DNA from: Gammaproteobacteria bacterium
Lineage (GTDB): Bacteria; Pseudomonadota; Gammaproteobacteria; Burkholderiales; Gallionellaceae
Reading direction: 5' to 3'
DNA length: 64,000 nt
Assembly (NCBI GenBank): GCA_018814405.1
Contig: JAHIZO010000005.1
Span: 234,684-298,683 of the forward strand
Part shown: piece by piece, positions 1 through 64,000 of the stretch
Layout of the letters: every line of letters begins with the position of its first letter
How positions within the stretch are numbered: the first letter of the stretch is position 1
Program-made: the position numbers and the translations under genes
Notes under the pieces: generated by a model
Database searches by the model: none
Told to the model about the DNA's origin: nothing
The model's input: only the letters and a program-made list of their open reading frames with translations

Positions 1-560
1 TCGCGACTGAGGGTGGCGAGGTAGTCATCGAAATGACTGTAACCATTATTTTGCCAATGGAACTGCACGTCTTGCCGCAGCATCATGCCGTGATTCTTGG
101 CGACCTGAATATCGGCATCGTTCAGGAATAGGCAATGCAGTGATGAAACGCCGGTGTCGTGTGCGAACTGCAAGGCATGTTGGATCAGCAAGTTGCGCAC
201 TTCATCCGACTTGGCCAGTAATCGCTGGCCGGTCACCGGCGTGAACGGCACGGCACATACCAGTTTGGGATAGTAGTGAAGTCCATTCCGATGGTAGGCA
301 TCGGCCCACGTGAAATCGAACACGTGTTCGCCGAAGGAGTTTGTCTTGAGATAAAGCGGCATCGCTCCGACGAGTTCTGCGCCCTGCCACAGGGTGATGA
401 ATCGCGCCTGCCAGCCGTACTTGGGCGTGGCGCAGCCGCTTTCTTGAAGGGCTAGGAAGAAGGCATGGGATACAGTCGGGTCGCCATCGGTCAGTCCGTC
501 CCAGTCTTTGGCTGGTATAGCAGATAGATCCTCGATGATTTTGAGGGTGGGCTGAGACAT
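1..560 (-). CDS. GNAT/FemAB-like protein (peptidoglycan biosynthesis/recognition family, DUF482-like); 3' part runs off the window
   Basis: Translated by hand from ATG at 560: MSQPTLKIIEDLSAIPAKDWD...MPLYLKTNSFGEHVFDFTWADAY...YYPKLVCAVPFTPVTGQRLL. Matches the family motifs. Missing from the ORF track because it is open-ended. Confidence 0.8.
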   Translation of the reverse strand, partial: MSQPTLKIIEDLSAIPAKDWDGLTDGDPTVSHAFFLALQESGCATPKYGWQARFITLWQGAELVGAMPLYLKTNSFGEHVFDFTWADAYHRNGLHYYPKLVCAVPFTPVTGQRLLAKSDEVRNLLIQHALQFAHDTGVSSLHCLFLNDADIQVAKNHGMMLRQDVQFHWQNNGYSHFDDYLATLSR

Positions 561-578
561 CGTGTTCAGCTTTTTTCC

Positions 579-1136
579 TTATTTACCCTGCACGACCTGC
601 ACATGCGCTTTGCTCAGCAGCATGAACAGGCGGATCTTGCGCAGCATGGGCCACCAGTCGTAGAGGAATATCTGCATCGGTCGCCACATGGCGACCCAGC
701 CGACGATGGTGAGACTTTCGCGGGCGATGCGGTAACCGGCACCCTCCCCCAGACCGCCGATGTAGTCGGCGGCGACTAGGCAGATGGAGACGAAGACGAT
801 GCCGATGAACAGACTCATGCGGCCTTGCTTGAGCACTTGGTGCAGACGGCGACGGGTCAGTTCAGCTTTGTAGATGAAGTGGTTGTGGATCGCGCTGGTC
901 AACATCGCGGTCGGATCGCCGTCTGCGGGCCACTGTTCCATGTGGATGGTGAGATGGAATCGGCTGTGCAGAGGGTGGGTCGATGCCCAGGATTCGATGA
1001 ATTCGTTGGCGCGGGGATCGAGGTCCTTGTTCAGGAATGGCGTCGGATCCATGGAATTGAACAACTGTGCGGTGTCTTTCACGCGCAGCGCCAGACGATG
1101 GATGGGGGCTTGGCTGCCTGTTCGGGTCATGGGCAC
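579..1136 (-). CDS. Conserved hypothetical protein with two C-terminal transmembrane segments
   Basis: 185-aa ORF co-oriented downstream of hoxY; hydrophobic segments SLFIGIVFVSICLVAA and SLTIVGWVAMWRPMQIFLYDWWP. Confidence 0.65.
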   Translation of the reverse strand: MPMTRTGSQAPIHRLALRVKDTAQLFNSMDPTPFLNKDLDPRANEFIESWASTHPLHSRFHLTIHMEQWPADGDPTAMLTSAIHNHFIYKAELTRRRLHQVLKQGRMSLFIGIVFVSICLVAADYIGGLGEGAGYRIARESLTIVGWVAMWRPMQIFLYDWWPMLRKIRLFMLLSKAHVQVVQGK

Positions 1137-1170
1137 ATCTTTATTGTTGGCGGTTCAGCCTGTTCTGACT

Positions 1171-1710
1171 TCAATCGTAATGGATCAGCCCATGTCCCAG
1201 TTCGGGTGTCTTGCCCGAGATGAGGTCGGTGAGGAACTTCCAGATGGCGTCGCCGGAGGGCGGGCAACCTGGGATGAAGTAATCCACCTTCACCACCTCG
1301 TGCAATGGGTGCACTTTGTCCAGCGGTAGCGGTAGTTCGGGGTCGTTGGGGATGTGGCCGTGTACCAGTCCGGGCTCTGTGAGATAGACCTCGGTCAGGC
1401 AGGCGCTGAGGTCAAGGTGGTTGCGCTGGGCGGGCAAGCCGCCGTTGATGGCGCAGGCGCCGATGGCGATCAGGACTTTGCAGTTCTTGCGGAACTCGCG
1501 CAGCACGTGCACGTTCTCCGCATTGCAGATGCCGCCCTCGACGATGCCGATATCACACGGGCCACAGTGTTTGATGTCGGTGATGGGCGAACGGTCGAAC
1601 TCGACCAGATCGAGCAGAGGGAACAGTCGTTCGTCGATGTCGAGGATGGACATGTGGCAACCGAAGCAGCCCGCCAGCGAGGTGGTGGCGATGCGTAGTT
1701 TTTTGCTCAT
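1171..1710 (-). CDS. hoxY: NAD-reducing [NiFe]-hydrogenase small subunit (delta)
   Basis: LAGCFGCHMS, EGG, GACA and IPGCPP motifs; start MSKKLRI overlaps the hoxU stop. Confidence 0.9.
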   Translation of the reverse strand: MSKKLRIATTSLAGCFGCHMSILDIDERLFPLLDLVEFDRSPITDIKHCGPCDIGIVEGGICNAENVHVLREFRKNCKVLIAIGACAINGGLPAQRNHLDLSACLTEVYLTEPGLVHGHIPNDPELPLPLDKVHPLHEVVKVDYFIPGCPPSGDAIWKFLTDLISGKTPELGHGLIHYD

Positions 1711-2459
1711 GGTGCATCCTCGCAGGCCGCGCAATCCCCTGCGGCATCGGATGGGCGCGGTGCATCCAGCAATGCCTGTGCGCTGATGGGGCTTTCGTCG
1801 TAGCGGCGTTCGCCGATGGGCTGGCTAAAGCCGACACGTTTTTTCAGGATGACGCCGACCGGGCAGACTTGCATGGCTTTGTCGGTGAGCGCGATGTTGG
1901 AGTCCTTCAGCTGGCCGGATTCCGCATTCACGATCAGGTGTTTGGTATCTCCCCGCCCTGCCAGGGCGAACACGTTCTTGCCGTCCACTTCGCTGGAGGC
2001 ACGCACGCACAGTTCGCACAGGATGCAGCGATTGAAGTCGAGCAGGATGTCGGGATGCGAGGCGTCCAGCGGTCGGTCGGGATACTGGTGGCGAAATCCG
2101 GCGGTGTGCACTTCAAGGTCGTAACCCAATGCCTGCAACATACAGTTGCCGCTCTTTTCGCACGAGGGACAGAAATGGTTGCCTTCGGCGAACAGCATTT
2201 TCACCAGTGTGCGGCGCAAGGCGTTGATCTCTTCGATCTCGCTTTCCACTTCCAGTCCGGCCTCGGCGGGCATGGTGCAAGATGCCATGGTGCGACCGTT
2301 GACCTTGACCGTGCACAGCTTGCAACTGCCGTGTGGCTTGAATTCCGGGTGATAGCACAAGTGCGGGATGTAATGGTCGGCAGCCAGTGCCGCCTGCATC
2401 ACGGTCTGGCCCGGTTCGAACGGGACGGTTGCGCCGTCTAACTGGAAGGTATCAGTCAT
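1707..2459 (-). CDS. hoxU: NAD-reducing hydrogenase diaphorase Fe-S subunit (gamma)
   Basis: IPHLC..GSCKLC (2Fe-2S), HFCPSCEKSGNC, CILCELC..VCPVG. Confidence 0.9.
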   Translation of the reverse strand: MTDTFQLDGATVPFEPGQTVMQAALAADHYIPHLCYHPEFKPHGSCKLCTVKVNGRTMASCTMPAEAGLEVESEIEEINALRRTLVKMLFAEGNHFCPSCEKSGNCMLQALGYDLEVHTAGFRHQYPDRPLDASHPDILLDFNRCILCELCVRASSEVDGKNVFALAGRGDTKHLIVNAESGQLKDSNIALTDKAMQVCPVGVILKKRVGFSQPIGERRYDESPISAQALLDAPRPSDAAGDCAACEDAP

Positions 2460-4288
2460 TCGCTTTCCTTCAGGTGTGCTCCGGCATCGTCGCGTCCGGT
2501 CATTTGTCGGGCGCGGGCCAGTGCGCCGTCGAGGTCGAAGGCGGGTTCGAAATCCAAAGACTTCAAGCGTGATTCATAGGCCGGGCGGAAATGTTTAAGG
2601 GTGTGCAGCACCGGATTGCAGGCGGTGCGTCCGAGGCCGCAGTGTGAGGTGGTCTGCAGCACATGGTCCAGATTCTCGATCTCGGTCAGGTCATGCTGGG
2701 TGCCGTGTCCGGCAGCGACTTTATCCATGGTCTGCTTCAGCATAGAGGTGCCGACGCGGCATGGTGTGCAGAAGCCGCAGCTCTCATGGGCGAAGAAATG
2801 TACGAAGTTACGCGCCACCTCGAACATGTCGCGGCTGTCGTCGAACACCATGAAGGCTCCCGCGGTGGGCAGGTCTTCGAAGCCCAGTTTGCGGTCGAAC
2901 TCGTGTTCGCCGATGCAGATGCCGGACGGCCCGCTGACCTGCACGGCGCGCGTGTTGACCGCGCCGCAGTCGGTGAGGATCTGGCGCACGGTGACGCCGA
3001 AGGGATATTCATAGATACCGGGGCTGGCGCAGTCGCCAGATACGGAGATGAGTTTGCTGCCGCTGGATTTTTCGGTGCCGATGGCGCGATAGGCTGCCGC
3101 GCCCATGTGCATGGCCATCACGGCTTGGCAGAAGGTCTCGACGTTATCCACGGCGGTGGGTTGTTGCAGATAACCGTGGGTGACGGGGAATGGTGGACGG
3201 TTGCGCGGTACGCCGCGCTTGCCTTCCAGTGATTCGATGAGGGCGGATTCTTCACCGCAGATATAGGCACCGGCGCCGAGATGGATCTCGATATCGAAAT
3301 CGAAGCCCTGTTCGCCTAGGATGTTCTCGCCCAGCAATTCGCTATCGCGGCGGCGTTGCAACACCCCCTGCAAGTGACTCAGCAGGTAGCGGTATTCGCC
3401 GCGCAGGTAGAGGAAACCCTTCTTCGCGCCGACAGCACGGGCGCACAAGGTCATGCCTTCGAACACCAGATCGGGATGGCGCGTCAGCAACACGCGATCC
3501 TTGAAGGTGCCGGGTTCGCCTTCGTCGGCGTTGCACACCACGTAATGCGCGTCCCCTTCGGCATTGCTGCATGCTTCCCATTTCATACCTGTGGGGAAAC
3601 CCGCCCCGCCGCGGCCGCGCAGGTTGGAATCCTTGATGGTGCTGATGATCGTTTCGGGCGTGATGGTCTTGGTAGTTTGCAACACTTCGCCATAGGCGAG
3701 TTTGTTATCCAATATCAATCCGCCACGGCGGATGTTGTTCTCAATCTTGAAATAGTCAGCGGGCCATTCAGCGACAGGTGTGCGGTTGCGGATCAGCTGG
3801 CCGATCTCTTGTATGCGCTGCGAACTGAGTCGGGTGATGGCATGGCCGTTGACTAGCATCGCCGGGCCTTGGTCGCACATGCCGGTGCATGAAGTGGTGT
3901 TGATGGTGAGCAGTCCGTCTTCCGAGACCTTGCCGGGCTGCAGCCACAGTTGGCGGCACATCTGTTCCATCAGATCCTGATTGCCCAGCATGCGGTCGGT
4001 GATGTTGTCTGAGAACAGCACGCGATATTCGCCGACGGGCTTCAGGTGCAGGAAGGAATAGAAGGAGGCGACGCTTTCGATGCGCGCGCGCGGGATGTCC
4101 AGTGTGGCGGCGATATAGGAAGCAGCATCGGCCGGGATGTAACCCGCACAGGCCTGTACTTCAATCAGTAGCTGCAGGAGATTAGTCTTTTCGCCGCAAT
4201 GTCTTGCGACGATCTCATGCAAGTCTGCATGAAGATCACATCGGGGCGATTCACCGTAAATCGGGTTGGCATCTGGTAGCATATGCAC
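2456..4288 (-). CDS. hoxF: NAD-reducing hydrogenase diaphorase flavin subunit (alpha), NuoE+NuoF-like
   Basis: LRGRGGAGFPTG, NADEGEPGTFKDR, GAGAYICGEESAL, ESCGFCTPCR; exact start codon uncertain. Confidence 0.92.
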   Translation of the reverse strand: MHMLPDANPIYGESPRCDLHADLHEIVARHCGEKTNLLQLLIEVQACAGYIPADAASYIAATLDIPRARIESVASFYSFLHLKPVGEYRVLFSDNITDRMLGNQDLMEQMCRQLWLQPGKVSEDGLLTINTTSCTGMCDQGPAMLVNGHAITRLSSQRIQEIGQLIRNRTPVAEWPADYFKIENNIRRGGLILDNKLAYGEVLQTTKTITPETIISTIKDSNLRGRGGAGFPTGMKWEACSNAEGDAHYVVCNADEGEPGTFKDRVLLTRHPDLVFEGMTLCARAVGAKKGFLYLRGEYRYLLSHLQGVLQRRRDSELLGENILGEQGFDFDIEIHLGAGAYICGEESALIESLEGKRGVPRNRPPFPVTHGYLQQPTAVDNVETFCQAVMAMHMGAAAYRAIGTEKSSGSKLISVSGDCASPGIYEYPFGVTVRQILTDCGAVNTRAVQVSGPSGICIGEHEFDRKLGFEDLPTAGAFMVFDDSRDMFEVARNFVHFFAHESCGFCTPCRVGTSMLKQTMDKVAAGHGTQHDLTEIENLDHVLQTTSHCGLGRTACNPVLHTLKHFRPAYESRLKSLDFEPAFDLDGALARARQMTGRDDAGAHLKESE

Positions 4289-4420
4289 CGCTTCTTCGTT
4301 GGGTTGACCGCAATCATCTGACGAAGTCGTCAGGCACGATTATGAAGCAATATCCACATCGTTTCGAATCTTTATAGCGCGGGTTGAAAGACTGGCCTGA
4401 TTCATTAATTCGCACCCGGA

Positions 4421-6415
4421 ATGTTAAGCAAACTCAATCCCACCCAACGCGCTGCTGTCAAACATCTGGGCTCGCCTCTGCTAGTGCTGGCCGGTGCGGG
4501 CAGCGGCAAGACCGGCGTGATCACGCACAAGATCGCCTATCTGATCAACGAGTGCGGCTATCCGGCACGCAATGTCGCGGCCATCACCTTCACCAACAAG
4601 GCGGCCAACGAGATGAAGGAGCGCGTGGGAAAGTTGTTGGGTGGGCGCGAGGCAAAGGGGCTGACCATCAGCACCTTCCATGCGCTGGGCATGCAGATCC
4701 TGCGTGAGGAAGCGGCACACATCGGCTACAAAAAACAATTCTCCATCTTCGATACCGCAGACACAGGCAAGATCATCAGTGAGTTGCTGGGTAGCCCGGA
4801 CAAGCAGGAGATCCGCACCGCGCAGAGCGTGATGTCGAACTGGAAAGCGGCCTTCCTCACCCCGGCGCAGGCGCAGAGTCTGGCCGAGGACGAGGATCAG
4901 CAGCGTCTCGCCCTGCTCTATCAGCGCTATCAGGAGACGCTACGCGCCTATCAGTCGGTGGATTTCGACGACCTGATCCGACTGCCGGTAGAGCTGTTTC
5001 AGACGAATGTCGAGGTGGCGGAACGCTGGCAGCACCGCTTCCGCTATCTGCTGGTGGACGAATATCAGGACACCAACGATTGCCAGTATCGGATGATGAA
5101 GCTGCTTGCGGGCGACCGCGCAGCGATCACTGCCGTGGGCGACGATGACCAAGCCATCTATGCCTGGCGCGGCGCGAGCACGGCCAATCTGAGCAACCTG
5201 CAGAAGGACTACCCGAGCTTGCAGGTGATCAAGCTGGAGCAGAACTACCGCTCTTCACAGCGCATCCTGCACAGTGCCAACCAGTTGATCAAGCACAACA
5301 CCAAGCTGTTTGAAAAGAAGCTGTGGAGTGAGCACGGCCCCGGCGATCAGGTGCGCGTGTTCGCAGCCAAGGACGAGGAGAACGAGGCGGAATCAGTGGT
5401 GCTGCGCCTGCTGGCGCACAAGTTCGAACACCGTACGCGCTTCGCCGATTACGCCATCCTGTATCGCAGCAACCATCTGTCGCGCGTGTTCGAACAACAG
5501 TTGCGTACGCACAAAGTGCCTTACACGGTGAGCGGCGGCACTTCGTTCTTCGACCATGCCGAGATCAAGGACCTGACCGCCTACCTGCGCCTGATCGCCA
5601 ATCCTGACGACGATCCGGCCTTCATTCGTGCCATCACCACGCCCAAGCGCGGCGTCGGCAACAGTACGCTGGAGAAACTGGCGACGCATGCCGGCACGCG
5701 CCACATCAGCCTGTTCGAGGCGGCTTTCGAGCCGGTCATGGCAGAGCAGTTACAGCCGCGCCAGCACGAAGACCTGATCACATTCTGCAACTTCATCAAC
5801 CGCATGCAGTCGCGCGCCGACAAGGAGCCGTGCAACGAGGTGATGAACGATCTGCTGGAAGCCATCGACTACGAGACCTGGCTGTTTGATAGCTTCGAGC
5901 CGAAACAGGCAGAGAACAAATGGAAGAACGTGCAGGATTTCACGGGCTGGATGAATCGCAAGTCCGAAGAAGACGATAAGAACATGATCGCGATGACGCA
6001 GTTGATCGCCTTGCTCAACTTGCTCGAATCGCGCGATCAGGATACGGATGCGGTGTCGCTCTCCACGCTGCATGCCTCCAAAGGCTTGGAGTACGGCCAT
6101 GTGTATCTGGTGGGCGTGGAAGAAGGCATCTTGCCGCATGAGCGCAGCGAGGAGCCGGAACAGATTGAGGAAGAACGCCGCCTGATGTATGTCGGTATCA
6201 CCCGTGCGCAGCGCTCCTTGCAGATCAGCTATTGCACGCGGCGCAAGCGCGGCAAGGAGTCGGCCGGATGCGATCCGAGCCGCTTCATAGCCGAGTTGCC
6301 GCAGGACGATATCGTCTTCGCCGGTGTGATGCAGGTCGGCAGTGCACCCGCGGTGAGCAAGTCGGAAGGCATGGATAAGTTGGCTAAATTGAAAGCGATG
6401 CTGGGAACAGCCTGA
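4421..6415 (+). CDS. rep: ATP-dependent DNA helicase Rep
   Basis: LAGAGSGKT, TFTNKAA, LVDEYQDTN, VGDDDQAIY, LEQNYRS, EERRLMYVGITRA; 664 aa. Confidence 0.9.
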   Translation: MLSKLNPTQRAAVKHLGSPLLVLAGAGSGKTGVITHKIAYLINECGYPARNVAAITFTNKAANEMKERVGKLLGGREAKGLTISTFHALGMQILREEAAHIGYKKQFSIFDTADTGKIISELLGSPDKQEIRTAQSVMSNWKAAFLTPAQAQSLAEDEDQQRLALLYQRYQETLRAYQSVDFDDLIRLPVELFQTNVEVAERWQHRFRYLLVDEYQDTNDCQYRMMKLLAGDRAAITAVGDDDQAIYAWRGASTANLSNLQKDYPSLQVIKLEQNYRSSQRILHSANQLIKHNTKLFEKKLWSEHGPGDQVRVFAAKDEENEAESVVLRLLAHKFEHRTRFADYAILYRSNHLSRVFEQQLRTHKVPYTVSGGTSFFDHAEIKDLTAYLRLIANPDDDPAFIRAITTPKRGVGNSTLEKLATHAGTRHISLFEAAFEPVMAEQLQPRQHEDLITFCNFINRMQSRADKEPCNEVMNDLLEAIDYETWLFDSFEPKQAENKWKNVQDFTGWMNRKSEEDDKNMIAMTQLIALLNLLESRDQDTDAVSLSTLHASKGLEYGHVYLVGVEEGILPHERSEEPEQIEEERRLMYVGITRAQRSLQISYCTRRKRGKESAGCDPSRFIAELPQDDIVFAGVMQVGSAPAVSKSEGMDKLAKLKAMLGTA

Positions 6416-6487
6416 CACGGAACACTGTCAAATTCCGGTAAACTGCGTCTGTTCCAATAACAAACAGATCACTCCGGATATTTACCT

Positions 6488-7654
6488 ATGAAGATCGCAA
6501 TCGCCGGCACCGGCTACGTCGGACTTTCCAACGCCATCCTGTTGGCCCAACATAACGAGGTCGTCGCGCTCGACATCATCGCCGAGAAGGTGGAGATGCT
6601 GAACCGCAAGCAGTCGCCCATCGAAGACGTCGAGATCGAAGACTATTTGCAGCACAAGACGCTGAATTTCCGCGCCACGATGAACAAGGCGGATGCCTAC
6701 ACCGGTGCCGACTACGTCATCATCGCCACGCCGACCGATTACGATCCCGAGACCAACTACTTCAACACCCGCTCCATCGAAGCGGTGATCCAGGACGTGA
6801 TGGCCATCAACCCCAAGGCGGTGATGATCATCAAATCCACCGTCCCGGTGGGCTACACAGTCAAAGCGCGCGAGCAGTTCAACTGCGACAATCTGATTTT
6901 TTCGCCCGAGTTCCTGCGCGAAGGCCGCGCACTGCACGACAACCTGTATCCTTCCCGCATCGTCATCGGCGAGCGCTCCAAGCGGGCTGAGACCTTCGCC
7001 GGATTGTTGCAGCAAGGTGCAGTGAAGCAAAATATCGACACCCTGTTCACCGATTCCACCGAAGCTGAAGCGATCAAGCTGTTCGCCAATACCTATCTGG
7101 CCATGCGTGTCGCCTACTTCAACGAGTTGGACACCTATGCCGCCACGCACGGACTGGATACTTTGCAGATCATCAAGGGCGTCAGCCTCGACCCGCGCAT
7201 CGGCGACCACTACAACAATCCTTCCTTCGGCTATGGTGGTTACTGCCTGCCCAAGGACACCAAACAGCTTTTGGCGAACTACAGCGATGTGCCGCAGAAT
7301 CTGATCCACGCCATCGTCGAGGCCAATACCACGCGCAAGGACTTCATCGCCTTCGACATCCTCAAACGCCATCCCAAGGTGGTCGGTATCCATAGACTGG
7401 TGATGAAAGCCGGATCGGACAATTTCCGCTCGAGCAGCATTCAGGGCATCATGAAGCGCATCAAGGCCAAGGGCATTGAAGTGATCGTGTATGAACCTGC
7501 GTTGAAGGAAGATAATTTCTTCCATTCGCGTGTGGTCAACGATCTTGAACAATTCAAGCGCGAGGCAGATGTGATTGTGGCCAACCGTGTGACGGATGAC
7601 ATCCAAGATGTGGCGAACAAAGTCTATAGCCGCGATCTTTTTGGTAAGGATTAA
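6488..7654 (+). CDS. ugd: UDP-glucose 6-dehydrogenase
   Basis: GTGYVG Rossmann motif, [18 protein letters not shown]. Confidence 0.93.
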
Positions 7655-7735
7655 TAGCCTGATTTATAGCAAGGATATTGATGCATCGAAAACTGGTAGC
7701 ATGCAGCTAGCGGAAAATAACAACGAGAAAACAAG

Positions 7736-9244
7736 TTGAATCCCCTATCTATCCGCTCCAGCGGTATTTTGTTGCACCCCACCTCTCTCCCCGGTCCTCA
7801 CGGCTGTGGTGACTTCGGTCAGGAAGCGTATCGCTTCGTCGATTGGTTGGTCGGAACCGGTCAATCACTCTGGCAGATGCTGCCATTGGGTGAAGTCGGT
7901 CCGGGCAACTCTCCCTATATGAGCAGCTCGGCGTTTGCCGGCAATATCATGCTGATCGACTTGCTCGCGCTCGCCGAGCATAAATGGCTATCTCAGGATG
8001 AGCTGGCCGTTACTCCCGCCTTTTTGGATTCACACGTTGACTATCAGGTCGTCACTGCCTTCAAGTTAGGCATGCTGCGTTTGGCTGCGACTCGCTTCTT
8101 TGCCCTGCCGGGAAAGCGCTTGGGCGATTCTTATGCGGCTTTCTGCGAGCGTGAAAAGCACTGGCTGGATGATTTTGCGCTGTTCAAGGCGCTGTGGGCG
8201 CATGAATCATGGCGTGACTGGTCTGAATGGCCGGAAGAACTGGTCAAACGCAATCCCAAGGCGTTGAGCAAAGCGGCCAAGCAACATGCCGATGAGATCG
8301 CGTTCTGGAAGTTCTGCCAATGGTGTTTCGATACACAATGGAAGGCACTCAGAAAGTACGCCAACGAGCGAGGAGTCCATCTGGTGGGTGATGTGCCCAT
8401 CTTCGTGGCATATCAGAGTGCGGACGTTTGGGCGCATCAGGAGCTGTTCGAACTGGATGAGAATGGCCGACCTACAATTGTGGCTGGCGTACCACCGGAT
8501 TACTTCAGCGCAACCGGTCAGTTGTGGGGCAATCCCCTCTATCGCTGGTCCACCCACCAGGAGACTGGTTACGCGTGGTGGATTGCGCGATTGCGCCACG
8601 CATTCAAGTTGTTCGATCTGGTACGTGTCGATCATTTCCGGGGCTTTGCGGATTACTGGGCGATCCCTGCGGATGCGGCGAACGCCATTGACGGAGAATG
8701 GAGGCCGGGCCCAGGTGCCGCAATATTTGAGGCGCTACTCGGTGCATTCAAAGAGCTCCCTATCATTGCTGAAGATCTGGGCATGATCACCGATGAGGTG
8801 ATCGCCCTGCGTGACCAGTTCGATCTGCCAGGAATGCGTATCCTGCAATTCGCCTTCGGCGAAGATGAACGTAACCATTTCCTGCCGCATCACTACACGG
8901 CGAATTCGGTCGCCTATACCGGTACGCATGACAACGACACCAGTGTCGGTTGGTGGCATTCGGTATCGGAGCACGAACGGAATTTTGCGCAAAGCTACTT
9001 GCGTACGGATGGGCAAGATATCAATTGGGAGATGATGAGTGCGCTCTCGGCTTCTGCTGCCAATGCGGTGATCTTCCCCCTGCAAGATGTATTGGGGCTG
9101 GATAGTTCGCATCGCATGAACATGCCGGGGACCGGAAACGGAAATTGGGAATGGCGCCTCACTCCTGAACAGATCGCATCATGCGACAGCGCTAGACTGG
9201 CGGGACTCACCAACAGAGACAAGCGTAACCCGCGTCTGGTGTGA
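7736..9244 (+). CDS. malQ: 4-alpha-glucanotransferase (GH77)
   Basis: GILLHPTSLPG, GVPPDYFSATGQLWGNP, RVDHFRG, AEDLG, YTGTHDNDT. Confidence 0.93.
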   Translation: MNPLSIRSSGILLHPTSLPGPHGCGDFGQEAYRFVDWLVGTGQSLWQMLPLGEVGPGNSPYMSSSAFAGNIMLIDLLALAEHKWLSQDELAVTPAFLDSHVDYQVVTAFKLGMLRLAATRFFALPGKRLGDSYAAFCEREKHWLDDFALFKALWAHESWRDWSEWPEELVKRNPKALSKAAKQHADEIAFWKFCQWCFDTQWKALRKYANERGVHLVGDVPIFVAYQSADVWAHQELFELDENGRPTIVAGVPPDYFSATGQLWGNPLYRWSTHQETGYAWWIARLRHAFKLFDLVRVDHFRGFADYWAIPADAANAIDGEWRPGPGAAIFEALLGAFKELPIIAEDLGMITDEVIALRDQFDLPGMRILQFAFGEDERNHFLPHHYTANSVAYTGTHDNDTSVGWWHSVSEHERNFAQSYLRTDGQDINWEMMSALSASAANAVIFPLQDVLGLDSSHRMNMPGTGNGNWEWRLTPEQIASCDSARLAGLTNRDKRNPRLV

Positions 9245-9261
9245 GATAGGTCGGATAAAAC

Positions 9262-9294
9262 AAAAAGGTTGAATCGCGAGATTCAACCTTTTTT
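9262..9294. terminator. Bidirectional intrinsic terminator between malQ and HU
   Basis: AAAAAGGTTGAATC-GCGA-GATTCAACCTTTTTT hairpin between convergent genes. Confidence 0.8.
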
Positions 9295-9352
9295 AATTCC
9301 TACAAGTGCGGCGCTGATGAATGCATCAGCGCCGCATTGTCTTTTGGAGAGA

Positions 9353-9637
9353 TTACTTCTTGCCGCCGTTCACTGCAGCTTTCAGTGTAGCGCCAGCCTT
9401 GAATGCTGGAGCCTTGGAAGCTTTGATCTTCAGCTCTGCGCCAGTCGCAGGGTTGCGGCCAGTGCGTGCTGCGCGCTTGCGAACTTCGAATGTACCGAAG
9501 CCAACCAATGCAACGTTGTCGCCCTTTTTCAGTGTGCTTGTGATGATCTCGATCAGTGCTGCGATGTTGCGATCTGCGTCAGCCTTGCTGCTGCCTGTCT
9601 TTGCGGAAAGTGCATCAATCAGTTCTTTACGGTTCAT
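9353..9637 (-). CDS. hupB: DNA-binding protein HU
   Basis: GFGTF..RAARTGRNPATG..PAFKAG; 94 aa. Confidence 0.9.
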   Translation of the reverse strand: MNRKELIDALSAKTGSSKADADRNIAALIEIITSTLKKGDNVALVGFGTFEVRKRAARTGRNPATGAELKIKASKAPAFKAGATLKAAVNGGKK

Positions 9638-9830
9638 ACGTTTCTCCTTTAGTTATCGGGTGGAATCAACTCCGAGGCGGATTGTTCTAGATATTGTCAG
9701 CTTTTGCAATAGGAAAAAATATATAGGCCGAAAAAATGTCCGATTGTTGATATTCCCCGCCACGTATGGGTAAAAAGGGGTATGGGGGCGGAATAGTTTC
9801 AAGTATCGGATTCTGAAACTACTTTTTGTT

Positions 9831-9919
9831 TGGTGCCCGGAGCCGGAATCGAACCGGCACAGAGGTTACCCTCCGAGGGATTTTAAGTCCCTTGTGTCTA
9901 CCAGTTTCACCATCCGGGC
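9831..9919 (-). tRNA. tRNA-Leu(UAA)
   Basis: GCCCGGATGGTGAAACTGGTAGACACAAGGGACTTAAAATCCC...GGTTCGATTCCGGCTCCGGGCACCA; long variable arm. Confidence 0.95.
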
Positions 9920-9971
9920 TGGCGACGTAAAAAAATCAGCGGGGATTTTTTAATGATGCGATGGGGCGCGC

Positions 9972-10000
9972 ATTATACATACGCAAAATCTATACGTGAA
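9972..10000 (-). promoter_or_regulatory. Sigma70 promoter for tRNA-Leu
   Basis: TTCACG-N17-TATAAT followed by GC-rich discriminator GCGCGCCCC. Confidence 0.6.
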
Positions 10001-10057
10001 AGTGTGAATATTTTTCACCTCAAATCGCATCAAAGTGAAATTTTTTTCGCATCTTTG

Positions 10058-10085
10058 TTGACACAAAAATCTTTCTCCATATAAT
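10058..10085 (+). promoter_or_regulatory. Sigma70 promoter for tRNA-Gly/Cys
   Basis: TTGACA-N16-TATAAT followed by GCGCACC discriminator; AT-rich UP-like region upstream. Confidence 0.8.
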
Positions 10086-10101
10086 GCGCACCTTCTCTTC
10101 T

Positions 10102-10177
<76 letters not shown>

Positions 10178-10227
10178 AATTTCCGGGAAAGCAATAAAAT
10201 GCTTTCCCGTGTTTTTTTAAGTCACGC

Positions 10228-10301
10228 GGCGCGATAGCAAAGCGGTTATGCAGCGGATTGCAAATCCGTTTAGCCCAGTTCGACTCTGGGTCGCGCCTCC
10301 A
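10228..10301 (+). tRNA. tRNA-Cys(GCA)
   Basis: GGCGCGATAGCAAAGCGGTTATGCAGCGGATTGCAAATCCGTTTAGCCCAGTTCGACTCTGGGTCGCGCCTCCA. Confidence 0.95.
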
Positions 10302-10314
10302 CTCTCCTTCTGTC

Positions 10315-10722
10315 TTATCCAGGCTGTTCGCCGGACATCTGCCCCATGAGCATGGCGGCTGTCTGTTCGAGCAAAGCCACGTCAAGCACGCCGATACAGT
10401 CTTCTGCAACTTCTATACCCGCCAGCACGCTGGGGCGCTCTTCTTCTTTGATCTCCCATACATCCGTGGCATCGCCGCGCGCACGTATGGTGGTCAACGT
10501 CACAATCGCTGCATCGAGGATCTCAACGGCATCGGGTATCTGAGTGTTCTTCTGTACCAGTGCAGTGCGCACGACCGAGATGGCTACAGCCATTCTGGCA
10601 AATGCAGTCACGCTAAACCTTTCCTCGCAAGCCGCCTGATACGGCAGGTGCATGTCCATCGCGTAGATGTCTTTTAGGCCATTGGTAACGGGTACGCGCA
10701 GGTTTGTGGGTTTCTTGCTCAT
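10315..10722 (-). CDS. Hypothetical protein (135 aa)
   Basis: ORF with AGG-containing upstream region and plausible helical composition; no family recognised. Confidence 0.6.
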   Translation of the reverse strand: MSKKPTNLRVPVTNGLKDIYAMDMHLPYQAACEERFSVTAFARMAVAISVVRTALVQKNTQIPDAVEILDAAIVTLTTIRARGDATDVWEIKEEERPSVLAGIEVAEDCIGVLDVALLEQTAAMLMGQMSGEQPG

Positions 10723-10771
10723 TGTTGTGTGGCCTTTCCGCTTTTCAAAATACGCTCCTCATGTTGTGCAT

Positions 10772-12256
10772 TTACCAGCACTTTGCTTGCGCTACGAACC
10801 CAGCCCATTTTTTGTTGAACAAGGTGATGTGTTCGGCATAGTCATGTTCCATCCAGCCCCGAACCAGCGCGAGTGTATCGTGCCGTGCGGCATTGTCCAA
10901 TTCATCCAGCAGACGATGCGCGACGGCGATGTCATTCATGGTACCCAGAATGTCTTGCAAGACAGTCAATTTATTCAGATAGGCTTTGTATTTGTTCTGC
11001 GGCAGCAGGCTGCCGAACATCTCCAGACTGTAACGCAGTTTTTTGCATGCGATCCGTAATGCGTGAAACTGTTTGGTGTTTTCGATGGATAAGGTATTTC
11101 CTGTCGCCAATACTTGTTTGCTGCGCTTCTCGAGTATCTTGCGGACGAACTTCTCAATAGAAGGCTGTGAGCTATCTGCACTGTCTGCATGCATCCATGC
11201 GCCGAAACGCAATAGCAGGCGCTGGAAATCCTGTGAGGCCAAGCTGCTTTCCATTCCAGCATGCTGTTTGTTGCGCATCCGTTCGCAGGTGCCCAATAAG
11301 GCGCGCAGGCCTTCGTGCTCGGGTAAACGGGCGCAGATGGGGGCCAGTGTCTGTGTTACGAACACATCCCAATCGCGTGAGCGCCCCAGAGCGATACAAA
11401 GCTCGGATACCTGTCGATACAGATCATCCAGTTCAGTGCCGGGATAGACGCGCTTGGTCACGGATAGCACCACACGCAAACGCCGCAGGCCGACACGTAC
11501 TTGATGCAGATACTCATCATCCAGCTTGAGCAATGCCCCGCCGACATTCGACTGTATATGCGACAGACAGGAGGCAATCAGGGCTTTTAGTGCGCTGCTT
11601 ATATCTTGCGATGGCTGCAATGCAGCGAACTTGCCTTTGCTGACCGCTGGCTTGGAGGCCGAGAACAAGCGGTAACCATATGCAGCCTTGCTGGTGTGCT
11701 CGACTTCTAGCGGCACGATATCGAGCAGCTTGAGCGCCAGCTTGAACAGTTGCTGCGGTGCGCCGGATTTGAGTTCGAGCTCCAGCTCCGAGATGGGGCA
11801 CATTCCCTGCCCTGCCCGTATCTCACCGCTATCCATACTCAGTTCGATCTGCGCTCCCTCAAAATCAAGCAGGCGCACATTGCGCGTGAAGTCGGTGACG
11901 AAGACCGGCTGCAGATGGTTGCGAACGCCGTGGGGAAGTTTGCCGCCGCTCAGCTTGAATGCCTCCAGATCAAGTTGCTCGGCCGGGACTGGCATCTCCC
12001 ATTCATTGCGCTGGTGTAATCCGGCACTCGACTGACCGCCGCCCTTCAAGGTCTGTAACCATTGTTTGCCGACGCGGCGCAGGCGCAAAGCCATGGCATG
12101 CCGCTGCAAAGTCAGCTTTGGGGTGTCGTAATAGATGCTGTAAAGCTTGAGCGTGCGCGCCCGCTCGATGGAATGGGTGCGCAGCAGAGGATGGCGCTTC
12201 AGGCGCTGTAGCTTGTCGGGAGAGATATGCAGTTTGAGTTCGGTTTCTACTGCCAT
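10772..12256 (-). CDS. CYTH + CHAD domain protein (YgiF-like inorganic triphosphatase)
   Basis: ETELKL N-terminus, YYDTP, ELELELK; CHAD motifs LHQVRVGLRRLR and HALRIACKKLRY. Confidence 0.88.
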   Translation of the reverse strand: MAVETELKLHISPDKLQRLKRHPLLRTHSIERARTLKLYSIYYDTPKLTLQRHAMALRLRRVGKQWLQTLKGGGQSSAGLHQRNEWEMPVPAEQLDLEAFKLSGGKLPHGVRNHLQPVFVTDFTRNVRLLDFEGAQIELSMDSGEIRAGQGMCPISELELELKSGAPQQLFKLALKLLDIVPLEVEHTSKAAYGYRLFSASKPAVSKGKFAALQPSQDISSALKALIASCLSHIQSNVGGALLKLDDEYLHQVRVGLRRLRVVLSVTKRVYPGTELDDLYRQVSELCIALGRSRDWDVFVTQTLAPICARLPEHEGLRALLGTCERMRNKQHAGMESSLASQDFQRLLLRFGAWMHADSADSSQPSIEKFVRKILEKRSKQVLATGNTLSIENTKQFHALRIACKKLRYSLEMFGSLLPQNKYKAYLNKLTVLQDILGTMNDIAVAHRLLDELDNAARHDTLALVRGWMEHDYAEHITLFNKKWAGFVAQAKCW

Positions 12257-12265
12257 ATCGCCTCC

Positions 12266-13450
12266 CTATGCAGAAAGTCCCGCTGCATGCCCCGAGGCCC
12301 ATGCCCACTGGAAGTTGTAGCCACCAAGCTGGCCGGTGACGTCCACCACCTCGCCGATGAAATACAGCCCCGATACGTCATTGCATTCCATGGTCTTGGA
12401 AGATAAGGCGCGGGTGTCCACACCACCACAGGTGACCTCGGCTTTGCTGTAGCCCACCGTGCCGGTCGGCGTGATCTGCCAGCCTTTGATCTTGTCTGCC
12501 AAGGCGGCAAGTTGTTTGGGGGAATGCTGATTGACCGGGATGTTATCGCTCCAGTGGGTGGCGATGATCTCCGCCAGACGTTTGGGCAGATATTGCGTAA
12601 GGAAATTAGTCAGCAGCATCTTGCAGGCGCGCTGTTCTATAAATATAGCGTGCAGGTCGTGATCAGGCAGCAGATCGATGGATAGCGGCTGCCCATGCTC
12701 CCAGTAAGAGGAGATTTGCAGGATGGCCGGACCGCTCAGACCGTGATGGGTGAATAGAAGGTTCTCGCGGAAACTCTGTTTACTGAAAGTGACGACGGCC
12801 TCCAGCGATGCGCCCGATAGGTCTGCATAAGCACTCCACTCTTCCGGATGGAAGTTGAGCGGCACCAGTCCGGGTTTGAGCTTGGTCATAGGGACATGGA
12901 ATTGCTCGGCGACTTTATATCCGAACGGGGTCGCGCCGATCTTGGGGATGGAAAGCCCGCCGCTGGCTACGACCAGCGAACTGGCTATATATATGCCGCG
13001 CGAGGTGTGCACGTTGAATCCGTCCTCATGCGAGATATGTTCGACCGAGCACGGCATGCTCCAGCGCACCCCTGCCGCATCACATTCCGATTTGAGCATG
13101 GCGATGATTGCTTCCGATCCGTCATCGCAAAACAATTGGCCGAGTGTTTTCTCGTGAAAACTGATGCCGTGCTTTTCCAGCAGCCCGATGAAATGTTGCG
13201 GCGTGTAACGGGCCAGCGCGGAGCGGCAGAAGTGCGGATTGTTTGAAATATAGTTGTCCGGCTTGACGTTCAGATTGGTGAAGTTGCAACGGCCACCACC
13301 GGAGATGCGGATCTTTTCGGCCAGCTTGTTGCTGTGATCGAGCAATACCACCGAGCGACCACGTTGAGCGGCGGTCAACGCACACATCAATCCTGCCGCA
13401 CCGGCGCCTATGATCAGTACATCCGTTGCGATAGGTGATTTGGCGTTCAT
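12266..13450 (-). CDS. HI0933/YhiN (BaiN-like) NAD(P)/FAD-dependent oxidoreductase
   Basis: IIGAGAAG, KIRISGGGRCNFTN, TGQLGGYNFQWAWASG; start set at MNAK, overlapping the dnaQ stop. Confidence 0.88.
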   Translation of the reverse strand: MNAKSPIATDVLIIGAGAAGLMCALTAAQRGRSVVLLDHSNKLAEKIRISGGGRCNFTNLNVKPDNYISNNPHFCRSALARYTPQHFIGLLEKHGISFHEKTLGQLFCDDGSEAIIAMLKSECDAAGVRWSMPCSVEHISHEDGFNVHTSRGIYIASSLVVASGGLSIPKIGATPFGYKVAEQFHVPMTKLKPGLVPLNFHPEEWSAYADLSGASLEAVVTFSKQSFRENLLFTHHGLSGPAILQISSYWEHGQPLSIDLLPDHDLHAIFIEQRACKMLLTNFLTQYLPKRLAEIIATHWSDNIPVNQHSPKQLAALADKIKGWQITPTGTVGYSKAEVTCGGVDTRALSSKTMECNDVSGLYFIGEVVDVTGQLGGYNFQWAWASGHAAGLSA

Positions 13451-14148
13451 CCCGGTATTTCCAATTGGCGCCAGATACAAGCGCCCTTGCTGGCCTTGTC
13501 GATATCACCCAACTGCGTCTCATGCTGTGCCAGTTCCTCTTCACTGGCGAGCAATACGCGCACCGGGACTGAGATGCGCTCGGTTTGAGCGTTGCTATCG
13601 GCTGTCTCCGTATTTTCGGCTTCGCCGCCGAGTAGGCTTTCCTGTCCGCGCGTCATGCCCAGATAGACTTCAGCCAGCAGTTCGGTATCCAACAAAGCGC
13701 CGTGCAAAGTACGGTGCGAGTTGTCGATCTGATAACGATCGCATAGTGCATTCAGATTGTTCTTCTTGCCTGGATGCAGATCCTTGGCCACTTTCAGGGT
13801 GTCGAGAACCTGGTTGTCCAATGTGGGGAGACCGGCCAGTGACAGTTCGGTGTTGAGGAAGCCCATATCGAACGGCGCGTTGTGGATGATCAACTCTGCC
13901 CCGGCGATGAATTCCAGCAAGGCGGGGGCGATCTCGATGAATTTGGGCTCGTCCTGCAAACGATCCAAGGTCAGGCCGTGCACGGCGGCAGCACCTTCGT
14001 CGATCTCCCGCTCCGGATTGATGTAGCGATGGAAGGTGCGTCCAGATACCTTGCGCCCGTCCAGCTCAATGGCAGCGACTTCGATGATGCGATGGCCCTT
14101 CTTGGGGTCCAGTCCGGTCGTTTCCGTATCCAGTACAACTTGTCTCAT
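13447..14148 (-). CDS. dnaQ: DNA polymerase III epsilon subunit
   Basis: LDTETTG, HNAPFD, HGALLD (DEDDh exonuclease). Confidence 0.93.
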   Translation of the reverse strand: MRQVVLDTETTGLDPKKGHRIIEVAAIELDGRKVSGRTFHRYINPEREIDEGAAAVHGLTLDRLQDEPKFIEIAPALLEFIAGAELIIHNAPFDMGFLNTELSLAGLPTLDNQVLDTLKVAKDLHPGKKNNLNALCDRYQIDNSHRTLHGALLDTELLAEVYLGMTRGQESLLGGEAENTETADSNAQTERISVPVRVLLASEEELAQHETQLGDIDKASKGACIWRQLEIPG

Positions 14149-14289
14149 GGTTGCCTCTAAAAGTTCAAAATTCTAAGCAAGGCAAGGCGCGAGCAAAAAA
14201 TCGCGACGTAGCATATGCCTGATATGTAAGGAGTGATTTTTTGTGAGCAACACTGTATTGCGACGAAGTTTGGATTTTTAGAGGTGACC
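14149..14289. mobile_element. 141-bp MITE-like palindromic repeat, copy 1
   Basis: 25-bp imperfect terminal inverted repeats (GGTTGCCTCTAAAAGTTCAAAATTC / GGTCACCTCTAAAAATCCAAACTTC); 120/141 identical without gaps to the reverse complement of 58584-58724 (hand alignment). Confidence 0.8.
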
Positions 14290-14736
14290 TCATGCCTGCT
14301 CCCTCAATGTCTCGATACCGCGATTGGCCAGTGCGTCGGCGCGTTCGTTGCCTTCATGGCCTGCGTGGCCTTTGACCCATACCCACTCGATGTGGTGGCG
14401 GGTCACCGCATCGTCCAAGCGCTTCCATAAATCATCATTCTTCACTGGCTGTTTGCTGGCGGTCTTCCAGCCGCGCTGTTTCCAGCCCGGCAACCATTCT
14501 GTGATGCCTTGCAGCACGTATTTGGAATCGGTATGCAGACGCACTTTGCAGGGGCGCGTCAACGTTTCCAAAGCCGCGATGGCCGCCATCAACTCCATGC
14601 GGTTGTTGGTGGTGTGTGCTTCGCCGCCGCACAGTTCACGTTCCTTGCCCTTGGCGCGCAACAATACGCCCCATCCGCCTATACCGGGATTGCCCTTGCA
14701 GGCACCATCACTGAAGATATCCACCACTTCACTCAT
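14290..14736 (-). CDS. rnhA: Ribonuclease HI
   Basis: [39 protein letters not shown]. Confidence 0.95.
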
Positions 14737-15475
14737 CTGTTCCACTCTTCTGTACACCTTTATTCATTTTGGGAGACGCTGGCATCAACTTGCGCACCAG
14801 CCCTTCGTTCCATTTGGGTTTGATCAGGCGCATACCGGGCACACGTTTGATTGCATGCAGAAAATAGATGCCGCCACTGACCGCCCACCATCTGTCGCCG
14901 GCCTTTTCCATGAAGGAGGCGCGATCCAGCCATTTTTTCTGGCGGAACGGTGGCGCATAGGCAGCGAAACGACCGCCGACTACTTCGAACCCCAGTAGGG
15001 CCAGCCAGTCTTTGAGTCGGGTCAAACCGATGAAGCGCGCATCCCAGGGGTAGCCTTGCTTGCGTCCCAGTGCCCGGTGCAGTCCCCATAGACTGTAGGG
15101 ATTGAAACCACTGATGATGAGGTTCCCCTCCGGCATCAGCACGCGTTCCACTTCGCGGATGATCTGGTGCGGATTGTCGGAAAACTCCAAAACGTGAGGC
15201 ATCAGCACCAGATCCAAGCTTGCACTCTCAAAGGGCAGCTCGGAGCAGATCAGGCGAACGTCATTGCCATGAAGGTTGCCGGCGGTAAAGCGCAGCGGCA
15301 TGCGGCTGTTGCGCAGAAAGTCCTGACCGGGCACGCCGATCTGCAGTGCATTGAAGCCGAATATGTCGCTCACCGTATGGTCAAAATAGGCTTGCTCGCG
15401 TGTCAGCGCATAGTCGCCCTGCTCCGTGGTGAACCATTCGCTCAGACTTTTCGAGATTACTTTAGAATTCGGCAT
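14729..15475 (-). CDS. Class I SAM-dependent methyltransferase (YafS-like)
   Basis: [36 protein letters not shown]; usual position between gloB and rnhA. Confidence 0.85.
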
Positions 15476-15493
15476 CGAAGCTACAGACCTATT

Positions 15494-16279
15494 ATGTTGA
15501 AAATCTCGCCTATCCCCGCCCTGAACGACAACTACATATGGGCGATCCACGGCCAGTCTGAAACGGTCGTCATCGTCGATCCCGGCGAGGCAGCGCCTGT
15601 CTTTGCGTTTCTGAAGCAGACCGGCTTAAAGTTGACCGCCATCCTCTGTACCCATCGTCATCATGACCATGTCGACGGCATCGAGGAATTGCGTGAAGTA
15701 TATAACGTGCCGGTGTACGGACGAAGCCATCCTAACAATCCGCACATCACGCATGCGTTACAGGAAGGTGACAAACTGCGGCTGGAAGATATACCGGTTG
15801 AATTCGAGATATGGGAGTTGCCAGGACATCTGGTCGATCACATTGCTTTTGTTACACCGGGGGCCGTGTTCAGTGGAGACATCCTATTCGGTGCCGGTTG
15901 CGGCAAGAACTTCGAGGGGAGCCCAGAGCAGCTGTACCACTCTTTGCAGAGATTGGCCGGATTGCCGGACGAGACACTGGTCTATTGTGCGCACGAATAC
16001 ACGGCGTACACGCTGTTGTTCGCGGCTCATAGCGAACCCGACAATGCCGCGATCAAGCAACGCATCGAGGCGACACGGGCATTACGCGCCGAAGGGCATC
16101 CGACGGTGCCTTTCACTATCGCGTTGGAAAAAGCGACTAATCCTTTTCTGCGTGTCGACCGACCGGGGCTGATAGAGAAGCTGGAAGCGCACGGACTGAT
16201 CGATGACAGTCCGGCCAGCGTATTCGCGGCATTGTTAAGATGGCACGATCATTTCCGATTGCCTCGCAAGCCGTTCTAG
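15494..16279 (+). CDS. gloB: Hydroxyacylglutathione hydrolase (glyoxalase II)
   Basis: IPALNDNYIW, THRHHDH, PGH, GDILFGAGCG, CAHEYT, EKATNPFLR. Confidence 0.85.
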   Translation: MLKISPIPALNDNYIWAIHGQSETVVIVDPGEAAPVFAFLKQTGLKLTAILCTHRHHDHVDGIEELREVYNVPVYGRSHPNNPHITHALQEGDKLRLEDIPVEFEIWELPGHLVDHIAFVTPGAVFSGDILFGAGCGKNFEGSPEQLYHSLQRLAGLPDETLVYCAHEYTAYTLLFAAHSEPDNAAIKQRIEATRALRAEGHPTVPFTIALEKATNPFLRVDRPGLIEKLEAHGLIDDSPASVFAALLRWHDHFRLPRKPF

Positions 16280-16299
16280 TTTATTCTGCGCGCCCTTCC

Positions 16300-16390
<91 letters not shown>

Positions 16391-16398
16391 GACAAGTC

Positions 16399-16422
16399 AA
16401 GACACCCGCAAGGGTGTCTTTT
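16399..16422 (+). terminator. Intrinsic terminator after tRNA-Ser
   Basis: AAGACACCC-GCAA-GGGTGTCTTTT. Confidence 0.75.
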
Positions 16423-16447
16423 CATTTGCGGGAAGAGAAAACCGAAC

Positions 16448-16466
16448 AATCTCTCCCTCTCCGCCA
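16448..16466 (+). repeat. Degenerate direct repeat of the tRNA-Ser 3' end (att-like)
   Basis: AATCTCTCCCTCTCCGCCA vs AATCCCGCCCTCTCCGCCA (16372-16390), 17/19 identical. Confidence 0.6.
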
Positions 16467-16471
16467 AATAT

Positions 16472-16499
16472 AAATCGCCCCTCGTGGGCGATTTTTATT
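16472..16499 (+). terminator. Second intrinsic terminator, after the att-like repeat
   Basis: AAATCGCCC-CTCGT-GGGCGATTTTTATT. Confidence 0.65.
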
Positions 16500-16578
16500 T
16501 GCCTCAGCTGTTTCAGCTTGGAGCAAGTGCGTATAGACTATTTTCGGGTTCACACACAGAAAGCACGCCTTCATTCCC

Positions 16579-19500
16579 ATGTTTTACATGCTGGAGATCG
16601 CTATTCGCATGTTCCATCGGCTACACATTCGTATAGTCGCGTTGCATTTAGTCGCCGTATTTTCCGTCACTGCCTTATCAATCAGTAGCGTTCATGCGGA
16701 ATCCAGACAAGTCCGGGTCGGTTTGTACGAGAATCCGCCTAAGGTATTCACCATGCCGGATGGCACAGCTGACGGCATCATGGTGGATATTTTGCAGGAG
16801 GTCGCCAAGCGGGAAGATTGGCAAATCAGCTTCGTCTCTTGCGATTGGCAAGCCTGTTTGCAACAACTCAAGGCTGGCAAGATCGATCTGATGCCGGATG
16901 TGGCTTTCACCGAAGGGCGCAATACCGAGTTCGACTTTCACGAAACAGCTGCCCTGCATAGCTGGTCCCAATTCTTTCGCAACGAGCATGCTTCTATCTC
17001 TTCTTTCTTGGAACTGGATGGCAAGCGTATCGCTGTGCTGGATGGCGGAGTCCAGCAGGAGCTTTTATCCGAGATGCTGCGCAATTTTGGCATCAAGGCA
17101 ATGATCATCCCGACTCGCAGCTATGAGGATGCATTCCGACTTACCCAAGCCGGGAAAGCGGATGCAGTCATCACCAACCACCATTTCGGTGAGTTCCAGG
17201 CCGGAAGTTATTCACTCATCGATACCGGCATCTATTTCAATCCCTCCCGTTTGTTCTACGCAACGGCCCACGGACAGAATGCCGACCTGTTACGCGCGAT
17301 CGACGGGCATTTGAGTCGCTGGCAAGCGGATCCGCATTCAGTATATTTCCGTACTCTCAAACACTGGGCATCACTTGGGCCGATAACGGTTATTCCTGCC
17401 TATTTGAAGCAGTTACTCTGGTTCATCATCGCCTTACTGCTCTCCACGAGTGTCGTGGCGCTCGTGCTACGGCATCGTCTGAGAGCCCGCACCCGATACT
17501 TGCGCGAGACAAAGTCACAGTTGCAATCGACACTGGATGCCCTGCCCGATTTGTTGATTGAAGTCGATGTCGAGGGGCGATATATCGATTACCACTCCCC
17601 GCATACTGAACTTCATGCACTGCCGCCGGATTTCTTTATCGGCAAACGTTTGACAGATGTCTTGCCTCAGCAGGCCGCCGAGACCGTGCAGGACGCGCTC
17701 ATCGAGGCTGAGAGAAAAGGCTATTCGCATGGTCTGCAGATCGAACTCGAACTTTCTGACGGAAAACATTGGTTCGAGCTTTCCGTCTCCCGAAAACCTG
17801 CAGAGTCGGGAAAGTTACCCAGCTTTATCGTGCTTTCGCGTGACATCAGCGGACGCAAAGTCACTGAAGGGAAGTTGCTGCGCCTGACCAATCTCTATAA
17901 CGCGCTTAGCCAATGCAATCAGGCTATTGTGCGCAGCACGAACGAGACCGAGCTATTCGGCATCATCTGTCGCGACGTGGTGAGACTGGGCGGCATGGAG
18001 ATGGCCTGGATCGGCCTGCTCGATGAGGACAGTTCTTTGATAAGGCCGGTTGCTTCTTATGGCAATGGCATCGAATATCTTGAAGGTTTGGAGATATCGG
18101 TGAATGCCGATGAGCCTACTGGAAAGGGACCAACGGGAACCTGCGTACGTGAACAGCGCCCTTACTGGTGCCAGGATTTTCAGCATGATCCAGCAACCTC
18201 GTTCTGGCACGAGCGGTCTGCACTTTTCAGCTGGGGCAGCTCTGCTTCTTTGCCTATCTATCGCAAGGGCAAGGCGATCGGTGCCTTTTCGCTCTATGCC
18301 AAAGAGGTCAATGCATTCGACGAGTCGGCCAGCAACCTGTTGATCGAGATGGCGATGGACATCAGTTATGCACTGGATCGCTTTGCAGATGATGCCCACC
18401 TGAAACAGACCACCCAAGAATTGCGCGATAAGGACGAGTTGTACCGTACTGCTTTCTACACCAGTCCGGATGCTGTCAACATCACGCGGCTAAGAGATGG
18501 GATGTATTTGGATGTGAACGAAGGGTTTGAACAAATCACCGGCTGGTGCAGGGATGAGGTGGTCGGCAAGACCTCTCTCGAGATCAAGGTTTGGCATTCC
18601 CTGGAAGACCGGAAGCGGCTGGTGGAGCGACTCCAGCGCGATGGTTACTGCGAGAATCTGGAAGCGACATTCACCAGAAAGGACGGCACCACACTCACCG
18701 GTCTTATGTCCGCAAAAGGTGTGGAGATCAAAGGTGAGCCCTGCATCCTTTCAATCACACGTGACATCTCATATTTACGTCAAACCGAGTCTTCATTGCT
18801 GAAACTGTCGCTAGCTGTTGAGCAGAGTCCGAATACGATCGTCATCACCGATTTGGATGCGCGCATCGAATACGTTAATCAGGCCTTCACCACCGTCACC
18901 GGTTACTCGCTGGAAGAGGCACGGGGGCAGAACCCTCGTATCCTGCAATCAGGCAAGACCCCCAAAGCGACCTATGACGAAATGTGGGCTCAACTCTCTG
19001 CCGGCAAGGCTTGGCATGGAGAATTGGTCAACAAGCGCAAGGACGGTTCTACCTATATCGAGGCGGCGACACTGTCGCCCGTACGTCAGGCAGATGGGCG
19101 CATCACCCATTATCTGGCGGTCAAAGAGAACATCACCGACAGAAAGATGGATGAGGCACGTATCGAACAACTGGCGAATTATGACCATTTGACGAATCTG
19201 CCAAACCGACGCATGTTGAACGAGCGTCTCACTTACGCCATCAGTCTGGCGCAACGCAACGGCGAGAAGCTGGCAGTGATGTTCATCGATCTGGATAACT
19301 TCCAGAACATCAATGATTCGCTGGGTCACAACATCGGCGACCGATACCTGATCGAGATCGCAAATCGACTGAAGGAGACCGTGCGCGAGGAGGATACCGT
19401 TTCGCGTCTGGGCGGTGATGAGTTCATCCTCGTATTCCCAGGGAATGATGCCGATGCGGCTGCCTTGGTTGCGGACAAACTGCTCGCTGCGATTGCCCGT

Positions 19501-20457
19501 CCCTGTGACATCGAACAGCACGAGTTGTTGAACACCGCTTCCATCGGCATCGCCATCTACCCGGCTGACGGAAATAGCCTGAACGAGTTGGTAAAGAACG
19601 CCGATACCGCGATGAATCGCCTCAAACAGGGTAGCCGCAATGCCTATTGCTTCTTCACCCCGGAGATGCAGGCACATTCGGTACGTAATTCACAGTTGGT
19701 CAGCGCCCTGCGTCAGGCTTTGGCACGCAACGAATTGCAGTTGCACTATCAGCCGCAAGTCTCACTGCTCGATGGACATGTTGTCGGTGCCGAAGCGTTG
19801 CTGCGTTGGAAGCATCCGGAGTACGGCGATATCTCCCCTGCCGAATTCATTCCCCTGGCCGAGGAAAGCGGACTGATCATTCCCATCGGAGAATGGGTGT
19901 TGCGTACGGCCGCACAACAAATGCAAGCATGGTTGGAGGCCGGACTGCCAAGCATGGTGATTGCGGTCAACCTGTCGGCCATCCAGTTCCGCCAGCCAAG
20001 ATTACCGGAAACGGTCTCGCAGATCCTGGAAGAAACAGGGCTCAGTGCCGATCACTTGGAACTGGAACTGACAGAAGCGGTTGCGATGGATGACCCACAG
20101 GCGGCGATGGAGATGATGGATAAACTGCACGAGCGCGGCATCCGCATGTCTATCGATGACTTTGGCACAGGCTATTCCTCGCTGAGCTATCTCAAACGTT
20201 TCAAGGTGTACAAACTGAAGATCGACCAGTCTTTCGTGCGCGACCTGACCGAAGACCCAGAAGATAAAGCCATCGTCACCGCTATCATCAATCTGGCCAG
20301 CAGTTTGGGCATGCACACCATCGCTGAAGGTGTGGAAACAGCCGGGCAGTTGGCTTATCTGCGTCTGCAAGGTTGTGACGAAGTGCAGGGCTATTATTTC
20401 AGTAAAGCCTTGCCGGCAGCTGATTTTGAAACCTACCTGCATCAGCATTCCGACTGA
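16579..20457 (+). CDS. Membrane diguanylate cyclase/phosphodiesterase: periplasmic solute-binding domain, TM, PAS, GAF, PAS, PAS, GGDEF, EAL
   Basis: SBP-like N-terminus (VRVGLYENPPK..G..DGIMVD), TM LLWFIIALLLSTSVVALVL, REED-TVSRL-GGDEF, GAEALLRW, DDFGTGYSS; start uncertain. Confidence 0.88.
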   Translation: MFYMLEIAIRMFHRLHIRIVALHLVAVFSVTALSISSVHAESRQVRVGLYENPPKVFTMPDGTADGIMVDILQEVAKREDWQISFVSCDWQACLQQLKAGKIDLMPDVAFTEGRNTEFDFHETAALHSWSQFFRNEHASISSFLELDGKRIAVLDGGVQQELLSEMLRNFGIKAMIIPTRSYEDAFRLTQAGKADAVITNHHFGEFQAGSYSLIDTGIYFNPSRLFYATAHGQNADLLRAIDGHLSRWQADPHSVYFRTLKHWASLGPITVIPAYLKQLLWFIIALLLSTSVVALVLRHRLRARTRYLRETKSQLQSTLDALPDLLIEVDVEGRYIDYHSPHTELHALPPDFFIGKRLTDVLPQQAAETVQDALIEAERKGYSHGLQIELELSDGKHWFELSVSRKPAESGKLPSFIVLSRDISGRKVTEGKLLRLTNLYNALSQCNQAIVRSTNETELFGIICRDVVRLGGMEMAWIGLLDEDSSLIRPVASYGNGIEYLEGLEISVNADEPTGKGPTGTCVREQRPYWCQDFQHDPATSFWHERSALFSWGSSASLPIYRKGKAIGAFSLYAKEVNAFDESASNLLIEMAMDISYALDRFADDAHLKQTTQELRDKDELYRTAFYTSPDAVNITRLRDGMYLDVNEGFEQITGWCRDEVVGKTSLEIKVWHSLEDRKRLVERLQRDGYCENLEATFTRKDGTTLTGLMSAKGVEIKGEPCILSITRDISYLRQTESSLLKLSLAVEQSPNTIVITDLDARIEYVNQAFTTVTGYSLEEARGQNPRILQSGKTPKATYDEMWAQLSAGKAWHGELVNKRKDGSTYIEAATLSPVRQADGRITHYLAVKENITDRKMDEARIEQLANYDHLTNLPNRRMLNERLTYAISLAQRNGEKLAVMFIDLDNFQNINDSLGHNIGDRYLIEIANRLKETVREEDTVSRLGGDEFILVFPGNDADAAALVADKLLAAIARPCDIEQHELLNTASIGIAIYPADGNSLNELVKNADTAMNRLKQGSRNAYCFFTPEMQAHSVRNSQLVSALRQALARNELQLHYQPQVSLLDGHVVGAEALLRWKHPEYGDISPAEFIPLAEESGLIIPIGEWVLRTAAQQMQAWLEAGLPSMVIAVNLSAIQFRQPRLPETVSQILEETGLSADHLELELTEAVAMDDPQAAMEMMDKLHERGIRMSIDDFGTGYSSLSYLKRFKVYKLKIDQSFVRDLTEDPEDKAIVTAIINLASSLGMHTIAEGVETAGQLAYLRLQGCDEVQGYYFSKALPAADFETYLHQHSD

Positions 20458-20479
20458 GCAGCCACTACATGAGGATGAA

Positions 20480-21292
20480 ATGAGTCAGAAGCGTACCGCC
20501 TTCTTCGTATCGGACCGCACCGGTTTGACCGTGGAAAAACTCGGCCGCAGCCTGCTATCACAATTCGAGGGGATCGAATTCACGCGCGTCACCCTGCCCT
20601 TCATCGATTCGGAAGAGAAGGCGCGCGAAGCACAACAACGCATCAATCAGGCGGCACAGGCCGACGGCCAGCGTCCCATCGTGTTCAGCACCCTGATCGT
20701 GCCGGAGATCCATGACATCATCGAAGCGTGCGATGCACTCATCCTCGACCTATTCGAAAGTTTCATCGTACCGCTGGAGAACGAGTTGGACATGCCGTCT
20801 TCCCATGCCATCGGTCGTTCGCACCAAACGGGCATGTACTACAACGAACGCATGGATGCGGTGAACTATGCGCTGAACCACGATGATGGTGGCGTCACGC
20901 GTGATCTGGGGAAGGCGGACATCATCCTGGTCGGCGTATCGCGCTGCGGGAAGTCGCCGACCTCGCTCTATCTGGCGCTGCAGTTCGGCATCTCGGCGGC
21001 GAACTACCCCTTGGTGCCGGAAGATTTCGAGAAGCACACGCTGCCCGAAGCACTCAAGACATTGACCGGAAAACTGTACGGCCTGACCATCCAGCCTGAA
21101 CGCCTGAGCCAGATCCGCGCCGAGCGTATGCCCAACAGTCGTTATGCTTCGTTGGAGAATTGCCGCAAGGAGATATTGCAGGCTGAAGATCTGATGCAGC
21201 AGGCCAGGATCCCCATCCTCGACGTGACCACCATCTCGGTGGAAGAGATCGCCACCACCCTGCTCCACCTGACCGGATTGAAACGGGCCTAA
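20480..21292 (+). CDS. ppsR: PEP synthase regulatory kinase/phosphorylase
   Basis: FFVSDRTGLT, HDDG, ADIILVGVSRCGKSPTSLYLA. Confidence 0.9.
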   Translation: MSQKRTAFFVSDRTGLTVEKLGRSLLSQFEGIEFTRVTLPFIDSEEKAREAQQRINQAAQADGQRPIVFSTLIVPEIHDIIEACDALILDLFESFIVPLENELDMPSSHAIGRSHQTGMYYNERMDAVNYALNHDDGGVTRDLGKADIILVGVSRCGKSPTSLYLALQFGISAANYPLVPEDFEKHTLPEALKTLTGKLYGLTIQPERLSQIRAERMPNSRYASLENCRKEILQAEDLMQQARIPILDVTTISVEEIATTLLHLTGLKRA

Positions 21293-22070
21293 CGTCGCTG
21301 CCGTGCTGCCTCGAACAGGCACACGGCAGCGGCGGCGGCGGCATTCAAAGATTCCACCTTGCCCGGCATCGGGATGATGAATCGTTGCTGAGCCTTGGCT
21401 TGTAACTCGGCTGATAAACCCGCCCCTTCGTTGCCGATGGCAAAAGCGATACTGCCGCGCAGATCGCACTCGTACAGTGCAGTCTTCGCCTCCAGCGAGG
21501 ACGCCAAAAGGCTGCCTCCGAAGCGCGAGGAAATATCAAGAAGATCGCTTGACTCGTTGATTGCAATCAAAAAGTGCCCGCCCATCGCCGCCCGCAATAC
21601 GCGCGGCGACCAAGCATCGGCACAGCCTTGAGACAAATAGACCGCATCGCATCCGGCGGCAGCCGCACTGCGCAAAATAGAACCCAGATTGCCCGGATCC
21701 TGAATATCTTCCAGCAACAATACGAAGTTGTTCGCCTGAGCAGGATCGGTTTGCGGGATGTCGACCAGTGCCAGCAGCCCGTTCGGGGTCTTTAGATCGG
21801 AGAGCTGTTTGAACAACGGTTCTTCGAGCAAGGTACAAGGCACATTCGGACATTCAGCGCGCAGACGGCTTATCTCGGCATCTTCCAGTGCGAGTGGGCT
21901 GATGATGATATGTGCAGGAAGTCGGCCACTATCAAGCCAAGCGCGCAGCAGATGCGGCCCATCCAGAATGGTTTGCGCCTCATCACGGCGCTCGCGGGAC
22001 GAGCTGCCCAGTCTGAGTAAGGATTTGAAGAAAGCGTTTTCGCGCGAGCTGATGCGCTTACAGTCCGGCA

Positions 22071-22071
<1 letters not shown>
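21289..22071 (-). CDS. TrmH/SpoU family RNA methyltransferase
   Basis: LEDIQDPGNLGSILRSA, GNEGAG, IPMPGKVESLNAA. Confidence 0.9.
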
Positions 22072-22745
<674 letters not shown>

Positions 22746-23531
22746 AGATGTTCCCCAATGACTCGGTTTGTGTGATCTCGATCAGTGTCTCTTTGGCCAG
22801 CTCGAGGATGGCCATGAAAGTGACGACCATGGTCGGGATGCCCTCTTCCGGTTCGAACAACTCCTCGAACGGGACGAAATCGACATCGCGCAGACGGCGC
22901 AGCACCTTGGTCATCTGCTCGCGTACAGAAAGTTCTTCGCGTCTAACGATGTGGCTGGCATTGACCTTGGCGCGGGCGAGCAAGGCCAGCCAAGCGGTGC
23001 GCAGGTCTTCAACGGTCACGTTGGGCAGGCGTTCGACCACGGTGCGCTCGATCAACACCTGCACCAGTTCGAAATCTCGTCCGGCTTGCGGCAATTCGTT
23101 CAGTTTCTGGGCAGCCAGCTTCATCTGCTCGTATTCCAGCAGACGGCGCATCAGCTCAACGCGCGGATCTTCGTCGCTCGGTTCCTCACCCTGCTTGGGT
23201 GGACGCGGTAGCAACATGCGCGATTTGATCTCGATCAGCACCGCGGCCATCAACAGGTATTCGGCTGCCAACTCCATGCGGTGCTGCTGCATCGCTTCGA
23301 TATAGCCGATGTATTGCTGGGTCAGCTGCGCCATCGGGATATCGAGCGGATCGAGATTGTGGCGACGGATCAGGTAAAGCAGCAGATCGAGCGGCCCCTG
23401 AAACGATTCCAAAGCGACTTCCAGTGCATCCGGCGGGATGAACAGGTCGTGCGGCATCTCGGTCATGGGCTGCCCGTGGACGAACGCCACGGGCTGCGTC
23501 ATGGGGAGGTCGCTCTGGGAAAGCAGTTCGC

Positions 23532-24734
23532 TCACTTGTATTCCAGTCCCATCACTTCGCGCACATCGCGCATGGTGTCGATCGCCAATTTACGCGCCTT
23601 CTCACAGCCATCGGCGATGATGTTGCGCACCAATGAAGGATCGTCCAGATAGCGTTGGGCGCGTTCGCGCATCGGTCGTTGTTCACTCAGCACACCTTCG
23701 ATTACCGGTTGTTTGCATTCGATACAGCCGATGCTGGCACTGCGGCAGCCCTGCTGCACCCATTGCTTCACGTTGTCGCCCGAATACACCTCGTGCAGCT
23801 GCCACACTGGACATTTGTCCGGATCGCCCGCATCGGTGCGTCGGATTCGTGCTGGGTCGGTCGGCATGGTCTTGATCTTCTTCGCCACCTCGACCTCATC
23901 TTCACGCAGGCTGATAGTGTTGTTGTAGGACTTGGACATCTTCTGCCCATCCAGACCCGGCATCTTGGAAGCGACCGTCAGCATGGCCTGTGGTTCGGAC
24001 AGGATCATCTTGCCGCCGCCTTCCAGATAGCCGAACAGGCGTTCGCGGTCGCCGTGCGACAGGTTCTGCTGTTCGTCCAGCAATGCCTTGGCCGATTCCA
24101 GCGCATCGTCGTCACCCTGCTCCTGGTAGCGGTTGCGCAATTCTGCGTAAAGCTTGCCCTTCTTGCCGCCCAGCTTCTTGACTGCGGCGGTGGCCTTCTC
24201 TTCAAAGCCCGGTTCACGGCCGTAGATATGGTTGAAGCGGCGCGCAATCTCGCGGGTGAATTCGATGTGAGGTACTTGGTCCTCGCCCACCGGTACTTGT
24301 GTAGCACGGTAGATCAGAATGTCAGCACTTTGCAGCAAGGGGTAACCCAAGAAGCCATAGGTGGACAGATCCTTGCTGGTCAACTTTTCCTGCTGATCCT
24401 TATAGGTCGGCATGCGTTCTAGCCAGCCCAATGGTGTGATCATGGACAGCAACAGATGCAATTCGGCATGCTCCGGCACACGGGATTGGATGAACATCGT
24501 GGCGTGGGCAGGATCGACGCCGGCCGCCAGCCAATCGATTACCATGTCCCACACGCTCTGTTCGATGATCTGCGGTGTGTCGTAATGGGTGGTCAGTGCA
24601 TGCCAGTCGGCTGCAAAGAAATAGCAGTCGAACTCGTGCTGCATCTTCACCCAGTTCTTCAGCACACCATGGTAGTGGCCCAGATGTAGATTACCTGTGG
24701 GACGCATCCCGGATAAAACGCGATCAGCAAACAT
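23532..24734 (-). CDS. trpS: Tryptophan--tRNA ligase
   Basis: SGMRPTGNLHLGH, VPVGEDQ, KMSKS. Confidence 0.96.
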   Translation of the reverse strand: MFADRVLSGMRPTGNLHLGHYHGVLKNWVKMQHEFDCYFFAADWHALTTHYDTPQIIEQSVWDMVIDWLAAGVDPAHATMFIQSRVPEHAELHLLLSMITPLGWLERMPTYKDQQEKLTSKDLSTYGFLGYPLLQSADILIYRATQVPVGEDQVPHIEFTREIARRFNHIYGREPGFEEKATAAVKKLGGKKGKLYAELRNRYQEQGDDDALESAKALLDEQQNLSHGDRERLFGYLEGGGKMILSEPQAMLTVASKMPGLDGQKMSKSYNNTISLREDEVEVAKKIKTMPTDPARIRRTDAGDPDKCPVWQLHEVYSGDNVKQWVQQGCRSASIGCIECKQPVIEGVLSEQRPMRERAQRYLDDPSLVRNIIADGCEKARKLAIDTMRDVREVMGLEYK

Positions 24735-24750
24735 TATTTAGACTTCACAT

Positions 24751-25386
24751 TCACAAGAAAAAGTTGATCAGATCGATCACCGCCATCACTGGTGGCGTCA
24801 ATATCCAGCCCAGCACCGGCGTAATGGCCAGTCCGATGAGGATGAACAAGCCATAAGGCTCGATACGCGAAAGCTGATAAGCCTGACGATGTGGCAACAA
24901 ACTGACTGCGACGCGACCACCGTCCAACGGTGGCAACGGCAACATATTCAGCACCATCAGGATGACGTTGATTTTAACCCCTATCTGGGCCATTTCCAGC
25001 ATGGGTTCGGAGAAGTAGCCGCCGGGGAAGCTCCAGGCCAGCTTTGCCACCAGTGCCCAGAAGATTGCCATGGCCATATTGCTGGCCGGACCGGCGATGG
25101 CGACCCACAGCATGTCCTGCTTGGGACGGCGCAAGGCGGAAAAATTGACCGGCACCGGCTTGGCCCAGCCGAACAGGATGCCTCCCAGCACCAAGGTCAA
25201 CATCGGCAGCAGAACAGTGCCGACCGGGTCGATATGCTTGATGGGGTTGAGCGTGATGCGCCCTTGCTGGTAGGCCGTCATGTCGCCGAAGTGACGCGCC
25301 ACATAGCCGTGCGCCGCCTCGTGCAAGGTGATCGCGAACAGTATGGGAATCGCTGCGATGGTGATGAGCTGGATCAGATGCTCCAT
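24751..25386 (-). CDS. Site-2 protease family (M50) membrane peptidase
   Basis: LHEAAH, AGPASN, NMLPLPPLDG. Confidence 0.9.
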   Translation of the reverse strand: MEHLIQLITIAAIPILFAITLHEAAHGYVARHFGDMTAYQQGRITLNPIKHIDPVGTVLLPMLTLVLGGILFGWAKPVPVNFSALRRPKQDMLWVAIAGPASNMAMAIFWALVAKLAWSFPGGYFSEPMLEMAQIGVKINVILMVLNMLPLPPLDGGRVAVSLLPHRQAYQLSRIEPYGLFILIGLAITPVLGWILTPPVMAVIDLINFFL

Positions 25387-26016
25387 CTATTCCTCGATCC
25401 CGAACGGTGTCACATCACCCCGTCCGGCACGCATCAATTGCGGTTCAGAACCGGTCAGGTCGATCACCGTAGTAGGCTCGATGCCCACCGTCCCGCCCTC
25501 GATGATCAGCTCGACGCGATGCTCCAGTTGCTCGCGTATCTCATCGATATCGGTGAGCGGGAAAGGCTCGTCAGGCAGGATCAGGGTAGAGCTCAGCAGT
25601 GGCTCGCCCAGTTCTTCCAGCAGTGCCAACGCCACTGGATGGTCGGGGATTCGCACACCGACTGTGCTGCGCTTGGGATGCTGCAGGCGGCGCGGTACTT
25701 CCTTGGTAGCTTGCAGGATGAAGGTGTAGGCACCGGGTGTGTTGTTCTTGAGCAAACGGAACTGCACGTTATCTACCCGCGCATAGTTTGATAGCTCGGA
25801 CAGGTCACGGCAGATCAGCGTCATGTGATGCTGATCATCCAGTTCTCTGATCTGGCGGATGCGGGTCACCGCATCCTTGTCACCCAGATGGCAGCCCAAG
25901 GCATAACCGGAATCGGTCGGGTAAACGATCACCGCGCCATCGCGCAGCATCTCTGCGGCCTGACGGATCAGGCGCGCATTGGGATTATCGGGGTGGATAT
26001 TGAAGAATTGGGCCAT
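25387..26016 (-). CDS. Sua5/YciO/YrdC family protein
   Basis: VYPTDSGYALGC, PGAYTFIL, GVRIPDHP; start set at MAQFFNIH. Confidence 0.88.
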   Translation of the reverse strand: MAQFFNIHPDNPNARLIRQAAEMLRDGAVIVYPTDSGYALGCHLGDKDAVTRIRQIRELDDQHHMTLICRDLSELSNYARVDNVQFRLLKNNTPGAYTFILQATKEVPRRLQHPKRSTVGVRIPDHPVALALLEELGEPLLSSTLILPDEPFPLTDIDEIREQLEHRVELIIEGGTVGIEPTTVIDLTGSEPQLMRAGRGDVTPFGIEE

Positions 26017-26888
26017 CAGGCTGCTTTCAGTTGAGTGGAGTCTTGCCAGTGTTGCCATACTGGGCGACATATCTCCGGTAGATCGGGCAGTCGCCCCATA
26101 TCCCGGTAACTTTCCTGCGGACCGTGGAAATCTGAACCGCACGACGATAGCAGGTTGAACTCCTCGGCATAACGGGCGAATTCCGCATACTGGGGCGGTG
26201 TATGGCTGCCGGTCACTACTTCCAGCGCGCCACCGCCCAGTTCGACGAATTCTTCCAGTAGTTCGTGCATGGTCTGCTTGCCCATGCTGTGGCGGCCCAC
26301 CATATAGCGTCCCGGATGTGCCAGTACGGCGATGCCGCCGCTACCGCGTATCCAAGAGATCGCGTCCGCGAGATTCGCCCATTGATGCGGGACATAACCA
26401 GGCTTGCCGTTCGCTAGATAGCGATTGAACACGCTCTTCACATCCTTGCAGCGGCCGGATTCGACCAGATAACGGGCGAAATGGGTGCGGCCGATCATGT
26501 TGGGATTGGTGGTGAATTTATATGCGCCTTCCAGTACGCCGCCGATACCGACCTTGGCTAATTCGTCAGCCATCTTCTGCGCGCGCAGACCGCGTCCGCT
26601 GCGGACGCCCGCCAGTCCAGCCACCAGCGGCGGATAGCTCGGATCGATGTGCAGACCGACCAGATGCAATGTGTGTTTGCGCCAGGAGACGGATATCTCG
26701 ACACCGTTGATGAATGTCATGCCGAGCTTTTCGGCAGCTGCCCTTGCCTGATCCAAGCCGGCGATCTCATCGTGATCGGTCAGCGCCAGCATGGTCACCC
26801 CGCGCTCAGCCGCGCGCGCAACCAACTCCTCCGGTGTCAGCGTACCGTCGGAGCAGCTGGAATGACAATGCAGGTCGATATCAAGCAT
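26016..26888 (-). CDS. PHP-domain phosphoesterase (YciV/TrpH-like)
   Basis: DLHCHS..SDG, LTDHD, GVEIS, LAHP, GSDFH. Confidence 0.88.
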   Translation of the reverse strand: MLDIDLHCHSSCSDGTLTPEELVARAAERGVTMLALTDHDEIAGLDQARAAAEKLGMTFINGVEISVSWRKHTLHLVGLHIDPSYPPLVAGLAGVRSGRGLRAQKMADELAKVGIGGVLEGAYKFTTNPNMIGRTHFARYLVESGRCKDVKSVFNRYLANGKPGYVPHQWANLADAISWIRGSGGIAVLAHPGRYMVGRHSMGKQTMHELLEEFVELGGGALEVVTGSHTPPQYAEFARYAEEFNLLSSCGSDFHGPQESYRDMGRLPDLPEICRPVWQHWQDSTQLKAA

Positions 26889-27195
26889 CGCCGCCGCCCT
26901 TCTTCATGACCTTGCCTTCTTCGGCGCGCTTGCGGCGCACCTCTTTCGGGTCGGCGATCAAAGGCCGATAGATCTCGATGCGATCACGCTCACGCATCAC
27001 CACATCGGCTTTGCTCAACTTGCCGAAGATGCCGTATTTGGCCTTTGCCGGATCGATCTCGGGATGCTTTTCCAAGATACCGGACAAGCGCACGGCTTCG
27101 CCCAAGGTGGTACCGGCTGGCACATTGAACTTAAGCAACGCTTGCTCCTGCGGCAAAGCATAGACCAGCTCGATATTGATGTTTTCGGTATTCAT
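26881..27195 (-). CDS. ratB: RnfH/RatB ubiquitin-like protein
   Basis: GIFGK..DRIEIYRPLIADPKEVRRKRA. Confidence 0.88.
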   Translation of the reverse strand: MNTENINIELVYALPQEQALLKFNVPAGTTLGEAVRLSGILEKHPEIDPAKAKYGIFGKLSKADVVMRERDRIEIYRPLIADPKEVRRKRAEEGKVMKKGGGDA

Positions 27196-27629
27196 GCTGT
27201 GGTGTAGATCTTCTCTGCCCGGTGGATGAAAGCATCCACGAAACTGTTGGCGATGTAGTGGAACACCGGCCCCACCATCTTTTCCAGCAGCTTGCTGGAG
27301 AATTCATAATGCAGACGGAACTCTATTTTACAGGCTTCCTCGCTCAAGGGGATGAAACGCCAACTTCCGTCCAATTGTTTGAAAGGGCCATCTTTTAGCT
27401 TCATCTGGATAACGAAGGGCGGTTCGCGCAGGTTTTCTGTGGAAAAGTGCTGTTTGATATGGTGATAATCGATGTGTACCGTGGCGTACATGGTGGTTCC
27501 TTGCATGTCGTCCACGGATGCCCCGCCGCACCAGGGCAGGAACTGGGGATATTCCTCGACACGATCCACCAGATTGAACATCTGCTCCGCCGTATGCCCC
27601 ACCAGTACAGTCTTTTCCACCAACGCCAT
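27192..27629 (-). CDS. ratA: RatA/PasT START-domain protein
   Basis: MFNLVDRVEEYPQFLPWC, GPFKQLDGSWRF; divergent from smpB. Confidence 0.88.
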   Translation of the reverse strand: MALVEKTVLVGHTAEQMFNLVDRVEEYPQFLPWCGGASVDDMQGTTMYATVHIDYHHIKQHFSTENLREPPFVIQMKLKDGPFKQLDGSWRFIPLSEEACKIEFRLHYEFSSKLLEKMVGPVFHYIANSFVDAFIHRAEKIYTTA

Positions 27630-27694
27630 GCTTCATCAAGCCCTTCATCAAAGGCTGGTAGAATAGCGTAACCACAGGCAAAACACATCTTCCA

Positions 27695-28144
27695 ATGAGT
27701 ATCATCCAGAACAAAAAAGCCTTTCACGACTACTTCATCGAAGACAAGCATGAAGCAGGCATCATGCTTGAAGGTTGGGAAGTCAAAGCTATCCGCGCCG
27801 GACGCGTGCAACTCAAAGAAGCCTATGTGCTGGCCAAAGACGGCGCACTCTGGCTGTTCGGCTCACACATCAGCCCGCTACTGAACGCCTCCACACACAT
27901 CCATCCCGACCCCGTGCGCACCCGCAAGCTGCTGCTGCACAAACACGAGATCGACAAACTCATCGGCAAAGTCCAACGCGCCGGATTTACCCTCATGCCC
28001 TTGGATATGCACTACAAGGGCGGTCGCGTGAAGCTGGAGATCGGTCTCGCCAAGGGCAAGAAGGAGCATGACAAGAGAGCCACCGAGCGAGAGAAAGATG
28101 CGAAGCGCGAAGCTGCCAATGCGATGAAAAAGGAACGCCGCTAG
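27695..28144 (+). CDS. smpB: SsrA-binding protein
   Basis: [34 protein letters not shown]. Confidence 0.96.
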
Positions 28145-28323
28145 ATGTGTGGCGCTCTTGCGCAGCAAGTTAAGCTCGCAAAGCGAGCGGCCGAAGCCAC
28201 AAACGTGCCACTGAGAAAGAAAAAGAATCCAAGCGAAAAGCTGCTGCTTGCCATCCCCGCCCTGAACGGGCTAAATGAAATGTGTCGGGCGTCTGGCACG
28301 CTTGGTTACACGAGAACCCCACC

Positions 28324-28938
28324 ATGAGCGGTTGCTGCAACAACGATTGTTCCATCGATGCCCTGCGCGAAAGGCAGCGCGGGACGTTGTTGAGCGTGCT
28401 CGTCATCAATGCCGTGATGTTCGCGGTCATGGTTGCGGCCGCTCTGTATGCGGATTCCACTGCCCTGCTGGCTGACAGCTTGGACAACCTCGGCGATGCG
28501 CTGACCTACGGGCTCAGCCTGTATGCCGTGTCGCGCGGCGCAGCCGTCAAGGCCAGGGTCGCCTTGTTCAAAGGGGGGCTCATCCTGCTGGCGGGCTGCC
28601 TCCTGTCCGCGCAGATCGTCTACAAGCTGTTCGTCCCCAGCGTCCCGCTGTTCGAAGTCATGGGCGCGTTCAGCCTGCTCGGCCTCGCCGCCAACTCGCT
28701 CTGTCTGTTCCTGTTGTGGCGCCATCGCCATGAGGACGTGAACATGAGTTCCGTGTGGGAATGCTCGCGCAACGACATCGCCGTCAACATTTCTGTGTTC
28801 ATCGCAGCTGGTGCGGTCTGGCTCACAGGTTCCGGCTGGCCGGACATTTTGGTCGCGCTGGGTCTGGTGTGGCTGCTGATGCGTTCCGCCCTGCGGGTGA
28901 TCTCCTCGGCCTTGGCCGCCCTGCGTGCTGCGTCATGA
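28324..28938 (+). CDS. Cation diffusion facilitator-type transporter lacking the cytoplasmic C-terminal domain
   Basis: ALLADSLDNLGD, SVWECSRNDIA..WPD; six hydrophobic segments; Cys-rich start MSGCCNNDC. Confidence 0.78.
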   Translation: MSGCCNNDCSIDALRERQRGTLLSVLVINAVMFAVMVAAALYADSTALLADSLDNLGDALTYGLSLYAVSRGAAVKARVALFKGGLILLAGCLLSAQIVYKLFVPSVPLFEVMGAFSLLGLAANSLCLFLLWRHRHEDVNMSSVWECSRNDIAVNISVFIAAGAVWLTGSGWPDILVALGLVWLLMRSALRVISSALAALRAAS

Positions 28939-29519
28939 ATCGCCTGTCCCTGTTCATCCTGCTGTCGCTGCTGACCTTCAGCAGCCACGCCCAACCGAAA
29001 GGAGCCACCATGACCGATACCAATCAAACCGCCTACCTTGCAGGAGGTTGCTTCTGGGGCATGGAAGAGTTGGTGCGACAGATTCCCGGTGTGCTGGAAA
29101 CCGAAGTCGGCTACGCCGGCGGTGATGTACCGAATGCGAACTATGACATCGTGAAGATGGGCCGTAGCGGCCATGCCGAATCGTTGAAGATCGTGTTCGA
29201 CCCAGCCAAGCTTACCTACCGCCATCTGCTGTTCGAGTTCTTCCGCATGCATAACCCCACCACGCGTAACCAGCAAGGCAATGACCGAGGCACGCAGTAC
29301 CGCTCAGCCATCTTCTATGTCAGCGACGAGCAGAAGAACACCGCCGAGGAAGTGATTCGCACTGTGGATGGTTCGGGAGAATGGGGGGCAAAAGTAGTGA
29401 CAGAAGTCACACAGTTCAAAGACTTCTGGCGCGCCGAGGAATATCATCAAAAATATCTGGTCAAGCATCCGCACGGCTACACCTGCCACGTCAACCGTGG
29501 CTATCGTCTCGGGGAATAA
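28935..29519 (+). CDS. msrA: Peptide-methionine (S)-S-oxide reductase with predicted signal peptide (alternative start 29010)
   Basis: AGGCFWG, QGNDRGTQYRSAIF, AEEYHQKY. Confidence 0.92.
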   Translation: MNRLSLFILLSLLTFSSHAQPKGATMTDTNQTAYLAGGCFWGMEELVRQIPGVLETEVGYAGGDVPNANYDIVKMGRSGHAESLKIVFDPAKLTYRHLLFEFFRMHNPTTRNQQGNDRGTQYRSAIFYVSDEQKNTAEEVIRTVDGSGEWGAKVVTEVTQFKDFWRAEEYHQKYLVKHPHGYTCHVNRGYRLGE

Positions 29520-29521
29520 GG

Positions 29522-29983
29522 ATGAAATTGCGCATTCTGGATGGCGTTGCCCTCACCCTCTGGGTCGGTAGCTTATGGACGATCGGCTATCTGGCCGTAC
29601 CTATCCTGTTCCAAGCCCAACCCGATAAGCAACTGGCCGGCATGCTGGCCGGTGAGATGTTCCGCGTGCAGGGGTTTGTGGGCATCGCGTGCGGTGTCTA
29701 TCTGTTGCTGCGGGATGGCGTGAAGTTCGGCAAGCTGTCTCTGCGTCAACCCGCCTTTCTCGCCATCGCCCTGATGCTGCTCATCACGCTCGCCCTCCAG
29801 TTCGGCATCCAGCCGCTGATGGCCGGACTCAAATCCCAAGCTTTACCTCTGGAAGTGATGAACAGTTCATTGGCAAGCAACTTCTCCATGTGGCACGGCA
29901 TCTCCAGCATCCTGTATCTGATCGAGAGTCTGCTGGGACTTTCCTCGGTCTATCTTTTTCTGCGTAACAATCTAGTGCACTGA
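29522..29983 (+). CDS. DUF4149-like membrane protein
   Basis: TLWVGSLWTIGYLAVPILF..AGMLAGEMF..FSMWHGISSILY; four TM segments. Confidence 0.75.
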   Translation: MKLRILDGVALTLWVGSLWTIGYLAVPILFQAQPDKQLAGMLAGEMFRVQGFVGIACGVYLLLRDGVKFGKLSLRQPAFLAIALMLLITLALQFGIQPLMAGLKSQALPLEVMNSSLASNFSMWHGISSILYLIESLLGLSSVYLFLRNNLVH

Positions 29984-30062
29984 ATCTGCCGATACGGACA
30001 TTCCTGTTGTTCCAAAATACTTCCGCTAAGGCCGAACTGCCACCCAACCCTCCCATACAAAT

Positions 30063-30089
30063 AAAAGGAGCCGCTTTCGCGGCTCCTTT
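30063..30089. terminator. Bidirectional intrinsic terminator after pntB
   Basis: AAAAGGAGCCGC-TTTC-GCGGCTCCTTT. Confidence 0.75.
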
Positions 30090-30109
30090 CTTAGTGCTTC
30101 AGTGATGCT

Positions 30110-31534
30110 TTACGCTTTCAGTGCAGTCAGCACTTCATCCAGCATCTTCTTGGCATCGCCGAACAGCATGCGGTTGTTCTCTTTATAGAACAGTGGATTT
30201 TCAATACCTGCATAACCTGAAGCCATGCTGCGCTTCATCACGATGGAGGTCTTGGCCTTCCAGACTTCCAGCACCGGCATACCTGCGATTGGGCTGGTAG
30301 GGTCTTCTTGCGCGGCCGGATTCACGATGTCGTTGGCACCGATCACGATGGAAACGTCGGTATCCGGGAAGTCTTCGTTGATCTCGTCCATTTCCATCAC
30401 GATGTCGTAAGGAACTTTGGCTTCGGCCAGCAGCACGTTCATGTGTCCGGGCATACGGCCTGCCACGGGGTGGATGCCGAAGCGCACGTTGACGCCCTTC
30501 TCGCGCAAGTACTGGGTGATTTCGTTCACCGCATGCTGAGCTTGCGCCACGGCCATGCCATAACCCGGCACGATGATCACGTTCTTGGCATCGCGCAGTA
30601 GTTCTGCTGTCTCGATAGCGCTGATGGCAACCACTTCACCCGCCGGTTGCGCATCGCCGCTCGCCTTTTTGGTTGGGGTGCCGCCGCCGAAGCCGCCTGC
30701 GATGACGCTGACGAAGTTGCGGTTCATCGCGCGGCACATGATGTAGGACAGGATTGCGCCGCTGGAACCGACCAATGCGCCGGTGACGATCAACAGATCG
30801 TTGTTCAGCATGAAGCCGGTCGCCGCTGCGGCCCAGCCGGAGTAGCTGTTTAGCATGGAGACCACTACCGGCATGTCTGCCCCGCCGATAGCCATCACCA
30901 TGTGGATGCCGAACAACAGCGCGATGATGGTCATCACGGTCAGAGCGAACATGCCCGCAGTGGTGGTCTCAGCTTGCAGGAACTGGTAGCCGAAGGCGAT
31001 GACGACCAGCAGACCGATCAGATTCAGGAAGTGACGACCCGGCAGCAACAGTGGTTTGCCGCCGATCTTGCCCGCCAGCTTGCCGAAAGCCACGAGGGAA
31101 CCGGAGAAGGTCACTGCGCCGATCAGGATGCCGATATAGACCTCGATCTCATGGATCGCTTTTTCGGCATGTGACAGATTCAGCGAGGCCATCGGGTCGA
31201 TGTAATTGGCGAAACCGACCAGACAGGCAGCTAGACCGACCAAACTGTGCATCAGCGCGACCAGTTCAGGCATCTGCGTCATCTGCACCTTGCGCGCGGC
31301 GTACAGACCGATGCTGCCGCCCACCACCATCGCACCGATGATCCAGGGTAGACCGTCCATGCTGACGCGCGGACCGAACACCGTGGCCAGCACGGCGATG
31401 GTCATGCCGATCATGCCGTAGAGATTACCGCGACGTGAGGTCTCGGGGTTGGAAAGACCACCGAGGCTCAGGATGAACAGGATCGTCGCACCGATATAAG
31501 AGACAGAAGCCAAACTTGCAGAAATCATCATCAA
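30110..31534 (-). CDS. pntB: NAD(P) transhydrogenase subunit beta
   Basis: [47 protein letters not shown]. Confidence 0.96.
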
Positions 31535-31537
31535 TCC

Positions 31538-33109
31538 TTACTTGCGGAACATCGACAGCATGCGCTTGGTCACGGCAAAACCGCCGAACATATTCACCGC
31601 AGTGAGCCCAATAGCCACCACAGCCAGCCAGCGTATCCAATCTTCTGGCCGCTCCAGCCCCAACATCGTCGGCGGTGCGATCTGCACCAGCGCACCGATG
31701 GCGATGATGCTGCTGATCGCATTGGTCACACTCATCAGCGGGGTATGCAGCGCCGGGGTGACGTTCCACACCACCATATAGCCGACGAAACAGGCCAACA
31801 CGAACACGGTGAAGTGTCCGAGGAAGGCTGCGGGCGCGTAGGCGCCGATGAGCAGGAACAGCAAGGCCACCGCGATGAACAGACCTGCGATCTTACCGGC
31901 AGATGCTGGCGTGCCAGCACTACCATGCCCGGCAGGCGCTGCGACCGGTTTGGCTGCTGGCTTGGCGACAGGCGCAGGCATCTTCAGCGGCGGCGCTGGC
32001 CAGGTGATCTCGCCATCCTTGATCACGGTCAGGCCGCGGATCGCATCATCTTCCATGTTGACGTTGATGATGCCGTCCTTGGTCTTGCACAACTCTTCGG
32101 CCAGACGGAACAGGTTGGTGCTGTACAAGGTGGAAGACTGCTTGGCCAGACGACTGTTCAGATCGGTATAACCAACGATGGTCACGCCATGCTTCACCAC
32201 CGCTTCACCGGGAACGGTCAGTTCGCAATTTCCGCCCCGCTCTGCTGCCATATCCACGATGACGCTGCCGGGTTTCATGCTTTGTACCATCTCGGCAGTG
32301 ATCAAACGAGGTGCGGGCTTGCCGGGAATCAGTGCGGTGGTGATGATGATGTCCACCTCGCTGGCCTGTTTGGCGTACATCTCGCGCTGCGCCTGCTGGA
32401 AGCCTTCGCTCATCACTTTGGCATAACCGCCGCCGCCGCCGCCCTCTTCTTCGTAATCGACTTTTACAAATTCACCGCCCAGAGATTTGACCTGATCGGC
32501 CACTTCGGCGCGCGTATCGTTGGCACGCACGATGGCTCCAAGACCGGCAGCCGTACCGATGGCGGCCAAGCCGGCCACACCGGCACCGGCGATGAACACC
32601 TTGGCTGGCGGAACCTTGCCCGCAGCGGTGATCTGTCCATTGAAGAAACGACCGAAGGCATTGGCGGCTTCGATGACGGCGCGATAACCGGCAACACCGG
32701 CTTGTGAGGTGAGCGCGTCCATCTTCTGGGCGCGGGAAAGCTGGCGTGGCAAGGTGTCGATGGCGAGCACCGTTGCTTTTTTCGCGGCCAGTTGTTGCAT
32801 CAACTCGGGGTTTTGGGCGGGCCAGATGAAACCGATCAAGGTGATGCCTTCGCGCATCAACCCAACCTCGGCACTTGTTGGAACGGCCACCTTGAAAACG
32901 ATATCGGACTCGGCCCACAGCTTTGCAGCACCTTCGATGATCTCGGCACCCGCAGCGCGATAGCTATCATCATTGCAATTCGCCTGATCTCCGGCGCCAG
33001 ACTCAACCGCGACTTGGAAGCCCAGCTTGATGAGCTTCTCTACGACTTCCGGTACTGTCGCAACGCGTTTCTCGCCTGCATTCGTCTCCGCAGGAATCCC
33101 AATACGCAT
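31538..33109 (-). CDS. pntA: NAD(P) transhydrogenase subunit alpha
   Basis: [38 protein letters not shown]. Confidence 0.95.
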
Positions 33110-33219
33110 GTAACCCTCCTGTAAACCGCATACTGAAACGCCCGGTTGTTCCGGGCGCACTTAATATCGCCCGCAATTATATACGAGCTTTGCGCCTCGC
33201 CCCAGTCCATTGATAAACG

Positions 33220-33244
33220 AAAAAGGCACACCGAAGTGTGCCTT
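33220..33244 (-). terminator. Intrinsic terminator closing the TonB/Csp cluster
   Basis: Minus strand AAGGCACAC-TTCG-GTGTGCCTTTTT (cUUCGg tetraloop). Confidence 0.8.
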
Positions 33245-33268
33245 AAACCTTTTCTCAGGCAGGGATGA

Positions 33269-33709
33269 TCAGGCTGCGATCTTCTTGCACTCATCGTAGC
33301 AAGCGATGCACGACTCTTTGCAGGCCTTGCACTCAGGGTGCTTCTCGGTCTTCTTGCATTCCTCTTCGCAGGCCTTGCACACTGCCATACAGACCTTGGC
33401 GAGTTGCGGCAGATACTTGGAATCCGCAGCTGCCATCTGCTGCAAGGCACCACACATCGAGATCACCTGACTGGAAGTCTTTGCGCATTCCGCCATGCTG
33501 GTGTCGCCCTGCCCCAGCAAGACGATGCAATGCTGCAAGCACAGATTGGCTTTGGTCACGCAATCGGCTGCGGCGGCGATCAGCTTGTCGTTCACCGTTC
33601 CCATGACATGGTGCTCATGCCCCATGTCCATATGTTCGTGGCTGGCACCGAATGCCGTACCGGCCGCGGCCATGGCGACTGCACCAAGCAATAGTTCTCT
33701 GCGATTCAT
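33269..33709 (-). CDS. Tat-exported four-helix-bundle copper storage protein (Csp1/Csp2-like)
   Basis: Twin-Arg signal MNRRELLLG..AFG; His/Met-rich linker SHEHMDMGHEHHVMG; 14 Cys in CxxxC/CxxC arrays (ECKACKESCIACYDECKK). Confidence 0.85.
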   Translation of the reverse strand: MNRRELLLGAVAMAAAGTAFGASHEHMDMGHEHHVMGTVNDKLIAAAADCVTKANLCLQHCIVLLGQGDTSMAECAKTSSQVISMCGALQQMAAADSKYLPQLAKVCMAVCKACEEECKKTEKHPECKACKESCIACYDECKKIAA

Positions 33710-33767
33710 GAATATCTCCTCAAATTGATAGGACTGCCAAGCGGACGGCAGTCTATCCATGCGTGAA

Positions 33768-34181
33768 TTATTTGGAAAGCGTGATGAAGGAAAGCTTGGC
33801 GACTCCCGCCTTCTGCGCCAGCGCCATCAACCCCGCCACGCGACCATAAGACACGGCGCTATCCGCTTCGATCTGCAACTGGAACTGCGGATCGGCGGCA
33901 CGAGTAGCCAGCATCGAAGCCAGTTCGGTGTCGTTCACCGGCTGTTTGTCCATCTCCACCTTGCCCTGTGCATCGACCACCAAGCTGACTTGTTGCGGCT
34001 TGTCGTTCTGCTGCACCGCATCGGTCTTGGGTAGGTTGATCTTGAGCGACTGCGGCGCCAGCAGGGGCGCGGTGATGATGAACACCACCAGCAACACCAG
34101 CATCACGTCGACCAGCGGCGTGACGTTGATTTCGCTCATCATGCTGCCTTCATCTTGTTGGGAAGAATTGCCGAAAGCCAT
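33768..34181 (-). CDS. exbD: Biopolymer transport protein ExbD
   Basis: SEINVTPLVDVMLVLLVVFIITAP. Confidence 0.9.
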   Translation of the reverse strand: MAFGNSSQQDEGSMMSEINVTPLVDVMLVLLVVFIITAPLLAPQSLKINLPKTDAVQQNDKPQQVSLVVDAQGKVEMDKQPVNDTELASMLATRAADPQFQLQIEADSAVSYGRVAGLMALAQKAGVAKLSFITLSK

Positions 34182-34190
34182 ACCCCCTCC

Positions 34191-34847
34191 TTACAGCTTG
34201 AAATCTTGCTTTTGCGCCAGACGCATGAAGTCATGCGCGAAGTTCTCAAGGTCCGTCACATGCACCTTGAGGCGACGCAGGAAGAAGTTATACGCCAGTA
34301 CAGCAGGCAAGGCGGTGGCGATGCCGATAGCAGTAGCGACCAGTGCCTCACCGATGGGACCTGCCACCACATCCAATGAAGCGGTTCCAGTCTGGCCGAT
34401 GTTCTGCAAGGCATGCATGATGCCCCACACCGTACCGAACAAGCCGATGAATGGTGCGGTGGAACCGATGCTGGCCAGTTCGGCCAAACCGCGTTCGTGA
34501 TAGCGCTGGATGTTCTGCAATTGTTGACGCAGCATGCGCTCCAGCACGTCTTGCGGCGCGCCGGAATGTTTTAGATCCTGTTGTGCGGAATTCAGGTTCT
34601 TCAATTCTGAGAATCCAGCCTGTGCCAGCCTGGCGATATCGCCTTTGCTCGATGCGCTGATCTTTTCCGCCCCACTCCACTCACGTGCCGCCCAGAATTC
34701 CCTATTGAAGCGCTGGTCATGCTGGCGTGATTCATATTGCTTCCATAGTTTGAACAAGGCGATGGACCAGGTCACGATGGACAAAAAGATCAGCAACAGC
34801 AAAGTGCCCGATACGATGGGTGAGTTGATGGAAAAGAAATCGTTCAT
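34191..34847 (-). CDS. exbB: MotA/TolQ/ExbB proton channel
   Basis: LASIGSTAPFIGLFGTVWGIM, IGEALVATAIG. Confidence 0.9.
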   Translation of the reverse strand: MNDFFSINSPIVSGTLLLLIFLSIVTWSIALFKLWKQYESRQHDQRFNREFWAAREWSGAEKISASSKGDIARLAQAGFSELKNLNSAQQDLKHSGAPQDVLERMLRQQLQNIQRYHERGLAELASIGSTAPFIGLFGTVWGIMHALQNIGQTGTASLDVVAGPIGEALVATAIGIATALPAVLAYNFFLRRLKVHVTDLENFAHDFMRLAQKQDFKL

Positions 34848-34851
34848 GCGC

Positions 34852-35502
34852 TCATTCCTCTAAAGAAAATTTGATGGGTACCAAGAACCACTGTGTGATC
34901 GGCCGGCCGAAGCGCGTGGCGGGTGAGAATTTCCAAGTCTTGACGGTTTGTAGTGCGGCCCTGTCGAGGATGTCGAAGCCGCTGCTGCTTTGCAGTTTCA
35001 CTTCCCCCGCTCTGCCCTCGGCCAGCACTTCGACATTGAGGACCACCTTGCCCTGATAGCCCATGCGCCGTGCCACCAGCGGATACGGCGGGCGCGGATT
35101 GTTCAGATAGTCGGCGCGGTAATCCGGTTCGGCATCCAGTTGCACGGGGGATGGCGGGGTCTCCATCACAGGAGCGGGCGGCGTCTCTTCCTGCACCGCG
35201 GGTTCGGGTGGTGCTTCCGGTTCGATCACGCGCGGTTTGAGTTCCGGTTTCGGCTCGGGCTTGATCTCGGGCTGCGGTGAGACATCCGCCTGCTGCATCT
35301 TCACATTGGCAAAAGAGATGGACATCTCGTTCACCGCCACCATGGGCGGTTCCGGTTGTGCCAGCCAAAAGACGAACAGCATCAGATGCGCGAGCACCAC
35401 GATGCCGACCACAGTCAGCCGCTCGTACCAGGGCGATTCCAGTGTCGCGTCGTGTAACGCGTTCATATATGTCAGCGGCAGGTTGAGAACAAGGGCCGAC
35501 AT
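34852..35502 (-). CDS. tonB: Energy transducer TonB
   Basis: TM segment with His (LAHLML), Pro/Glu-rich linker, PYPLVARRMGYQGKV..SSG..LDRAA..W.F.P. Confidence 0.88.
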   Translation of the reverse strand: MSALVLNLPLTYMNALHDATLESPWYERLTVVGIVVLAHLMLFVFWLAQPEPPMVAVNEMSISFANVKMQQADVSPQPEIKPEPKPELKPRVIEPEAPPEPAVQEETPPAPVMETPPSPVQLDAEPDYRADYLNNPRPPYPLVARRMGYQGKVVLNVEVLAEGRAGEVKLQSSSGFDILDRAALQTVKTWKFSPATRFGRPITQWFLVPIKFSLEE

Positions 35503-35503
35503 G

Positions 35504-37591
35504 CTACCAGCGCCCCTCCAGCGTCACCAGCAAGGAACGATAGCCGACGCTGCGACTGTTCAAGGAATAGACATCACTGCCATTGGTGAAACGCGTGTTC
35601 TGCACGGTATCCGTCGCCAGCAGATTCTTGGCTGTGGTGCGCAGATTGAACACGGGTGACAGTTTGTACAGCCAGTAAGCATCCAGCGTGGTACGCGCAT
35701 CGGACACGGCATACACCTCGCCCGGGATGTCGGTCACGCTGCGCCCCGATAGTTGCAGCGACACGCCGTAACTGGATTTGAGCGTGGGCAAGTTCTCATC
35801 TAGCCCGGCCGAGAATATGTACTTGGGCGTGTCGCGCGCCATGCGCGAGATGCCGAGGCGCGTATCGTTCACCGTAGCATGTGGCAGGGTCAGATGCGCT
35901 TTGACCGTCGCGCCTTTCCAGCCGTAGGCATCGGTGCGCACTTTGCCGTCCAACTCCCAGCCCCAATGACGCGCACTGCCTTCGTTCTGCGGCCTGTCCA
36001 CCCAGCGGGTGCCTTCCAGTTGCACGCGATGCTCGGTGAAATCCTGTGTGCTGCGTGCGTAGAAGTTGAGCCCGAACACACCGGTGTTATCGGGCAGGTA
36101 ACGCTCCAGCACCGCTTCGAAGTTCACGCTACGCTCTGGACGCAGATTAGGGTTGCCGCGCGTGTCGGCTTCCGTCGGTGTGTTCGCCGCCACGCTCAGT
36201 GTTGCGGCATCGCTGATCTCGCTCAGTCTCGGCATCTTCAGCCCGGCACCCAGTGAGGAACGGACTAGCCATTGTTCCTGCGGTGCCCAGCGGATCGCCA
36301 GCGATGGCATCACTTGTCCGTGCTGCTGGGCGACAGTGCCGGTATCTAGATCGACACGTTCGCCGCGCAGACCGTAGGTGAAGGTGGTCTTGTCGGTCAG
36401 CATCCAGTCGTCCTGCAACCACAGGATGCTTTGCCGTTCCTGATCGGCATAGTTGGACGTCACGCCGGAGAAGGTCTGCGTATCGCTGCGTTTCAGCAAG
36501 GCGTGCTCCAGCCCCACCGCCAGCAGATGCTGTTCGCCCAGCGGCCTGTCCAGCCTGAACGCCATGCTGGTTTCGTGCTCGTTGCTGGCGGTGTCATCCG
36601 TGTTTGTACTGGCTGTGCCCACTGCGTCATGCGAAAAACGCAGCACATGCACATCGCGCGTGCCGTGGTTGAGCGAGACGCGTCCGGTTAGCTTGCTGCC
36701 TCCCAGATGTTTTTCGCCTTCCACGCGCAGCCGTTGCAGACGACGGCGCATCTCCTCGCGGCTGCTGCGGTCGCCATTGCTCACCCTATTGCTGCTGCTC
36801 GCCGGACTGGCTGCTGTCTGCGTCATGTCGCTGTTGCGCTTGCCCAGTCCGTCAAACAACAAAGGCGCGACGGTCAACGTGTCACGCCCCTGCTTCCAGG
36901 TCATGCGTGGCGACATCACGAATTCGCGGAAAGTGAACAGGCCTTCCTCCTTGTCCTGCTCGTTCAATACCGTGACGCCAGCTGTCTCGTTGTGTCGCTC
37001 GATCACGCTGCCGGCAGGACGGCGATGCATATTGAGCGTGATCGGCAGCGTCCAGGCAAAGTCGCCCTCGCCGCCGTTCTCGGTCCAGGTGAACTGGCCG
37101 GTCGGCTCATCACCGTTCATGCCGGCGGCCACTTTTACGGCTGTAGAACGTTTGCTGACCGGTTTCTTCATCACCAGATTGACGGTCACCGATGCCGCAC
37201 CGCCGTATTCCGCAGACGAACCGCGCAGTATCTCGACACGCTCCAGCTCACCCGCAGGCAGACGCCCGACCACCCCCGCCACGATGCGCGAACCGCCCGC
37301 CGGCCGTTCGCCATCCACCAGTATCTGCACGCTGTCGCGCGACATGCCGCGCGCGCGGTGTCCGTCGCCTTTGACTTCCACGCCTGGCAACTTGCCCAGC
37401 ACCTCGCCGATGGTCATCACGCCCATGTTCTCGATGTCCTTGCGACCGATGATCACCTTTTGCGTGGTGGAGTCGCGGCGTGCCGCGATGTCTTCCTGCT
37501 TGCCGGTGACGGTGACTTCTTTTAATGAGGGTTGATCTTCCGCGAATGCCAGAAGCGGGAGAAAGGCGAATAACAGACAGCTACGTTTCAT
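35504..37591 (-). CDS. TonB-dependent receptor (second)
   Basis: Signal peptide, TonB box EVTVTG, plug LERVEILRGSS, GNPNLRPE, C-terminal Trp. Confidence 0.88.
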   Translation of the reverse strand: MKRSCLLFAFLPLLAFAEDQPSLKEVTVTGKQEDIAARRDSTTQKVIIGRKDIENMGVMTIGEVLGKLPGVEVKGDGHRARGMSRDSVQILVDGERPAGGSRIVAGVVGRLPAGELERVEILRGSSAEYGGAASVTVNLVMKKPVSKRSTAVKVAAGMNGDEPTGQFTWTENGGEGDFAWTLPITLNMHRRPAGSVIERHNETAGVTVLNEQDKEEGLFTFREFVMSPRMTWKQGRDTLTVAPLLFDGLGKRNSDMTQTAASPASSSNRVSNGDRSSREEMRRRLQRLRVEGEKHLGGSKLTGRVSLNHGTRDVHVLRFSHDAVGTASTNTDDTASNEHETSMAFRLDRPLGEQHLLAVGLEHALLKRSDTQTFSGVTSNYADQERQSILWLQDDWMLTDKTTFTYGLRGERVDLDTGTVAQQHGQVMPSLAIRWAPQEQWLVRSSLGAGLKMPRLSEISDAATLSVAANTPTEADTRGNPNLRPERSVNFEAVLERYLPDNTGVFGLNFYARSTQDFTEHRVQLEGTRWVDRPQNEGSARHWGWELDGKVRTDAYGWKGATVKAHLTLPHATVNDTRLGISRMARDTPKYIFSAGLDENLPTLKSSYGVSLQLSGRSVTDIPGEVYAVSDARTTLDAYWLYKLSPVFNLRTTAKNLLATDTVQNTRFTNGSDVYSLNSRSVGYRSLLVTLEGRW

Positions 37592-37608
37592 CAGGAAGAA
37601 TTGATTGA

Positions 37609-38256
37609 TTAAACAAATAAAAAGATGCGGCGCAATCCCAGCACGATCAGTACCGCGGCTGCGCCCCAGCGTATCCAGCGTGTCAGCCAGTCGCGGTTGT
37701 CGCGCAGCTGTTTGCCGAGCAGGCTGATCAGCGGTAATAGTATCAGCAGCGGTGTGAGCGCCGCGCCCAATCCGAACATCACGCCATTGGCCATGCCAGA
37801 CTGGATGCTACCTGCCGCCGCGCACACAGCGAGCAAGGATGCCAGCGGCGCACAGGGCGTGAGGCTGAGTGAGAAACCGAGCAGCAATGGCGGCGCACTG
37901 CCCGCGCGTTTTGCTACACCGCACGGCGCATGTGCCGATTTACTGCGCAGCAACCACAGCCCGGCGGCGATGGATGCGGCACCGATGACCAGATTGCCGC
38001 TGCCGCCCTTCATCGCCTGCGACAACCAGCTACCCGCCGCTGCAGCCAGCGCACCCAGCATCGTGTAAGCCAGGATGCGTCCGCTGACGAACAGGGTGGT
38101 ATCGCGCAGTGCCTGCATCTGGCTACCGCCCCGCCCCAAGATCCATGTGCCCATGAACGGCAGACAGGTCGCGGTGCAGGCGGTCAGCCCCAGCGATGCA
38201 CCGAGCAGCCACACGGTGAACAGTGTGGTCTGCTGCGATAGTTGTATCGCATCCAT
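37609..38256 (-). CDS. DsbD_2/TauE-like (UreH-like) six-TM Cys-containing membrane protein
   Basis: GLTACTATCLP (CxxxC), GRILAYTMLG, SLTPCAPL, FGLG. Confidence 0.7.
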   Translation of the reverse strand: MDAIQLSQQTTLFTVWLLGASLGLTACTATCLPFMGTWILGRGGSQMQALRDTTLFVSGRILAYTMLGALAAAAGSWLSQAMKGGSGNLVIGAASIAAGLWLLRSKSAHAPCGVAKRAGSAPPLLLGFSLSLTPCAPLASLLAVCAAAGSIQSGMANGVMFGLGAALTPLLILLPLISLLGKQLRDNRDWLTRWIRWGAAAVLIVLGLRRIFLFV

Positions 38257-38260
38257 CGGT

Positions 38261-39322
38261 TCAGCCCTTGTTCTCTGCCGGTTTGGGCAGGATGGGGATC
38301 ACGCGCTTCTTGGGCTGACCTTCCGGCGATTCATGTTTCACCCGTGCTTTGTAGTAGTCACGCGAAGAGCCGAACAGTCTGAAGCCGAAGAACTTGAGTT
38401 GGATCACATCATCGTCCGGACAGTATTCGGCGCAACGTCCGCACATCGTGCAATCCTCGTGGAAGGCTTTGCTGCCGAACGCGGTGCCGATCTCGTGGAT
38501 GTCCATCGGACAGGCTTTCTCGCACACGCCGCACTTGGCGCATTTTTCGTGCGCATCCTTCTTCACCAGCCGCATCGGCGACAGTTTCTGGAACAGCGCG
38601 TTCCAGGACAGCAGCGGGCAGATGCGGCAGAACGGCTGACGCACGGCCAGCGCGGCGATGATGATGAAGCCGAACATGGCATTTCCCAGCGCACCGAGGA
38701 AGAAATTGATGTTCGTTCCGGTGCGCACGGCGAGTTGTTCGGTATCCGCCGTCAGCAAGGTGGTGGCGATACGCGACGGGCAGACCTGGCAGAACGGGTC
38801 GCCCAGTTCGTTGGCGACGGTGCCCATGCCGGCCAGTGTCGGCAGGCCCAGTACCAGCACCAGCAACATGAACCATTTGACCGGACGCACCGTGCCAACG
38901 CCCTCCTTCGTGAAGCGTTGCAGCGGACGGCCGAGGCGGCGACCGATCTTGTAGATCAGTTCCTGCACCGTGCCCAGCGGACAGACCCAGCCGCAGAACG
39001 CTTTGTTCAAAAAGAAGAAGAACATGAAGAACACACCCACCGTGATCAGTGTGGGCAGGAACACGTTGAGCGCGACATCGCCCGCCTTGGCCAAGGCTGC
39101 CCCGATACGGTGATGCAACTGGTGTTGCGCACTGATCAGGATGCAATGGTCACCGGTCACTTTATCGTAGGCGCATGACAGGGACGGCAGCGCCTTGGAG
39201 ATGCGATCCACGGTGTAACTGCCAAGCAGCGCGCCGCCGTACACGGTGACGAACAACATGATGATCTGCACGGTGAAGCGCAAACGCGCCAGCGTGGGGA
39301 AGATATTCTTAAGCATTTGCAC
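38261..39322 (-). CDS. NapH/MauN/CcoG-like membrane 4Fe-4S protein
   Basis: FCGWVCPLG, FCQVCP, FCRICP, two ferredoxin motifs (CAKCGVCEKACP, CTMCGRCAEYCP) and several TM helices. Confidence 0.82.
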   Translation of the reverse strand: MQMLKNIFPTLARLRFTVQIIMLFVTVYGGALLGSYTVDRISKALPSLSCAYDKVTGDHCILISAQHQLHHRIGAALAKAGDVALNVFLPTLITVGVFFMFFFFLNKAFCGWVCPLGTVQELIYKIGRRLGRPLQRFTKEGVGTVRPVKWFMLLVLVLGLPTLAGMGTVANELGDPFCQVCPSRIATTLLTADTEQLAVRTGTNINFFLGALGNAMFGFIIIAALAVRQPFCRICPLLSWNALFQKLSPMRLVKKDAHEKCAKCGVCEKACPMDIHEIGTAFGSKAFHEDCTMCGRCAEYCPDDDVIQLKFFGFRLFGSSRDYYKARVKHESPEGQPKKRVIPILPKPAENKG

Positions 39323-40196
39323 TCTCCTCTTTCCTGGCGGCTGTCTTGCGATTACGCAGCAATGGTGCAGCGCCGAGCATGCCGACTAGCATGAAGCCCA
39401 TGCCCATCGCCAGACTGCGATTGGCATACGCATCTTCGCCATAGCCGCTGTTGAAGGCGGTCAGATATTGCAGACCGCCCTCGGCATGCGACACCGCCAA
39501 CACGAAGTCGGCGCCGCGTCGCCTGCCATGGCTTTCCACCTGCGCTGCTTCAGCCTTGAAGTCGTTCGGCACCTTCACCTTCACCCCGCCGAGCGCATCG
39601 GTCATGAATTCGGACCGGCTGCCGTTCGAGGTTTCCAGCACGACCTTTTGCGCAACCAGCGGCTGGCCTTTGAAACGCACGGCGAACTGCCAGTCTTCAT
39701 TGGTGCGGTAGCGGGAATGCTCACGCGGATAGGGTTGCGGCACAATCTCCAGCTCGTGCTTGACCTGCTCGAACATGGCGGTCGGGTTCTTGCCGCCGCG
39801 TTCGCTGAAGTAATGCACGGTGGTGGCGACACGCACGACATCGCCCTGCTCTTCGCGTGCGGTCAGCATCTGAAAGCCGCCAGTGGCGGGTTTGTCCAGC
39901 GGCGCACCGCCCATCTCCATAGGCAGTCGACGATGTCCATTCGGGTCATTCAAGTCGTTCGACCAGGCTTCGACCGCATCCGCCGCGATGTTCAGCGGCT
40001 GCATGAGGTAACTGCGCGATGACATATCCTGACTTTTCATGCGCGCTTTGAGTACGGGCAGTTGCGTCCAGGCGCGGGACTGGCTACGCATCATGGCACT
40101 GTGGTCGTGGGTTGCCATCGCAGCGGGTTCGGCAGCGGAGGCTGTCGCGGTGCAAGCCACGAGCAGACAAGCGGAATAGAGGATTCTCATAGTCAT
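39309..40196 (-). CDS. Secreted, C-terminally membrane-anchored DUF4198-like protein
   Basis: Signal peptide (..TASA), THDHSAMM, DUF4198-like F.VRFKGQPL..V..TD..G, C-terminal TM LAMGMGFMLVGMLGAAPLL. Confidence 0.6.
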   Translation of the reverse strand: MTMRILYSACLLVACTATASAAEPAAMATHDHSAMMRSQSRAWTQLPVLKARMKSQDMSSRSYLMQPLNIAADAVEAWSNDLNDPNGHRRLPMEMGGAPLDKPATGGFQMLTAREEQGDVVRVATTVHYFSERGGKNPTAMFEQVKHELEIVPQPYPREHSRYRTNEDWQFAVRFKGQPLVAQKVVLETSNGSRSEFMTDALGGVKVKVPNDFKAEAAQVESHGRRRGADFVLAVSHAEGGLQYLTAFNSGYGEDAYANRSLAMGMGFMLVGMLGAAPLLRNRKTAARKEESANA

Positions 40197-40199
40197 CCC

Positions 40200-42482
40200 T
40201 TAGAAGCTGAGCGATGCGCCGATTGTCCACACACGACCCGGATTGACCGTGATGGACACGTCTTCCGCGTCGTACACGCCGTCGCCGTTGCCGTCCGAAC
40301 CGCCACGGATGGTGGAGTAGTAATAGCGGTCGAACAGGTTGTCGATACGTGCGAAGGCCGACCATTTCATCTTGCCGTCACTCTTGAACTCGTAGTTCGC
40401 CATCATGTTGTAAACGGTACGGCCACCTACCCACACCACGTTCACTTCATCCGCATAGATGCCGGATTGCGTGTTCATCTCGCCGGTGAAGATCCAGCCT
40501 TCCATCGGGCGATAACGCGAAGTCAGATTCAGTTTGTGTTTGGGCGTGCGCGGCACGACATTACCGGTGTTGTTGTACAACACCGAAGCCAGCGGCACGC
40601 TGCGTGAGCCCATTGACATCCAGTAGGTGTCGTTGCGTGTGAACACGGCATTCAGGTAGGTGTACGCCATATCGGCAGACCAGACTTCGCGGCTATCGGT
40701 TTTGATGGAAACTTCCAACCCGCGATTACGCACGCCGCCGATGTTCTGGTATTGCTCCAGCGCGTTGGTCAGCGTCGCACCTGTGGTGGATTGGTATTGA
40801 CCGCCGGTGTTGAGGATGAAGTCCTTGCGGTCGATCTGGAAGATCGCCACATCGGTATCCAGCCCGACACCCAGCAACTCAGTCTTGGCGCGCAGGCCGA
40901 CTTCTGCGTTGTAGGAATGCTCGGGCTTCAGATCCGGATTGGCGGCCACCGTCCCTGTCGGGGTGATGGTGCCGCCGTATAGCTGTGACACGGTCGGCAC
41001 GCGGAAGCCGGTGGATAGATTGGTGTACAGCTCGCGTTCTTCGTTGAAGGCATAGTTGAAGCCGATTCGTTCCGACAAGACGTTGAATGTCTTCTCACCC
41101 GTGGTGCTGCGACCCTCGGCGATCTGCGTTGCGGTGAGCGGCAGATTGCTGACGTACTTCTGACCGATATTGTCGAAGCGCGCATTGAAGGTGGCGGTGA
41201 GCGGTGTGCTCAATTGCCATTTCAATTCACCGTAGATGGCGCGCGTGTCGGAGGTGGAAAGGCTATCCTCGGTCAATGCGCCAGCCAGATTCAACGGATT
41301 GGAGAATCCTACTGCGGTGCTGCGGCTGGTATAGGTCACTAGGTTGTTGGTCAGCGTACGATCCTCGAACTGTTGCAGATCCAGACCGCCCATCCAGGCG
41401 ACTTGCGTGCCGCTCTGGCGCCATTCCGCCTTGGCACCACTCTGCTGCTGCTGTGTATCTCGTCCGCTGACATAGGCATCACGCATGGTGCTCATGTCGC
41501 TGGCGGTCGAAGTGCCATACAGGAATGCGCCCGTGCTGTCGCGCAGGAAGCCGTTCGGGTTCTGCCAGCCGAAAGTGTGATCCTTGAACAGATAGGTGTT
41601 CACCATCAGGTTGCTTCCTGTCCCCGTGTCCTTTGAGTAGGACAGGTTGAACTTGTCCAGCGTCACATCGTATTTGCGCGCGTAGTCCTTGCCGCCGTCC
41701 ACACTGGTCGGATCGAGCATGGCAGCCGTCACGCCTTTGACCGTACCGTGGCTATCCTTGTTGCGGAGGGCATGCTCGAAGCCAAAGGTCATATCGCTGG
41801 TGTCATCGATCATGTACTGCAACTTGCCATCCACATAGTCGCGCCCCCAGTCACCCTGATCGTGAAAGGTCTTGGATTGCAGCTTGGATTTCTGGATGTG
41901 CCCCACCCAGCGACCTTCGGCGAATCCGGCGCGCAGGACGCCTTTGTAATATTCATAGCTGCCGACTTCGGCGCTGGCCATGTAGCCCGCCATCTTGGCG
42001 CCGCGTTTGGTAGTGATGATCACCGCACCAGACAGTGCATCCTCACCGAACAGATAAGAGGCCCCGCCCTTGATGACCTTGATGGATTCGATGTTGTCCA
42101 AGTCGATGTTCACACGCCCGGTGCGCTCCTGCACCGGCACACCGTCGATCACGATGGCCACACCCGGCTTCTCGCCCATGTAGCGCTGCGCCTCGACACC
42201 GCGCAGCATGATCTTCACCGAGTCGCCGCTCTGTACTTCGGCCGAAACACCCGGGATGGATTCCAGCACTTCGACGATGTTCTTGCTGTGTTGCTCGTCG
42301 ACGGTGTTACCGCTGATGTGATTCACATTAGAGGGTTCGCCGCGCTTGGAATCGAAGCGGTCGTCGATGGTAGTGGATGAAACGGTCACTTCCGGCAAAG
42401 CGCCGATCTCGGCCCAGCTTGCTTGCGGTGCGGAAAGTGCCAAGGCGACACATATTGCGATCTGTTTGCTGCTTGTCTTCAC
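40200..42482 (-). CDS. TonB-dependent receptor (first gene of the cluster)
   Basis: GTG start after GGAGG, signal peptide, TonB box EVTVS, plug IDGVP..NIESIKVIKGG..GAVIITTK, NPDLKPE, C-terminal Phe. Confidence 0.9.
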   Translation of the reverse strand: MKTSSKQIAICVALALSAPQASWAEIGALPEVTVSSTTIDDRFDSKRGEPSNVNHISGNTVDEQHSKNIVEVLESIPGVSAEVQSGDSVKIMLRGVEAQRYMGEKPGVAIVIDGVPVQERTGRVNIDLDNIESIKVIKGGASYLFGEDALSGAVIITTKRGAKMAGYMASAEVGSYEYYKGVLRAGFAEGRWVGHIQKSKLQSKTFHDQGDWGRDYVDGKLQYMIDDTSDMTFGFEHALRNKDSHGTVKGVTAAMLDPTSVDGGKDYARKYDVTLDKFNLSYSKDTGTGSNLMVNTYLFKDHTFGWQNPNGFLRDSTGAFLYGTSTASDMSTMRDAYVSGRDTQQQQSGAKAEWRQSGTQVAWMGGLDLQQFEDRTLTNNLVTYTSRSTAVGFSNPLNLAGALTEDSLSTSDTRAIYGELKWQLSTPLTATFNARFDNIGQKYVSNLPLTATQIAEGRSTTGEKTFNVLSERIGFNYAFNEERELYTNLSTGFRVPTVSQLYGGTITPTGTVAANPDLKPEHSYNAEVGLRAKTELLGVGLDTDVAIFQIDRKDFILNTGGQYQSTTGATLTNALEQYQNIGGVRNRGLEVSIKTDSREVWSADMAYTYLNAVFTRNDTYWMSMGSRSVPLASVLYNNTGNVVPRTPKHKLNLTSRYRPMEGWIFTGEMNTQSGIYADEVNVVWVGGRTVYNMMANYEFKSDGKMKWSAFARIDNLFDRYYYSTIRGGSDGNGDGVYDAEDVSITVNPGRVWTIGASLSF

Positions 42483-42551
42483 TGCTTCCTCCTTGAATAT
42501 CCCTGTTTGAAACCGGGTCGGATTGTAGGAAGCGAAGCAGACGGCGGGAAT

Positions 42552-42581
42552 GTGACATGATGTCGCGCGGCGGATTGTCGC
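42552..42581. promoter_or_regulatory. Two tandem RegA/PrrA-type boxes (putative)
   Basis: GTGACATGATGTCGC immediately followed by GCGGCGGATTGTCGC. Confidence 0.5.
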
Positions 42582-42606
42582 ACCCCCTATCCGCTATAAT
42601 CCGCCG

Positions 42607-44406
42607 ATGTCTTCCATCCAGTTACTCCCCGACCTGCTCATCAACCAGATCGCCGCCGGCGAGGTGATAGAGCGCCCTGCATCAGCGCTCAAAGAGCTGT
42701 TGGAGAACAGTCTGGATGCGGGTGCGACCGAGATCTCGGTGCAGTTGGAAAGTGGCGGCATCAAGTTGCTGCGCGTGCGCGACAACGGCTGCGGCATCAC
42801 TCAAAAGCAACTACCACTGGCGCTGATGCGCCATGCCACCAGCAAGATCGCCTCGCTGGATGATCTGCAACGCGTGGCCAGCATGGGCTTCCGCGGTGAG
42901 GCATTGGCGAGTATGGCGGCGGTGGCGCAAGTCACATTGACCAGCCGCACGGCAGATGCGGCACATGCCTGGCAGGTCGAGGCTATCGACGGGGCGCTAA
43001 GCGATGCTGCACCTTCGGCGCATGCGCAAGGTACTAGCTTCGAGATGCGCGAGCTATATTTCAATACCCCCGCGCGGCGCAAATTCCTGAAGAGCGAGAA
43101 CACCGAGTTCGCCTGGTGCGAAGAGACCTTCAAGCGCATCGCGCTATCAAGGCCGGATGTGGCGTTCTCTTTGCAGCACAACGGAAAATCGAAATGGCAA
43201 CTGGCAAGTCAGGATCTGCCGCAACGCATCAACGCCATCCTCGGCAGTGAGTTCGGCCAATACGCGGTCAAGGTCGAACGCGAGATCGGCCCGCTGCATC
43301 TGTATGGCATCGCCGCGCTGCCCGCCTATTCGCGCTCCACGCGCGACGAGCAGTATTTCTTCGTCAACGGCCGCTTCGTGCGCGACAAAGTGCTGATGCA
43401 CGCCGTGCGTCAGGCCTATCAGGACATCCTGCACCACCAGCGCCATCCAGCCTTCGTGCTGTTCCTCGATATGCCGCCGGAACAGGTGGATGTGAACGTG
43501 CATCCGGCCAAGAGCGAGGTACGCTTCCGCGAAAGTCAGGGTATCCATCAGTTCGTGTTCCATGCTTTGCAGGACGCCTTGAGTGCGACGATGGCGGACA
43601 AGGGAGAGACAGCTACGGCATCGCCACGCCAGGAAACCCCATCGTTCGCGCCCATCCAGCAACAACCCATGCGCTTTGGTGCGGCCGAACAGCAAGCGAC
43701 GTATCGTGTTTGGGAATCGCAAAGTCAGGCGCTAGGCCCTAGGACTGAGGATCAAGTAAGCAACAGCCGTGAATCTCACAGCGCTACTCAATCCTCAATC
43801 ACTAATCCTCAATCCTCACCAGAACACCCGCTCGGCTACGCTTTAGGCCAACTCTCCGGCATCTACATCCTCGCGCAGAATCAGCAAGGCCTGATCGTGG
43901 TGGACATGCACGCGGCGCACGAACGCATTGTGTACGAACGACTGAAAACTGCCTTCGATGCGCAGCAGATGCCCACCCAACCGTTGCTGATCCCGGTCAC
44001 CTTCGGCGCCGATCCGCTGGCCATCGCCACCGTGGAAGAAGAACAGGACGCGCTGAACAAACTCGGTTTCGACATCGCACCGATCTCCACCCACACGCTG
44101 GCCGTGCGCGCCATGCCCGCCATGCTCAAGCAATCCCACGCCGAGGCCGCCGCCCGCGAAGTGCTACACGAGCTGCATGAATTCGGCGCTTCTCGCGCGT
44201 TGACCGAGCGCCGTAACGAACTGCTCGCCACCCTCGCCTGCCACTCTGCCGTGCGCGCCAATCAGCAACTTTCACTACCCGAGATGAACGCCATCCTGCG
44301 CGAGATGGAACAGACCGAACGCGCCGACCAGTGCAATCACGGCCGTCCGACTTGGTTCCAGGTGACCTTAGCTGAGCTGGATGCGATGTTCATGCGCGGC
44401 CAATAA
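42607..44406 (+). CDS. mutL: DNA mismatch repair protein MutL
   Basis: NQIAAGEVIERPASALKELLENS, GFRGEALAS, DMHAAHERI, CNHGRPT. Confidence 0.96.
   Translation: MSSIQLLPDLLINQIAAGEVIERPASALKELLENSLDAGATEISVQLESGGIKLLRVRDNGCGITQKQLPLALMRHATSKIASLDDLQRVASMGFRGEALASMAAVAQVTLTSRTADAAHAWQVEAIDGALSDAAPSAHAQGTSFEMRELYFNTPARRKFLKSENTEFAWCEETFKRIALSRPDVAFSLQHNGKSKWQLASQDLPQRINAILGSEFGQYAVKVEREIGPLHLYGIAALPAYSRSTRDEQYFFVNGRFVRDKVLMHAVRQAYQDILHHQRHPAFVLFLDMPPEQVDVNVHPAKSEVRFRESQGIHQFVFHALQDALSATMADKGETATASPRQETPSFAPIQQQPMRFGAAEQQATYRVWESQSQALGPRTEDQVSNSRESHSATQSSITNPQSSPEHPLGYALGQLSGIYILAQNQQGLIVVDMHAAHERIVYERLKTAFDAQQMPTQPLLIPVTFGADPLAIATVEEEQDALNKLGFDIAPISTHTLAVRAMPAMLKQSHAEAAAREVLHELHEFGASRALTERRNELLATLACHSAVRANQQLSLPEMNAILREMEQTERADQCNHGRPTWFQVTLAELDAMFMRGQ
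43727..43818. repeat. Degenerate heptamer-repeat inverted element inside the mutL linker
   Basis: AGGCGCT-AGGCCCT-AGGACTG-AGGATCA ... ACTCAAT-CCTCAAT-CACTAAT-CCTCAAT-CCTCA. Confidence 0.55.
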
Positions 44407-44496
44407 TCATCATTACTTAGCCAGTGCTCCTGCCCGCAAGGCCGCAAGAACAGGCATAATGCGCACCTTTCCTGCCACAACTTGCAGTCTATTGCC

Positions 44497-45564
44497 ATGA
44501 AACACATCGTTGACGACGTCCGCATCAAAGAGATCAAAGAACTCACCCCGCCCAGCCATCTGGTGCGCGAATTCCCGGTCACCGATACCGCTGCCGAAAC
44601 CACCTACAACGCCCGCGCTGCGATCCATCGCATCCTGCATGGTGCGGAAGACCGTTTGCTGGTGGTGGTTGGGCCGTGTTCGATCCACGATGTCGATTCG
44701 GCGATGGAATATGCCGCCAAGCTGAAGGAAGAGGCCAAGCGCCATGAGGCCGACCTAGTGATCCTGATGCGCGTCTATTTTGAGAAGCCGCGCACCACAG
44801 TGGGCTGGAAAGGCCTGATCAACGATCCGCATCTGGATGGCAGCTTTAAGATCAACGAAGGCCTGCACATGGCGCGCAAGCTGCTGTGGGAACTGAACGA
44901 GATGGGCCTGCCCTGCGCCACCGAGTTTCTGGATGTGGTCACACCGCAATACACGGCCGACCTGATCTCCTGGGGCGCAATCGGCGCACGTACCACCGAA
45001 TCGCAGGTGCACCGCGAGCTGGCCTCCGGCATCTCCTGCCCTATCGGTTTCAAGAACGGCACCGACGGCAATCTGCGCATCGCGGTAGACGCGATCAAGG
45101 CAGCCGCCAGCCCGCACCACTTCCTGTCGGTGACGAAGGCCGGCCATACGGCCATCTTCTCCACCAATGGCAACGAAGACTGTCACGTCATTCTGCGCGG
45201 CGGCAAGCAGCCCAACTATGATGCGGCGTCTGTCGATGCAGCAGGCAAGGAACTGGCTAACGCCGGTTTGGCTGCGCGCGTGATGGTCGACTTCTCGCAT
45301 GCCAACAGCCGCAAGGAATATCAGCGCCAAGTCGAGGTGGCACAGGATTGCGCGGCACAGCTGGCGAACGGCGAGGAGCGCATCTTCGGCGTGATGATCG
45401 AATCACACCTCAACGCAGGTCGCCAGGATCTGACGCCCGATACACCGCTGAAGAAAGGCGTGTCCATCACCGATGCCTGCATCGGCTGGGACGACACTGT
45501 GCGTGTGCTGGACATGCTGGCCGAAGGCGTACGCCAGCGCCGCATCAAGCTGGAAGACCGTTGA
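44497..45564 (+). CDS. aroG: DAHP synthase, class I (AroG/F/H type)
   Basis: [41 protein letters not shown]; which feedback type is not determined. Confidence 0.88.
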
Positions 45565-45580
45565 TCGCCAGTTTGTTGCG

Positions 45581-46528
45581 ATGAGCAAACTCCCGCCCGC
45601 CATCTTCCTGATGGGGCCCACTGCCAGCGGCAAGACCGGTGTGGCGGTGGAACTGGCGCAGCGTCTGCCGGTTGAACTGATCAGCGTCGATTCAGCACTG
45701 GTGTTCCGCGATATGGACATCGGCACCGCCAAACCGGATACCGCCACCCTCGCCCGCGCACCGCATCACCTCATCGACATCATCGATCCGACTGAAGCCT
45801 ATTCCGCCGCCGCTTTCCGCAAGGATGCGCTGCGCTTGATGGCCGACATCACCGCACGCGGCAAGGTGCCGTTGCTGGTGGGCGGCACCATGCTCTACTA
45901 CAAGGCACTGCGCGAAGGATTGAGTCCCTTGCCGCAGGCGGATGCTGCTTTGCGCGCGCAACTGGATGCGCAGATCGCGCAGCATGGCATCGAAGCATTG
46001 CACGCGAAACTGGCCGAGGTGGATGCCGAGACGGCCGATCGTTTGCACAGCACCGACACGCAGCGCGTGCAGCGCGCGATGGAAATCTATCTGGCTTCGG
46101 GAAAGCCGATGTCGGAGCTGATCAAGCAGCAGGAACAAAACCCGTTGCCATACGACATCCTGTCCATCGCCCTCATCCCTTCGGACCGTTCTGTGCTGCA
46201 TGACCGGATCGCTTCACGATTCGAGAAGATGCTATGCGATGGACTGCTGGATGAATTGCGCAGTTTGCGTGACAAATATCCTTTGCATCGCGAGATGACA
46301 TCAATGCGTTGCGTGGGCTACCGTCAGGCTTGGGAGTATCTGGAAGGCGAGATCGATGAAGCGGGTTTGATGGAAAAAGGCATCGCTGCCACACGCCAGC
46401 TCGCCAAGCGACAGCTCACTTGGTTGCGCAGCATGCCTGAGAACATTGAGGTGGATTGTCTTGCGCCGGGACTATTCGAACTCGTACTGGCAAAGATCGA
46501 ATCGGCGGTTCAGTTCAGTCCGGATTGA
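45581..46528 (+). CDS. miaA: tRNA dimethylallyltransferase
   Basis: [38 protein letters not shown]. Confidence 0.95.
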
Positions 46529-46976
46529 CATTCTCTTTTCCGTTTTGTTGCGCGAGCCAAAAGTCACGGTACTTCATATCTTCGTTGAGCAGGTGACTCA
46601 CTAGCAGCTGCTTGACCTGCAAACCCGCCTCCACCCAGTCGTAATCCTGTTCGCTCTTTTCTATGCGTTTCATGATCTCTGTAAATATATTTGCTGCCGC
46701 AGCATGTTCGCGCGCGTGTTGTTCGGCTTCCGGATAACCCCATTCTATGAACAGAACTTCTTCGTGGCCAAAATGGGCTACCGCATCATCAATGACATCC
46801 TGCATGCGTTTACGGACTTCGCTCAGCGACATGCGCTCGGCGATGGCTTCGTTCAGGGCATTGATGAGTTCGATGAAGTGTTTGTGCTCGGCATCGATCT
46901 CGGGGATGTGCACACTGAGTTCCGGACTCCATTCCAGACGCCATGGCATGGGGTTATTGGGGGAGTCCATATCCAT
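46515..46976 (-). CDS. Bacteriohemerythrin (single domain)
   Basis: W..LSV....ID.EH, HFGHEE, H..EH, HLLNED di-iron ligands; start could also be 46970 or 46949. Confidence 0.88.
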
Positions 46977-48954
46977 CTTCCTTAAACAGTGCGGTACAGG
47001 CATCCACTACTTGTGCGTCATATAGTGTGCCGCGGCCCCGTGCAAGTTCTTCAAGTGCCAAGTCGATACCCAGCCCAGCCCGGTAAGGGCGATGCGATGA
47101 CATGGCTTCCATCACATCTGCCACACTCAGGATGAGCGCACCCGACAGGATCTCGTCACCCGCCAATCCCTGCGGATAGCCCGAACCATCCATGCGTTCG
47201 TGATGTTGCAACACCATCTGCGCGATCGGCCATGAGAAGTCGATGCCTTTCAGGATGTCGTAACCTGCTTGCGGATGCATCTTGATCAGGCTGTACTCGA
47301 TATCATTCAGTCGCGTCGGCTTGCTCAATATCTCGGCGGGAATACTGATCTTGCCCAGATCATGCACGACCCCGGCCAGATGTATCACCTGCTGCTCTTC
47401 CTCCGAGCGGCCCATTTTCTTTGCGATAGCCTGCGCCAGATCTGCCACCCGCTTCTGGTGACCGGAGGTGTAAGGGTCGCGCATCTCGACGATGCTGGCG
47501 ATGGCTTCCACGGTTTGCAGCATGTTCTTCTGCAGACGTTGCGCATGCTCGCTGTGCGCCTCCTTGATGCGCAGGGTGAGTATGCCAAAGGACAGGTCAC
47601 CCGACATTTCCTCCAGCAACATCACTTCATTATCGTCAAATACATCCGGCTTTTCGTCAAACAACACCATCACTCCGAACGCACGGCCTCCGTCCATCAG
47701 TGGCAATGCGATGCATGAGGCGTAACCGTATTGCCGTGCATTCTCGTGCCAACTCTTCAATTCGGGATTGGTGAAGATATCTTGCACCACTTTGGTTTCG
47801 CTGCTGATGATGGCAGCACCGGCAGGACAGGATCCATGCCTTTCCACATTCCAAGTCAACGGGGATGGATTTGGCCATCCCTTTTCAAAACCGGCCAGAG
47901 CAGTTTGTTCGATCGTCTGCTCTGCATAATCACGTGCATAGCCTATCCACGCCAAGCGGTAGCCACCGACTTGAACCGCGACATCACACATCTCCTGTAG
48001 CAGAGTGTTCTCTGCGGTCGCATGGATCAGCGCTTGATTGCCTGCGCTGATGGTACGCAAGGCGCGATTGGCGCGCTGCAGAGTGATTTCATGTTGTTTC
48101 CGCTCGGTGATGTCGATGGTATAGCCAGCCAGATAGGTCTTGCCTCCCAAGGGGATGGGAAACTTGATGGTTATGTAACTTTTACCGTTCAGCTCTTCAT
48201 CCAGATGCAATACCTTGCCGCTGGCAACGGTACTCCAGTCATCTGCGGTGATCTTCGCTGCAAAGTCAGCCGGAAACAGCTCCGGCATGGTCTTGCCTAT
48301 CATTTCCTTGGCGGCGATGCCGATCATATTCACATAGTTCTCACTGGCAGCCAGCACCTTGCTTTCGACAGGCGATACTTCCTTGAGAAAGGCATAGATC
48401 GGGGACTCTTTTATGAAAGCCAGTAGCAACTCCCGACTTTCAAGCAAACTGTTTTCCATCTGTATGCGTTCTGTCACATCCTCCAGCGAATGCACACTGA
48501 ACAGATAGGTTCCCTGTTCGTTATGGACTGGGAAGGCACGTGATCGGTAGAAACTCCCCTCGAAGGATATTGTTTCTTCCTCGCCGTCCTGACCGCGTTC
48601 CATGGCATGCAAACAACCTGGCAAAGGGCCAGATGACATGGGGAATGCCTCGAAATAGGATTTGCCGATCAGTTCCTTGAACGGAATGCCGGCCAGTTTT
48701 TGATAGGCGCGGTTGGCACGCAGGATACGGAACTCGGAATCATGCAGGAACACCGGGTCGTCGATGGCATCCAGTGCGGACATCCATTCCTGATGGGCCT
48801 GCTCGATCTGCATGCGTATCTCTTCCAAGCCATCTTGAGTCTCAGGGCAACTTTGCTGTCCGCTCTCCAGCGCGGCAATCTGCGCTTGCAGCTCTGCGAT
48901 CGTGCGTCGTGCAGACTCGAGTTCGTTAAGCAATGAATTGGATGTATCGCTCAC
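46954..48954 (-). CDS. PAS-PAS-GAF-HD-GYP c-di-GMP phosphodiesterase
   Basis: RDPYTSGHQKRV, HDLGK, HHERMDGSGYPQGL, RPYR; GTG start after GAGGAGG. Confidence 0.9.
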   Translation of the reverse strand: MSDTSNSLLNELESARRTIAELQAQIAALESGQQSCPETQDGLEEIRMQIEQAHQEWMSALDAIDDPVFLHDSEFRILRANRAYQKLAGIPFKELIGKSYFEAFPMSSGPLPGCLHAMERGQDGEEETISFEGSFYRSRAFPVHNEQGTYLFSVHSLEDVTERIQMENSLLESRELLLAFIKESPIYAFLKEVSPVESKVLAASENYVNMIGIAAKEMIGKTMPELFPADFAAKITADDWSTVASGKVLHLDEELNGKSYITIKFPIPLGGKTYLAGYTIDITERKQHEITLQRANRALRTISAGNQALIHATAENTLLQEMCDVAVQVGGYRLAWIGYARDYAEQTIEQTALAGFEKGWPNPSPLTWNVERHGSCPAGAAIISSETKVVQDIFTNPELKSWHENARQYGYASCIALPLMDGGRAFGVMVLFDEKPDVFDDNEVMLLEEMSGDLSFGILTLRIKEAHSEHAQRLQKNMLQTVEAIASIVEMRDPYTSGHQKRVADLAQAIAKKMGRSEEEQQVIHLAGVVHDLGKISIPAEILSKPTRLNDIEYSLIKMHPQAGYDILKGIDFSWPIAQMVLQHHERMDGSGYPQGLAGDEILSGALILSVADVMEAMSSHRPYRAGLGIDLALEELARGRGTLYDAQVVDACTALFKEDGYGLPQ

Positions 48955-49079
48955 GATGCCTCCTCATACGGAGGATGAAGAATACGCGTAGGTGAATTCA
49001 TGCACAGTGCGGACAGTGCTGCGAGCAAAAGCGGCAGGAAGTAGAGAAAAAGAAATTGCATGGTGAGATAGATACTCAT
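48951..49079 (-). CDS. Putative 42-aa hydrophobic leader/small membrane protein
   Basis: Hand translation MSIYLTMQFLFLYFLPLLLAALSALCMNSPTRILHPPYEEAS; its stop overlaps the HD-GYP start (GTGA). Confidence 0.4.
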   Translation of the reverse strand: MSIYLTMQFLFLYFLPLLLAALSALCMNSPTRILHPPYEEAS

Positions 49080-49158
49080 GGCATCCCATCTTCTGCAAGG
49101 TTACCGCCAGAACAGCTTATACCGGGGGCGGAGGGCCGGTCGGATAGTGCGAGAGCCG

Positions 49159-50007
49159 TCAGTGCGGCTTGCTCAGGTCGCAGGTGTTGCCTTCAGTGGG
49201 CGTGACCAGCGCCATCGCATCGGTGGCGGGTATGCGCAACAACTCACCCAGTGCAGTGTAGTCGTCTGGCAAGGCGGCGTCATCCCATCCGTTGGCGGAG
49301 TGGCGCGCGAGATTGACCGCCAGTATGACGTTGCGCACGCGCGTCTTGCTCGCATTCTCATCATCCATCAGCATCAGGAGAAGTTTGGGTAGCTCCCACG
49401 CTTGCACAAGTTCCTTTTGCAGCGCCTGCAGGTTGAAGCCCAACACTTGTTCCTGCACTGCCTTGCTGCGCAGGGTTTTGTCCTGTGTTTGCATGCTGCG
49501 AATCTTTAGCATCTCGGCCGGCGCGAATATCCACATCAGCATTTCGGCAAGGTCATGCAGCAATGCCGCAATACGTACTTCTTCGTAATGCAGATCGTTC
49601 AATCGAACCGCCCAGTCGTAGGCATATTCGGCGGCACGATGAGAACGGTGCACAACATGCAACAACTGGATGAGGGCTTCCGTCTGGCCTTTCAGTGCAT
49701 CTTGCACCAAAGGATTGGGGGGGACTTTGTTGTAGAAAGCTTCGACACCCAACATCAACAAAGCCTGCTCGATCTGCATGACTTCACTGGTCTGGCTACG
49801 GCGCTTATGTTGTTGCAGGTAACGCAATAGTTTCACCGTCAGCATCGGATCACCCGAGATGGCATTGGCTACATTGCGTGCACTGAGTTTGTTGATGTCC
49901 TCGCGCAGTGATTCAAGCTCACGCGCGGTCTGTTTGAGCACGGGAATGTCGGCCTGAGTCAGGAATGCGACTCTGGCACTAAGTTTGTCGGTGTTCTGCT
50001 CTGACAT
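49159..50007 (-). CDS. HDOD domain protein
   Basis: IPVL, ISGDPMLTVKLLR, ALLHDLAE, LVQAWELP. Confidence 0.82.
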   Translation of the reverse strand: MSEQNTDKLSARVAFLTQADIPVLKQTARELESLREDINKLSARNVANAISGDPMLTVKLLRYLQQHKRRSQTSEVMQIEQALLMLGVEAFYNKVPPNPLVQDALKGQTEALIQLLHVVHRSHRAAEYAYDWAVRLNDLHYEEVRIAALLHDLAEMLMWIFAPAEMLKIRSMQTQDKTLRSKAVQEQVLGFNLQALQKELVQAWELPKLLLMLMDDENASKTRVRNVILAVNLARHSANGWDDAALPDDYTALGELLRIPATDAMALVTPTEGNTCDLSKPH

Positions 50008-50061
50008 GTTCCCCCCTTGGGTACGCTTGCAGTGAAGTTTACGACAATTCGATAAAAAACT

Positions 50062-50958
50062 TTAGCTTTGTAATGCCAGCGTGCCGCTGCGTCCTTCGAT
50101 GCTGTCCATTTTCACTTCGTGGCGCGGCAAGTCGGCAAGATTCAGTCCCTGCAGATACTGATGCATGGATACCAGTTCATAACCCTGCGCCTGCCAGCCC
50201 TGCAACAGCTGCTCAAATATTGGCATCCACTTCTGGCCTTCCAATTCTGCATGCAGGGTGTAGACATGCCCGGTTGCGGAAGGTGTCTGCGTCAAGCTCA
50301 ATACGTGCTCTGCAACATTTTCCAAAGTGATGTCGTCACGGCCGATCAATTCATCCAGCGTCGGCAAAGTGGTCGGCAGTTGCGGGCAGGCGATGATCTC
50401 GCCATCCCAAGTTGGGATGAAAGGATGGGTGCCGCGCGTATCCGAGCTGTAATCGAATCCCAAGCGTTGTGTCTGGCGCAATGCATAACGGTTGGTTTGC
50501 CAACCGGCGGCGGCATGTGATTTGGGCGGTTCACCAAAGATAGTGGTGAAACGATCCACTGCACGTTGCATCTCGCGCTCCGTCCACGCGGCGTCCTTGT
50601 TTGCCACATGATCCTGCCAGCGGATATGGTCGTAGCAGTGGATACCGACCTCAAAACCGGCATCGCGCACCGAACGCATGATGTCGCCACACTTCTTGCC
50701 GATGTCCGGCCCCGGCAGCAACGTGCCATACATCAGGGTTTTGAAACCGTAATGTTCGAGTACCGAGGTGCGCGAGACTTTCTTCATGAAGCCGGGACGG
50801 AACACGCGCTTGATGGCGCGACCGGTGTGGTCCGGGCCCAGTGAAAAGTAGAAGCTGGCTTGTGCCTGGTGGCGTTGTAAAGCGTCGACCAGACGCGGCA
50901 CACCTTCACGCGTTCCGCGGTAGGTGTCGACGTCGATCTTGAGGGCGATTTGTTTCAT
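50062..50958 (-). CDS. arnD: Polysaccharide-deacetylase-type L-Ara4FN-undecaprenyl deformylase
   Basis: LKIDVDTYRGTREGVP, GIHCYDH, YTLHAELEG; last gene of the arn operon. Confidence 0.75.
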   Translation of the reverse strand: MKQIALKIDVDTYRGTREGVPRLVDALQRHQAQASFYFSLGPDHTGRAIKRVFRPGFMKKVSRTSVLEHYGFKTLMYGTLLPGPDIGKKCGDIMRSVRDAGFEVGIHCYDHIRWQDHVANKDAAWTEREMQRAVDRFTTIFGEPPKSHAAAGWQTNRYALRQTQRLGFDYSSDTRGTHPFIPTWDGEIIACPQLPTTLPTLDELIGRDDITLENVAEHVLSLTQTPSATGHVYTLHAELEGQKWMPIFEQLLQGWQAQGYELVSMHQYLQGLNLADLPRHEVKMDSIEGRSGTLALQS

Positions 50959-50989
50959 CGGGATCTGTGAATTCAAAGCTTGGTTAAAG

Positions 50990-51026
50990 AAAAAGCGGAG
51001 CTGCAGGTCTCCCCTTGCTCCGCTTT
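50990..51026 (-). terminator. Hairpin/terminator between the arnA decarboxylase gene and arnD
   Basis: AAAGCGGAGC...GCTCCGCTTT stem with T-tail on the minus strand. Confidence 0.5.
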
Positions 51027-51047
51027 CCTTGCATCAAGAACCTGCGA

Positions 51048-52091
51048 TTAATCGACCAGACCCTTCGCTTCGGCGATCTGTGTGCGGTAGGCATCGAAGA
51101 TCTTGCGCAGGGTGTCGGCCATGGTGGTGGTCGGCTTCCAGTCCAGTTCTTCGCAGGTGTTGGTGATCTTGGGCACGCGGTTCTGCACGTCCTGATAACC
51201 CTTGCCGTAGTAAGCGTCGGAGGTCGTTTCGACGATCTTCACTTTCTTGGCGGATTCGCTGTACTCGGGATACTCGTTCGCCAGCTTGAGCATCATGTCG
51301 GCCAGATCGCGGATCGCGTAGTTGTTGACCGGGTTGCCGATGTTGTAAATCTTGCCGGTGGCGATGCCGTTCTTGTTCTCGATGATCTTCATCAGTGCGT
51401 CGATGCCGTCGTCGATATAGGTGAAGGCGCGTTTCTGATGGCCGCCGTCGACCAGACTGATGTTGTTGCCGCGGATGATGTGACCGAGGAACTGGGTCAC
51501 CACGCGCGAGCTGCCTTCTTTCGGTGTATTGATCGAATCCAGACCGGCGCCGATCCAGTTGAAGGGACGGAACAGGGTGAAGTTCAGGTTGTCCTGCATG
51601 CCATAGCCCCAGATCACGCGGTCCATCAGCTGTTTGGAGTTGGAGTAGATCCAGCGCGGCTTGTTGATCGGGCCGCAGATCAGCTCGGAGTTTTCCGGGT
51701 CGAATTCCTCGTCGTGGCACATGCCGTAGACTTCGGAAGTGGACGGGAACACCAAGTGTTTGTTGTACTTAACTGATGCACGCACGATAGGCAGGTTGGC
51801 TTCGAAGTCCAGTTCGAACACGCGCAGCGGCTGCTTCACGTAGGTGGCAGGTGTGGCGATGGCCACCAGCGGCAGGATCACATCGCACTTCTTGACGTGG
51901 TACTCGACCCACTCTTTGTTGATGGTGATGTCGCCTTCGAAGAAATGGAAGCGCGGCTTACCGATCAGATCGGTGATGCGGTCCGTACTCATATCCATAC
52001 CGTAAACTTCCCAGTCGGTGGTTTCGAGGATACGGTTGGACAGATGGTGACCGATGAAACCGTTCACACCCAGGATCAGGACTTTCTTCAT
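51048..52091 (-). CDS. UDP-glucuronate decarboxylase (ArnA C-terminal domain as a separate gene)
   Basis: ILGVNGFIG, PLVAIATP, PSTSEVYG, RWIYSNSK. Confidence 0.88.
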   Translation of the reverse strand: MKKVLILGVNGFIGHHLSNRILETTDWEVYGMDMSTDRITDLIGKPRFHFFEGDITINKEWVEYHVKKCDVILPLVAIATPATYVKQPLRVFELDFEANLPIVRASVKYNKHLVFPSTSEVYGMCHDEEFDPENSELICGPINKPRWIYSNSKQLMDRVIWGYGMQDNLNFTLFRPFNWIGAGLDSINTPKEGSSRVVTQFLGHIIRGNNISLVDGGHQKRAFTYIDDGIDALMKIIENKNGIATGKIYNIGNPVNNYAIRDLADMMLKLANEYPEYSESAKKVKIVETTSDAYYGKGYQDVQNRVPKITNTCEELDWKPTTTMADTLRKIFDAYRTQIAEAKGLVD

Positions 52092-52101
52092 TTTTATAGC
52101 C

Positions 52102-53019
52102 TCAACGATTGAATTCAAATTCTTCGGTGCCGTACTTTGCGGCGAAATCTTGTGCAGGCAGCTCGCTGCCATCCAGTTCGAAACGTACTACTTGCAACGT
52201 TCCTGTACTGCATCGCGCGTAGGCTTTGCCATCGCATACATAGAACGCAGCTTTTCCACTTGCAGCGCCCTGCACCAGCAAGGTTTGCAGGATGCGCATG
52301 GGCTTGCCCATCAATGTAGTAGTCGCGCCCGGATACGGCGGCGCTACGGCGCGGACGAGATTATGAATGTTTTGGGCGTTTTGTGCCCAATCAATCTCGC
52401 CATCCTGCGGTTTGCGCCCACCGAAATAGGCACCCTTGCTCAGATCTTGTTTGGTACGCGGCGCTGTGCCGGACAGTAAAGCCGGCAACACGTTATTCAA
52501 AGCCATCTCGGCTGCAACGGTCACCTTTTGGAATACTTCATGCGCTGTATCGTCAGGCAGGATGGGCACGGCCTGCTGCGCCACGATGTCGCCGTTATCT
52601 GGCTTCTCAGTCATGTAGTGCAGCGTTGCGCCGGTCTCGGTCTCGCCGTGAATGATGGCCCAGTTCACCGGCACACGGCCACGGTATTTCGGCAACAAGG
52701 AACCGTGCATGTTCAAAGCGCCCTGCTTCGGTATCGCCAACAGTTCCGGCTTGAGCATCTCGCGGTAGTAGAACGAAAAATAGAAGTCCGGCTGCAGCAC
52801 GCTGATCTGCGCGATCACTTCAGGCGTATTGGGATTGTCCGGTGTGATGGTCGGGATGCCATGCAATGCAGCCAGCTTCTGCACGCTGTCAAACCAGATT
52901 TTCTCGTTCGGATTATCGCGGTGCGTCACCACCAGTGCTACGTCCACACCGTGTGCGAGCAATACGCTCAGACAGCGGTAGCCGACGTTATGGTAGGCAA
53001 AGACGACCGCACGACTCAT
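52102..53019 (-). CDS. UDP-L-Ara4N formyltransferase (ArnA N-terminal domain as a separate gene)
   Basis: VFAYHNVG, FSFYYR, NMHGSLLPKYRGRVP. Confidence 0.88.
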   Translation of the reverse strand: MSRAVVFAYHNVGYRCLSVLLAHGVDVALVVTHRDNPNEKIWFDSVQKLAALHGIPTITPDNPNTPEVIAQISVLQPDFYFSFYYREMLKPELLAIPKQGALNMHGSLLPKYRGRVPVNWAIIHGETETGATLHYMTEKPDNGDIVAQQAVPILPDDTAHEVFQKVTVAAEMALNNVLPALLSGTAPRTKQDLSKGAYFGGRKPQDGEIDWAQNAQNIHNLVRAVAPPYPGATTTLMGKPMRILQTLLVQGAASGKAAFYVCDGKAYARCSTGTLQVVRFELDGSELPAQDFAAKYGTEEFEFNR

Positions 53020-54029
53020 TCTTCGCCGCCCACGAATAGATCGGCAGGCGCTGCAACTGCAGCCTTGGGCTTACGTGTGCGTTTGGGTTTCTCTTCTGCC
53101 TTTTCCAGCACGGCTTCCACCAGATAGCGCGGACGATGGCGCACCTGCTGGTAGATACGGCCGATATACTCACCCAGCAGGCCGATGCCGAACAGCGCGA
53201 TACCGATCAGGAAGAACATCAGTGCGAACAAAGTGAAAAGGCCTTCCGCCTCGGGGCCGATGATCAGACGACGTATCACGAGGAACACGAAGAACGCCCC
53301 CGAGCCCAGCGAGATCAGCATGCCTAGCATGGAGAATATCTGCAGCGGCACCAGCGAGAAGCTGGTCATCAGATCGAAGTTGAGGCGGATCAGGCTGTAC
53401 ATCGAATACTTGGACTCGCCCGCGGTGCGCTCTTCGTGCCCCACCACCACCTCGGCCGGATTACGCGCGAAACTGTAGGCCAGCGCTGGGATGAAGGTGC
53501 TGACTTCTTTGCAGCTGTTGATCGCGTCGATGATGTTGCGGTCATAGGCGCGGAACATGCAGCCTTGGTCGGTCATCTTGATGCGGGTGATCTTTTCGCG
53601 TAGGCCGTTCATGGCACGCGAAGCGACATGACGCCACATGCTGTCATTGCGCTGGCGACGGATGGAGCCGACATAGTCGTGCCCCTCGTCCATCTTGGAC
53701 AGCAACAGGTGGGTGTCTTCCGGCGGATTTTGCAGATCGGCATCCAAAGTCATCACTCGTGCGCCTCTGCTCTGCTCGAAGCCGGCCATGATCGCCATGT
53801 GCTGGCCGAAATTGCCGTTGAACAGCACGACGCGCGTCACGTCGGGGCGTTGCTGGAACTGCTCACGCAGGATGGCGGCAGAGCGGTCGCGGCTGCCGTC
53901 GTTGACGAAGATGACTTCATACGGGATCGCCAGTTTGTCCAGCGCCGGATAGAGCCGGTCGAACAGGGCCTGCAGCCCCTGCTCTTCGTTGTAGACGGGA
54001 ATGACGACCGAAAGTTGGATAGCGTTCAT
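53016..54029 (-). CDS. arnC: Undecaprenyl-phosphate L-Ara4FN transferase (GT2)
   Basis: SVVIPVYNEE, FVNDGS, NFGQH, LDADLQNPPE, two C-terminal TMs. Confidence 0.85.
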   Translation of the reverse strand: MNAIQLSVVIPVYNEEQGLQALFDRLYPALDKLAIPYEVIFVNDGSRDRSAAILREQFQQRPDVTRVVLFNGNFGQHMAIMAGFEQSRGARVMTLDADLQNPPEDTHLLLSKMDEGHDYVGSIRRQRNDSMWRHVASRAMNGLREKITRIKMTDQGCMFRAYDRNIIDAINSCKEVSTFIPALAYSFARNPAEVVVGHEERTAGESKYSMYSLIRLNFDLMTSFSLVPLQIFSMLGMLISLGSGAFFVFLVIRRLIIGPEAEGLFTLFALMFFLIGIALFGIGLLGEYIGRIYQQVRHRPRYLVEAVLEKAEEKPKRTRKPKAAVAAPADLFVGGEE

Positions 54030-54064
54030 AGGGGCGGCATTCTACCGCAGTGATGTGGATTTCA

Positions 54065-55189
54065 CTAAATCGACAGGGTTTTTCGCACCGCGCTGACCAC
54101 CCGCTCCACATCAGCTTCGCTCATACGCGGGAATAGGGGCAAAGTGACAATGCGCTTTCCGACACTTTCGGCCACCGAGAACATGCCTTCCTTGAAACCA
54201 CGCTCACGGTACATCCGGAACAGGTGGATGGGCGGATAGTGCACGCCGCAACCGATGCCGTGCTGTTCTTTCATCACCTGCATGAAATCTGCGCGTATCG
54301 TTCCTTGCGGCAACACCAACTGGAACATATGCCAATTAGTGTTCTCGAAATTCGCCAACGGCAATTGCGCGCCCGTCAGCTGTTCGAAATCCGCCCCAAA
54401 GGCATTGAAGTAATGCTTGGCCAAAGCATGGCGCCGTGCAGTGATGTCATTCAGTTGTTGTAACTGGTTCAGGCCGATGACCGCAGCAACGTCCGTCATG
54501 TTGAACTTCCCGCCCAGTATATCTACATCCATACCGTCAAAGCCGGTACGTGTAACGCCTTGCAAACGATATTTCTCGGCGAGCCCGGCTTCTTCCTCAT
54601 TGTTCAACACCAGACAACCGCCCTCGGTGGTGGTGAGGTTCTTGTTGGCTTGGAAGCTGAACGAGACGAAGTCGCCGAAGCTGCCGATACGCTTGCCTTG
54701 CCACAGTGAACCGATAGCTTGTGCCGCGTCTTCCACCACGCGCAGCTTGTGTTTGGCAGCGATGGCATACAGGTGATCCCTATCCACCGGCAGTCCGGAA
54801 AGATCGACCGGGATGATGGCGCGGGTCTTGGGCGTGATGGCTGCTTCGACCTTGTCCAGATCGATGTTGCGTGTGACCGGATCGATATCCGCGAACACCG
54901 GCGTGGCCCCGACTTCGAGGATCACATTGGCAGTGGCCACCCAGGAGATGGGCGTGGTGATGACTTCATCCCCTGCTCCGATACCGGCGATACGCAAAGC
55001 GATCTCCATGGTGCAGGTACCGGAGTTGAAGGTGCGCACAGGACGTCCGCCGAAATATTCGGATAGCGCTTTCTCGAACGCCTGTACCTTGGGGCCGGAA
55101 GTGATCCAGCCTGAACGCAGCACGTCGCCGACAGCCGCGATAGTCGCTTCATCAATATAGGGACGGGTAAAAGGTAGGAATTCGCTCAT
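54065..55189 (-). CDS. arnB: UDP-4-amino-4-deoxy-L-arabinose aminotransferase (DegT family)
   Basis: SGWITSGPKV, VVEDAAQAIG, SFQANKNLTTTEGG. Confidence 0.85.
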   Translation of the reverse strand: MSEFLPFTRPYIDEATIAAVGDVLRSGWITSGPKVQAFEKALSEYFGGRPVRTFNSGTCTMEIALRIAGIGAGDEVITTPISWVATANVILEVGATPVFADIDPVTRNIDLDKVEAAITPKTRAIIPVDLSGLPVDRDHLYAIAAKHKLRVVEDAAQAIGSLWQGKRIGSFGDFVSFSFQANKNLTTTEGGCLVLNNEEEAGLAEKYRLQGVTRTGFDGMDVDILGGKFNMTDVAAVIGLNQLQQLNDITARRHALAKHYFNAFGADFEQLTGAQLPLANFENTNWHMFQLVLPQGTIRADFMQVMKEQHGIGCGVHYPPIHLFRMYRERGFKEGMFSVAESVGKRIVTLPLFPRMSEADVERVVSAVRKTLSI

Positions 55190-55557
55190 GCTCTTGAAAT
55201 GATGATGACACCGAAGATAATGACGCCCATACCGACCAGTTTGGTGGCGTTGAAGTCCTCGCCCAGCAGATACTTGGCCGCGACGGCGTTCACCACATAG
55301 GCCATGGACAGCATGGGAAAGGCGATGCTGACCGGCACGCGCGACAAGGCCAGTATCCATACCACGACGCTGATGCCGTAGCAGAACAAGGCGGTGACGA
55401 TGTGCCACTCGGTGGCCAGCTTCCAGCCGATGGGTATCACGTTGGCCATACTGAACTCGAAATGACCGATGGCATTGGTGCCCGACTTCATGAGGATCTG
55501 GGCCGCGGCGTTCAGCATCACACCGGTGAAGATGAGCATGAAATTAAGCAGGCTCAT
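55186..55557 (-). CDS. SMR/EamA-type Und-P-Ara4N flippase subunit (ArnE/F-like)
   Basis: Four TMs, NAAAQILMK, LSRVPVSIAFPMLS; inside the arn operon. Confidence 0.78.
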   Translation of the reverse strand: MSLLNFMLIFTGVMLNAAAQILMKSGTNAIGHFEFSMANVIPIGWKLATEWHIVTALFCYGISVVVWILALSRVPVSIAFPMLSMAYVVNAVAAKYLLGEDFNATKLVGMGVIIFGVIIISRA

Positions 55558-57212
55558 CGCTTGCTCACCACGACGAGTTGATGGTCTCGATACAGCTCTT
55601 TCATTGCCAGGCCTTTCTTCTCCAGTTCAGGGAATACACGTAGCGGCATGATGGCATAAGCTGCCTTGTCACTTTCCCAGCGTTGAATGAATGTGGGGAT
55701 ATCGGGTATCCACTTCTCGGGTTCTTGCTGGATGCCGAATGCCATCTCATCTTTGAAGTCGACCAGAATGAACGTGCGCTTCAGGTAGAACGGCAGGGTC
55801 TGTTCATAGTTCTCGATCGAATAGAACGGGACATCGGTTTTGATCAGAGACGCGATGGCTTCGGCGATCGGATAGCCGGATCGTTCGCGTGCGATGGTGT
55901 TGTATCCGGTGATGCCGATCTGTGCGGCAAGCAGAGAGGCCACTGCGAGCACTGCCAGTGAACGGGCAATCTTTCCCCGCCGGATGCCGTACAGGGCAAC
56001 ACCGGTTCCCACCAGCCAGATGGCGGCGGCGATCGTCAGCCAGTCAGCATAGGCGGAATACATCTCATGCTGTACCGGATTCTCCGACTGCTGATCGACC
56101 AGCGGCCCAAGCCCGAACAGCAAGACGAGCAACAGCGGCAGCACCGGTGCGATCAGCCAGAACAGGCGGCGTGCGGACATCTCAGCGATCTGCTTGCCCA
56201 TCAGCAAGGCCAACGCGGGGAACATGGGCAGCAGATAGGACGGCAGCTTGGAACTGGAGATCGAAAAGAAGATATAGACGAACACGACCCACACCAAAAG
56301 GAAGCGATCTGGGCTGAAATGGCGCGCTTGGGCTGCGCTGTCGCGCCAGGTACGCAACAAAGTATCCAGCATCAGCAAGGTCCAGGGCAGCATGCCGAAC
56401 AGCAGGATGGGCACGAAATAGTGCCAAGGCTGGTAGCGTGCATGCACCTTGGTCAAAAAGCGTTCGAAGTGCTCATGGATGAAGAAGAACTGGAAGAACT
56501 CGGGATTGGCCTGCATCACCAGCACGAACCAAGGTGCGACCACAGCAAAGAATGCCAGCAAGCCGGTGCCCCAATTCATGCGCCACCATATCCCCATGTC
56601 CCGGTTGAACGCCGCATACAAGAACAGTGCCGCGCCAGGTAGGATCAGGCCCATCAACCCTTTGCTCAATACCGCCAAAGCCATGGCTGCCCAAGCAAGG
56701 ATCATCCAGTTTCGTCTGTAGGGGATGGCTTGTTCATGCTGCGCCAGCAATAACGAGAAGATGCCAAGTGTGATGAAGAAGGTGACGCCCATATCCAGCG
56801 TGTTCACATGTGCCATCAACACATAAAGCGTACTGCTGCCGAGGATCAGGGCGGCATACAGGCCAGCGGCCCGCCCAAACAGGCGCATACCGACGAAACC
56901 GGTGAGCAGGATGCCGAGGAAGCCTGTCAGGGCGGTCCACAGGCGTGAAGTCCATTGATGTTCGCCGAACACTTCATAAGCGACGGCTGTGGCCCAGTAT
57001 TGCAGCGGCGGTTTCTCGAAATACTTGAAGTCGTTCAGATGCGGTGTGACCCAATCACCGCTCACCACCATCTCGCGCGGGATCTCGGCATAGCGCCCTT
57101 CATCCGGCTTGATCAGTTTGCGGTATTCCAGATTGCCGAACCAGATGACGACCAGTGCCAGAAGCATCAGCAACAGTGTGCGTCGTGAGAAAGGAAGGTT
57201 CATCTTTGGCAA
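55554..57212 (-). CDS. arnT: Lipid A L-Ara4N transferase (GT39/83)
   Basis: PDEGRYAEIPREM, YFEKPPLQYW, LSKG, SKLPSYLLP. Confidence 0.88.
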   Translation of the reverse strand: MPKMNLPFSRRTLLLMLLALVVIWFGNLEYRKLIKPDEGRYAEIPREMVVSGDWVTPHLNDFKYFEKPPLQYWATAVAYEVFGEHQWTSRLWTALTGFLGILLTGFVGMRLFGRAAGLYAALILGSSTLYVLMAHVNTLDMGVTFFITLGIFSLLLAQHEQAIPYRRNWMILAWAAMALAVLSKGLMGLILPGAALFLYAAFNRDMGIWWRMNWGTGLLAFFAVVAPWFVLVMQANPEFFQFFFIHEHFERFLTKVHARYQPWHYFVPILLFGMLPWTLLMLDTLLRTWRDSAAQARHFSPDRFLLVWVVFVYIFFSISSSKLPSYLLPMFPALALLMGKQIAEMSARRLFWLIAPVLPLLLVLLFGLGPLVDQQSENPVQHEMYSAYADWLTIAAAIWLVGTGVALYGIRRGKIARSLAVLAVASLLAAQIGITGYNTIARERSGYPIAEAIASLIKTDVPFYSIENYEQTLPFYLKRTFILVDFKDEMAFGIQQEPEKWIPDIPTFIQRWESDKAAYAIMPLRVFPELEKKGLAMKELYRDHQLVVVSKR

Positions 57213-57243
57213 TTGAGTATAGAAAGCGAGCGCGAATTTTATC

Positions 57244-58581
57244 CTAAACCGCTTTCGGCTCTAAGGTTTCCTGCACTAGAACGCGTGCGCCACCTTCTGC
57301 GAAGGTGATTTCCAATTCCTCGCTTTGCTTGAGTTGTTGACTCTCGGTCACGATATTGCCCTGCGCGTTGCGCACCAGACTATAGCCGCGTGCCAGCACT
57401 TTATTGGGGTCGAGCAGATGCAGATTTTGCTGTAGTGCGAGCAGTCTATCCTCATGACGTTCAAGTTGACGTGCAACAGCGCTCTTCATACGTGTCGAAT
57501 AGCTTGCCAACTGAGTCTGTGACGCTTCAACATCCGGCGCAAGAACGCCAAGCCGTTGCATCAATGATCGCAACTGCCATTCTCTCTGTTGCATCAAGCC
57601 ACCTTGCGACAGAGTAAGGCGACGACGCATGGCAGCCAATAGGTCAGTTTGTTGCTGAATGCGTTGAGCCGGATGCACCAACCTGCGTTGTAGATAGTCC
57701 ACTTGCTGCATGCGGCGTTCGATCTGCCGCATCAGTGACTGTGTGAGTTGCTGTCCCTGCTTCCCCAGATAGTGCAGTAAGGCTTGTCGGTCAGGGACCG
57801 CCGCTTGTGCCGCAGCAGTCGGTGTCGCGGCACGCAGATCGGCCACGAAATCGGCGATGGTGAAGTCGGTCTCATGGCCGACACCGCTGATGACCGGGAT
57901 CTCACTGGCTGCGATGGCACGTGCCACCACCTCTTCGTTGAACGACCACAAGTCCTCGATGCTGCCGCCGCCGCGGCAGACGATGAGCACATCGCACTCT
58001 GCGCGTTCGTTAGCGGTGTGGATCGCCTGTGCGATCTTGCGCCCTGCCCCCTCGCCCTGCACCGGCGTCGGATACAGCACAACAGGCACACTCGGCATGC
58101 GGTTCGACAAGGTGCGCAATGCATCGCGTAAAGCCGCCGCTTGCGGAGAGGTGACGATGCCGATCTGGCGTGGGAATTCCGGCAGTTCGCGCTTGCGGGC
58201 TGCGTCGAACAGGCCTTCTTCCGAAAGTTTTCCTTTCAGGCGCTCGAATGCCTCGTACAGCGCACCCTGCCCGGCCGGACGCATACGCTCCAGCGTCAGC
58301 TGGAATTCTCCGCGTGCTTCGTACAGCGTAGCCAAGGCATGCACCTCGACCAGCATGCCGTTACTCGGACGGAAATCCAGATACTGTTGCTTGTGACGGA
58401 ACATCACACAGCGTACTTGTGCCTGTTCGTCCTTGAGCGAGAAATACCAGTGGCCGGAAGAGGCCGCGACGAAATTGGATATCTCTCCGCGCACCCACAC
58501 CAGAGGCAGGCCACCTTCGATCAGGCGTTTGGTGGCGAGGTTGAGTTCTCGTACGGAGAGTACGCTATCGCTGGGAAACAT
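57244..58581 (-). CDS. xseA: Exodeoxyribonuclease VII large subunit
   Basis: VRGEISNF..SGHWYFSLKD, RGGGSIEDLW, GVGHETDFT, TPTAAA. Confidence 0.94.
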   Translation of the reverse strand: MFPSDSVLSVRELNLATKRLIEGGLPLVWVRGEISNFVAASSGHWYFSLKDEQAQVRCVMFRHKQQYLDFRPSNGMLVEVHALATLYEARGEFQLTLERMRPAGQGALYEAFERLKGKLSEEGLFDAARKRELPEFPRQIGIVTSPQAAALRDALRTLSNRMPSVPVVLYPTPVQGEGAGRKIAQAIHTANERAECDVLIVCRGGGSIEDLWSFNEEVVARAIAASEIPVISGVGHETDFTIADFVADLRAATPTAAAQAAVPDRQALLHYLGKQGQQLTQSLMRQIERRMQQVDYLQRRLVHPAQRIQQQTDLLAAMRRRLTLSQGGLMQQREWQLRSLMQRLGVLAPDVEASQTQLASYSTRMKSAVARQLERHEDRLLALQQNLHLLDPNKVLARGYSLVRNAQGNIVTESQQLKQSEELEITFAEGGARVLVQETLEPKAV

Positions 58582-58583
58582 TT

Positions 58584-58724
58584 GGGTACCTCTAGTGATC
58601 CAAACTTCGTTGCATTACTGCGTTGCTCACAAAAAATCACTCCTCACATATCCGACATATGCCACGTCGAGATTTTTTGCCCGCGCCTTGTCTTGCTTAG
58701 AATTTTGAATCACTAGAGGCACCC
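58584..58724. mobile_element. 141-bp MITE-like palindromic repeat, copy 2 (opposite orientation to copy 1)
   Basis: TIRs GGGTACCTCTAGTGATCCAAACTTC / GGGTGCCTCTAGTGATTCAAAATTC; 85% identical to 14149-14289. Confidence 0.8.
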
Positions 58725-58730
58725 AATAAA

Positions 58731-59846
58731 TCAGCGGCCGCGCGCATCCCCCCAGCGCAACGGCGTGCGGTCGTCGCCGATGTACCAGGTCGAGCCGGTT
58801 TTGTGTTCAACACAGTATTTGGGCGAGACAATGGTCTCTTCGAACACCATGTCATGTGTGATACGTGTGTATTCCAGCAGGATGCTGCGGATGACCTTGG
58901 CATTCGCACAGATATGCGATCCGCGTGTGATCCAGGTCGGGCCGATGATCTCGGCACCATCTTCGATACACACGCCCGAATCGATGTAGACCGGGCCTTC
59001 GATCTTGACTTTGTCCCAGTTGATGCAAGTGTTGATGCCCACCCATACGCCCGGCTTGATCTCTTTGCCCGGCATCTGCATGTGCGCGATCTCCCCGCGC
59101 AGCACGCGCTGCAGCACACTCCAGTAGTCGGCGATATGACCGATGTCGATCCAGTTGAAATGGCGTTTCTGCGCATAGAACGGCATGCCCTTCTCGGCCA
59201 GCATGGGAAACAACTGACTGCCGATGTCGAATACCTGCCCAGAGGGGATCATATTGATGACTTCCGGCTCGAAGATGTAGATGCCGGTACTGGCAAAATT
59301 GGAACGTGCATCTTCAGGCTTGGGCTTTTCCTGAAAAGAGAGGATGCGACCTTCGTCATCGGTCTCGACCACACCATAGTTGCTGACTTCAGAATTTGGC
59401 ACTTCCAGTGTCACCACGCTGGCCATCGCCTTCTTGGTCTTGTGTTCCCACACGGCTGCGCCGATGTCGAGATCGATCAGTGCATCACCGCACAGTACGA
59501 TGGTGGTGGTATCGAAGAAGCCGCCGAAGTCCTGGATGCGGCGCATGCCGCCTGCGGAGCCCAGTGATTTGGGTGTGATCTCACCGTATTCGTAAACGCC
59601 TTCGAAGGAGTAGCCGATGTCGACCCCCCAAGTGCTACCGTTGCCGAAGTAGTTTTCGATCTTCCAGTGCTTGTAGGCGACGTTGACCATGATCTCGTTC
59701 ACGCCATAGCGCGCCAGATGATCGATCAGGTATTCCATGACGGGTTTGCCAAGGATGGGGATCATCGGCTTGGGGAGGTCCTGTGTCAGCGGTCTGACGC
59801 GCGTCCCCTGTCCGGCTGCAAGGATCATGCCTTTGATCTTTTCCAC
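58731..59846 (-). CDS. NDP-sugar synthase (mannose-1-phosphate guanylyltransferase-like) with left-handed beta-helix tail
   Basis: MILAAGQGTRVRPLT..PKPMIP, LGSAGG, FQEKP; GTG start. The longer ORF in the track overlaps tRNA-His and was rejected. Confidence 0.85.
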   Translation of the reverse strand: MEKIKGMILAAGQGTRVRPLTQDLPKPMIPILGKPVMEYLIDHLARYGVNEIMVNVAYKHWKIENYFGNGSTWGVDIGYSFEGVYEYGEITPKSLGSAGGMRRIQDFGGFFDTTTIVLCGDALIDLDIGAAVWEHKTKKAMASVVTLEVPNSEVSNYGVVETDDEGRILSFQEKPKPEDARSNFASTGIYIFEPEVINMIPSGQVFDIGSQLFPMLAEKGMPFYAQKRHFNWIDIGHIADYWSVLQRVLRGEIAHMQMPGKEIKPGVWVGINTCINWDKVKIEGPVYIDSGVCIEDGAEIIGPTWITRGSHICANAKVIRSILLEYTRITHDMVFEETIVSPKYCVEHKTGSTWYIGDDRTPLRWGDARGR

Positions 59847-59895
59847 TACTCTGCCCTCCCTTATTTCCGAGCCTGTGATTCTACACCGATAAAGC

Positions 59896-59923
59896 AAAAG
59901 ACCCGCCACAGTGGGCGGGTCTT
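59896..59923 (-). terminator. Intrinsic terminator after the tRNA operon
   Basis: AAGACCCGCC-ACAGTG-GGCGGGTCTT with T-tail on the minus strand. Confidence 0.75.
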
Positions 59924-59932
59924 CTGATTTTT

Positions 59933-60009
59933 TGGGGTGGCTGATGGGGCTCGAACCCACGACAACTGGAATCACAATCCAGGGCTCTACCAACTGAGCT
60001 ACAGCCACC
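59933..60009 (-). tRNA. tRNA-His(GUG)
   Basis: (G)GTGGCTGTAGCTCAGTTGGTAGAGCCCTGGATTGTGATTCCAG...AGCCACCCCA. Confidence 0.95.
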
Positions 60010-60028
60010 GTTGAAACTTGGGACTATT

Positions 60029-60105
60029 TGGCGTGCCCGACAGGAATCGAACCTGTAACCCCCAGCTTAGAAGGCTGGTGCTCTATCCGGTTGAGCTACG
60101 GGCAC
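60029..60105 (-). tRNA. tRNA-Arg(UCU)
   Basis: GTGCCCGTAGCTCAACCGGATAGAGCACCAGCCTTCTAAGCTGG...GGGCACGCCA. Confidence 0.95.
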
Positions 60106-60145
60106 AATTCTTTTCGGTATTCACCAAACTACTACTTCTAAAACC

Positions 60146-60222
60146 TGGTCGGGGTGGAGAGATTCGAACTCCCGACATCCTGGTCCCAAACCAGGCGCGC
60201 TACCAGGCTACGCTACACCCCG
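60146..60222 (-). tRNA. tRNA-Pro(UGG)
   Basis: CGGGGTGTAGCGTAGCCTGGTAGCGCGCCTGGTTTGGGACCAGG...ACCCCGACCA. Confidence 0.95.
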
Positions 60223-60232
60223 AGAGCGCGGC

Positions 60233-60260
60233 ATTATACAGAGCGAAAACAAAAAATCAA
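60233..60260 (-). promoter_or_regulatory. Sigma70 promoter for the tRNA-Pro-Arg-His operon
   Basis: TTGATT-N16-TATAAT then GCCGCGC discriminator. Confidence 0.6.
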
Positions 60261-60838
60261 TTTTGATTGCGGGTTTTTTCAGAAATTTGTGGAATCGCAA
60301 GAATCAGGTAGTACACCATCGACCACAAGGTAAGGATTGCCGCCAAATAAATCAGCACCGTTCCGACGGAATCACACGGGATACCAAACAAGGATTCCTG
60401 ATACAAAAGGAACATGATGGCCAGCATCTGGAAGGTGGTTTTGAGTTTGCCTAGCATGGACACGGCGACACTCTTGCTGCTGCCGAGTTGCGCCATCCAT
60501 TCTCGCAATGCTGAGATGGTCAACTCGCGTCCGATGATGATGAAAGCGATGATGGCATCCACATAACCGAGTTTGAGCAGGATCACCAGTGCTGCGACCA
60601 CCATCAGTTTGTCGGCAACAGGATCCAGGAATGCGCCGAAGGCGGAGCCCTGATTCAACATACGTGCCAGATAGCCATCCAGCCAGTCGGTGATGGCTGC
60701 CAGCCAGAAGATGAAAGTACCCAACACATGCTTATGATGCAATGACAAAGTCTCGTCAGAAACATAGAAAACGGCGATAAACACCGGTATCAGAATGATG
60801 CGAAACCAGGTCAGCAGATTTGGAATATTGATTGGCAT
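60257..60838 (-). CDS. pgsA: CDP-diacylglycerol--glycerol-3-phosphate 3-phosphatidyltransferase
   Basis: NIPNLLT, TDWLDGYLAR..GAFLDPVADK. Confidence 0.94.
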   Translation of the reverse strand: MPINIPNLLTWFRIILIPVFIAVFYVSDETLSLHHKHVLGTFIFWLAAITDWLDGYLARMLNQGSAFGAFLDPVADKLMVVAALVILLKLGYVDAIIAFIIIGRELTISALREWMAQLGSSKSVAVSMLGKLKTTFQMLAIMFLLYQESLFGIPCDSVGTVLIYLAAILTLWSMVYYLILAIPQISEKTRNQN

Positions 60839-60839
60839 A

Positions 60840-62648
60840 TCAGTGCAAATGGTTATAAATCTTCTCGGCGAGTACAGGGCTTACACCCTCTACTCGCGCC
60901 AGTTCTTCGACACTGGCTTGCTGTACGCCTTTCAATCCACCAAAGTGAGTCAGCAGATTGCGACGACGTTTCTCACCCACCCCTTCGATCTCTTCCAGCG
61001 ACGATGTGGTGCGCGACTTACCTCGCTTGGCACGATGCCCGGTGATAGCGAAACGGTGTGCTTCATCTCGTACTTGCTGGATCAAATGCAGTGCTGGATG
61101 GGCTGGCGGCAATTGTAGCGGCTTTTCCACACCGGGTCGTATCAATTGCTCCAAGCCCGCCTTGCGTTCCACACCTTTCGCCACGCCGATCAGTGCGATG
61201 TCTGATAAGCCGAACTCGGTCATCACTTCTATCGCCATCGCCAATTGTCCCGTACCGCCGTCGATCAATATCAGGTCAGGCCGCTTCCCTTCGCCGGCCT
61301 GCAGCTTTTGGTAGCGCTTCTGCAAAGCTTGTTTCATCGCGGCGTAATCGTCACCGGGTGTGATGCCGCTGATGTTGTAGCGGCGATACTCCTGCGGTCG
61401 AATCGCCAGATCGTCATACACCACACAAGAAGCGACCGTCGCCTCGCCCATGGTATGGCTGATATCGAAGCACTCGATACGTTTCAGGTCGGGCAGTGCC
61501 AGTTCAGTGCGCAATGCTTCCAACCGCAACGTCTGTCCTGCTTGCATACCAGCTTGCTGCTTCAGCCCCAGCAAAGCGTTGGCCTGCGCCATCTCCAGCC
61601 ACTGGCGCCGCTCGCCTGTCACCGAGTGGCGTATCTGTACCTTGTGCCCTGCTTGTTCGCTCAACAACGCCTCCAGCGCCTCATCCTGAACCTCGAGGCT
61701 AGTGATGATGAGCGGCGGTACACTGCGTTCAAGATAATGCTGGGCTAGGAAGGCTTCCAGCACTTCGCTGGCATCTTGTCCCTGTACATTGGATGGATAG
61801 AACGGCTTGTCGCCCAAATGCCGCCCGCCGCGCACCACTGCCAGATTCAGACACAGCGCCCCTTCTGCTTCGACCACGGCCACGATATCTGCATCCGTAT
61901 CGCGTCCACTTTCGACGAACTGTCTCTGTTGCACGGTATGCAAGGCCTGCAGCTGATCGCGCAGGGCAGCGGCATGCTCATATTCCAAAGCCTCGGCAGC
62001 TTGCTCCATCGCCGTGCGCAAGCGTTTCTCGACCTCATCGAACTTGCCGTGCAGCAGCAATCCAGCGTTGCGCACATCGGTGGCGTAAGCCTCGGCGCTG
62101 ATCAGTCCGACGCATGGTGCGCTACAACGATGGATCTGATGCAGCAAGCAAGGTCGTGTGCGGTTGTTGAACACGCCTTCTTCGCAGGTGCGAAGTTTAA
62201 AAACTTTCTGCAACAGGTTGATACTTTCCTTCGCCGCCTGTGCATTGGGATAGGGACCGAAGTATTGATGGCGCTTGTCAGTCACACCGCGATAGTAAGT
62301 AAGGCGCGGTGACGGACTGCCGGTGAAGACGATATATGGATATGACTTATCGTCTCGAAACAATATGTTGTAACGTGGTTTTAAAGATTTTATGAGGTTG
62401 TTTTCCAGCAGCAACGCCTCAGCTTCAGAGCGCGTGACCGTGGTTTCGATGCGCGCGATGTGCGACACCATCAACTGAATGCGTGGCGACAGGTTGCTCT
62501 TCTGGAAATACGAACTGACGCGCTTTTTGAGCTGATTGGCCTTGCCCACGTACAGCACTTGCCCGTGACTATCCAGCATGCGGTACACGCCCGGCTTCAA
62601 AGGCAAGCTGGCGAGAAAGGATTTCGAGTCGAAAACTTCGTCTGTCAT
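60840..62648 (-). CDS. uvrC: Excinuclease ABC subunit C
   Basis: [43 protein letters not shown]. Confidence 0.96.
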
Positions 62649-62650
62649 CT

Positions 62651-63289
62651 TTAGATCAGTGCCTGAAGCCCTTTTGCAAACTCGGTAGCACCCCCATTCG
62701 CGGGATGCCTGACTGCGCCGCTGACTTTCACCCCCATGTCGCTCAGCAGCCCTTCTGCCTTCTTGCCCACCGCGACGATCTTTGCCTGCGGGAAAGCTTC
62801 GATCAGCATGCGTATCGCAGGTTCACCCAGCGCGATCTCTTGAGGTGTAGGTGTCCTATTCGACCATAACTCATCGGCACGATGCGGATGTAATTGCAGC
62901 GCATTCCATAGGATGGTGCGTTCGGCGATGCCTAAGCGATAAAGCGTCTTCCACACGATGGTGGCTGACGGCTCTGAAAAAGGCAGTCGCCGAGTAGAGA
63001 GTCGGCCGGACAGCGCAGCGATGCGGGGAATGATCCCCTCGCCCAGCAATCGCTCGCTGGTGAAAGCGATGCCGCTGTAACGGCAGCCTTGATAACCGGG
63101 TGCCTCACCAGCAAGGATGAATTCCGGCTCGCAATCCAGATGTGCCGCTAAACGTTCCAGCTTGGCTGCCGGGCCGTTTCCTTCCGCATCATGCGGGCAA
63201 TGGTCTGCCCAAGGGTTGAACAACCCCGGCTTGCCGACTGGCAAGGTCGCAACCAAACTGCGCGCCAATGAAAGAGTGGATGGGTTCAT
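62651..63289 (-). CDS. Uracil-DNA glycosylase-like superfamily protein
   Basis: [45 protein letters not shown]. Confidence 0.75.
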
Positions 63290-63322
63290 ATCTTCCCTGT
63301 GTCCGATTCCGTTTCTGCAATG

Positions 63323-63346
63323 AAAAGCCCCGCTCGCGGCGGGGCT
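63323..63346 (-). terminator. Intrinsic terminator after pnp
   Basis: AGCCCCGC-TCGCG-GCGGGGCT with T-tail on the minus strand. Confidence 0.7.
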
Positions 63347-63366
63347 CGTCCAGACAGCAGGCTGTC

Positions 63367-64000
63367 TTATTCAGCAGCCGGTGCGGAAGCTGCAGGTTGT
63401 TCCTGCAATGCCTTCATGCTCAAACGCATGCGGCCTTTGTCGTCCACTTCCAAAACCTTGACCTTCACGACCTGGCCTTCCTTCAGGTGATCTGCCACAG
63501 CTGCGATACGCTCGTGCGAGATCTGCGAGATGTGCAACAGACCATCTTTGCCCGGCAGGATGTTGATCAGTGCGCCGAAGTCCAGCAGTTTGACCACTGG
63601 GCCTTCGTACACTTTACCGACTTCCACTTCGGCCACGATGTCTTCGATGCGCTTCTTGGCCAATTCACCGGCATCGCCGTTCACGCAAGCGATGGTGATA
63701 TTGCCTTCATCGTCGATATCGATGGTGGTGCCTGTCTCTTCGGTCAGCGTACGGATCACCGCACCGCCCTTACCGATCACGTCACGGATCTTGTCCGGAT
63801 TGATCTTCATCTTGATCATGCGCGGCGCGAAGTCGGAGACTTCAGGACGCACAGTAGGCATTGCCTGCTTCATGATGCCGAGGATGTGCTTGCGGCCTTC
63901 CTGAGCCTGGCTCAGCGCGACCTGCATGATCTCCTTGGTGATGCCGTTGATCTTGATGTCCATCTGCAGCGCGGTGATACCGTTCTCGGTACCTGCCACC
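63367..64000 (-). CDS. pnp: Polyribonucleotide nucleotidyltransferase, C-terminal part (5' end outside the window)
   Basis: [18 protein letters not shown] domain [10 protein letters not shown]1 domain DGLLHISQI. Confidence 0.95.

Follow-up and report, generated by a model that had tools for sequence, protein, structure and literature searches.

Organisation of the operon

The window, i.e., the whole stretch of 64,000 nucleotides that was analysed, carries nine co-oriented open reading frames on its minus strand between positions 42482 and 33269. An ORF check of the window located all nine, and families were assigned to their products (g1–g9) through domain-family scans with curated cutoffs (Pfam and NCBIfam/TIGR). 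All features described below lie on the minus strand. From the first gene onwards, the frames encode a TonB-dependent receptor (TBDT) with Plug and barrel domains (g1, 760 aa, 40200..42482), an exported, putatively metal-binding protein of DUF4198 fold that is anchored in the membrane by its C-terminus (g2, 295 aa, 39309..40196), a four-TM membrane polyferredoxin of the NapH/Fer4_5 type (g3, 353 aa, 38261..39322), a DsbD_2 membrane protein (g4, 215 aa, 37609..38256), a second TBDT, again with Plug and barrel domains (g5, 695 aa, 35504..37591), TonB (g6, 34852..35502; TonB_C, 81.6 bits), ExbB (g7, 34191..34847; MotA_ExbB, 125 bits), ExbD (g8, 33768..34181; ExbD, 102 bits) and a Tat-exported Csp1-family protein (g9, encoded by csp; 146 aa, 33269..33709). 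Intergenic gaps from g1 to g8 range from -14 to +17 nt, and a terminator scan placed an intrinsic terminator closing the operon at 33244-33223 (9-bp stem with 5 G-C pairs and a T-rich tail). An earlier note, made from the sequence alone, had described nine closely spaced genes of these kinds followed by a terminator, and both the ORFs with their family scans and the hairpin bear this out; it had also proposed that the combination is undescribed, and our literature search found no paper describing the g1–g9 gene set. The operon is flanked by mutL (upstream, divergent) and pntAB (downstream), and the host is an iron-oxidising bacterium.

Neither g1 nor g5 could be assigned as a copper receptor of the OprC/NosA type, as TIGR01778 was absent from both match lists; the genome's own OprC (contig C8, 81350-83386) scores 731 bits to this model, and two PCuAC genes come after it. 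Each of the two receptors has a single Cys, in the N-terminal signal region, and thus lacks a Cys/Met site like that of OprC. With regard to a possible relation to CrtA, g1 had no strong PDB match besides PhuR and Cir, its nearest solved relatives, which are themselves only weakly similar.

The Csp1-family protein and its linkage to the operon

The last product, g9, scored 146.4 bits against the Csp1 family model TIGR04401 (cutoff 100), and its top PDB match was Csp1 of Methylosinus (5fjd; 80.7 bits), with a full-length alignment in which the cysteines are aligned. Its Tat signal (RRELLL, within MNRRELLLGAVAMAAAGTAFG) was read from the sequence, and the twin-arginine motif is followed by a Cys-lined four-helix bundle with 14 Cys in the mature protein. 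The reading as a Tat-exported 14-Cys four-helix bundle thus holds, and g9 is, as judged from its sequence, a Csp1-family copper storage protein.

We place the csp start at 33709 rather than 33760, given a conserved AGGAG ribosome-binding site and ATG. The resulting 58-nt gap contains a promoter-like -10 (TAGACT, 33755-33750) and a hairpin (33753-33732), together spanning 33732..33755, and a TAnACT element recurs 70–85 nt 5' of the csp ATG in nearly all related loci, whatever the upstream gene. It therefore seems that csp has its own promoter, and independent csp transcription, which the earlier note had named as a point against its proposal, may partly hold.

Across genomes, csp is an add-on and not part of the core. 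It was found in 31 of 49 Gallionellaceae-type loci, in varying positions (behind exbD, immediately behind g4 or ahead of g1), and is missing from the close relatives L001, L003 and L004 as well as from distant copies of the module. Specifically, among 61 family genomes it lay within 10 kb of 9 of the 13 type-1 cores and 4 of the 6 paralogous type-2 cores (see below), and it occurred away from such clusters in 17 of the 30 family genomes that bear it.

Three core proteins: g2, g3 and g4

The match of g2 to Pfam DUF4198 (PF10670) reached 24.8 bits, below the gathering cutoff of 34, and covered residues 128-211 only. Its AF2 model (pLDDT 74) found the zinc-binding DUF4198 protein Zcp (9mhl) as the best PDB fold match in Foldseek (E 6e-9, target-normalised TM 0.60), the next unrelated match being at 2.6e-5 with TM 0.21; g2 was therefore placed in DUF4198 because of its fold and not its Pfam score. 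The Zcp metal site comprises H29, H31 and H142. This three-His site has been shown to bind Zn, Co, Ni and Cu (PMC12663993). Conserved His residues of g2 form an N-terminal HxH or HGGH motif, in a region modelled at pLDDT <50, together with an invariant PREH His. In the description of g2 as a His/Met-rich anchored protein, the anchor was confirmed as a single C-terminal TM helix (residues 261-280), and the His/Met richness turned out to be confined to the N-terminus.

By its score, g3 belongs to Fer4_5 (PF12801; 48.6 bits, cutoff 22), and it contains two CxxCxxCxxxCP motifs, i.e., two [4Fe-4S] motifs, as well as CX3CP/CX2CP, all invariant. Its characterisation as a NapH/CcoG-like 4Fe-4S protein stands for Fer4_5 and the ferredoxin motifs; membership in either named family does not, given that the NapH/MauN model TIGR02163 yields 59.6 bits where 213 are required and, for CcoG, that there are Fer4-type Pfam matches only, without FixG_C or another C-terminal domain. 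None of its 16 Cys varies among 26 homologs with identity down to 28%, and at E<1e-30 only 21 relatives were found among 1.84 billion representatives. A search with the AF2 model (pLDDT 84) found no solved fold match. A topology drawn from hydropathy and charge distribution predicts that the [4Fe-4S] and CX3CP/CX2CP motifs face the cytoplasm and that C50, C60, C178 and C181 lie in periplasmic loops.

The CxxxC membrane protein was verified as a DsbD_2 member (g4; PF13386, 69.1 bits, cutoff 24.9) in which TM1 carries CxxxC(L/M)P and one of the later TM helices PCxP; C27/C31 and C135 are kept in distant homologs. It also matches DsbD_TM and an ArsG-type model, and no solved relative was found when looked for.

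These features allow a reading in which copper is the substrate and g3 and g4 act in CcdA/DsbD-like export of reductant, not as cupric reductase and Cu(I) channel, keeping the cysteines of Csp1, Sco and the g3 loops reduced so that receptor-delivered copper stays bound and periplasmic. The retention of both CcdA-type Cys motifs of g4 in distant homologs and its DsbD_TM match would fit such a role, as would the four invariant g3 cysteines in loops predicted to be periplasmic, nearby partners that all require reduced thiols (the 14 Cys of Csp1, the CxxxC of Sco) and a thioredoxin-like gene beside some Gallionella loci. We nevertheless consider it unlikely: CcdA and DsbD normally take electrons from thioredoxin, without a polyferredoxin, many loci with the module have no Cys-rich partner nearby, and the DsbD_2 family also includes predicted permeases for thiophilic metals, in keeping with the ArsG-type match of g4.

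Conservation of the core and a paralogous module

The core is found both in Gallionellaceae and in distant relatives known from metagenomes. Among 60 related loci with enough flank (g3 identity down to 43%), g2 and g3 were present in all 60 and g4 in 58, with a g1-type receptor upstream in most. ExbB was found in 47 of the 60, and g5 in a part only. The invariant core is thus g2-g3-g4, usually accompanied by a TBDT, and the second receptor and TonB-ExbBD are variable members of the cluster.

Sister genomes have the same operon frame with the core swapped for one containing an ATP-driven double-cubane reductase (type-2 module, which contains a double-cubane protein and its ATPase). The low-potential chemistry of double cubanes far exceeds what Cu(II) reduction needs, and the reductive step may therefore act on another target than the metal ion. 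One could suppose that the receptors import a redox-active or sulfur-containing small molecule that requires reduction (the double-cubane protein and ATPase being suggestive of difficult reductions), with the copper genes as co-regulated respiratory accessories. The receptor type of L104 and L119, for which PqqU/YncD is the nearest solved structure (133 bits), and the weak match of g1 to the PqqU model point in this direction, but the latter score is far under the cutoff (142 against 1200 bits). As the module also has an invariant periplasmic protein with a DUF4198 fold and a putative three-His site and its neighbours are metal chaperones, we regard a small-molecule substrate as very improbable.

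A double operator shared with respiratory and copper genes

Upstream of g1 we found an operator of two abutting palindromes (42546..42583). Box 1 (42581-42567, GCGACAATCCGCCGC) and box 2 (42566-42552, GCGACATCATGTCAC) are 15-bp palindromes, the second followed by ATTCCC; the consensus GCGACAnnnTGyCGC thus occurs twice, about 24 nt upstream of a likely -10 hexamer of the operon promoter (TACAAT, 42522..42527), which was read from the sequence and is supported by conserved spacing, since the regions upstream of the orthologs have TACAAT or TAGAAT at that distance as well. The operator is kept in 21 of 23 regions upstream of g1 orthologs, where the flanks diverge, and is the only match above 18 bits (score 61.5) of a 38-nt matrix in the organism's own genome.

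Searching 61 family genomes for the double-box pattern returned 52 sites (none with a reversed control). Of these, 21 belonged to clusters of the present kind, 12 to regBA-like genes and 2 to oprC, and another 3 lay near csp. The double operator is also conserved upstream of type-2 operons, 12 of 13 genomes have a single or double box ahead of their OprC orthologs, and a box lies upstream of ccoN in approximately 12 of 30. In its sequence the box is similar to published RegR sites (PMC4064962 Table 1) and to the PrrA/RegA motif termed 'GCG inverted repeat' (PMC4263372), and such a GCG...CGC inverted repeat is found at the operon promoter and likewise at the regBA-like genes and at cco. RegB/RegA-like models were by far the top matches for the regulators, both below cutoff (NF033791, 203 bits against 250; NF033792, 250 bits against 350), and a RegA-like regulator is present in 60 of the 61 genomes, so that the link to the box rests on adjacency and motif likeness; RegA would, by these signs, be the protein that binds the operator.

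Copper genes near related loci

A copper marker was present in 35 of the 60 related loci with enough flank, and none was detected within the flanks of the other 25. Specifically, Sco and PCuAC follow g4 in L111, L119 and L170, an OprC-type receptor does so in L047, L116 and G013, and in L104 and L119 the receptor gene is preceded by DUF2946, a copper-sensing leader of the CruR type. The earlier note had held that copper was the probable substrate and that a general lack of csp or other copper genes in homologous clusters would speak against it. No such lack was seen, and the csp frequency, the Sco, PCuAC, DUF2946 and OprC neighbours and the shared operator together make copper the best-supported substrate. 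Points that weigh against copper are the 25 loci with no marker in their flanks, the close relatives that lack csp, the promoter-like element of csp and the lack of an OprC-like Cys/Met site in g1 and g5.

Import of another transition metal (Ni, Co, Zn or Fe), with csp a mere neighbour, must be weighed against this. DUF4198 proteins characterised to date bind Zn (Zcp) or Ni (Ideonella) and not specifically Cu (PMC12663993, PMC12537917), which counts against copper. Elsewhere, genes of this family are responsive to a shortage of Zn or Fe. The DsbD_2 family is said, by Rodionov in 2006, to include UreH-like predicted Ni permeases. However, the metal-specific neighbours recognised across ~90 loci were all copper genes (Csp1, Sco, PCuAC, DUF2946 and OprC), markers for Ni, Co, Zn or Fe were not seen among the related loci examined, and the operator is common to OprC-PCuAC and ccoN. 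A riboswitch search returned none, cobalamin or other, and reading the operon promoter revealed no Fur-, Zur- or NikR-like box. A metal other than copper thus appears quite improbable.

A proposed route for copper

Given the gene content, the conservation of g2-g3-g4, the recurrent association with copper genes and the common operator, the explanation we favour, and consider probable, is that of a copper-acquisition operon that serves the biogenesis of heme-copper (cbb3) oxidase and is apparently activated by a respiratory redox two-component system of the RegB/RegA type. Copper would then, most likely, reach the respiratory oxidase by a previously unstudied route. One or both TBDTs, energised by the operon's own TonB-ExbBD, would import copper, probably chelated or complexed, across the outer membrane, whereafter g2, tethered next to the inner membrane, could capture Cu(II) at a Zcp-like three-histidine site. 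In g3, electrons may pass from the cytoplasmic Fe-S domain to the four invariant periplasm-facing cysteines and reduce Cu(II) to Cu(I); g4 may let Cu(I) cross the inner membrane or recycle thiols. Cu(I) would end on periplasmic carriers, namely Csp1 as buffer or store in this genome and Sco and PCuAC elsewhere. In this scheme the identity of the metal, the direction of electron flow, the roles of g3 and g4 and RegA as the binding protein are inferred, as is the order of capture, reduction and storage.

Comparison with known systems

The closest known system is the cruR-crtA-crpH operon for copper acquisition in Bordetella pertussis (PMC9426467, PMC12914433, PMC13038864). There, CrtA and the PepSY_TM reductase CrpH provide heme-copper oxidases with copper, and the function of crpH overlaps with that of ccoG, a polyferredoxin gene (PMC12914433, PMC13038864). 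In both, a TBDT is joined to an inner-membrane redox protein, which here too would serve heme-copper oxidases. Some copies likewise have their own TonB-ExbBD, Sco and PCuAC, and the leader before the receptor is a likeness restricted to the distant copies L104 and L119. By contrast, g2 (DUF4198 fold), g3 (polyferredoxin) and g4 (DsbD_2) occupy the place of the PepSY_TM haem reductase, neither g1 nor g5 could be recognised as CrtA-type, a RegA-like operator stands in place of the copper-sensing leader, and Csp1 is attached. The present operon could not be assigned as CruR-CrtA-CrpH, as none of the nine products matches PepSY and the 124-nt upstream gap is too short for the leader.

OprC/NosA resembles g1 and g5 in what would be outer-membrane copper import, and in the same family its genes have the same operator and sometimes lie inside the same cluster; the receptors themselves differ, as set out above. 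The CcoA-CcoG-CopZ-CcoI-SenC/PccA route of Rhodobacter, with a Fer4_5 polyferredoxin cupric reductase (CcoG) beside an inner-membrane copper importer, has the same proposed target enzyme, cbb3 oxidase. Classically, the RegBA/PrrBA locus is tied to SenC/PrrC, a Sco homolog. Unlike CcoG, g3 lacks FixG_C and has extra Cys predicted to face the periplasm, and the genome has a separate CcoG-like gene besides g3; unlike CcoA, g4 is not an MFS protein.

Compared with Zcp of Neisseria gonorrhoeae and IsDUF4198, g2 has the same fold and an N-terminal HxH with a later His as probable ligands, at 12% identity and with the added C-terminal helix anchor; it is encoded in a redox operon, whereas those proteins stand alone under Zur or beside NikR. 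Finally, g9 and Csp1 of Methylosinus trichosporium OB3b are both Tat-exported Cys-lined four-helix bundles, but the host of g9 is an iron oxidiser without particulate methane monooxygenase, and its csp gene lies inside a TonB uptake operon.

Organisation of the operon

Reading of the window recovered all nine co-oriented genes described in the earlier note: nine ORFs run along the minus strand from 42482 to 33269 (g1 to g9), with intergenic distances of -14 to +17 nt among g1-g8, and the feature is both real and conserved. The boundaries proposed in that note also held, as mutL lies upstream and is divergent from the operon, and a hairpin terminator lies at 33244-33223, with pntAB beyond. Pfam and NCBIfam identified g1 and g5 as TonB-dependent receptors and g3 as a membrane ferredoxin of the Fer4_5 type, which carries two CxxCxxCxxxCP motifs and scored well under the cutoff of the NCBIfam NapH model. 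Pfam further identified g4 as a DsbD_2 protein and g6, g7 and g8 as TonB, ExbB and ExbD, and gave g2 a weak DUF4198 match (24.8 bits vs. a cutoff of 34); the last gene, g9 or csp, belongs to the Csp1 family TIGR04401 (146 bits vs. a cutoff of 100). The organism's assembly comprises 2.38 Mb in 10 contigs, and from the names of the nearest homologues and loci we judged the host to be a Gallionellaceae iron oxidiser. The pntAB genes seem to be neighbours by chance, as they do not stay with the operon in the Gallionella loci. The operon most likely serves copper acquisition under respiratory redox control, and the proposed mechanism of copper capture, reduction and delivery, taken as a whole, appears fairly probable.

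Conservation of the core genes

A scan of one genome per species detected 59 loci with a relative of g2; all of those whose records were named below phylum or order came from Gallionellaceae, except two from Methylotenera. When genes at related loci were labelled by tblastn with the nine products, g1-g2-g3-g4 was found in every locus long enough to judge and was usually followed by TonB-ExbBD; g5 was found in only part of the loci. Across 60 loci with sufficient flank (some metagenome loci among them may duplicate genome loci), g2 was present in 60, g4 in 58, ExbB in 47 and csp in 31. Metagenome contigs, searched with a profile, added distant relatives with the g2-g3-g4 triad (43-60% identity for g3, 26-49% for g2), with a receptor mostly upstream. 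The window's kind of g3 (type 1) occurred in 13 of 61 sampled family genomes, and a 30%-identical paralog (type 2) in 6 of the 61.

Identity of the metal

All metal-specific neighbours that we recognised at related loci (numbered L) were copper genes. Sco and PCuAC are encoded 3' of g4 in L111 and L170 and immediately 5' of the receptor in L119 (Pfam: Sco 144 bits; two PCuAC proteins 112 and 66 bits), an OprC-type receptor lies 3' of g4 in L047, L116 and family genome G013, and a DUF2946 gene, from the family of the copper-sensing leader CruR (PMC9426467), lies 5' of the receptor in L104 and L119. The metal had been proposed to be probably copper, and this neighbourhood check, with csp, Sco, PCuAC, DUF2946 and OprC all adjoining related cores, favours that proposal; we consider it highly probable that the window's operon is a copper system.

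The competing readings take nickel, cobalt, zinc or iron as the substrate, the earlier note having offered nickel and iron as alternatives. The AF2 model of g2 (pLDDT 74) matched only Zcp (E 6e-9), the first characterised DUF4198 protein, which binds Zn and in vitro also Co, Ni and Cu via H29, H31 and H142 (PMC12663993), and an Ideonella DUF4198 member prefers Ni (PMC12537917). Given this range, the modelled fold would say "periplasmic divalent-metal binder" and would not be diagnostic of one metal. We nevertheless rate nickel, cobalt, zinc and iron as low, because no marker gene for any of these metals was found among related loci. No Fur-, Zur- or NikR-like boxes were seen when the promoter was read, and Rfam returned no riboswitch; two weak Rfam matches (a microRNA family and ssnA) were dismissed as chance.

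Several other genes adjoin the related clusters. Receptors of one family, whose plug carries a Cys-x-x-His-Met motif (ISACGNHMNPPLSYIDP) that recalls the OprC copper site, adjoin the module in L119 (9840-12131), L033, L037 and L043. In L021, L026, L033, L043, L045 and L054 a set of three genes recurs 3' of g4 or csp; it encodes a TonB receptor, a BNR-type propeller of 417 aa bearing CECC and CPHH motifs, and a thioredoxin-like protein. Some type-1 clusters (L007, L017 and L030) have a gene for cytochrome c' (PF01322, 121 bits) as a neighbour.

Linkage and loss of csp

The 31 loci with csp all fall within the 49 Gallionellaceae-type loci. The gene lies within 10 kb of type-1 g3 in 9 of 13 genomes (two of these nine copies being degraded) and of type-2 g3 in 4 of 6, where the chance expectation for a single-copy gene to lie this close to a given site in a 2.5-Mb genome is below 1%. 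Its position varies (tblastn): it may be found 3' of exbD, directly 3' of g4 or 5' of g1. In the window it starts at 33709, a start marked by AGGAG and ATG AAT CGC AGA conserved in all related loci, and the product aligns full-length with Methylosinus Csp1. A conserved TAnACT element, with a hairpin after it, stands 70-85 nt 5' of the csp start irrespective of the upstream gene (33732-33755 on the minus strand of the window; L002-L059); the hairpin sequence differs among loci with its pairing preserved, and together these elements may form csp's own promoter plus a structured leader.

In one family genome (G001, contig C10, 286983-287111) what is left of csp beside the type-1 cluster is short and interrupted by an in-frame TGA, in another (G002, C1, 708216-709989) the copy there is broken in two, and L001, L003 and L004 are without csp; the gene is thus undergoing repeated loss. 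The earlier note had placed csp within the cluster. The association is indeed frequent (31 of the 49 Gallionellaceae-type loci), but csp, which has its own promoter-like element, is an add-on and lies outside the core. Periplasmic Csp1 storage would here be tied to an uptake pathway outside methanotrophs.

Core proteins and core replacement

Searching the PDB with the sequences of g2, g3 and g4 yielded nothing useful. The g2 protein carries a signal peptide; HxH or HGGH is conserved in its N-terminal part, PREH is invariant, and at the C-terminus there is a TM helix that bears a basic tail. The g3 family is narrow (21 of 1.84 billion representative proteins at E<1e-30), and all 16 of its cysteines are invariant in 26 homologues, down to 28% identity. 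Hydropathy and charge suggest four TM helices, with the Fe-S domain and the CX3CP/CX2CP motifs predicted to be cytoplasmic and the invariant C50, C60, C178 and C181 in two periplasmic loops; the confident g3 model (pLDDT 84) had no match among solved folds. The g4 protein retains a CxxxC(L/M)P motif in TM1 and, in a helix further on, PCxP; this CcdA/DsbD cysteine arrangement also occurs in predicted thiophilic-metal permeases.

Four other family genomes (G040 C11, G055 C8, G003 C4 and G020 C38; L182-L185) carry the same operon frame of g1, g5, TonB, ExbB, ExbD, csp and pntA at 52-86% identity, with a double operator upstream as in the window. Their core comprises a DUF4198-like protein, the 30%-identical g3 paralog, an HGD-D protein, a BcrAD-type ATPase and a DsbD_2 protein; Sco is also present in one of the four. 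With different cores in one operon frame, the two cores look functionally interchangeable. The HGD-D protein matches the Carboxydothermus double-cubane cluster protein (6eno, 215 bits), which would imply very low-potential chemistry, beyond the need of simple Cu(II) reduction; this is the main unexplained point.

The inner-membrane chemistry of the core is undescribed. We tentatively suggest, as a rather speculative possibility, that g2, g3 and g4 together make up a machine of a new kind for processing metal at the inner membrane, in which g3 would pass cytoplasmic electrons to periplasm-facing cysteines, freeing and reducing the copper of a recalcitrant imported complex, and the DsbD_2 protein would act as a Cu(I) conduit, with an ATP-driven double-cubane reductase in the sister version. 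If so, the orphan double-cubane enzyme would gain its first physiological role, the scavenging of trace metals in microoxic, sulfide- or iron-rich settings, and the cassette swap would offer a concrete handle on an enzyme without a known natural substrate.

Relation to described systems

To our knowledge, copper acquisition in bacteria, unlike detoxification, is poorly known, and the routes that tie outer-membrane import to respiratory oxidases are limited to OprC and the newly described CrtA-CrpH pathway. The nearest described system, cruR-crtA-crpH of Bordetella, combines a receptor for chelated copper with a PepSY_TM reductase (PMC9426467, PMC12914433, PMC13038864) and supplies heme-copper oxidases, in partial overlap with ccoG (PMC12914433, PMC13038864); the logic of the window's module is alike, but its parts are different. 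The window's receptors g1 and g5 are not OprC-type, neither its score nor its domains place g3 with NapH or CcoG, and g2 is not a DUF4198 member at the Pfam level. Literature searches on DUF4198, and on Csp1 with TonB-dependent transport, Gallionellaceae or polyferredoxin, turned up no description of this gene set, in agreement with the earlier view of an uncharacterised combination. The module, which occurs in iron oxidisers and in diverse metagenome contigs, would be a third copper route, with unrelated components, and functions would follow for a distinct family of polyferredoxins and for one subfamily each of DsbD_2 and DUF4198.

Operator and probable redox regulation

When the regions 5' of g1 orthologs were aligned, a pair of directly adjoining 15-bp palindromes emerged (GCGACAnnnTGyCGC and GCGACAnnATGyCAC), with ATTCCC after the second (42546-42583 on the minus strand of the window). 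This double box lies about 24 nt upstream of TACAAT; scanning for promoters yielded no sigma-70 consensus at g1, and its -10 was assigned by eye and conservation. With a 38-nt matrix, the g1 operator was the sole match in the organism's own genome; boxes elsewhere were judged by exact-pattern counts and cross-genome conservation. Single boxes with 11/12 matches occur in the same genome, outside the window, 5' of a copper receptor of the OprC type (731 bits to TIGR01778) and 5' of ccoN. Two PCuAC genes follow this receptor gene, the first with a His/Met-rich tail, and the receptor is divergent from a RegB/RegA-like pair, with one operator box in the shared intergenic region (whole region: contig C8, 79340-84448). 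Ahead of ccoN (contig C1, 275380-275640) lie a perfect FNR box (TTGATATATATCAA) at -247 and, at -113, a RegA-like box. In 12 of 13 genomes the box is kept 5' of the OprC ortholog, in some of them in full double form; it is also kept 5' of ccoN in about 12 of 30, and 5' of type-2 operons.

The double-box pattern occurs at 52 distinct sites in 61 genomes (reversed control: 0), namely 13 at type-1 clusters, 8 at type-2 clusters, 12 beside regBA-like genes (including extra paralogs next to csp or the cluster), 3 near csp, 2 at oprC and 14 elsewhere. The motif fits published RegR sites, e.g., TGCGACATCGGCGGC (PMC4064962), and the PrrA/RegA site, a "degenerate GCG inverted repeat" (PMC4263372). From this likeness and the boxes at g1, OprC-PCuAC and ccoN, we read the operon as probably a primary target of a RegA-type redox regulator that would also govern OprC-PCuAC and the cbb3 oxidase, all as one regulon; copper supply would then come under the respiratory redox sensor RegBA. 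A RegA-like regulator is present in 60 of 61 genomes, so its presence by itself proves nothing.

Double operators also lie 5' of further TonB receptors (L204 and L197) and 5' of a ThiO-like FAD oxidoreductase (L205 and L206, in G023 and G051), the latter in a genus whose sampled genomes have no cluster, csp or ccoN match.

Follow-up and report, generated by a model that had tools for sequence, protein, structure and literature searches.

A conserved three-gene membrane module in a TonB-dependent receptor operon of a Gallionellaceae bacterium: a candidate for reductive copper acquisition

Two neighbouring genes for a polyferredoxin (P0001) and a DsbD_2-family membrane protein (P0002) lie on the minus strand of a 64,000-nucleotide stretch of Gallionellaceae DNA, the whole of which we refer to as the window. 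We put at about one in two the probability that this pair forms the inner-membrane portion of a system for the reductive, TonB-dependent acquisition of copper. The first-pass annotation had described the pair as a two-component system, a description that has to be given up. The gene order P0003-P0001-P0002 is preserved in full at each of the 55 related genome loci, with P0001 and P0002 adjacent in every one of them, and elsewhere a P0003-like part is fused to a P0001-like part. The conserved unit is a three-gene core that includes the DUF4198-like protein P0003.

Results

Annotation of the window places these genes in a minus-strand operon of nine co-oriented genes, bounded by a conserved operator and a terminator. 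The putative RegA/PrrA-type operator, GCGACA-N3-TGTCAC, was placed by its motif at 42552..42566 on the minus strand and is abutted by a degenerate second copy at about 42567-42581. The first gene encodes a 760-aa TonB-dependent receptor with Plug and TonB_dep_Rec_b-barrel domains (receptor 1, 40200..42482). It is followed by P0003 (39309..40196), P0001 (38261..39322), P0002 (37609..38256), a 695-aa TonB-dependent receptor with Plug and barrel domains (receptor 2, 35504..37591), the operon's own copy of TonB (34852-35502, TonB_C domain), ExbB (34191-34847, MotA_ExbB domain), ExbD (33768-34181, ExbD domain) and, as the last gene, a copper storage protein of the Csp1 family (33269..33760), all on the minus strand. 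A terminator-like hairpin (33223..33244, minus strand), with a 9-bp stem containing 5 GC pairs and a T-run after it, marks the operon end.

The P0003 stop and the P0001 start overlap by 14 nt. Between the TGA stop of P0001 (38261-38263) and the P0002 ATG at 38256 there are 4 nt, as had been noted before. The earlier statement that no nap, mau, nos or cco genes are nearby holds for the ~10 kb annotated on either side of the pair, and Pfam domain annotation found no PepSY_TM gene in the window operon. Receptor 1 scores below every curated substrate-specific cut-off, and neither operon receptor matches TIGR01778, the curated copper-receptor model, an observation that speaks against the copper reading.

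P0001 is a 353-aa polyferredoxin with four predicted TM helices, and every Cys motif previously ascribed to it was located. There are two 4Fe-4S ferredoxin motifs (C261-x2-C264-x2-C267-x3-C271-P and C291-x2-C294-x2-C297-x3-C301-P), three Cys-Pro motifs (CGWVCP at 110-115, CQVCP at 178-182 and CRICP at 232-236, one with CX3CP and two with CX2CP spacing), and a loop Cys pair consisting of C50 and C60. Across 48 orthologues, down to 45% identity, all 14 Cys together with H67, H70 and H71 are 98-100% conserved, a degree of sequence conservation that argues against chance motifs. In the AF2 model (pLDDT 87.6), two Cys pairs, C50/C60 and C178/C181, are predicted to face the periplasm, a placement that the first-pass annotation did not mention; that this topology is a prediction also weighs against the copper reading.

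By its sequence, P0001 is a member of the Fer4_5 (NapH/CcoG/NosR-like) polyferredoxin superfamily. Pfam finds Fer4_5 (PF12801) at residues 90-133 with 48.6 bits versus a cut-off of 22, and Fer4_10, Fer4 and Fer4_4 all exceed their cut-offs at residues 258-304. The earlier assignment to the RdxA/CcoG/NapH family stands at this superfamily level, but P0001 as NapH/MauN or CcoG proper was rejected because the scores are far below the cut-offs, the clade is separate and there are no nap genes. Specifically, the best curated matches are the NapH/MauN models (E 3e-16), and P0001 has the NapH/MauN layout of four TM helices, Cys-Pro motifs after TM2 and TM4, and a C-terminal two-cluster ferredoxin domain, but it reaches only 59.6 bits for TIGR02163 (NapH/MauN; cut-off 213.05) and 57.2 bits for the NapH equivalog NF007013 (cut-off 234).

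In a tree made from a quick search and rooted on CcoG, with long branches between the groups and one NapH row (L147) that is a wrongly picked ORF, 11 bona fide NapH/MauN sequences taken from the host's own class (317-370 bits each) form their own clade (SH-aLRT 99), and P0001, its orthologues and the fused forms make up a separate one (SH-aLRT 96). The host genome, which is 98.7% complete, contains no NapA (best NapA-model match 157 bits versus a cut-off of 930), no NapH above cut-off in a curated-model search and no nap or mau partner for P0001. The first-pass annotation had named clustering with NapH/MauN and a quinol-oxidising partner encoded elsewhere as counting against its proposal; P0001 does not cluster in this way, and the genome has no Nap module.

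CcoG (RdxA/FixG), for which Cu(II) reduction has been shown, is the cupric reductase of cbb3 assembly and has two 4Fe-4S clusters (Marckmann et al. 2019, summarised in PMC7558416). P0001 resembles CcoG in being a membrane protein of the Fer4_5 superfamily with two 4Fe-4S clusters and TM-adjacent Cys motifs. However, P0001 ends after the ferredoxin domain, without the C-terminal Ig-like domain of CcoG, has no ccoGHIS context, and bears, as extra features in its predicted periplasmic loops, two Cys pairs and three His. BLASTP matches between P0001 and the two CcoG copies of the genome (E 0.001 and 0.037) cover the Fe-S and Cys motifs only, and the ccoNOQP-ccoGH genes of the same genome sit on another contig.

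A sequence search of solved structures with P0001 returned ferredoxin-domain matches only, and a solved-fold search with the model gave nothing convincing (best Foldseek E 0.18, VIA-align wide Z 3.6). For the modelled membrane domain, these fold searches found no solved relative; a new fold is not implied. P0001 shows no visible cofactor for moving electrons across the membrane, which is another point against the proposed mechanism.

P0002 (215 aa) matches DsbD_2 (PF13386) over its full length, with 69.1 bits versus a cut-off of 24.9 (residues 17-208, profile positions 4-198 of 199), while a DsbD_TM (PF02683) match of 33.1 bits versus 27.1 covers residues 11-84 only. The earlier call of six TM helices is supported by the full-length DsbD_2 match and by hydropathy and the positive-inside rule, both read by eye. 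All Atlas neighbours of P0002 are DsbD_2 or 'UreH domain' clusters. The CTATC and PC motifs reported for this second gene are C27/C31 in TM1 and C135, within TPC, in TM4; in addition, an H-x-x-C motif (H109/C112) lies in the TM3-TM4 loop, which is predicted to be cytoplasmic.

All 29 sequences compared share C27, C31, P33 and P134-C135-x-P137, and C31-L-P33 in TM1 and P134-C135-x-P137 in TM4 are Cys-Pro signatures of the CcdA/DsbD kind throughout these orthologues. The previously noted likeness to CcdA/DsbD holds: P0002 is predicted to share the six-TM inverted-repeat fold of CcdA/DsbD and UreH-like DsbD_2 proteins and has, as they do, a TM1 Cys and a TM4 Cys next to Pro, and we take the TM1 and TM4 Cys to correspond to C163 and C285 of DsbD. 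Unlike CcdA/DsbD, P0002 has an extra invariant Cys (CxxxC) and the cytoplasmic HxxC, and it is always paired with a polyferredoxin, without a thioredoxin-like partner. Distant orthologues have CGTCC in TM1 and CxxCxxC in the cytoplasmic loop.

P0003 is an exported protein with a C-terminal TM anchor and a His/Met-rich N-terminal stretch. Its match to Pfam DUF4198 (PF10670) is confined to residues 128-211 and, at 24.8 bits, falls below the cut-off of 34. Despite this sub-threshold score, the AF2 model (pLDDT 84.7) gives P0003 the fold seen in solved DUF4198 proteins. In the Foldseek search, Zcp entries take all of the first eight rows (E 3e-9 to 6e-8, target TM-score 0.55-0.60), and Ni-bound IsDUF4198 is matched at E 2e-6. 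Zcp was reached by the fold search only, since neither P0003 nor its family profile finds it by sequence. H30, H32 and H160 of P0003 are conserved at 92, 68 and 98%, respectively, and the tails of its orthologues are His/Met-rich, for example HxGHDHAAMMQGM.

Zcp of N. gonorrhoeae and IsDUF4198 of Ideonella, whose fold the P0003 model has, are soluble periplasmic metal-capture proteins, and the Zcp His triad binds Zn, Cu, Co and Ni (PMC12663993). The HxH near the mature N-terminus of P0003 and its conserved core His are candidate counterparts of Zcp H29/H31/H142. Besides its low Pfam score, P0003 differs from both proteins in being tethered by a C-terminal TM helix and having a Met-rich tail. 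Furthermore, zcp is monocistronic and Zur-regulated, whereas P0003 is always coupled to a polyferredoxin. The characterised DUF4198 proteins prefer Zn or Ni, which is also an argument against copper.

Hosts of the triad include Gallionellaceae, Methylophilaceae, Sulfuricella, Thiobacillus and Competibacter, as well as Chromatiaceae, Azospira, Rivihabitans and Sulfurimonadaceae. A TonB-dependent receptor gene is directly upstream of the triad in four distant loci by Pfam and in three more by tblastn, these seven being non-Gallionellaceae. Receptor 2 was found in only part of the related loci. No published account of this gene set was found in the literature on DUF4198, DsbD_2/PF13386 or Sideroxydans TonB/copper.

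In gut and rumen metagenomes, proteins of 580-615 aa fuse a P0003-like ectodomain ahead of the P0001-like part, and the ectodomain aligns to P0003 with an hhalign probability of 76% (E 2e-5). The fused proteins retain both outer Cys pairs, and in the same metagenome clusters the fused gene is followed by a DsbD_2 gene. Acidic residues and Tyr are conserved in the fused ectodomains, with no conserved His, Met or Cys, so the wider family may handle another metal. These clusters also carry an ATP-driven double-cubane-type reductase. Neither a cobalamin riboswitch nor another Rfam element was detected before the operon or in 11 metagenome loci.

The product of the last operon gene matches the Csp1 model TIGR04401 with 146.4 bits (cut-off 100). 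It belongs to a four-helix-bundle family, is rich in Cys and has an RRELL twin-arginine (Tat) signal; its start is likely the Met of MNRRELL. A Csp1 gene adjoins the triad in 19 of the 55 loci, namely in Gallionellaceae and closely allied Nitrosomonadales-type MAGs, and the other 36 have the triad without Csp1. Because its carriers are all close relatives, Csp1 may be a lineage-specific add-on.

When operator sites with at most one mismatch were collected from the 55 related loci, 74 of 100 fell in the promoter windows of this operon, and 43 of 52 loci have the operator ahead of the operon. The window operator taken alone is not significant, its count being equalled or exceeded in 13 of 100 shuffles, and this, too, weakens the copper reading. 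Compared with the RegR and PrrA motifs quoted in PMC5506826 (GNGRCRTTNNGNCGC and YSCGGC(5)GWCRMA), the operator shows a single mismatch to each. The genome's highest-ranking site, with 1 mismatch, lies ahead of the gene for a TonB-dependent copper receptor of the OprC/NosA type, which matches TIGR01778 (731 bits, cut-off 472) and lies next to regB/regA homologues. A weaker site (2 mismatches) is located ~110 bp upstream of ccoN in the same genome.

From these sequence features, the operon may be under RegB/RegA redox-sensor control. The RegA-like protein scores 203 bits versus an equivalog cut-off of 250 and the RegB-like protein 249 versus 350, a shortfall that is a further point against the copper reading. 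Intergenic operator-like sites at C4:222364 (ahead of an ABM/B12-binding gene pair) and C2:142225 (ahead of a GGDEF gene) were treated as chance, and the perfect-looking site C10:93570 was set aside because it falls within a coding region downstream of a ccoG copy. Inspection of the 124-bp promoter region by eye revealed no box of the Fur, Zur, NikR or CueR kind.

Discussion

The first-pass annotation had proposed that the pair either delivers electrons to a TonB-imported metal or moves that metal. The uptake context and the metal-binding-fold neighbour agree with this; the biochemistry and the metal specificity of the triad, that is, reduction, translocation and the metal itself, we infer as follows. 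A receptor would import Cu(II), free or in a complex, to the periplasm, where tethered P0003 would capture copper at its His site and its His/Met-rich tail. P0001 would take electrons at its two cytoplasmic 4Fe-4S clusters, relay them through the membrane-face Cys-Pro motifs to the periplasmic side, and there reduce Cu(II) to Cu(I) at C50/C60, C178-x2-C181-P and H67/H70/H71. P0002 might then move the soft Cu(I) ion inward along thiolates, by way of C27/C31 in TM1, C135 in TM4 and then H109/C112 in the cytoplasmic loop; alternatively, Cu(I) might remain periplasmic and be stored in Csp1. Expression would be set by RegB/RegA, a respiratory redox sensor, and because of this control the client would be copper-dependent respiration, namely the cbb3 oxidase.

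That the metal is copper is suggested by the Csp1 gene in the operon, the His/Met tails, the DUF4198 fold and the kinship to the cupric reductase CcoG. A permease reading of P0002 is favoured by the third invariant Cys, by the CGTCC and CxxCxxC orthologues and by the UreH-named neighbours.

A rather less probable arrangement keeps the same system and metal but makes P0002 a CcdA-like thiol-disulfide shuttle that holds the periplasmic Cys of P0001 and Csp1 reduced. Its electrons would come from thioredoxin or from the Fe-S/Cys-Pro face that P0001 turns to the cytoplasm, and the metal would stay periplasmic or enter by another route. The full-length DsbD_2 match, the DsbD_TM match at 11-84 and the Cys-Pro signatures at the DsbD/CcdA positions of TM1 and TM4 are what such a shuttle would have, and C112 on the cytoplasmic face could meet a donor. 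In an oxidising periplasm, the invariant P0001 Cys pairs predicted to be there and the Cys-rich, Tat-exported Csp1 would need a reductant. However, the operon encodes no thioredoxin-fold partner (Pfam and curated-model annotation found no thioredoxin-like domain in its nine genes), and P0002 has three invariant membrane Cys, the extra one a helical turn away from the first, when CcdA needs two. In addition, CGTCC and CxxCxxC of the distant orthologues resemble metal ligands rather than a two-Cys relay, and most triad loci (36/55) have no Csp1 to be kept reduced.

It is more doubtful still that the same architecture serves another cargo, such as an Fe(III)-siderophore, Ni, Co, Zn or a chelate that needs reduction, with Csp1 a passenger in Gallionellaceae. 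Zcp does bind Zn and IsDUF4198 Ni, and elsewhere DUF4198 genes are transcriptionally tied to Fe starvation. PF13386 proteins bear the name 'UreH domain', UreH being a nickel-uptake label, and FtrD, a NapH-like membrane polyferredoxin that acts as an electron sink, is part of an iron transporter. The Rivihabitans triad adjoins a PepSY_TM gene and three receptor genes, and the anaerobe version is wired to an ATP-driven reductase of very low potential, beyond what Cu(II) reduction needs, which itself tells against copper. On the other hand, a path lined with Cys is a better match for soft Cu(I) than for Fe, Ni, Co or Zn, Met is abundant in the P0003 tails, and the Csp1 gene is inside the operon, ahead of the terminator. 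The operator, moreover, is one that the operon has in common with the OprC/NosA-type copper receptor gene and ccoN, and is not, as judged by eye, a Fur, Zur or NikR box. Nor was a cobalamin riboswitch detected anywhere in the window or in the 11 metagenome loci.

Finally, that P0001 is an ordinary NapH/MauN-type quinol dehydrogenase subunit for a respiratory enzyme encoded elsewhere, its place in the operon incidental, is suggested by its best curated matches and common layout but is scarcely credible in view of the low scores, the separate clades on long branches, a genome without NapA or above-cut-off NapH, the strict DUF4198-like/DsbD_2 synteny in 55/55 loci and the existence of fusions.

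A close parallel to the proposed reductive copper-acquisition system is in B. pertussis, where CrtA is a TonB-dependent copper importer and CrpH a putative periplasmic copper reductase, which support heme-copper oxidases and overlap functionally with ccoG (PMC13038864). In both cases, one operon combines a TonB-dependent importer of the outer membrane with a redox protein of the inner membrane, and copper supply to heme-copper oxidases is proposed. The redox partner in Bordetella is a heme-binding PepSY_TM protein, whereas here it is a 4Fe-4S polyferredoxin with a DsbD_2 protein and an anchored DUF4198-fold protein; the Bordetella operon is copper-repressed, whereas the window operon has the putative RegA-type operator. 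The ferrous iron transporter FtrABCD, with polyferredoxin FtrD (PMC11966278), is likewise a metal uptake system whose transport is proposed to go along with redox chemistry, but by description it is set apart by an Ftr1-type permease, a P19 protein and a cupredoxin, and has no TonB-dependent receptor, DUF4198 or DsbD_2 protein.

How bacteria acquire copper for respiratory oxidases is still poorly known. The proposed module would add a complete copper route, comprising capture, reduction, transfer and storage, built from families with little-understood mechanisms (electron transfer across the membrane by NapH-type proteins, DsbD_2/UreH-like cargo and DUF4198 roles). To our knowledge, descriptions exist for only a few copper importers (OprC/NosA, CcoA and CrtA) and for a single specific cupric reductase (CcoG). 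The hosts of the module include iron- and sulfur-oxidisers, methylotrophs and wastewater bacteria, in which copper limits key enzymes.

We suggest, with rather less confidence, that the triad is an unrecognised and widespread machine for reductive capture of metal outside the cytoplasm. In it, a NapH-type membrane domain would be a transmembrane wire for low-potential electrons from the cytoplasm to an outward-facing Cys/His site, and a DsbD-fold protein would be a thiolate-lined Cu(I) channel; the machine would be fed through TonB-dependent receptors under RegBA control in Gram-negatives and powered by ATP-driven double-cubane enzymes in gut and rumen anaerobes. If this were true, an electron-moving fold would have been re-used for Cu(I). 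The fused variant ties the module to the ATP-driven double-cubane reductases, and these orphan enzymes would gain a physiological role. It would be unusual, too, for a metal-uptake operon to answer to a redox sensor instead of a metal sensor. At one related locus, L009, operator sites precede genes that, identified from their translations only, are cydAB and two c-type cytochrome genes.

The operon and its surroundings

Nine co-oriented genes on the minus strand, running from 42482 to 33269, form an operon in an iron-oxidiser of the family Gallionellaceae (genome 2.38 Mb, 98.7% complete), whose best-matching proteins carry the names Sideroxydans or Sideroxyarcus. In order, they encode a TonB-dependent receptor, a 295-aa exported protein (P0003, 39309-40196), a 353-aa iron-sulfur protein (P0001, 38261-39322), a 215-aa Cys membrane protein (P0002, 37609-38256), a second TonB-dependent receptor, TonB, ExbB, ExbD, and a copper storage protein of the Csp1 family that carries a twin-arginine signal, followed by a terminator-like hairpin (33244-33223). 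The P0003 gene overlaps the start of P0001 by 14 nt, and the ATG of P0002 lies 4 nt past the P0001 stop. The promoter region, 124 bp long, separates the operon from the divergent mutL; pntAB, DAHP synthase, and miaA lie farther out. Just past pntAB lie two genes (28282-29983, plus strand), one for a cation-efflux (CDF) family member and one for a DUF4149 membrane protein, which may constitute another metal-handling pair. At 46515-48954 (minus strand), a gene with a hemerythrin domain runs into the start of one for a PAS-GAF-HD(HD_5) signalling protein, and these two may sense oxygen or iron.

We favour reading the operon as a TonB-dependent reductive copper route, with a probability of about 0.5. 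P0003 would capture copper, P0001 would relay electrons to its own outer Cys/His site, Cu(I) would pass through P0002, and Csp1 would store it. Copper is favoured in part because a member of the P0001 superfamily, CcoG, reduces Cu(II), as has been demonstrated (PMC7558416), and because the copper importer CrtA of Bordetella pertussis, with the putative reductase CrpH, sets a precedent (PMC13038864). The parts and the general logic of an outer-membrane importer plus an inner-membrane reductase are already known; the literature searched gave no description of this gene set.

P0003 resembles periplasmic metal-capture proteins

P0003 matches Pfam DUF4198 below threshold. However, when its structural model (pLDDT 84.7) was searched with Foldseek, the top eight matches were all to Zcp of N. 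gonorrhoeae (E 3e-9 to 6e-8), and Ni-bound IsDUF4198 was also matched (E 2e-6). Both are periplasmic metal-capture proteins (PMC12663993, PMC12537917). Unlike them, P0003 has a C-terminal TM anchor and, past the signal peptide, a variable His/Met-rich stretch, which in orthologues reads, for example, HxGHDHAAMMQGM or extends into longer Met-rich runs. These Met/His-rich tails are a further reason to favour copper. The conserved H30, H32, and H160 appear to recall the Zcp triad H29/H31/H142.

P0001 and P0002 carry strongly constrained motifs

The first-pass annotation had described P0001 and P0002 as a putative metal reductase/translocase pair, and every feature it listed was found where it had placed it. 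P0001 contains two CxxCxxCxxxCP ferredoxin motifs (C261-C271 and C291-C301), the Cys-Pro motifs CGWVCP (110-115), CQVCP (178-182), and CRICP (232-236), and a loop Cys pair, C50 and C60. All 14 cysteines together with H67, H70, and H71 are kept at 98-100% among 48 orthologues with identities down to 45%, and the Cys-Pro and cluster cysteines remain invariant or nearly so even when relatives of ~25-30% identity are added. In P0002, the motifs are CTATC (C27/C31) and TPC (C135); all 29 sequences compared share C27, C31, P33, and P134-C135-x-P137, with C112 nearly invariant, and in a set of 54 sequences C112 is conserved at 98% and H109 at 87%. The motif residues of both proteins are under strong constraint.

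In the confident AlphaFold model of P0001 (pLDDT 87.6, pTM 0.85), a compact ferredoxin domain comes after four long helices, at about 11-44, 83-105, 139-165, and 204-226. The positive-inside rule would place the basic loop 107-140 and the C-terminal domain in the cytoplasm, a topology that agrees with the one published for NapH. Given this predicted topology, C110-x3-C114-P (after TM2) and C232-x2-C235-P (after TM4) should lie at the cytoplasmic membrane face, near the clusters, and two periplasmic loops should hold C50/C60 with H67/H70/H71, and C178-x2-C181-P. These predicted outward-facing Cys/His residues set the P0001 subfamily apart, and it is plausible that they form a metal or redox site. 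No solved structure resembling the membrane domain was found by sequence search of solved structures or by fold searches.

P0002 matches DsbD_2 (PF13386) end to end (69 bits, cut-off 24.9), and its atlas neighbours are DsbD_2 clusters labelled 'cytochrome c biogenesis TM region' or 'UreH domain'. Hydropathy and positive-inside charges predict six TM helices in the CcdA layout: the N-terminus faces outward, and the loop joining TM3 to TM4 (H109-x-x-C112) faces the cytoplasm. Like thiol-disulfide transporters, P0002 retains the Cys-Pro signatures of TM1 and TM4. The main rival keeps the same system with P0002 as a CcdA-like exporter of reducing power to the periplasmic cysteines of P0001 and Csp1. 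We consider this the less likely of two readings that both fit the sequence: at one helical turn from the first Cys, P0002 has a third that is also invariant, distant orthologues have Cys-rich loops, and the operon encodes no thioredoxin-fold partner. For these reasons, we lean toward P0002 as a permease, and its thiolate-rich path also favours copper as the cargo.

The triad is conserved and recurs in an anaerobe variant

The gene order P0003-P0001-P0002 (the triad) is the same in 55/55 related loci from species-representative genomes, which span Gallionellaceae, Methylophilaceae, Sulfuricella, Thiobacillus, Competibacter, Chromatiaceae, Azospira, Rivihabitans, and one Sulfurimonadaceae MAG. 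Immediately upstream of the triad is a receptor gene, as Pfam showed for the four distant loci checked and tblastn for another three. The additional genes, for TonB/ExbBD, the second receptor, and Csp1, vary from locus to locus; the Csp1 gene adjoins the triad in 19 of the 55 loci, among Gallionellaceae and closely allied MAGs. In the cultured Rivihabitans pingtungensis DSM 29661 (L052, 2581-13764), which looks like a tractable experimental host, three TonB-dependent receptor genes and a gene for a 551-aa PepSY_TM protein surround the triad.

Metagenomes of human gut, rumen, termite gut, and digesters yielded 80 loci that encode a fused or unfused version. The fused proteins (580-615 aa) begin with a TM helix, which is followed by a beta-rich ectodomain, another TM helix, and a P0001-like part that retains both outer Cys pairs; the ectodomain aligns in register with the P0003 family (hhalign 76% probability, E 2e-5, 124 columns). 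In most loci that extend far enough, a DsbD_2 gene follows on the same strand, ~2.1 kb downstream; TM4 of its products keeps TPCAP, TM1 has CGTCC, and a cytoplasmic loop contains CxxCxxC. Genes between and before these encode two HGD-D family proteins, one scoring 333 bits against the double-cubane reductase model (cut-off 350), and a BcrAD/BadFG (HgdC-type) ATPase. The cluster is conserved across these contigs (L059-L138). For example, L069 (4793-10537) encodes a DCCP-like HGD-D protein, the fused DUF4198-like/NapH-like protein, a second DCCP-like protein (that of 333 bits), the HgdC-type ATPase, and DsbD_2; in L080, a DCCP-like protein and the ATPase are fused together (672 aa).

The gene fusion and this second, independent gene context support functional coupling of the three proteins, and the cytoplasmic Fe-S domain is probably an electron entry point. 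A different cargo metal seems improbable to us, though least so for the anaerobe variant. The very low-potential reductase of that variant exceeds the need of Cu(II), and its ectodomain conserves acidic residues and Tyr, not His or Met. For the operon, another argument for copper is that the Csp1 gene lies inside it.

P0001 is distinct from CcoG and NapH

P0001 is a member of the Fer4_5 superfamily. At E 1e-30 it matches only 21 clusters in a library of 1.8 billion representatives, and thus its subfamily is narrow. P0001 is not a CcoG: its alignment to the two CcoG copies of the genome, each adjoining cco genes, is limited to the Cys motifs. These 476-aa paralogues are very alike; one (C1, 275605-281231 region) lies after ccoNOP and before a ccoH-like gene, and the other, on a different contig (C10, 91638-93110 region), adjoins a sigma-54-type regulator.

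Nor is P0001 a NapH/MauN protein, and an ordinary NapH role is very unlikely. P0001 scored 59.6 and 57.2 bits where the curated NapH/MauN cut-offs are 213 and 234, respectively, and neither NapA nor a true NapH was found in the 98.7% complete genome. A quick tree search, in which branches were long, gave one clade (SH-aLRT 99) for the 11 bona fide NapH/MauN proteins of the same class and another (SH-aLRT 96) for P0001, its orthologues, more distant relatives, and the fused forms.

A putative RegA/PrrA-type operator precedes the operon

The 15-bp palindrome GCGACA-N3-TGTCGC lies ~70 bp upstream of the operon start codon (42552-42566), where the copy has one mismatch; by itself, this site is not statistically significant. 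In the 55 loci together, however, the promoter windows of this operon make up 8.5% of the sequence but contain 74 of the 100 sites with up to one mismatch, and a promoter-window operator, often tandem, is present in 43/52 loci. With one mismatch each, the palindrome fits both motifs given in PMC5506826, that of RegR and that of PrrA. Among the proteins of the genome, an ActR/PrrA/RegA-like and a RegB-like one are clear best matches, yet fall under the equivalog cut-offs. The best other operator site of the genome (one mismatch), TGCGACAAAATGACGCA, has regB on one side and, on the other, a TonB-dependent copper receptor gene (TIGR01778, 731 bits, cut-off 472), and a site with two mismatches lies ~110 bp upstream of ccoN. 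That the operon has its operator in common with the OprC-type receptor gene and ccoN again favours copper. We infer putative redox control through RegBA, jointly with respiratory oxidases and the copper receptor.

Outside the window, at 79337-83386 of contig C8 (L139), the regA/regB homologues adjoin the divergent OprC/NosA-type receptor gene. In L052, an operator copy precedes the DUF4198-like gene by 78 bp. Two Gallionellaceae relatives (L009, 1877-6611; L013, 5673-6571) have extra copies just upstream of the orthologous operon, and the genes behind them were identified from translations only. In L009 they include cydAB and those for a 104-aa c-type cytochrome and a cytochrome c'-like protein; a small GNAT-like gene also lies behind one of the extra copies. 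In L027, L030, L033, L035, and L038, a further copy follows the DsbD_2 gene, ~2.65-2.9 kb downstream of the DUF4198-like gene start, which suggests an internal RegA-type promoter for the downstream receptor/TonB genes in some relatives.
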